IMG/VR virus record: IMGVR_UViG_3300025673_000019
Location: 1-25,199 of that record
Length of the DNA stretch: 25,199 nucleotides
Strand: one strand, 5' to 3'
Source of the DNA: a virus
Taxonomy: Duplodnaviria > Caudoviricetes
Part shown: one piece after another, positions 1 to 25,199 of the stretch
How positions within the stretch are numbered: the stretch's first letter is position 1
Layout: every line of letters begins with the position of its first letter
Made by a program: the position numbers and the translations under genes
Notes under the pieces: generated by a model
The model's database searches: none
Seen by the model: the letters and a program-made list of their open reading frames with translations, nothing else
Told to the model about the DNA's origin: nothing

Positions 1-2
1 AC

Positions 3-137
3 AGGTCAATTGAGCGATGTTGGTGTGGTGGTGGGTTGATAACGTTTTACAGTAGAAATGAGCGCGTTTGTATTTCTGAAAAGTGCGGCAGAAAGTACGA
101 TTTGCATGATGGCGTAGAAATAAAACATCAGAGGTGA
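3..137 (+). CDS. Partial (3' end) small zinc-ribbon-like protein
   Basis: Hand translation of frame 3: RSIERCWCGGGLITFYSRNERVCISEKCGRKYDLHDGVEIKHQR*, with CxC...Cx4C. Its stop overlaps the GAGGTG SD of terS. Confidence 0.5.
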   Translation, partial: RSIERCWCGGGLITFYSRNERVCISEKCGRKYDLHDGVEIKHQR

Positions 138-141
138 TGAT

Positions 142-492
142 ATGAACAAGGATGGCAGACCATTAATAGAAATAGATTGGGAACAAGTCGATGAAATGTG
201 TCAGATTCAATGTACTGGCGAGGAACAAGCTGGAATTCTTGGCATTGATTATGAAACGCTGAATAGGGCGTGTAAACGCGAGAAAGACCTGAGTTTTAAG
301 GACTATTACGCCCAAAAAAGTGCTGGTGGCAAGAAAAGTTTAAGACGCAGACAATATACCACAGCAATGGAGGGCAACCCGACCATGCTGGTTTGGCTAG
401 GAAAGAACTGGCTAGGGCAGACCGACAAAATTGAAGCTGATGTTGTGAACTTGCCCAAATTGGATATAACGGTCGTTCGTGATTCTGAGTAA
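142..492 (+). CDS. terS: Terminase small subunit
   Basis: GAGGTG SD. N-terminal GRP plus HTH-like segment, and 'GNPTMLVWLGKNWLGQTD' typical of TerS. Overlaps terL. Confidence 0.85.
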   Translation: MNKDGRPLIEIDWEQVDEMCQIQCTGEEQAGILGIDYETLNRACKREKDLSFKDYYAQKSAGGKKSLRRRQYTTAMEGNPTMLVWLGKNWLGQTDKIEADVVNLPKLDITVVRDSE

Positions 493-1690
493 AGCGCAGT
501 CAAAGATATTTGAATGTGATGACCGCTTTCGTGTTGTGGTAGCTGGTAGACGGTTCGGCAAAACAACGCTGTCACTGGTTGAGTTATTGCGCGTGGCTTT
601 AGACCGCAAGACTAAGGTTTACTATGTTGCGCCAACCTACAAATCAGCAAAGGAAATCGCATGGCAAATGCTGAACGATTCCATCCCAAGCGGTTACATT
701 TCTAAGAAACACGAAACCGAATTGAAGATGACTTTGCGTAACGGTTCAACCATTGCGCTAAAAGGTGCTGATAATTATGACAGTCTGCGCGGTGTAGGCT
801 TAGATTTTATCGTGCTTGATGAGTTTGCTGATATGCACCCTGACGCATGGTTTCATGTGTTGCGTCCAACATTATCTGATACTGGCGGCAGAGCATTATT
901 TATTGGCTCGCCTAAAGGACGCAATCACTTCTATGATTTGTGGACTAGGGGCATTGATGGTGCTGATGGTTGGGATTCGTTTCAGTACACAACCCTCGAT
1001 GGCGGTTATGTTCCACCCGAAGAAATTGAATCGGCTAAATCAGATTTAGACTCGCGAACATTTCAGCAAGAGTATGAAGCGCAGTTTGTGAATTATGAGG
1101 GCATCATCTATTACAATTTCAACCGCAAAGAGTCTGTTAAGCAAACCAATAAAACCAAGCAATACCACATCGGAATTGATATGAACATTAACCCGATGAG
1201 TGCAGTGGTTATGGGTATTGATGGCGCAACAATGAACGTGTTGGATGAGGTGGTTATCTTTGGCAGTAATACGGCTGAGTTGATGGATGAATTGCATCAG
1301 CGCGGCTACACCACAGACAAAGCAACGCTTTATCCAGACCCAGCTTGCAGACAACGAAAAACCAGTGCTGGCGGCAAGACTGATTTGAGCATTATGGAGA
1401 ACGCCGGTTATAGGGTAAGGGTGCGTAATAAGCACACGGCTGTGAGGGATAGAATCAACGCAGTCAATTCACGATTATTAAACGGCAAGGGCGAGCGGCA
1501 CTTGTTCGTTGACCCGAAATGCAACACGGTTATCAGGTGTCTGGAAAGGCACATTTACAAAGAGGGAACTTCACAACCCGAAAAGGATTCGGGATTTGAC
1601 CACATGAACGATGCTTTAGGCTATGCGGTGGATTTTTTATATCCAATAAAGAAATCCTATGATGAACAACCAATGACACGATGGACTTAA
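479..1690 (+). CDS. terL: Terminase large subunit
   Basis: Walker A AGRRFGKT, Walker B FIVLDE, RNase H-like nuclease motifs GIDMN and DHMNDALGY. GTG start. Confidence 0.97.
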   Translation: MILSKAQSKIFECDDRFRVVVAGRRFGKTTLSLVELLRVALDRKTKVYYVAPTYKSAKEIAWQMLNDSIPSGYISKKHETELKMTLRNGSTIALKGADNYDSLRGVGLDFIVLDEFADMHPDAWFHVLRPTLSDTGGRALFIGSPKGRNHFYDLWTRGIDGADGWDSFQYTTLDGGYVPPEEIESAKSDLDSRTFQQEYEAQFVNYEGIIYYNFNRKESVKQTNKTKQYHIGIDMNINPMSAVVMGIDGATMNVLDEVVIFGSNTAELMDELHQRGYTTDKATLYPDPACRQRKTSAGGKTDLSIMENAGYRVRVRNKHTAVRDRINAVNSRLLNGKGERHLFVDPKCNTVIRCLERHIYKEGTSQPEKDSGFDHMNDALGYAVDFLYPIKKSYDEQPMTRWT

Positions 1691-1693
1691 ATT

Positions 1694-3049
1694 ATGGCTA
1701 TTACAGAAAAGAACGATATTTATAACGGCAACGCAAGTTTGTGGGAATTTTACTTGCGAAGTTTCTTAGGTGGCAAGGATTATCAGGACGGTGATTATTT
1801 AATTAAATACACCCTTGAGGATGCAGATGAATATAACAAGCGCATATCCTTAACACCAATCGACAACCATTGCAGAAATGTCGTGCAGATATTTTCTAGC
1901 TTTGTCTGGCGCGTACCACCAAAGAGGGATTTGGGTAATTTAGGCGATGACCCAGCCATTAACGCTTTCCTTGCGGATGCTGATTTAGATGGGCGCGAAC
2001 TGAATGAATTTATGCGTGATGCACAAATCTGGTCTAGTGTTTATGGGCATTGTTGGCTGTTGGTTGATAAACCACCATCAAATGCTAAAACCAGAGCAGA
2101 AGAATTAGACCAAGATATTCGCCCTTATATCCAGTTAATTACACCAGAGAATGTATTTGATTGGCGTTATGAACGTGCTGAGTCTGGGCGATATGTTTTA
2201 ACTTATCTGAAAGTCAGGGAATGGGTTGAGGGTGATGAGCAGTTCTTTAGGGTTTGGACTAGCGATAAGATTGAGGGTTGGAGTGTTATTGGTGACGAGG
2301 AAAAGAAAGTCATCGACATTGATAACCCATTGGGCATGATTCCAGCCGTCTGTTTATACGCTCAACGCTCACCAATTCGCGGCACAGGTATTTCAGACAT
2401 TGGCGACATTGCTTTAAAACAGAAAAGCATCTACAACAAGCTATCTGAAATTGAGCAATTAATCCGTATTAGTAACCACCCGTCACTGGTTAAAACACAG
2501 GGTACAGATGCCACTGCTGGGGCTGGTGCAATCATTCAGATGGATGACGACCTTGATGCTGGGTTGAAGCCGTATTTATTGCAACCATCTGGAACTAACC
2601 TAGACGCAATCAGAGCGTGTATAACGGACGAAGTTGAAGCGATTAACAGAATGGCACACATGGGCGCAGTTCGCGCCACTGAAGCGCAGACAAAGAGCGG
2701 TGTGGCATTACAGACTGAATTTCAGTTGTTAAATGCAAGGTTATCTGAGAAAGCGGCATTATTAGAGTTAGCAGAGGAACAAATCTGGGATATATTCGCG
2801 AAATGGCAAGGCATTGAAAACCAAGTGCTGACCGATTATAACAACGACTTTGATTTGCATGATTTAGGTGCTGAACTGGATTTCTTACAACGCGCCAAAG
2901 CATCTGGGATTAAATCAACGGCATTTGTTCACGGTGTTGATGAGGGCATTGCGAAACTGGTTCTTAAAGACACGGAACTTGATGAAGCACTAAGCCAAAT
3001 CAAGGCAAATACCATTGTAGTCGGTGAGTTTACTGATGGCATCGAATAA
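1694..3049 (+). CDS. Portal protein
   Basis: 451 aa directly after terL. 'DNPLGMIPAV' and 'KSGVALQ' motifs resemble SPP1-like portals. Confidence 0.9.
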   Translation: MAITEKNDIYNGNASLWEFYLRSFLGGKDYQDGDYLIKYTLEDADEYNKRISLTPIDNHCRNVVQIFSSFVWRVPPKRDLGNLGDDPAINAFLADADLDGRELNEFMRDAQIWSSVYGHCWLLVDKPPSNAKTRAEELDQDIRPYIQLITPENVFDWRYERAESGRYVLTYLKVREWVEGDEQFFRVWTSDKIEGWSVIGDEEKKVIDIDNPLGMIPAVCLYAQRSPIRGTGISDIGDIALKQKSIYNKLSEIEQLIRISNHPSLVKTQGTDATAGAGAIIQMDDDLDAGLKPYLLQPSGTNLDAIRACITDEVEAINRMAHMGAVRATEAQTKSGVALQTEFQLLNARLSEKAALLELAEEQIWDIFAKWQGIENQVLTDYNNDFDLHDLGAELDFLQRAKASGIKSTAFVHGVDEGIAKLVLKDTELDEALSQIKANTIVVGEFTDGIE

Positions 3050-3941
3050 CCGACACGCAAGAACGCTGGAAAAACTGGCTGACCAATACGAGCGGCTTTT
3101 AAACGAGTCGCTGGTTAAGTTTGAAAAGTCGATTGTTAATCAGTTGGCAAGTGCGCCAACATCAGCAGACAAGTTATTTGATTTGCAGTTTGCTTTGGGG
3201 ATGCGTCAATCATTGCGTGAAGCAGTTGAAAAGGAAGTGCTGACCGAGGTGCATAAGGCGATTGCTAACTTTGATGGTGCTGAGAAATCATTGATTGAAA
3301 TGTATGGTGCATCTGGTATTGATGAAGCCTTGCTGACGGTTGACCGTTCTATTGTCAGGCAACTTAAAAAGCTAACATTCCAAGGCTTTGAGGATGTGGC
3401 TGAAACCTTTATTGATTCCATTAGTCGGGAAATATACCAGAACACGCTAACGGCGAAACCATTGGCTGATTCAATACGAGCAGTTCAGCATCAAATCAAC
3501 GGTGTGTATATTCAGACCAATGACAATGAAGCACAGGCGTTGGTTGAGTTCATTGCGGAAAACAAGTTTGACCCAGCAATGGAAAGCGCAGTTGATGCGG
3601 CAGTTGAACAACTGCATACCAAATATGCTCGCGATAGGGTTGGCAACAATCTCAGGCGTTATGCAACGCAACAACTACACGATGGCTTAATGCAATATTC
3701 AGCATCAATCAATATGAAGATGGCTAACCAATTGGGTGCTGAACAATTTGAGTATTTTGGAACGGTGGTTGAGGATACGCGGCAATGGTGTAAAGACCAT
3801 ATCGGGCGAGTCATGACAGAACAAGAAATCAGGGATGAGTGGGCGAATAATAGTTGGGCAGGCAAATCATCAAGCGACCCATTTATAGCGCGTGGCGGTT
3901 ATAACTGTCGCCATCATTTCAGAGCAGTTTTCAAGGAGTAA
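3036..3941 (+). CDS. Minor head / head morphogenesis protein (MuF/SPP1 gp7-like)
   Basis: Follows the portal. C-terminal 'DTRQWC...GGYNCRHHF'. ATG 3036 is preferred over GTG 3024. Confidence 0.8.
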   Translation: MASNNRHARTLEKLADQYERLLNESLVKFEKSIVNQLASAPTSADKLFDLQFALGMRQSLREAVEKEVLTEVHKAIANFDGAEKSLIEMYGASGIDEALLTVDRSIVRQLKKLTFQGFEDVAETFIDSISREIYQNTLTAKPLADSIRAVQHQINGVYIQTNDNEAQALVEFIAENKFDPAMESAVDAAVEQLHTKYARDRVGNNLRRYATQQLHDGLMQYSASINMKMANQLGAEQFEYFGTVVEDTRQWCKDHIGRVMTEQEIRDEWANNSWAGKSSSDPFIARGGYNCRHHFRAVFKE

Positions 3942-3945
3942 TGTA

Positions 3946-4206
3946 ATGAGTAATGAGAATATAGAAAATATTCTAGTTGTAGACAAGAATGGTCGTGTGG
4001 TTGAACTGATTGACCTTGTGTTTACACTTGAAAGTCGCATCCTTAAAGATGCAATAAAATTGCATGAATTAAAAGAGCATGTGCGTGATTTACACGATGA
4101 AGTTCACAAATTGCACTCTTACTTACATTTAGACGAGGGTTTAGTGGAAGTGATGTTGCAAGACGGCAGAATAGTTGAAAAAACAAACAAGAACAGAAAA
4201 AACTAG
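3946..4206 (+). CDS. Hypothetical protein with coiled-coil segment
   Basis: AAGGAG SD before ATG 3946. Fills the gap between the minor head and scaffold genes. Confidence 0.6.
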   Translation: MSNENIENILVVDKNGRVVELIDLVFTLESRILKDAIKLHELKEHVRDLHDEVHKLHSYLHLDEGLVEVMLQDGRIVEKTNKNRKN

Positions 4207-4216
4207 AGGACACACA

Positions 4217-4852
4217 ATGGCAGAAGAAAAAGAGCAAGAGGTAATTGAAGAACCTATAACACCAGAGTTCACGCAAGAACAGGTTGATAAAATGGTTTCC
4301 GACAGATTGGCGCGTGAGCGTAAGAAATACGACAAGAAATATGCTGGCGTTGATGTTGATGCTTATAAGGGGTGGCAAGCAGAGCAAGAACAGGCTGAAG
4401 TTGACCGACAGAAAGAGCGTGGTGATTTTGAAGCTATCTTGAAAACCACAGTCGGCAAGAAAGACGATGAGATTAACCAGTTGAAAAACAGGCTAACCGA
4501 GATAGAAGTTGATGGTTCATTGTTACGCACAGCGAGTAATTTAAACGCCGTATCACCTGACCAAGTAGCTTCATTGTTGCGGAGTCAAGTTAGACTGGGG
4601 GATGATGGCAACGTGGAAGTCATTGACAAACAAGGGATTTTGCTGTATGGTGACACAGGAGAAATGAAAAAAGTTACTGACTTAGTTAGTGATTTTTTAA
4701 CAACGAACCCACATTTTGTTAAGGCATCTTTATCGGGTGCTGGCAGTGTAGGCAAAGTTGGCGGTGGAACGCAGACACCTAAACCTGTGGCTGAAATGAC
4801 TCATGATGAATATCGTGAGCATAGAAAGTCGATAGGGAGAGGTGTGCGGTAA
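4217..4852 (+). CDS. Capsid scaffolding protein
   Basis: GAGGA SD before ATG 4217. 'FTQEQVDKMVSDRLARERKK' motif, acidic coiled coil, located directly upstream of the capsid gene. Confidence 0.88.
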   Translation: MAEEKEQEVIEEPITPEFTQEQVDKMVSDRLARERKKYDKKYAGVDVDAYKGWQAEQEQAEVDRQKERGDFEAILKTTVGKKDDEINQLKNRLTEIEVDGSLLRTASNLNAVSPDQVASLLRSQVRLGDDGNVEVIDKQGILLYGDTGEMKKVTDLVSDFLTTNPHFVKASLSGAGSVGKVGGGTQTPKPVAEMTHDEYREHRKSIGRGVR

Positions 4853-4865
4853 ACCCAAATTGCCA

Positions 4866-4896
4866 TCCCTAGTTAAATTAATTATTTATTTAGGGA
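4866..4896 (+). promoter_or_regulatory. Hairpin overlapping the ribosome-binding site of the major capsid gene
   Basis: TCCCTA (4866-4871) pairs with TAGGGA (4891-4896), with inner stem TAAAT/ATTTA. AGGGA is 7 nt from ATG 4904. Confidence 0.55.
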
Positions 4897-4903
4897 AAAC
4901 TAA

Positions 4904-5740
4904 ATGGCATCTTCAACTACAACCACGCTAGATGATTTATTTACAAATATCATCGCTGAAGCGACATTCACCGCACAAGAACAATCATTGGTGCGGAATC
5001 TAGTTACAAATTACAGTCTTGCTGGTGATTCTGGCAAGACTATCCAAGTACCCATCTATCCAGCAGTGGCGGCGGCGGCGTTGACTGAGGGTTCAGATAT
5101 GTCCTCAACTGCGGTATCAACAAGCAATGTATCTATTACTGTTGCAGAAGTTGGTGTTCAAGCAGTATTAACCGATTTAGCGGCACAATCATCAGCGCGT
5201 GATGTTGCTGGAGATTTAGGTCGTGTGCTGGGCGAGGGTATCGCTAAGAAAATGGATGAAGATTTAATTGCTTTGTTCGATGGTTTTAGCACTTCATTCG
5301 GTTCAACCACAACTGAACTAACTGCGGCTGATATATTCAAAGCGGCGGCAACCTTACGCGCTAATAACGCAATCGGTTCACCAGTTGCGGTTATCCATCC
5401 ATACCAAGCCTACAACCTCAAAGCTAACTTAACCAACACATTCGCCAATCCAAATGGCGGTGATGCTCAGAACGCGGCAATGCGCTCTGGATATGTTGGC
5501 ACACTAGCTGGCGTTGATATTTATGAATCAGCAAATATAGCCATTGATGGTTCTGGTGATTCTAAAGGCGCAATGTTTGTACCAGCCGCATTAGGTCTAG
5601 CACTCAAATGGGATATTAAAATTGAGCCACAACGCGATGCAAGTATTCGTGGCTGGGAATTGAACGCAACCGCCGCTTATGGTGTTGGTGAACTTCAAGA
5701 CTCAATGGGTTGTGAACTCTACTTTGACGCTGGTCTGTAA
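4904..5740 (+). CDS. Major capsid protein (HK97 fold)
   Basis: 'GKTIQVPIY', 'LTEGSDM', 'VIHPYQAYNL' and 'GYVGTLAGVDIYES' motifs, plus position after the scaffold. Confidence 0.93.
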   Translation: MASSTTTTLDDLFTNIIAEATFTAQEQSLVRNLVTNYSLAGDSGKTIQVPIYPAVAAAALTEGSDMSSTAVSTSNVSITVAEVGVQAVLTDLAAQSSARDVAGDLGRVLGEGIAKKMDEDLIALFDGFSTSFGSTTTELTAADIFKAAATLRANNAIGSPVAVIHPYQAYNLKANLTNTFANPNGGDAQNAAMRSGYVGTLAGVDIYESANIAIDGSGDSKGAMFVPAALGLALKWDIKIEPQRDASIRGWELNATAAYGVGELQDSMGCELYFDAGL

Positions 5741-5745
5741 CCATT

Positions 5746-6159
5746 ATGGCAATGTCGCAAGATAGTGACCTAACGGCACTTCAACCCGACATTTTATCAC
5801 TTGGCATTAGTACGTTTGCGGCATCGCATACTAATGCTCAAGCTGATATTGAGCGCGAGTTGCGGAACGCTTGGTGGGCGAAAACTGGTAGAACTGGCGA
5901 ACTAAATTCTAGCAAACTAACCGAGTCTCAGTTTACTAAGTGTTCCTCTTTTCTTGTGTTGTGGAAGTATGCTTTACCCAAACTATCAACTTGGGGTGAC
6001 GGCGACAGATTTCTGGAAATGATTAAATTCTATCGGGCAAGGTTTGACGAGGAATTTGAGCAAGTTCTGAAAGACGGCGTTGAGTACGATGCAGATGGTG
6101 ACGGCTCAGTGGCTAACGCTGAAAAGGTTGCTATCCATCACGGCAGATTGACACGATGA
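5746..6159 (+). CDS. Head-tail adaptor (connector), putative
   Basis: 137 aa helical protein directly after the capsid gene; call rests on synteny. Confidence 0.65.
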   Translation: MAMSQDSDLTALQPDILSLGISTFAASHTNAQADIERELRNAWWAKTGRTGELNSSKLTESQFTKCSSFLVLWKYALPKLSTWGDGDRFLEMIKFYRARFDEEFEQVLKDGVEYDADGDGSVANAEKVAIHHGRLTR

Positions 6160-6581
6160 TTGCTTTGAAAATAGATACGAGCCAACTGGATAAGCGGTTG
6201 GCAACTATCGTTAGAGAGCAACCCACGAAAGTTGGTAAGGCGTTAGGTAGGACGGCATCACTGGGCATTCATATTTTGCTTGACCGTCTAAAGGTAGGGG
6301 AGGGTTTAAAGGGTGCTTTTAAGCCTTATTCTGAAAGCTATGCGTGGGATAGGCAAAACATCAAGCCTATAGCGCAAGTTGCTTTTGTTGATTTAAACCG
6401 CACTGGAAAAATGTGGAGTAGTTTAACGATTACGAAACTAACGCGCAGTAAGGCAGTTATCTCAGCAACAGGCGCACTCGATAAAAAGAAGATTGCTAAT
6501 ACCGACAAACAACGCAGATGGTTTGGTTTTAAGCCAGATGAAGAAAAGCGTTTGGTTCGATTCTTTGGGAAACAGTTATGA
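6156..6581 (+). CDS. Neck / virion morphogenesis protein (HK97 gp10 or Mu gpG-like), putative
   Basis: Basic protein with 'FKPYSESY', 'VDLNRTGKMWSS' and 'RRWFGF' motifs. ATGA overlap. Confidence 0.65.
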   Translation: MIALKIDTSQLDKRLATIVREQPTKVGKALGRTASLGIHILLDRLKVGEGLKGAFKPYSESYAWDRQNIKPIAQVAFVDLNRTGKMWSSLTITKLTRSKAVISATGALDKKKIANTDKQRRWFGFKPDEEKRLVRFFGKQL

Positions 6582-7012
6582 GTATTCGTGAATCTATTGC
6601 CGCGAATCTGGTAACTACTTTGTCAGGGATGACCACCCCAATTACATTGAAAAAGGTTGAACGCAATCCTTTTGATTTCGAGAAATTAAGCAACGCACAG
6701 TTTCCAGCGTGTTGGATTCAGAGCGGCGAAGAAACGCGCGAAGATTCCACCATGAATGAATCATCTTCTAAACGTGCGGCAGTTGTTAATTATCGGGTGA
6801 TTGGCTTTGTGAAAAGTTCAGCGATAGACACAGCACGAAATGAGTTGATTGAGGGAATTGAAGAAGTGCTTGATACCGATAGAACGCGCGGTGGTTATGC
6901 GTTAGATACGCAAGTCACTGAGGTAGGAACAGACGAGGGTGCTATTGACCCTGTGGGCGGCATTATTATGAATGTACGCATTGAATACAATTATGTTCGG
7001 GGAACAACATAA
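6578..7012 (+). CDS. Tail terminator protein, putative
   Basis: 'MSIRESIAANL...FPACWI...DRTRGGYALD' pattern, located before the tail tube gene. Confidence 0.7.
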   Translation: MSIRESIAANLVTTLSGMTTPITLKKVERNPFDFEKLSNAQFPACWIQSGEETREDSTMNESSSKRAAVVNYRVIGFVKSSAIDTARNELIEGIEEVLDTDRTRGGYALDTQVTEVGTDEGAIDPVGGIIMNVRIEYNYVRGTT

Positions 7013-7158
7013 TGAAAATGAGAATTGGCAAAGGCGGCACTATCATCAATGTTGAAGATAGGGCGGTTGAGCGAATGAAGTCGATGGGTTGGCAAGAAAT
7101 CAAACCATCAAAACCTAAATCTAAGGCTAAAAAGGTGAATAACGATGGCAACTCATAA
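7012..7158 (+). CDS. Small basic hypothetical protein (48 aa), absent from the ORF track
   Basis: MKMRIGKGGTIINVEDRAVERMKSMGWQEIKPSKPKSKAKKVNNDGNS*. TAATG coupling to the upstream stop; fills the gap. Confidence 0.75.
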   Translation: MKMRIGKGGTIINVEDRAVERMKSMGWQEIKPSKPKSKAKKVNNDGNS

Positions 7159-7537
7159 AGGTTCTGAGGGCGTAGTTAAAGTTGGCGCAAATACGATTGC
7201 GGAACTCAAAAGCTATAGCATCGAAGAAACGGCAAATACGATTGATACCACAACGCTGGGTGATTCTTCTGAAACCCATGTAACAGGTTTAAAGAAATGG
7301 TCAGGTTCAGCAGATTGTTTCTGGGATGAAACAGATACAAATGGACAGGTGGCATTAACCATTGGGTCATCTGTGACGATGAACTTTTACCCAGAGGGCG
7401 CAACTACTGGCGACAGATATGCGACAGGCACAGCAACAGTTGTTGGCGCAAGTGTTAACGCTGAATCTGATGGCATCGTGGAAACATCATTTAGCTTTAC
7501 TGGCACTGGCGACCTCACATGGGGTGCGGCTAGTTAA
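7145..7537 (+). CDS. Major tail tube protein
   Basis: AAGGTG SD. 'IDTTTLGD...VTGLKKWSGS...FSFTGTGDL' siphovirus tube pattern, followed by chaperone and tape measure genes. No sheath gene is present. Confidence 0.88.
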   Translation: MATHKGSEGVVKVGANTIAELKSYSIEETANTIDTTTLGDSSETHVTGLKKWSGSADCFWDETDTNGQVALTIGSSVTMNFYPEGATTGDRYATGTATVVGASVNAESDGIVETSFSFTGTGDLTWGAAS

Positions 7538-7893
7538 TGTCTGAAATTTTAGATGCGGCTAAAACCCAGTTCCGTGACAGGCTGTCAGGCAGTTTGTCGC
7601 AACTGGTTGTTCCAGAATGGGAAGTCAATGGAAAGCCGACAAAGATTTACTTTAAGCCAGCAATGACAATGAAAGAACAGGGTGAAGTTCTGCAATTAAC
7701 CAACACTAATAAACAAGCGGAATCTGTTGTGATGACGTTAATTATTAGGGCGTTGGATGCTGATGGCAAAAAGATGTTCAGACGAGCGCACATGACTGAG
7801 ATTATGAACCAGCTTGACCCTGATATTATTAGCCGCATTGTGGTTGAAATGGGCGGCGGCGAAGTGGACTTGGATGACGCACTAAAAAACTAA
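7537..7893 (+). CDS. Tail assembly chaperone (lambda gpG analogue)
   Basis: Lies between tube and tape measure genes and ends in the slippery CTA AAA AAC TAA. Confidence 0.88.
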   Translation: MSEILDAAKTQFRDRLSGSLSQLVVPEWEVNGKPTKIYFKPAMTMKEQGEVLQLTNTNKQAESVVMTLIIRALDADGKKMFRRAHMTEIMNQLDPDIISRIVVEMGGGEVDLDDALKN

Positions 7894-8030
7894 AAAGTGA
7901 CCATGATTTAAGGTTCTGTTTGCATCTGGCAGAACACTTACACAAGTCGTTAGACGAAATCATGGCACTTAGTACGGATGAAGTTTTGTTATGGGTTGCA
8001 CATTTGGAGTTAAAACGCGATGGCAAATGA
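7884..8030 (+). CDS. -1 frameshift extension of the tail chaperone (gpGT analogue)
   Basis: Heptamer A AAA AAC at 7884-7890. The -1 frame reads LKSDHDLRFCLHLAEHLHKSLDEIMALSTDEVLLWVAHLELKRDGK* to TGA 8028-8030, overlapping the tape measure start. Confidence 0.88.
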   Translation, partial: KKLKSDHDLRFCLHLAEHLHKSLDEIMALSTDEVLLWVAHLELKRDGK

Positions 8031-9666
8031 CGTAAAAATAGAAATAACCGCCCAAGACAAAACAAAGAAAGCTGTTTCCTCAGTCAATAAGGGATTCAGT
8101 GCGCTGAAACGTTCTGCTTTTGGCGTTAGGTCAGCTATTGCGGCTGTTGCTGGCGCAACAGGCATGGGGTTATTGATTCGCAATAGCTTTAACACCATTG
8201 ATGCGCTTGCTAAAACTTCCGACAAATTAGGCTTAACCACTGAATCATTAATCAGTTTACGCCATGCGGCAGAGCAAACAGGCGTGGCAACAAACACCCT
8301 TGATATGGCTTTGCAACGCATGACAAGGCGAATCGCTGAAGCCGCTCAAGGCACAGGTGAAGCTAAAGATGCACTTCGTGAGTTAGGGTTAGACGCTAGA
8401 GCGTTAGCGTTAATGTCGCCAGACCAAGCATTTAAAGAAATCGCTGGCGCAATGAAAGATGTTGGCGGTCAATCCGATAAGGTTAGATTAGCGTTCAAAC
8501 TATTCGACTCAGAGGGCGTGAATTTAGTTAATACCCTCGCTCTGGGTAAAACAGGCTTAAATGATATGGCGCGTGAAGCTGAATCATTAGGTCTAACCTT
8601 GAGTCGTGTTGATGCTCATAAAATAGAAATGGCTGGTGATGCAATTGGTCGCGCCACTGGTCTTGTTGAGGGATTGGCAAATAAAATAGTCGTTCAATTG
8701 TCGCCAGCAGTTACAGACGCATCAAATGCGTTTGTGAATCTTGCCATCAACATCAGAGATGCTTTCGGTGTGGGTGCATCATCAAAACCAAGACAAATAG
8801 GCTTTATTCTTGAGATACAAAAGGCGGTTGAGGGGTTGTCCTTAACGTACTTAAAACTTAAGTTAAGTATTGTGGAGGTAATGGCATCTTTATCGGCGGG
8901 GTTTGACCAAAAATTATTCGACACTCGCAACGCTGTTGCCGACCAGACTTGGGAGTTTTTAAAAGCCAGTAATGCGTTAGATAATTATAACGCTGGGTTG
9001 AGTCGTGCGGCTGATGCAAATCTAAAGCTAAAAACCAATACGCCGAAACAACCACCTAAACTTACTCAGCTTGAGCCAGTAAAGTTTGAGTTTGATGTGG
9101 ATGGTGCGACAGGCTTTAACGCCCAAATGAATAAAATGGCATTAGCTATTGGCGATGTTGACACGCAAGCGGTTGGTTTTATAGATAGGTTTTCAACAGG
9201 GTTAAGCACCCAGTTAACCCAAGCATTGATGACAGGTAAATTTTCATTCAAGAATTTCGCATTGTCTATTATTGCTGACTTAACCGCCATGATAATTAAA
9301 GCATTAATATTTAAAGCAATACAAAACGCGCTGATGGGAACGCCATTTGGTTTCTTGTTAGGTGCTGGTGGCGCATCTGGCGGTAATGTTACTGCGGCAA
9401 AAGGTAAGGCGGCTGGCGGCGGTTTAAATCGCGGCAAACCATTCATGGTTGGCGAGCAAGGTAGGGAGTTATTCGTCCCTAAAACAGATGGGCATTTAGT
9501 ACCAAATCACAAGCTAGATGGCGGCGAACCATTAGCGGTAACTTTCAACATCAATGCGATTGATACACAAACTGGCGTGGGTTTTCTTGTAAATAACAAG
9601 CAATCAATAATCGGCATGATTGACCAGGCATATCGTAAGCAAGGCAGACGCGGAGTTTCAGCATAA
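8020..9666 (+). CDS. Tail tape measure protein
   Basis: Ala/Leu-rich helical 548 aa protein. N-terminal 'VKIEITAQDKT', lambda-like 'FKNFALSIIADL', and 'AAGG...MVGEQGRELFVP'. Confidence 0.93.
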   Translation: MANDVKIEITAQDKTKKAVSSVNKGFSALKRSAFGVRSAIAAVAGATGMGLLIRNSFNTIDALAKTSDKLGLTTESLISLRHAAEQTGVATNTLDMALQRMTRRIAEAAQGTGEAKDALRELGLDARALALMSPDQAFKEIAGAMKDVGGQSDKVRLAFKLFDSEGVNLVNTLALGKTGLNDMAREAESLGLTLSRVDAHKIEMAGDAIGRATGLVEGLANKIVVQLSPAVTDASNAFVNLAINIRDAFGVGASSKPRQIGFILEIQKAVEGLSLTYLKLKLSIVEVMASLSAGFDQKLFDTRNAVADQTWEFLKASNALDNYNAGLSRAADANLKLKTNTPKQPPKLTQLEPVKFEFDVDGATGFNAQMNKMALAIGDVDTQAVGFIDRFSTGLSTQLTQALMTGKFSFKNFALSIIADLTAMIIKALIFKAIQNALMGTPFGFLLGAGGASGGNVTAAKGKAAGGGLNRGKPFMVGEQGRELFVPKTDGHLVPNHKLDGGEPLAVTFNINAIDTQTGVGFLVNNKQSIIGMIDQAYRKQGRRGVSA

Positions 9667-10250
9667 TGGCATTTCCAACATCACCTAAACCGCGCTCAAT
9701 TCGCATCAAATCCATTACGCCGAATATGGTGAGCGAAACCCATAGCATGAAACGACAAGTGCGTCAGCGTGGCGCACATCGTTGGTTAATTGAAGCGACT
9801 TACCCACCGATGACACGCGAACAATTCGCGCCTATCTGGGCGTTTGTTGTCGCACAAAAAGGGCAGTATTCAACATTCGATTATGTGCCAGAGGGTGTAT
9901 CCAGTTCATCGGGAAATCTTGTTGGCACATTAGTTTCTGGTGTTGCCAGTGCTGGTGCGTCAACTATTGCAAGCATTACAGGGTTGCAAAGTGGATTATT
10001 GAAAGCCGGTGATTTTATTAAGTTCTCAGAGCATGACAAAGTTTATATGCTGACGGCTGATATTGAAACGGATTCTGGTTTTTCAACTATCACTATCGAA
10101 CCACCGTTACTCAGTGCAGTTTCAACAGCCGATACGATTGTTAGCGAAAGTGTGCCGTTTAAGATGGCGTTGGCTCAAGACCAACAAGAAACTGGCATTG
10201 ATGTTAATTCTATGCACTCTTTTGACCTGTTTCTGATTGAGGTTTTGTAG
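9666..10250 (+). CDS. Distal tail protein, putative
   Basis: Directly after the tape measure gene with TAATG coupling; beta-rich. Confidence 0.7.
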   Translation: MAFPTSPKPRSIRIKSITPNMVSETHSMKRQVRQRGAHRWLIEATYPPMTREQFAPIWAFVVAQKGQYSTFDYVPEGVSSSSGNLVGTLVSGVASAGASTIASITGLQSGLLKAGDFIKFSEHDKVYMLTADIETDSGFSTITIEPPLLSAVSTADTIVSESVPFKMALAQDQQETGIDVNSMHSFDLFLIEVL

Positions 10251-10813
10251 TGGATAGAGATATTGACAGCGCAACGCTTGCTGAAATCAATGCTGACCAG
10301 TGTATCCCTGTTAATTTATTAGAAATTGAATGGGATGATACTTATACGCGCATCTGTGATTTCAATAGAGATATTACCCACGATGGCAACACCTATGTGG
10401 CGATGGGGCATTACTTAGGGTTTTCTGATATTGAGGAAACATCACAATTAATGACAGGCACATTAACAGGGTCATTATCTGGCGTGGATAAAACTTTTAT
10501 TGCCTTGTTCTTATCTGAGAAATATTTAGATAGACCTATTAATTTGTACAAAGGGTTTCTTGATTCAGCATTAACATTAGTCGCTGACCCGATTTTGATG
10601 TTTAGCGGTCGTATGCATAAACCAGTTATTCAAGAAAACCCTGATGATGGCACTTGTACATTGTCGATTGAAGCCGCAAGCCATTGGGTAGATTTTGAAA
10701 GACGTTCTGGCAGACACACCAACCACGCTGAACAACAAGTTTGGTTCGCTGGGGATTTGGGTTTTGAGTTCGCATCCGAAGTGATGAAAGATATTCCTTG
10801 GGGGCGTAAGTAA
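10250..10813 (+). CDS. Tail tip / hub protein (lambda gpL or DUF2163-like), putative
   Basis: 'DITHDGNTYVAMG' and 'EQQVWFAGDLGFEF...IPWGR' motifs plus synteny. GTG start. Confidence 0.7.
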   Translation: MDRDIDSATLAEINADQCIPVNLLEIEWDDTYTRICDFNRDITHDGNTYVAMGHYLGFSDIEETSQLMTGTLTGSLSGVDKTFIALFLSEKYLDRPINLYKGFLDSALTLVADPILMFSGRMHKPVIQENPDDGTCTLSIEAASHWVDFERRSGRHTNHAEQQVWFAGDLGFEFASEVMKDIPWGRK

Positions 10814-11214
10814 TGAAAACCACCGATGAAATATATCTCATCCAGCTTTTAGACAAGACTGCATTAACTGCTTTTAAATGGGGGCAAAATGATTGCAACA
10901 CCCTATGTGTTGAATGGGTTGACCGTGTGTGTGGAACGGATTATCTCAGTCGCATCAAGAATCATTATCAAACTAAAAAAGGGGCGGTGAGATTCTATCG
11001 CGGCTTTGTTGAGTGGATAACTGAACTAAAAGAATTAGGATGGCAAGAGGTTGATAAGCCGCAAACTGGCGACTTGGTTTTGCACCTTGATAAATCGTTT
11101 GTTTTTGCCCATGTCTTTGTCAGTGGCAAGATGTTTTCAGTTGACCCAGAAAAAGGGTTAGTGGCTGGTTTGCCTGTGCCAGATGTAGATTACAAAGTGA
11201 TGAGGTTTAACTGA
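10813..11214 (+). CDS. NlpC/P60-like tail tip assembly protein
   Basis: 'FKWGQNDC' Cys motif, 'PQTGDLV' and a downstream His. Precedes the central fibre gene. Confidence 0.75.
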   Translation: MKTTDEIYLIQLLDKTALTAFKWGQNDCNTLCVEWVDRVCGTDYLSRIKNHYQTKKGAVRFYRGFVEWITELKELGWQEVDKPQTGDLVLHLDKSFVFAHVFVSGKMFSVDPEKGLVAGLPVPDVDYKVMRFN

Positions 11215-13910
11215 TGCCACCGATTATTATACCTTTAGCGGCGACATTGGTTATCTATACTGGTATTTCTATTCCTTTAGCGGTTGCAATAGCAACAGTG
11301 GTGGTGGTTGGCTCAATCGGGATGGCTATTTTCAATTTAGCCAGCGCATTAACTGCCGACTTTGATGCACCTGATACTGGTCAAGGGTTGTTGATAAATA
11401 AAGCATCCAGTTCAGAACCGTTAAAGGTTATTTATGGTTATAGGCGTGTAGGTATAGTTCGTGTATTCGCTGAATCTGACGGCAAGAATAATAAATTTAT
11501 GCACTTGATTCTTGCTCTAGCAGAGGGTGAGATTGAGAGTATTGAAAATGTGTATTTCCACGACAAGCTATCCACTGATGAACAATTCACTGGCAAGTTT
11601 GAATTGTATAAGCATTTAGGGTCTGATACACAAGCCGCAGATGCGACATTAGTTGAACGGTTAGTGAGTTGGACAACCGCACATAAATTGTCTGGTGTGG
11701 CGTATTTGTATCTCCGTTTGGAATATGACCGCACAGCGTGGGCAAGTGGATTGCCGCCCATCACCGCAGATATTAAAGGCTTAAAAGTTTACGACCCACG
11801 CACCACCACAACAGCGTGGAGTGATAATCCAGTTCTGTGTGTACGCGATTACATGACTAATGCACGTTATGGACGCGGTATTCCAGAAAGCCAAATTGAT
11901 GACGCATCTTTTATTGTCGCGGCTAATTACTGTGATGAAATGGTTACAAAAGGTGGTTCAAGCCAAAAAAGATACACACTCAACGGCGTTATTAATGTTG
12001 AGAAAACACCCATGTCCATTGTCAGGAACATGATGACTTCCTGTCGCGGCATCTTAATCTTTTCTGGCGGCAAATATAAAGTCGTCATCGACAAACCCGA
12101 AACCGCATCATTCGTCTTTAATGAAGATAACATTGTTGGTAACTGGTCAATTTCGCTTGGCGATAAAACCAACACATTCAACCGCATCAAAGCTAAGATT
12201 TACAACAAAGACAGGTCTTGGCAAGATGATTATATAACGGTAGATTCACCTGACTTACGCGCACTTGATAACGGCTTAATGTTGCAACAAGACGCACAGT
12301 TACCATTCACCAGTGATGAGGTGACTGCGCGGCAAATAACGACTATTAATTTAAACCAATCGCGGCAACAAATATCGGTTCAGTTCTCAGCAACGATTCA
12401 AGGGATGCGAGCGGAAGTCGGCGATGTTGTCTATATCACGCATTCGACAACAGGTTGGTCAAATAAGAAATTCCGCATCACTGCTATTGCGATGAGCAAT
12501 GCTGATGATGTGTCGATTGTTGCCTTGGAATACGATGAAACGATTTATGATTTCGGCACAATTCCACTTATAGACGCAACGCCAAATACAAATTTTTATA
12601 ACCCATCTGTGGTTATACAACCGAGCGATTTAACGCTATCGGAAGAACTCTATTACACATCTAGCAGTTCTGGCGTTCATAGCAGATTGATTTTGCGATG
12701 GGTCAATAATGATGGGTTTGCATTGCAATATAATATTGAATATAAGTTGTCGGCAGATACAGATTATATTCCATTAGCTGTGGCGCAATCATCAGAATAC
12801 CGTATTGATGATGTTGCGGCTGGTGTGTACGATGTGCGCGTTAGAACCATGAACGACTCAGGTGCTACATCAGATTGGACTTATGATTCTTTCGGTGTTG
12901 TTGGTTTAACTGAAAAACCAGCCGACATAACTGGATTTAATATTCGGGCAATGGACGGCTCAGTGTATCTTGTTTGGGATGCCGTAACTGATATAGACGT
13001 AATTCATGGTGGCTATGTTCGTGTGCGTCACTCAGCATTGGTATCTAATGCAACGTGGGATGACGGCATTGATATTGGTACGAGGATAAGCGGTAATATA
13101 ACTAATACGGTTCTGCCATTACGCGCAGGCACTTACATGATGAAAGCGGTGGATTCATCAGGCAACTTTTCCAATGGTTATGCCGCATCTGTAACCACCG
13201 TTAAAAACATTCATGTCTTTAGCAACGCAGTTTCTACTTTAGAAAGCGCAACATTTTCTGGTGCTAAAACAAACTTAATTGTAGTGGGTAGTGTGATGCG
13301 TTTAGCAACATTATCTGCGAGCAACACAGGCACTTATTTATTCCAAAACAGTCTTGATTTAGGTGGTGTTTTCACATCACGCTTATTTGCTGAGTTTGAA
13401 TCATCATCTTATACCTCTGGCGACAACTTTGATTCCAGAGATACGCTGATAGACACATGGCGCAACTTTGATGGTGAGCAATCAGATTTGATTGATGCGA
13501 CAGTACAAGTCAGAACAACTAATGATGACCCCACTGGTTCACCCACTTGGTCAGAATGGATTGAATTAACCAGTGCAGATTTTAAAGCCAGAGCATACGA
13601 GGGTCGGGTTTTAGTTGAATCCACAACGGCTGATTTCAATATCGACATTACTTATTTAAAAGTGACTGTGGATATGCCAGATAGGGTTGAACGTGGCACA
13701 AGCATTAACTCAACCACATCAGGTATTGCGGTGACTTATACTGAGCCATTTTTCACAACGCCAACGGTTGGCATAACGGCTAATTCACACAATGGAAACT
13801 TTGTGATTTCAAGCTCGACAGGTACAGGGTTTACCGTGAACTTCTACGATGGTTCTGGCACAAGCACACCGCAGAACATTAACTTTAATTATCAAGCGAT
13901 AGGATACTAA
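11214..13910 (+). CDS. Central tail fibre / tip attachment protein (lambda J-like) with FN3-like domains
   Basis: 898 aa with 'PLKVIYGYRRVG', 'LAEGEIESI', 'WSDNPVLCVRDY' and FN3-like 'YDVRVRTMN...SDW'. Confidence 0.9.
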   Translation: MPPIIIPLAATLVIYTGISIPLAVAIATVVVVGSIGMAIFNLASALTADFDAPDTGQGLLINKASSSEPLKVIYGYRRVGIVRVFAESDGKNNKFMHLILALAEGEIESIENVYFHDKLSTDEQFTGKFELYKHLGSDTQAADATLVERLVSWTTAHKLSGVAYLYLRLEYDRTAWASGLPPITADIKGLKVYDPRTTTTAWSDNPVLCVRDYMTNARYGRGIPESQIDDASFIVAANYCDEMVTKGGSSQKRYTLNGVINVEKTPMSIVRNMMTSCRGILIFSGGKYKVVIDKPETASFVFNEDNIVGNWSISLGDKTNTFNRIKAKIYNKDRSWQDDYITVDSPDLRALDNGLMLQQDAQLPFTSDEVTARQITTINLNQSRQQISVQFSATIQGMRAEVGDVVYITHSTTGWSNKKFRITAIAMSNADDVSIVALEYDETIYDFGTIPLIDATPNTNFYNPSVVIQPSDLTLSEELYYTSSSSGVHSRLILRWVNNDGFALQYNIEYKLSADTDYIPLAVAQSSEYRIDDVAAGVYDVRVRTMNDSGATSDWTYDSFGVVGLTEKPADITGFNIRAMDGSVYLVWDAVTDIDVIHGGYVRVRHSALVSNATWDDGIDIGTRISGNITNTVLPLRAGTYMMKAVDSSGNFSNGYAASVTTVKNIHVFSNAVSTLESATFSGAKTNLIVVGSVMRLATLSASNTGTYLFQNSLDLGGVFTSRLFAEFESSSYTSGDNFDSRDTLIDTWRNFDGEQSDLIDATVQVRTTNDDPTGSPTWSEWIELTSADFKARAYEGRVLVESTTADFNIDITYLKVTVDMPDRVERGTSINSTTSGIAVTYTEPFFTTPTVGITANSHNGNFVISSSTGTGFTVNFYDGSGTSTPQNINFNYQAIGY

Positions 13911-13911
13911 T

Positions 13912-14664
13912 ATGAGTCAGGCTACTGATTATGCCATTGCAAATGCCACAGGGTCGGGCGTTCGGGCTGATGTCAATTCTGTGCTGTCGGCAATCGTCAC
14001 AAAGAATTCAGGCACAGCAGAACCATCTTCCACTTACAGTTATATGTGGTGGGCAGATACAACCGCTAACAAGCTAAAAATCCGCGATGGTGCGAATACA
14101 TCATGGCTGGTTATTGGCGACTTAGATGCGGCTAATTTTAACTTAACTGATGCTTTTTCTAACGTGACCTCTGCAGTTACACTGACTGACGCACAGTTAA
14201 ATAATACCGTGTACTTGGTAAGTGGTACTAAGATGGTTTTCTATGAAGCAACGCCACCGACAGGATGGACGCAAGTTACGACCCACAACGACAAAGCATT
14301 AAGAGTTGTTGCTGGCATTGGTGGTGGTTCTGGTGGCACAACTGGATTTGCTAATGGGAATGGCGCATTTACACATACACATTCAGATAGTTTTTCTATT
14401 AGTAGTCATGTGTTGACTGAAAATGAAATGCCTGTGCATAAGCATTACTCTTTCGGTAACGCTAATGCGGCATGGGTTGCTGGCACTATGCCAAATTACA
14501 GCAATAATATGGGCGCAACAGGTGGCGAAGATTACGATAATTATTACTACGGCACAAGCGACACAGGTGGTGGTGCTGGTCACGTTCATGGGGTTTTGGG
14601 TTCAGTTTCATCCACAACCATATCCCCTGCTTATGTAGATATTATTATTTGTTCTAAATCATAA
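13912..14664 (+). CDS. Short tail fibre with collar-like segment and HxH needle motifs
   Basis: N-terminal attachment motif 'VRADVNSVL...WWADTT', collar-like 'GTKMVFYEATPPTGW', then HTH, HKH and HVH, ending 'PAYVDIIICSK'. Confidence 0.8.
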   Translation: MSQATDYAIANATGSGVRADVNSVLSAIVTKNSGTAEPSSTYSYMWWADTTANKLKIRDGANTSWLVIGDLDAANFNLTDAFSNVTSAVTLTDAQLNNTVYLVSGTKMVFYEATPPTGWTQVTTHNDKALRVVAGIGGGSGGTTGFANGNGAFTHTHSDSFSISSHVLTENEMPVHKHYSFGNANAAWVAGTMPNYSNNMGATGGEDYDNYYYGTSDTGGGAGHVHGVLGSVSSTTISPAYVDIIICSKS

Positions 14665-14963
14665 TGGAAATAAATTTAACTTGCCCATTGGGTTCAACGT
14701 GCGAAGAAATCAAAGATAACAAGATGCACCGATGCGCGTGGTACACACAAATTCAAGGTAAGAACCCACAATCAGAAGAAGTGATTGATGAATGGCGTTG
14801 TGCCATTGCGTTCATGCCGATGTTGCAAGTTGAAATGTCGCAGACTAATCGCGGACAAACCAACGCGATTGCATCGTTTAGAGATGAAATGATTAAGGGG
14901 AATAATCAAATGTTAGCGGTTCAATCAGCACGAATGATGATAGGGGAAACTAATGGCGTTTGA
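14664..14963 (+). CDS. Cys-rich hypothetical protein coupled to the fibre gene
   Basis: TAATG coupling. CPLGSTC...RCAW...WRCA followed by a C-terminal helix. Confidence 0.75.
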   Translation: MEINLTCPLGSTCEEIKDNKMHRCAWYTQIQGKNPQSEEVIDEWRCAIAFMPMLQVEMSQTNRGQTNAIASFRDEMIKGNNQMLAVQSARMMIGETNGV

Positions 14964-15117
14964 GGGTTTTTTAGATGCTGAGATAAGAGTTAGCTTATCG
15001 CTAACTGCAACGCCAGCGATTAATGATACAACGGTATTGGATGTTTATGATTACTTCAAAACCGAGGACAACATTAACTTTTTAGTAACTGAATCAAGCG
15101 AATATTTAGCGGTGTAA
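14953..15117 (+). CDS. Small acidic hypothetical protein (54 aa), absent from the ORF track
   Basis: MAFEGFLDAEIRVSLSLTATPAINDTTVLDVYDYFKTEDNINFLVTESSEYLAV*. GGGGA SD; ends 2 nt before the next ATG. Confidence 0.7.
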   Translation: MAFEGFLDAEIRVSLSLTATPAINDTTVLDVYDYFKTEDNINFLVTESSEYLAV

Positions 15118-15119
15118 TT

Positions 15120-15437
15120 ATGGCAGACATTTATTTATCAAACGACAATTTATTAAGCGTATCTAGTTTACGCAACTCATCATCTGGCTCATTTATGAAT
15201 AACGCCACTGTGACCGCTACGTTAAAAGATACTGGCGGCACAAATGTATCTGGGCAGACTTTCCCTGTCACGCTTTCATACATAGCTGATTCTGATGGCA
15301 ACTATCAAATGACTTTAGATAATGCATTATCAATGGTCGAAGATACAACTTACATTGCTACTATAACGGCAACCGCGTCATCTGGCTTATATGCCGAATG
15401 GGAAATGACACTAACGGCTAAAAAGAGGACTGCGTAA
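15120..15437 (+). CDS. Small beta-sandwich virion protein, possible fibre anchor
   Basis: Thr/Ser-rich with an Ig-like alternating pattern ('ATVTATLKD', 'DGNYQMTL'). Lies in the fibre region. Confidence 0.55.
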   Translation: MADIYLSNDNLLSVSSLRNSSSGSFMNNATVTATLKDTGGTNVSGQTFPVTLSYIADSDGNYQMTLDNALSMVEDTTYIATITATASSGLYAEWEMTLTAKKRTA

Positions 15438-16525
15438 TGGCTGATAAAAAATTAAGTGAACTGACCGAAACAACAACTGGTTCAGACACCATGCAACTTT
15501 TTGTGAATGACGCTGGTGTTAGCAAGAGAATAACGCGCGGCAATTTAATCTCTGGCGCGGTGTCTGCGGCAACAACAACGTATTCAATTAAAGCTGGAAC
15601 ACAGATTGGCGGTGCTGGACTTGAACTAGATGCTGGCGGTGCTGGCACTGGAACGGATACCATAAAGCTAATGGAAAGTGGTTCTGCAACAGTAACCAGA
15701 ACTGATGCGGATACCATTACGATTGGCGCGACTAATACAACGTATGTTGATGCAACCACAAGTGTTGCTGGGTTAATGTCAACATCAGATAAAACCAAGA
15801 TTGATGGAGTGGCAACCAGTGCTAATGACTACACCCACCCCAATCACTCTGGCGATATAGTTTCTGCGGCTGATGGAGCAACAACCATCCAAACTGGCGC
15901 AGTAGACATTGCAATGCTATCTGCAACAGGAACAGCGTCAGGCACAACTTTCTTACGGGGAGATAATACTTGGGTTGTTCCAACAGACACTAACACAGAC
16001 ACCAAGTGGGATGGTGGTACAACTGGTTTAACTGCGGCAACTGGTCGCACATCATTGGGTCTTGGAACTGCGGCAACATCTGCGGCAACGGCTTTTGAAA
16101 CTGCTGATACAGACATATCTAAAACAGACGTAGCTGAAACACGCACAGCATCAATCAACATGGCAGACAATGTGTTGCAAAAACCAGAGTTAAAAGACTA
16201 CGCTGAAACGGTTAATGCTATTGGTTCAATTGGTGGTGGCACACAGGACATTAACTTAGAATTGGGTAACGTAGTCACGGCAACGGTAGACACTTCAACC
16301 ACAACTTTCACCTTTTCGGGTATGCCAGCAACAGGGAAAGGTGGTGCGTTCACATTGATATTAACCAATGGTGCTTCACAAACGGTAAACTTTCCACTCA
16401 CTGTAGATTGGGCGGCTGGAACAGCACCAACGCTCACCACTGCTGGGATAGACGTACTGACTTTTACCACAGTGGACGGTGGCACGATTTGGTATGGTAT
16501 TGCATCAGGGCTGGCGATGGCATGA
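15437..16525 (+). CDS. Second fibre protein
   Basis: GAGGA SD. 'MADKKLSEL' N-terminus, fibre motifs 'ATTSVAGLMSTSDKTKIDG' and 'GRTSLGLGTAAT', and a C-terminal beta domain ending 'DGGTIWYG'. Confidence 0.8.
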   Translation: MADKKLSELTETTTGSDTMQLFVNDAGVSKRITRGNLISGAVSAATTTYSIKAGTQIGGAGLELDAGGAGTGTDTIKLMESGSATVTRTDADTITIGATNTTYVDATTSVAGLMSTSDKTKIDGVATSANDYTHPNHSGDIVSAADGATTIQTGAVDIAMLSATGTASGTTFLRGDNTWVVPTDTNTDTKWDGGTTGLTAATGRTSLGLGTAATSAATAFETADTDISKTDVAETRTASINMADNVLQKPELKDYAETVNAIGSIGGGTQDINLELGNVVTATVDTSTTTFTFSGMPATGKGGAFTLILTNGASQTVNFPLTVDWAAGTAPTLTTAGIDVLTFTTVDGGTIWYGIASGLAMA

Positions 16526-18618
16526 GTATAGAAAAGAAATTACTGGGTACGACACCTGTATCTGGTGCGGTAGACCCAGAGGGTGTTAGCTTTGACGGGA
16601 CTAATGATTATCTGAGTCGGAGTTCTGACCTCACGGGTAATGCTGATGGAAAGACTTTTACGTTTAGTGCTTGGGTGTATGGTACTGGGGGAGGAACTAT
16701 ATATCATAGTGGAGGGGCTGGGTTTACCGATGGTATAAGTATTCATTTTGAAGCAAGTGGTGAGCTAAATATTAAGATGGATAACCCATCAGGTTCTACA
16801 GTTTTTAGTGTAGAGCATGGGGGTGCTATGCCTTTAAATACTTGGAATCATCTACTCATATCGTGTGATATGTCATCCACTTCAAATAGACATATTTATG
16901 TATCTGATGCGGCATTAGGGAATAGCTACTTAACTTACACAAATTCAGATATAGATTTCACATCAACTGACCATTCTGTCAATAAACTGAACAAAATCAA
17001 AGGCAGACTAGCACACGTTTTCCTAGACTACACCTACCGTGACCTATCTACAGAATCTAACCGCAGATTGTTCATAGACGCAGACGGCAAGCCATCAAGC
17101 ACCATCCCATCAAGTCCTATTCTATACCTACCCATGACTGATGCGGCTACGGCTGGGTCGAACTCTGGAACGGGTGGTGACTTCACGGTGAATGGGGTAC
17201 TGGATACTGCTGGTCGTGCGCCTAATCAAGACAATTGTAGTGCGAGTGTGTTTGATGGGTCGAATGATTATTTATCGGGTAGTCCGTCTGGAATGGTGGA
17301 TGGAGGTATCTTTTCTGGGAGCGTTGTGGTTAACCCCAGAGTATTCTCTTTTCAAGGTCACGTTATAAAGTCAACCAGTGAAAGATGGGGACTACGTTTC
17401 TATGGCTCAACAAGTTGTGAGATTACGGGATACACATCAGGTGCTGTGAAAATACTTGATTGTCAGGTTGATAATATAGTTGCCGGTAGGATATTACATA
17501 TCAGTTTCAGTTTTGATTTATCCGACACAGGTAAACGCCACTTATTCGTAAATGGTGTTGATGCTTCCCCCGCGTACAGTGTTTATACCGCAGGGAATAT
17601 TGATTTTACCAACAACCCTGTAGGGGTGGGAGCAAGACCCACTGCCGTAGAGTTTTTAGAGGGTGATATAGGAGAACTCTACTTCGACACATCCTACATA
17701 GACCTAGCAACAGACAACCCATTCTGGGATGCAGACGCTAACCGACCTAAACCAGTTCGACAAGTTATCTCAGAAACAGGAACAACTCCACTGATTGCAT
17801 TACCACTGCAAGGTAATGATGCTGGGAATAATCTAGGTAGCGGTGGTGACTTTACTGTCAACTCTGGTCCATACACAGGGGCGAGGGGTGGGAGTGAGTT
17901 TTGGGCGAGGAGTGCTGATTTTAATGGGAGTAATGGGTATTTAAGTCGGAGTAGTGCGCTGACAGGTTCTAGTGATGGAAAGCAAGTTACATTGGTATTT
18001 GCTTTTAGTGGGACATCTAATAAGTATATTATTGATTTAGAAGACGCAACTGGAACAACCTCCACAACCCGTTTTGGTGTCTGGGCGCATTACACCAACA
18101 ATAAAATATTTGTAGATGCTTACAATGGCTCAGAAACGAGGATTTTAGATTTCGATTTTGGTACAACACTAAACACTAATCAGACATATATCGTGATGAT
18201 TAGTATTGACATGAGTAACACATCTAAGCGTCACACCTATATTGATGGAGCATCTGAAAGCGCAACATATACAACGTACACTAATGATACTCTAAAACTC
18301 ACTCAAACCAATACGGGAATAGGGGCAAGACTAGACGCAAGCCTTCCAGGGAGCTACTGGAATGGAGATATAGGTTTTATGTACTTCAATAATTCTTACA
18401 TAGACTTCTCCCAAGAATCCAACCGCAATCTATTCGTAGACCAGTTAGGTTATCCAAAAGATTTAACCCCAGCAATTGAAGCTGCCACTATCGCAGACCC
18501 ACTCATCTACATGAAGTTCGATGACACCAGTGCCTTGGGTACTAACTCAGGGACGGGTGGCAACTTTACAGTCAACGGCACAGTAACCGCTGGTGCTGAT
18601 GTAGACCCTAACGCATAG
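16522..18618 (+). CDS. Putative receptor-binding adhesin with three tandem LamG/concanavalin A-like domains (698 aa)
   Basis: ATGA overlap gives start 16522. Three repeats begin FDGTNDYL, FDGSNDYL and FNGSNGYL and end N(S/L)G(T/S)GG(D/N)FTVN. 'FTFSAWV' and 'LNTWNHL' are LamG-like. Confidence 0.8.
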   Translation: MSIEKKLLGTTPVSGAVDPEGVSFDGTNDYLSRSSDLTGNADGKTFTFSAWVYGTGGGTIYHSGGAGFTDGISIHFEASGELNIKMDNPSGSTVFSVEHGGAMPLNTWNHLLISCDMSSTSNRHIYVSDAALGNSYLTYTNSDIDFTSTDHSVNKLNKIKGRLAHVFLDYTYRDLSTESNRRLFIDADGKPSSTIPSSPILYLPMTDAATAGSNSGTGGDFTVNGVLDTAGRAPNQDNCSASVFDGSNDYLSGSPSGMVDGGIFSGSVVVNPRVFSFQGHVIKSTSERWGLRFYGSTSCEITGYTSGAVKILDCQVDNIVAGRILHISFSFDLSDTGKRHLFVNGVDASPAYSVYTAGNIDFTNNPVGVGARPTAVEFLEGDIGELYFDTSYIDLATDNPFWDADANRPKPVRQVISETGTTPLIALPLQGNDAGNNLGSGGDFTVNSGPYTGARGGSEFWARSADFNGSNGYLSRSSALTGSSDGKQVTLVFAFSGTSNKYIIDLEDATGTTSTTRFGVWAHYTNNKIFVDAYNGSETRILDFDFGTTLNTNQTYIVMISIDMSNTSKRHTYIDGASESATYTTYTNDTLKLTQTNTGIGARLDASLPGSYWNGDIGFMYFNNSYIDFSQESNRNLFVDQLGYPKDLTPAIEAATIADPLIYMKFDDTSALGTNSGTGGNFTVNGTVTAGADVDPNA
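16591..18579 (+). repeat. Three intragenic domain repeats of about 220 codons
   Basis: The repeat-opening Phe codons are at 16591, 17251 and 17920 (spacing 660 and 669 nt). Flanks are conserved and cores divergent. Confidence 0.9.
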
Positions 18619-18638
18619 CAGACAAAGGAGAAATAACA

Positions 18639-19088
18639 ATGCTATATCTAAAAGCAATCAACAACGTAGTAGAGCAATATCCATACTCACTAGGTCAGTT
18701 GAGAAAAGACAATTCAAATACATCGTTTCCAAGACAGCCGAGTTTAGCTGACCTTGCTGAGTTCGATGTATACCCCGTAACCGAAGTAACACCCACGCTT
18801 GCTGACGGTGAGAAGTTAGTCAAAGTCTGGACACCAACCCTAGTATCGGGCGAGTGGGTACTGCCACACCAAGCAGTCGCTAAGACCACAGAGGATTTAG
18901 CAACAGAGTCAGAAGTCGCATGGGCGAATCTTAGAGAACAGAGAGATAAGCTACTCGCTGAAACCGATTGGACTGCATCGACAGATGTGACCATGTCGGC
19001 TGAGATGACAGAATACCGAAAGTTACTCAGGGATTTGCCAGCTAATACAGCAGATGTATTTAATCCTGTGTATCCTGAGAAACCTTAA
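18639..19088 (+). CDS. Tail fibre assembly chaperone
   Basis: AAGGAG SD. 'WANLREQRDKLLAETDWT...YRKLLRDLP...YPEKP' is the typical fibre-assembly chaperone motif. Confidence 0.85.
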   Translation: MLYLKAINNVVEQYPYSLGQLRKDNSNTSFPRQPSLADLAEFDVYPVTEVTPTLADGEKLVKVWTPTLVSGEWVLPHQAVAKTTEDLATESEVAWANLREQRDKLLAETDWTASTDVTMSAEMTEYRKLLRDLPANTADVFNPVYPEKP

Positions 19089-19091
19089 TCT

Positions 19092-19532
19092 ATGCTTGCG
19101 GAGTTGATGGTGGCTAATGCCGCTTTCGCAGTGCTTAAAGAAAGCTTCCAAGTGGGCAAGGATATAGTTGATTGCTCTGAGCACCTTGGTATCTGGTCAG
19201 AGAAATCCAGAGAGATTACAGCGCAAGCCAAGAACAAGAAAGGTGGTGGTAAAGAGTCAGATTTAGAATTGTTCATGGCGGCTGAGAAAGTCAAAAATCA
19301 GCGTGAAGAATTGGAATATATCATGCGCTCCACCAGATTGAATATGTGGCAGGAGTTCATAGCCTTTGAATCCTCACAAGTCAAAGCCCGACGAAAGCAA
19401 CGAGAAAAAGAAGAACGTGAAAGAGTGAAGCGCACCGAATTTTTAATGACATGCTTTGCTTATTTTGTGGCATTTTTAATTCTTGCAGGGTCACTGTTTG
19501 GTGGTTTAAAACTCATTATCGGGATGAAATGA
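19092..19532 (+). CDS. Hypothetical membrane protein (C-terminal TM helix)
   Basis: Charged helical body with C-terminal hydrophobic 'FLMTCFAYFVAFLILAGSLFGGL'. Begins the lysis region. Confidence 0.7.
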   Translation: MLAELMVANAAFAVLKESFQVGKDIVDCSEHLGIWSEKSREITAQAKNKKGGGKESDLELFMAAEKVKNQREELEYIMRSTRLNMWQEFIAFESSQVKARRKQREKEERERVKRTEFLMTCFAYFVAFLILAGSLFGGLKLIIGMK

Positions 19533-19533
19533 A

Positions 19534-19758
19534 ATGCCAACACCAGAGCAATGCGCTGTAACCGACACGAAAATAACTGGCATAGATAGGGAGATTATAG
19601 CAATGAGGGTGCGGCAAGACAGGCTCGATGAACGACTAGACGCTATCACATCATCAGTCAACGATTTGAAAACGATGGTGGCTCAAGTTCGTGCGTTTGT
19701 TGCGGCATTAGCTGTTTTGTCTATTCTGCCAGATTCGATTTTAGACATTTTGAAGTGA
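19534..19758 (+). CDS. Coiled-coil plus TM protein, holin-like (XhlA-type architecture)
   Basis: Heptad 'RQDRLDERLDAITSSVNDLK' followed by hydrophobic 'AFVAALAVLSILP'. Confidence 0.55.
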   Translation: MPTPEQCAVTDTKITGIDREIIAMRVRQDRLDERLDAITSSVNDLKTMVAQVRAFVAALAVLSILPDSILDILK

Positions 19759-19869
19759 GTGTATTTCGCCCATCACTATCCAATATTGTTGGCTTTTCTT
19801 GGTATTGCTTACACCATGTTTTTATTAGGTCATGTGATGCACTTATTCATGATTGAGGTTTTCAGTTGA
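19759..19869 (+). CDS. Putative 36-aa single-TM peptide
   Basis: GTG start directly after the previous TGA: MYFAHHYPILLAFLGIAYTMFLLGHVMHLFMIEVFS*. No clear SD. Confidence 0.45.
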   Translation: MYFAHHYPILLAFLGIAYTMFLLGHVMHLFMIEVFS

Positions 19870-19985
19870 AAGCGTATTGGCGTTTCTTTGTAGAAGTGGT
19901 TTTTTATATTGGACTCGCAATTCTAGGAAGTTCTCTTGCGGTTTGGATTTTGCAAAATATTTTTGAGGTGTTTTTTTATGGATAA
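19866..19985 (+). CDS. Putative 39-aa single-TM peptide
   Basis: GAGG SD at 19855 and TTGA start/stop overlap: MKAYWRFFVEVVFYIGLAILGSSLAVWILQNIFEVFFYG*. Confidence 0.55.
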   Translation: MKAYWRFFVEVVFYIGLAILGSSLAVWILQNIFEVFFYG

Positions 19986-20718
19986 AAATCGTGCTTATGA
20001 AATGGCGTTGCTTTCTGAGAGGGCATATCTGCCGCTCAATGAATTTCAGCAACTACACACGGACAGGCGGTTTAGCTTCCACTCTGTTTTTTATAACCAG
20101 TTTTATACCGTCTGGACAGCAACAGAATTAATCTTTGTTTTTCGCGGAACGGAAATAACCGATTTTTCAGATGTTAAAGCCGATTTGAAATTTAGGCTAA
20201 CACCAGTTACATCAGACAATGAAGCTGGCAAGGTGCATCGAGGGTTTAAGAAATCACTGGATATGGTTTGGGAATCGCTGATGGAAGATTACAACCGATT
20301 GTGTGATGGTCGGCACGTTATATTTACAGGTCATTCGCTGGGGGCGGCAATGGCAACTTTAGCCTTTAGTCGGTTTGATAGCTATGGTGCTGAACTCTAC
20401 ACGTTCGGTTCACCTCGCGTTGGCAATGCCGATTATGCGGCGGTGCTGAACTTCAAGCACAGGGAGCGAATTTTCAGATTTCGAAATCATAACGATATTG
20501 TTACACGGCATCCCATGTCGTTCTGGAGTTATCGTCATGTCGGGATGTGTTTTTACTTTGATGGTGATGGTGCTTGCGTAACAAATCCAAGTTTCTGGCA
20601 TCGGTTAAGACAGTTTTGTGCTGGTATGTTTGAGGGTTTTTTAGACAAGAAAATTGATTCACTTGCTGACCATTCAGTTAGCAATTATGTTCGCTTAACA
20701 AAGGAGTTAGATAAATGA
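19978..20718 (+). CDS. Class 3 lipase (alpha/beta hydrolase)
   Basis: FRGT, VHRGF, nucleophile elbow TGHSLGA, YTFGSPRVGN, NDIV (Asp) and DH (His). GAGGTG SD supports ATG 19978. Confidence 0.93.
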   Translation: MDKNRAYEMALLSERAYLPLNEFQQLHTDRRFSFHSVFYNQFYTVWTATELIFVFRGTEITDFSDVKADLKFRLTPVTSDNEAGKVHRGFKKSLDMVWESLMEDYNRLCDGRHVIFTGHSLGAAMATLAFSRFDSYGAELYTFGSPRVGNADYAAVLNFKHRERIFRFRNHNDIVTRHPMSFWSYRHVGMCFYFDGDGACVTNPSFWHRLRQFCAGMFEGFLDKKIDSLADHSVSNYVRLTKELDK

Positions 20719-20930
20719 CTTTCCCACGATATTTTATCTGGTCGCTGATTATCATGATGATGATTCCATTGCTGACCGCTTGTTCAGTCGGCACAACTAT
20801 CGCGCATGGTGCTGACTATGCCGTGAGCCGTTATTGCGATATTCCAAAAGGTGCGCGTTCTGCGGTTCGTAAAACTGTCGCCACAACTGTCGCGCCAAAC
20901 TCAATCCAGATAATTTGCGCTAATGACTAA
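20715..20930 (+). CDS. Small lipoprotein
   Basis: AAGGAG SD, hydrophobic signal and lipobox LTAC. Two further Cys in the mature part. ATGA overlap with the lipase. Confidence 0.8.
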   Translation: MTFPRYFIWSLIIMMMIPLLTACSVGTTIAHGADYAVSRYCDIPKGARSAVRKTVATTVAPNSIQIICAND

Positions 20931-21336
20931 AAATAATACGGTCGAAGAATACATAAAAGCCAATGAGGGTTTGCGGCTCATGCCTTATCAAGATTCGCTT
21001 GGTTTAACAACCATCGGTTATGGGCGGTGCTTGGAAACTAACGGCATCACGCAAAATGAAGCGGATATGTTATTTGCAAATGACATGAATATTGTGGCTG
21101 ATGAGTTGCGTAAGATATTCACCGACTTTGACAGCTTACGTTATAGCCAGCAAAAGTGCCTGATGGATATGTGTTTTAACTTAGGTTCAACACGGTTGCG
21201 GCGGTTTAAAAAGATGATAGCCGCCATCGAAGCTGGTGACTTCAATGAAGCGGCTGTTGAGTTGCTTGATAGCAGATACGCAAGGCAGTTACCAAGACGC
21301 GCTGGCGACAATGCTATTCTGATGCGTTTAGTTTAG
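20923..21336 (+). CDS. Endolysin, GH24 (T4-lysozyme-like) muramidase
   Basis: E-x8-D-x5-T triad in 'EGLRLMPYQDSLGLTTIGYG', with 'DMCFNLG' and 'FKKM...LDSRYARQ'. No SAR or signal sequence. Confidence 0.95.
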   Translation: MTKNNTVEEYIKANEGLRLMPYQDSLGLTTIGYGRCLETNGITQNEADMLFANDMNIVADELRKIFTDFDSLRYSQQKCLMDMCFNLGSTRLRRFKKMIAAIEAGDFNEAAVELLDSRYARQLPRRAGDNAILMRLV

Positions 21337-21469
21337 CCACCAACGCTTTCACCTCATCCCAATGCTCTGGTTTAATCCATATTTTCTTATGCACTAATCC
21401 CTGTGCCTTGTGCTTGGCATAAGATGTTTGTTGGTGCTTACGGTTATTCTCTGGGGTGTTTTTAGCCAT
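21314..21469 (-). CDS. Small basic DNA-binding protein, ribbon-helix-helix / antitoxin-like (51 aa)
   Basis: Hand translation MAKNTPENNRKHQQTSYAKHKAQGLVHKKIWIKPEHWDEVKALVAKLNASE*. GAGGA SD and TAATG coupling. 'GLVxxxIWIxPE' strand followed by a helix. Confidence 0.65.
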   Translation of the reverse strand: MAKNTPENNRKHQQTSYAKHKAQGLVHKKIWIKPEHWDEVKALVAKLNASE

Positions 21470-21648
21470 TATGATTCCTCTAACACTTCAACAAGAATCC
21501 CTGTTTTTTCAATTGGGAAACCGTTTTCATCGTGTAGGTGAACGTTCACACGCTCCCCAATAAATGCATCAGCGTGTTGCCCATCTATGCTGTCATCTGT
21601 GATAGTGCCAACAGTGCCGTTATCTAGTAAGCAATTGTATGTTTTCAT
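21469..21648 (-). CDS. Small acidic hypothetical protein (59 aa)
   Basis: MKTYNCLLDNGTVGTITDDSIDGQHADAFIGERVNVHLHDENGFPIEKTGILVEVLEES*, with GGAGA SD. Confidence 0.75.
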   Translation of the reverse strand: MKTYNCLLDNGTVGTITDDSIDGQHADAFIGERVNVHLHDENGFPIEKTGILVEVLEES

Positions 21649-21666
21649 GATTTATTCTCCGTTAAT

Positions 21667-21684
21667 GAGGGGCTTTCGCCCCTC
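21667..21684. promoter_or_regulatory. GC-rich intergenic hairpin (GAAA tetraloop on the minus strand)
   Basis: GAGGGGC-GAAA-GCCCCTC on the minus strand; no clean U-run on either strand. Confidence 0.6.
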
Positions 21685-21694
21685 TGGTTAGTGG

Positions 21695-21988
21695 TTATCT
21701 AGCTGCCATCAGCTTGTCGAAGATTCTGCTTTTTTCTTCGTTGTAATCTTTCCACGCTTCAAAGTTCAGTGGCTTAATTGAATTAGCTTTTAACTCAGCC
21801 ACATACTCAAGATAAAGGGGATAATCTTCATCTTGCGCTTTCTCAACCTCTCTTTTTATCTGCTCTAATCTATCAATCATGTTGTTGATAGTGAGTAATC
21901 CAACGTCTTGTTTATTTGACACAGTTGATTGACGCTCTGCGTGTGAACTGATTCTTTTTAGTTGGTTTCTGATTTCTTGTGTTGTCAT
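21695..21988 (-). CDS. Hypothetical protein, first gene of the leftward operon
   Basis: GGAGA SD, 97 aa, located just downstream of a sigma70 promoter. Confidence 0.75.
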   Translation of the reverse strand: MTTQEIRNQLKRISSHAERQSTVSNKQDVGLLTINNMIDRLEQIKREVEKAQDEDYPLYLEYVAELKANSIKPLNFEAWKDYNEEKSRIFDKLMAAR

Positions 21989-22020
21989 GATTTTCTCCGC
22001 TTTTTGTTGATGTCAGGTAC

Positions 22021-22049
22021 AGTATACTACTTAGTCCTAAGTAATACAA
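22021..22049 (-). promoter_or_regulatory. Sigma70-type promoter with a palindromic operator in the spacer
   Basis: Minus strand TTGTAT-17 nt-TATACT. The spacer holds TACTTAG-NN-CTAAGTA (22028-22043), with an AT-rich UP-like tract upstream. Confidence 0.8.
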
Positions 22050-22089
22050 GCAATATAACACTTTTTATTGAAATAAATTTAGATGGAAG

Positions 22090-22205
22090 TAGGGGTATCC
22101 ATCTAATAATTGGGGTTAGATGCTTACCACACTTTTGCCTTAAATAATCACGCTAGGGGGTGTGCGTGATTTTCATAAACATACGGTCTAGGGGTATTCA
22201 TCTAA
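22090..22205. repeat. 17-bp direct repeat TAGGGGTATYCATCTAA, two copies 99 bp apart
   Basis: Copies at 22090-22106 and 22189-22205, with one mismatch. Confidence 0.8.
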
Positions 22206-22281
22206 ATTAAATATGGTAAAATCTAATTTCCATGCTGAGACGTATGGTGCAAAACTAAGAATTACGGTAACCGTTATTCCA

Positions 22282-22323
22282 GAAACCCGATTGCGTTGTC
22301 CGATGCTTTCGGGTTTTGCTTTT
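22282..22323 (+). terminator. Intrinsic terminator-like hairpin abutting the integrase stop
   Basis: GAAACCCGA...TCGGGTTTT followed by GCTTTT; possibly bidirectional. Confidence 0.55.
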
Positions 22324-23324
22324 CAAATATCTAAATCTTCAGCTTTTAAATTAATGTAACGCGACAAGGCGGCAGATGATTTATGCAAGCTGACCAGTTT
22401 TAATTGTTCAGACGATAATCCGCGTTCAGCTAAGATTGAAATACCGTGATGACGCAAATCATGAAAGCGCAAATCTTTGATGTTGAGGGCATGGCAAGCG
22501 CGTGTGAAATATGTGCCAAGCGTTTTGTAATGAAGTTTCGGAAATATAAATTCACTTTCTCGCGGCTGTTTGTTGATTATCTTCCGCGCTGACTTTGGCA
22601 AAGCGGCTCGCTTGGTTAACCCTTTCTGGCTTGGGTGCTTTAAATTGCGAACCAGAATAGTATTATTCTGAATATCATCCCAACGTAAACGTGTTATCTC
22701 AGACTGCCTACGAGTCGAATAAATCGCAAACCACATAATGTATAGCATATAAGGTGGAAAATGCCGTGAGAGTAGCCACATTTCCTCTGGGGTGGGTCTG
22801 CGTGTACGCTCCACAGACTTAGCAACCAATCTGGTGCTTTTTAACACTTTGCGAGCAGAATGAAACAGGGTTAAATCAACAACTAAAGAATCATCCACAG
22901 CTTGCATGGTGCTGATGACAGTCTGTAACCAAATCAGGTCAATATTAGCCGTTTGCGGTAAACATTCATCATTTCTACTCCTTATATATAGGACAACATC
23001 CGCGATGGTGAGCGCATTAACATCTATTTCGGCAATGGATGAACGTGCCAAACGGTTTAAATCACTGAGTTTTGAGCGTCCAGAAATGTTAAAGGTGTTT
23101 AAATAATTGTGGATAACTTTCTTGATTGGATAAGATGTTGTGCTGTGGTGGACAATGCCATGCTGGATTTCAGCCTGACGTTTAACCGCCCAATCTTTTG
23201 CAAGCTGATAACGTAGGAATGAACGCTTTTCACGATGGATAACACGCTTATTTTTAGTGATTTTTAGGGCGGCATCATAGATAATTACGCCATCGGAACG
23301 CTTGCGTTTGGTTATATGCGCCAT
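22323..23324 (-). CDS. int: Tyrosine recombinase, dusA-associated integrase type
   Basis: Catalytic R (RRQSEI), K (NLKHP), HxxR (FHDLRH), H (SLHKS) and Y (LSRY). N-terminus 'ITKRKRSDG...REKRSF...AKDW'. Adjacent to a dusA 5' fragment. Confidence 0.93.
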   Translation of the reverse strand: MAHITKRKRSDGVIIYDAALKITKNKRVIHREKRSFLRYQLAKDWAVKRQAEIQHGIVHHSTTSYPIKKVIHNYLNTFNISGRSKLSDLNRLARSSIAEIDVNALTIADVVLYIRSRNDECLPQTANIDLIWLQTVISTMQAVDDSLVVDLTLFHSARKVLKSTRLVAKSVERTRRPTPEEMWLLSRHFPPYMLYIMWFAIYSTRRQSEITRLRWDDIQNNTILVRNLKHPSQKGLTKRAALPKSARKIINKQPRESEFIFPKLHYKTLGTYFTRACHALNIKDLRFHDLRHHGISILAERGLSSEQLKLVSLHKSSAALSRYINLKAEDLDI

Positions 23325-23336
23325 TAATTAAATCAG

Positions 23337-23507
23337 TCATGGGGAATTTATGGGGAACGAGCCACATAAAATGGCACAAAATAAGGCTAAACAACAGTAA
23401 TATGCGTAATCAAATAAATCGGAAGGTATGTGTTGCACCGATGCTCGATTGGACGGATAAGCATTGCCAGAGTGCTTAATCAGCACTCATGGGGAATATA
23501 TGGGGAA
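23337..23507. repeat. attP region with 21-bp direct repeats (putative integrase arm sites) flanking the core
   Basis: TCATGGGGAATTTATGGGGAA (23337-23357) and TCATGGGGAATATATGGGGAA (23487-23507), exactly 150 bp apart. Each has two ATGGGGAA units 11 bp apart. Confidence 0.85.
23402..23479 (+). pseudogene. dusA: Phage-borne replacement 5' end of dusA (tRNA-dihydrouridine synthase A), containing the att core
   Basis: MRNQINRKVCVAPMLDWTDKHCQSA*. VAPMLDWTDxHC matches the conserved DusA N-terminal motif and the similarity stops after HC. Confidence 0.88.
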
Positions 23508-23932
23508 GTAGGTTTAAAAATAGCGTATTGAGCGAGTATGGTTTTCTTAACAATATATGCGGTTGCTTGTTTGGTTTCACCTTTGGGGGTGTAGGGAATC
23601 AGTTGTGGGGTGTGCTTGATAATTAAGAATTTCAATCGTTCTGTTTTTACCCAATAAATGCCGTCATGTACCACAAACACCCACCAATCTGCTTTCGTTG
23701 TGATTAATCCAGAATCTTTGCCACCAAAGCTAATCTCAACACAAACATTGCCAGTTTTTTCAGCTTTAATATCGTATTTAACCTCAATGGCTTGCTTTGT
23801 TTCTGGAACGAAAATATCATAATCTTTAAAATAACCGTCAATCATTAATGCTTTCGGATAGCTTGCTTGAATCGTTTTCAGCACCTTTCGCTCTACATCT
23901 TGACCAACCGCTAAATCATTCGCAAATGTCAT
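23480..23932 (-). CDS. PD-(D/E)xK nuclease-like protein
   Basis: 'GQDVE...DYDIF...IEVKYD...TGNVCVE...TKADWW'. Confidence 0.7.
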   Translation of the reverse strand: MTFANDLAVGQDVERKVLKTIQASYPKALMIDGYFKDYDIFVPETKQAIEVKYDIKAEKTGNVCVEISFGGKDSGLITTKADWWVFVVHDGIYWVKTERLKFLIIKHTPQLIPYTPKGETKQATAYIVKKTILAQYAIFKPTSPYIPHEC

Positions 23933-24387
23933 GCTGGTGCGCCTGTAACCACATTAAGCAAGGGTTTATCCCTGTCTGACTCGCGTGGTAATGATAAATC
24001 GGTTTCATCGTTCCAGCGCGATACAAGTTCAGAATCTTTTAAGTGCATTGATTCCGACAAACCAAAATGTTCTATAATTCTGCCGTAATCAACTGGGTCG
24101 TCTTTCCAATATGATGATGACCTGTTCTTCATCTCTACATCGCACGATTTACATGAGTCGCGCAAACCATCTGTCAGCCGCGCATCAAGCGTGAAACTTT
24201 TATCTCTTAGCTTAAACTTTCCGCATAATGAGCATTGTTTGCCAGTTTTGACAAGTTGTTGCTCTGCTGTGATTTTCCGACACCTGACGCACCAAGGCGA
24301 ATAACCATCTGGCGATGATAACTTGCGGTGGAAGAAAGCCACATTTTGAACTTCTTTGCAGTTAGTGCATTCCTTTTCAATTATCAA
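23929..24387 (-). CDS. Double zinc-finger protein (four CxxC)
   Basis: Two units of KxCxxC...F......DG....CxxC. TTG start overlapping the upstream TGA. Confidence 0.7.
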   Translation of the reverse strand: MIIEKECTNCKEVQNVAFFHRKLSSPDGYSPWCVRCRKITAEQQLVKTGKQCSLCGKFKLRDKSFTLDARLTDGLRDSCKSCDVEMKNRSSSYWKDDPVDYGRIIEHFGLSESMHLKDSELVSRWNDETDLSLPRESDRDKPLLNVVTGAPA

Positions 24388-24590
24388 GATGATGGCTCAG
24401 TTAGTTCTGGCGACACAACTTTATCAACAACTTCAGCCATCTTTTCTTCTGCATCTTTTAACGCTTTTCGATAACCGTTTTTATATCCTCGCGTGTATTC
24501 AGCATCGCTGACCTTGATAAATAACGCGTGATTTAATTCCAGTTGTTTTATCTGCACATCATCCATCCATTTGTAAATTTTCTTATCCAT
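24384..24590 (-). CDS. Hypothetical protein (68 aa)
   Basis: GAGGTGA SD before ATG 24590. 'YTRGYKNGYRKA' helix motif. Confidence 0.65.
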   Translation of the reverse strand: MDKKIYKWMDDVQIKQLELNHALFIKVSDAEYTRGYKNGYRKALKDAEEKMAEVVDKVVSPELTEPSS

Positions 24591-24792
24591 ATCAGTCACC
24601 TCGTTCAAGATTAAATGGAGGTTTGAGGGTTGTTCGAGCAACCCTCGCCCCTAGTTCTGATGGCGCATTCTCAAGGAACGTTATGAGGTTAAGAACCACC
24701 ATCCACTGCGGTTATCGAGGAACATAAACTCGCGCCACTCACAGTAATACGCGCACCATGCGCCCCTTTCAATAGCATGGATTTTGGGAGGG

Positions 24793-25089
24793 TTAAAACG
24801 GAATGTCATCATCAAATGTTTTTGCAACTGCTGGTTGCTGTTGTGGGGGTTGCGCTGGTGCTTGACCATTCTGTTGTCGCGGTTTCGGGTCAAACATCGA
24901 CACGATAATTGAATCACCACCGCGCTCATCTGGAACGCCAGCTGGGTTAAACCATTTGTGCATTAAGATAAATTTGCCACCATTATCTGATGACATTACC
25001 GCGCCTATATTCTGATAACGGTTCTTTTCTTCACCTTGTTGATTGGTATAACTGCCTGTTTTAACTGCTAAGTCATAAAGTTTTGCCAT
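24793..25089 (-). CDS. Small single-stranded DNA-binding-like protein
   Basis: GAGGA SD before ATG 25089. Beta-rich core, Gln/Pro linker and SSB-type acidic tip FDDDIPF. Confidence 0.7.
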   Translation of the reverse strand: MAKLYDLAVKTGSYTNQQGEEKNRYQNIGAVMSSDNGGKFILMHKWFNPAGVPDERGGDSIIVSMFDPKPRQQNGQAPAQPPQQQPAVAKTFDDDIPF

Positions 25090-25099
25090 TGTCTTTCCT

Positions 25100-25199
25100 C
25101 TATAGTAAAAATTCAATTTCCACCGATGGCATGGTGGGTTGTGGGTTGGTTTCTTTGTGCCATTTCTTAGGCTTGGTTCTGGTCTGAACCATGTGCCAG
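25100..25199 (-). CDS. Partial (3' end) protein, possibly YqaJ/lambda-exonuclease-like
   Basis: WHMVQTRTKPKKWHKETNPQPTMPSVEIEFLL*. The 'W..V....P' ending and position before the SSB-like gene are only suggestive. Confidence 0.35.
   Translation of the reverse strand, partial: WHMVQTRTKPKKWHKETNPQPTMPSVEIEFLL

Follow-up and report, generated by a model that had tools for sequence, protein, structure and literature searches.

The conserved junctions of a three-domain gene in the tail module of a phage are seams for the exchange of variable domain cores between phages, and the silent sites of these junctions carry a polar skew. Third codon positions are rich in G and T just 5′ of each hypervariable core and rich in A and C just 3′ of it, and the composition turns steadily from one state to the other across each conserved block that separates two cores. 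The gene lies on a contig of 25,199 bases, referred to here as the window.

The window belongs to a tailed phage, with genes for terminase, portal, capsid, tape measure, distal tail, central fibre J, tail fibres, and lysozyme. The open reading frame in question is flanked by a tail-fibre gene and a tail-assembly-chaperone-like gene (Table 1). By profile and predicted beta-sandwich fold, its 698-residue product is a member of the LamG/ConA-like lectin domain proteins: Pfam assigned Laminin_G_3 (PF13385; E=1.5e-16, 61.3 bits against a cutoff of 27.6), an AlphaFold2 model built with 96 homologs (mean pLDDT 84.8) had three beta-rich units joined by linkers of low confidence (residues 233-239 and 453-458), and Foldseek matched this model to phage ConA-like and LNS/pentraxin domains. 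The fold and the position between tail-fibre and chaperone genes point to a putative adhesin with predicted sugar or receptor binding, and marine phages are already known to have ConA domains in putative receptor-binding proteins (PMC7029224). A tyrosine recombinase gene lies at 22323-23324, on the strand opposite to the tail genes and 3.7 kb from the LamG gene. We found nothing that connects it to the LamG gene, and among the neighbours scanned in other loci, one locus (L069) has such a gene too.

Table 1. Coordinates of the LamG gene, its zones and cores, and its neighbours in the window (G+T3, fraction of G or T at third codon positions)
Feature	Position	Strand	Details
Upstream tail-fibre gene	15437..16525	+	Overlaps LamG start codon; PHROG tail fiber E=2.3e-9; no internal skew, z=0.2
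LamG/ConA-like three-domain gene, putative adhesin	16522..18618	+	698 aa; tail module; tandem beta-sandwich domains
G/T zone 1, conserved stretch left of core 1	16582..16671	+	Residues 21-50; family G+T3 0.69-0.74; conservation 0.75-0.80
Hypervariable core 1	16687..16986	+	Residues 56-155; median pairwise DNA identity 0.37; G+T3 about 0.5-0.59
A/C zone 1, opening conserved junction 1 to the right of core 1	17002..17121	+	Family G+T3 0.27-0.40
Remainder of junction 1, left flank of core 2	17122..17271	+	G+T3 rises from 0.44 to 0.86; G/T zone 2 peak 17212-17271
Hypervariable core 2	17332..17661	+	Residues 271-380; median pairwise DNA identity 0.34; G+T3 0.47-0.57
A/C zone 2, conserved start of junction 2	17674..17796	+	Family G+T3 0.22-0.45
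Remainder of junction 2	17797..17931	+	G+T3 rises from 0.50 to 0.74; G/T zone 3 peak 17872-17931
Hypervariable core 3	17962..18351	+	Residues 481-610; median pairwise DNA identity 0.32
A/C zone 3, conserved end past last core	18382..18618	+	G+T3 0.24-0.47; no G/T-rich turn
Spacer and first 30 codons of next gene	18619..18731	+	A/C skew persists beyond stop (homologous loci)
Tail-assembly-chaperone-like gene	18639..19088	+	Pfam Phage_tail_APC

The skew had been proposed in an earlier note on this DNA from six hand counts of third positions, alternately of G/T and A/C, and these counts proved exact in the frame 16522-18618 (28/31, 35/41, 31/35, 19/19, 21/21, and 30/38). With no chosen windows, it also exceeded what synonymous shuffling produces: the variance of G+T3 over 20-codon stretches had a z of 11.5, a value reached by 0 of 2000 shuffles, and the same test on the same gene gave z=1.1 for GC3 and z=-1.1 for purines. 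When zones were defined from the amino-acid conservation of homologs, independently of the window's own letters, the window gene had G/T at 73/90 third positions in the G/T zones versus 17/83 in the A/C zones (z=7.4, 0 of 20000 shuffles). An equal skew in conserved core genes had been named in the note as a refutation, and the skew was absent from core structural genes; in the other window genes tested (27/28), z was at most 3.3 (portal 3.3, the rest at most 1.6). The remaining 27 genes were flat at G+T3 0.45-0.62, unlike under a replication-strand skew, which spans every gene of a replichore, in agreement with the note.

We then compared the window gene with its homologs. Among 8000 candidates scored, 840 were relatives of the 698-aa protein, the closest 63% identical. 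A codon alignment was built from 162 loci, which reduced to 112 distinct genes and to 74 full three-domain genes, the window gene included; three near-duplicates were removed from this set in later analyses. Across the 74 homologs, G+T3 was flat in the cores at about 0.53 (0.47-0.59), stood at 0.69-0.74, 0.79-0.86, and 0.72-0.74 just 5′ of cores 1 to 3, and at 0.27-0.30, 0.22-0.36, and 0.38-0.41 just 3′ of them. It climbed steadily over both internal junctions (Spearman correlation with position 0.70 over the 89 columns of residues 161-250 in junction 1, and 0.62 over 76 columns in junction 2) but not past the last core, where the gradient was absent (-0.04, 69 columns). The G/T zone exceeded the A/C zone in 72 of the 74 genes. 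An internal control offered in the note, the differing spelling of the peptide TVNG before a domain and after the last one, had left out the middle copy, which is spelled ACT GTC AAC TCT at 17854 although a domain follows it. The control still held at the family level, where G+T3 was 0.55 and 0.50 for the two internal copies and 0.32 for the last.

The third letters themselves were polymorphic, with 5/58 and 0/70 of the conserved columns monomorphic, and between distant clades the silent sites approached saturation (0.34 against an expected 0.31). On a quick tree, the skew was spread over the family, was strongest in the window's clade, and was lost in several long-branch members; it rose with proximity to the window gene (rho 0.76) and, less strongly, with the presence of close junction partners (rho 0.33, p=0.005). 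Carriers included T4-like myoviruses and other unrelated backbones, among them a locus with T4-like neck genes (L055) and one with an ERF annealase (L047), so that no single recombinase is implicated. Within carrier loci, the median z was near 0 for capsid, portal, and other core families versus 4.4 for 110 LamG family members. Two loci among 28 pattern matches came from cellular genomes, both of them MAG contigs. The architecture was identical in cultured phages and in independent runs, and an assembly artefact is thereby ruled out.

The cores were more variable than the flanks, as the note had supposed (median DNA identity 0.32-0.37 versus 0.55-0.63), and they were swapped independently of one another: the Spearman correlations between the identity matrices of the cores were 0.02-0.04 and -0.08, and those of junctions 1 and 2 correlated at 0.57. 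Single cores were 93-100% identical in gene pairs whose remaining cores were 26-45% identical. By hand count, 11 of the 13 junction-located ends of near-identical tracts fell in the junction half adjoining the shared core; this count left out breaks inside cores and two pairs with resumed identity, the pairs are not independent, and SNP density limits the resolution. The alignment of homologs that the note had called for thus placed diversity in the cores and the ends of exchange tracts in the conserved junctions. Contigs from seven runs matched the flanks and skipped or lacked the cores. Those of other runs diverged from the window at 16661-16681 and rejoined it at 16997-17014 around core 1, and at 17915-17949 and 18397-18400 around core 3, and in run X1 the window's own sequence split into unitigs at the junctions. 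All runs consisted of contigs; X2-X6 and X8 contained 6-8% of the sampled words, a share uninformative about habitat, and X1 may be where the window comes from. The variation consisted of whole-core replacement with indels, the hypervariable segments being set between conserved blocks as in conserved-motif adhesin shuffling.

We sought the hallmarks of dedicated diversification systems in the window. Pfam found no reverse transcriptase among the 31 ORFs scanned, on a contig that may be an incomplete genome. There was no pair of template and variable repeats with adenine differences, the largest direct repeats being the domain copies at 70% identity, nor was there a fixed site of recombination, the third positions of the flanks being polymorphic and the tract ends dispersed. 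None of the 25 longest of 157 listed inverted repeats lay inside the gene, and no silent inverted cassettes were seen. Swapping free of reverse transcriptase and invertase, as the note had envisaged, is consistent with the absence of a reverse transcriptase from the ORFs scanned and of fixed sites.

The note had suggested a search of other receptor-binding genes, and here the outcome was divided. The skew recurred in DUF7483, a family that is not homologous to LamG and neighbours LamG genes, for which 80 of 598 confirmed relatives were kept and 57 non-redundant genes analyzed. G+T3 at the opening of its inter-core blocks was 0.28, 0.22, 0.13, and about 0.44-0.49, and at their close 0.83, 0.88, 0.92, and 0.69; the block past the last core ran at 0.25-0.58 and lacked a G/T peak. 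Zone limits here were drawn by eye, and an automatic block definition confirmed 3/4 internal junctions and split the fourth. All 57 genes had a G/T zone above their A/C zone. Core identities were uncorrelated, with mosaic pairs at 6/1596, and in one pair (L025 and L115) a single replaced core started at the G/T peak and ended at the A/C trough. Cultured Roseobacter phages served as a held-out test, in which three of four followed the rule (CRP-4, 40/52 versus 17/65; CRP-13, 39/52 versus 22/65; CRP-1, 39/52 versus 28/64) and CRP-9 had a weak skew (32/51 versus 35/67). A beta-propeller repeat family had G+T3 of 0.80 before the variable loop and 0.31-0.35 after loops, in 43 nonindependent repeats from 6 of 7 loci examined. 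In CRP-603, gp52 is a fusion of LamG and DUF7483 with weak skew (z 1.3), so the pools of the two main families are in part connected; Thiohalocapsa gp54 was weakly skewed as well. The T-even gp38 adhesins, a known swapped family, gave no clear skew pattern in 15 genes judged by eye. A rule for every mosaic boundary is ruled out, since homology ends in other genes of the same loci were flat at 0.46-0.55 (141 and 150 ends).

The composition of the zones was that of a mirror, and the note's description of a dyad-symmetric skew was borne out at 4-fold sites in both families. In LamG, A/C/G/T frequencies were.17/.08/.29/.45 in keto zones,.37/.26/.08/.29 in amino zones, and.35/.14/.14/.37 in cores; in DUF7483, they were.13/.05/.48/.34,.27/.42/.07/.23, and.32/.15/.15/.38, respectively. 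The strongest shift on the strand 5′ of the core was A>G, with G at 0.65 versus 0.32 of 2-fold purine sites; the skew is mainly one of G and not evenly keto. Flanks of both families were GC-richer at silent sites than cores. In A/C zones, the silent first position of Leu codons shifted toward C: it was T in 0.47 of cases in LamG, against 0.75 in cores (p=1e-4 for 15 and 25 columns, respectively), and in 0.26 against 0.72 in DUF7483; LamG G/T zones showed no T enrichment there (0.54, 4 columns). Ser was AGY in 0.64 of cases in G/T zones versus 0.31. The skew also ran beyond the stop codon: spacers had 68% A+C (29) versus 50% (63 others), and the first 30 codons of the next gene had G+T3 of 0.34 (87) versus 0.49 (363), with p-values overstated because these sequences are homologous and not independent. 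The end of the previous gene had a slight G/T excess (0.56 versus 0.50). At the amino-acid level, a transition-pair test found no skew (p=0.69). Gradient length tracked junction length, at about 90 codons in LamG and about 24 in DUF7483. Taken together, the mirror symmetry, the shift at silent sites outside the wobble position, and the run past the stop codon indicate that the skew is likely DNA-level, not translational.

We consider it somewhat probable that the skew has built up as a footprint of mismatch resolution where core exchanges end, a resolution that is strand-polar and favours G. One strand, its 3′ end facing the nonhomologous core, would pair with a diverged junction, and the end would be trimmed back and then extended on the partner. 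Mismatches with G on the trimmed strand, and less so with T (G:T, G:G, G:A), would survive, and those with A or C (A:C, C:C, C:T) would be removed and recopied, leaving the new strand with G/T regardless of which parent carried it. With the top strand acting on the left side of a core and the bottom strand on its right side, the dyad would result, and tracts starting anywhere in a junction and ending at the core edge would give two opposed gradients. No dedicated enzyme, reverse transcriptase, or invertase would be necessary. Such a model predicts a peak at the edge, an abrupt stop at the end of homology, opposed gradients, and a flat last block; the skew was most extreme at the core edge and ended where homology ended. 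The stability of G-containing mismatches speaks for the retention of G. Polar chew-back of 3′ ends by a proofreading polymerase is described in yeast (PMC9477423), and phage recombinases are reported to work on diverged DNA and to evade mismatch repair (PMC3945230). Against the model, mismatch type had little effect on repair bias during single-strand annealing in mouse cells (PMC9001825). Also against it are the flat homology ends in other genes, the lack of a clear pattern in gp38, the absent T enrichment at Leu first positions of LamG G/T zones, the closer tie of skew to window-gene proximity than to junction partners, and the weak skew of CRP-9, CRP-603 gp52, and Thiohalocapsa gp54. The direction of private changes, polarised with triplets, was balanced at 90% identity (10:8 and 6:6, small numbers) and away from the skew at 85% (48:18 and 55:31), a bias that parsimony alone yields. 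The note had attributed the skew to repeated swapping with G:T tolerance during single-strand annealing. The swapping, the dyad, and the second family stood; G:T tolerance is a candidate cause, against which are the G dominance of the skew, the unshifted amino-acid-changing positions, and the absence of a clear skew from other mosaic boundaries and gp38.

Selection for recombinogenic flanks is unlikely, though the likeliest of the alternatives. G/T-rich 3′ tails would load RecA-like proteins better or pair with more diverged partners, and flanks would hitchhike with the cores they help to gain. It predicts the same polarity and G dominance, fits a report (PMC3763553) that RecA filaments are stablest on TGG and least stable on CCA repeats, and could draw on the vast standing diversity of cores (840 relatives, the closest 63% identical); private changes at looser thresholds oppose the skew, as a fixation bias would make them do. 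However, second-order selection would be required on each of many single silent sites, the skew is found in backbones with differing recombination genes (L055 and L047), and there is no fixed motif, the major third letter reaching 0.61-0.69. We regard strand-specific mutation as distinctly improbable. Here, the strand 5′ of the core would be single-stranded or resynthesised with errors and gain A>G and C>T, in line with A>G as the strongest shift, with the balanced flux and unequal per-site rates at the strictest threshold (small numbers), and with silent mutations reported near T-even swap sites (PMC3157838). Against this, the skew drops to baseline immediately past the core edge (0.86 to 0.55), although exposure or synthesis ought to persist there, and cytosine deamination would favour T, whereas the largest gain is in G and cores are GC-poorer than flanks. 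The purine share of DUF7483 keto zones is also raised (0.61 versus 0.47), unlike the result of pure transitions.

Because G- and U-ending codons are the ones read by wobble, pacing related to folding was a serious rival, in which slow wobble-decoded G/U-ending and fast A/C-ending codons would time the co-translational folding of domains. The G/T peaks coincide with predicted inter-domain linkers, amino-acid-changing first and second positions are unshifted, and the codon shift of A/C zones correlates with the codon preference of the major capsid gene (rho 0.48 and 0.43). The G/T-zone shift, however, has no anticorrelation with that preference (0.07 and -0.03), and A/C zones are C-rich at 4-fold sites and favour CTA, whereas capsid genes are T-rich (0.49). 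A G/T zone opens domain 1, which has no domain upstream, and none follows the last domain; the peaks do not lie 30-40 codons past a boundary; gradient length differs four-fold between families; the skew enters noncoding DNA and the next gene; and other long multi-domain genes are without it. We give this explanation a small chance of being right. A single ancestral codon pattern, duplicated and frozen by flank conservation, is smaller still in probability: junctions are homogenised within clades and the skew is strongest in the window's clade, as such an accident would leave them, but third positions are polymorphic and near-saturated between clades, and the same polarity occurs in nonhomologous families. 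We give almost no credence to G/T and A/C flanks as the arms of an RNA or single-stranded DNA hairpin, or of a decayed inverted repeat, around each core. The two are complementary in composition, but duplex energies of cognate flanks, computed for 8 genes with RNA parameters, had mean z of -0.59, 0.32, and -0.46 versus -1.1 to 0.13, no better than composition-kept shuffles or noncognate pairs, and the 25 longest of the 157 listed inverted repeats included none in the gene.

Diversity-generating retroelements, shufflons, and invertons diversify phage receptor-binding domains. A retroelement is ruled out here by the features tested, as there was no reverse transcriptase among the 31 ORFs scanned and no template repeat and whole cores were replaced; of a shufflon, invertase, or integron-type system, neither silent inverted cassettes nor fixed sites were found. 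Conserved-motif shuffling of T-even adhesins was reportedly described by Tetart et al. in 1998. Module shuffling of this kind is known, and only the polar skew appears to be new. For T-even adhesins, PMC3157838 already documents swapping at conserved motifs free of reverse transcriptase and invertase, with hypervariable segments of gp38 set between conserved, glycine-rich motifs and exchanges at the motifs or near them, as in the LamG gene. Unlike in gp38, whole cores of 100-130 residues move in LamG, across unrelated backbones; homology to gp38/gp37 is absent (no PHROG family, Pfam LamG only, glycine-rich motifs and His boxes not found), and LamG flanks have a polar silent-site skew that the 15 gp38 genes did not clearly have.

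Phage annealases of the Red-beta/Rad52-like type leave near-identical mosaic tracts beside partly diverged homology, as in LamG; the LamG flanks have a directional composition, and the word "skew" does not occur in PMC3945230. GC-biased gene conversion, as introduced in the background of PMC9001825, shares with our families a higher silent GC in recombining segments than in their surroundings. It is a strand-symmetric gain of GC, whereas the bias in LamG and DUF7483 is strand-polar and flips within 70-270 nt, G and C segregating to opposite junction ends. Proofreading by yeast Pol-delta at invading 3′ ends shares a gradient of correction from the 3′ end that is independent of mismatch repair, but is eukaryotic and reaches about 40-55 nt, with no base preference seen in the available part of PMC9477423. 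Chi and other TG-rich RecA-loading tracts likewise present a G/T-rich strand 5′ to 3′ toward a point, and RecA prefers TGG over CCA (PMC3763553). The LamG skew differs from both these tracts and replication skew in its three flips within a 2.1-kb gene, its restriction to conserved junctions, and its lack of a fixed motif. Replication-strand keto or GC skew shares with Chi tracts this orientation of a G/T-rich strand. We found no description of a polar, dyad silent-site skew at swap seams and no publication on DUF7483 in the main texts of the open-access literature searched.

It has long been asked how diverged phages exchange their receptor-binding modules, and the intermediate of this exchange is difficult to catch in natural settings. 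A skew that is polar and reaches its maximum at the module edge puts limits on that intermediate, namely on which strand points its 3′ end at the variable core and on how far pairing reaches. It also provides an alignment-free marker of exchange seams, conserved blocks over which A/C turns to G/T, in two or more very large families of environmental tail proteins, and since the cultured phages CRP-4, CRP-13, and CRP-1 carry the skew, the proposal is testable. More tentatively, gene conversion that is strand-polar, biased to G, and active where module exchanges end might be an undescribed evolutionary force in aquatic phages, a view that we rate at slightly less than even odds. It would turn the flanks of every swappable adhesin core into G/T-rich, 3′-facing "universal" pairing arms, would be self-reinforcing and act across families, and would make cassettes and the polarity of the intermediate readable from one genome. 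If the skew is a footprint of swapping, it would reveal a strand-directional bias in phage recombination; if conversion bias is its source, it would be a strand-polar counterpart to GC-biased gene conversion.

The polarity of the main gene, with third codon positions G/T-rich 5′ of each variable core and A/C-rich 3′ of it, was also found around short variable loops in the tandem beta-propeller-like repeats, of 52 to 53 codons each, at L114:2612-4189, L282, and L289. In a main-family member from a T4-like myovirus (L055:6001-9000, on the same contig as L006), a beta-propeller is inserted 3′ of domain 1, with a G/T run ahead of the insert and A/C-rich codons behind it. The contigs that carry two further homologs, L163 and L164, were binned into MAGs of Gracilibacteria and Helicobacteraceae.

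At L067 (5332-7477 and 8219-8983), two ORFs make up a split main-family gene, and a nearby tail-fibre gene has an all-A/C run of 22 codons and a z of 8.9 (variance of third-position G+T over 20 codons against synonymous shuffles). A further tail-region gene, gp49 of a Thiohalocapsa phage (L297:22831-24999), was, taken by itself, strongly heterogeneous in third-position G+T (z = 5.4). CRP-603 gp52 (L296:19863-22571), from a cultured phage, fuses one main-family LamG domain to domains of DUF7483, the second, non-homologous tail-gene family. Between the DUF7483 proteins of L025 and L115, a second short tract is replaced at about residues 555 to 600, within the conserved C-terminal block; it involves no core.

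Window genes beyond the tail module are listed below. A recombinase similar to that of the window is present at L069:10982-11935. PHROG matches to the 98-aa ORF, which we take to be SSB-like, all lack an assigned function.

Window genes beyond the tail module
Feature	Position	Strand	Remarks
Class 3 lipase gene	19978-20718		Flanked by tail module and lysozyme
Tyrosine recombinase	22323-23324	-	Phage_integrase, E = 8e-15; adjoins lysis genes on far side
98-aa ORF	24793-25089	-	Acidic C-terminal tail DDDIPF

The portal gene (window 1694-3049) was mildly heterogeneous in third-position G+T (z = 3.3; p = 0.005, uncorrected, 28 genes), and no skew signal was detected in the gene for a 250-aa tail protein (z = 0.8). 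A contig from sequencing run X1 omits part of the latter gene (window 13957-14260), which suggests that this is a further variable segment.
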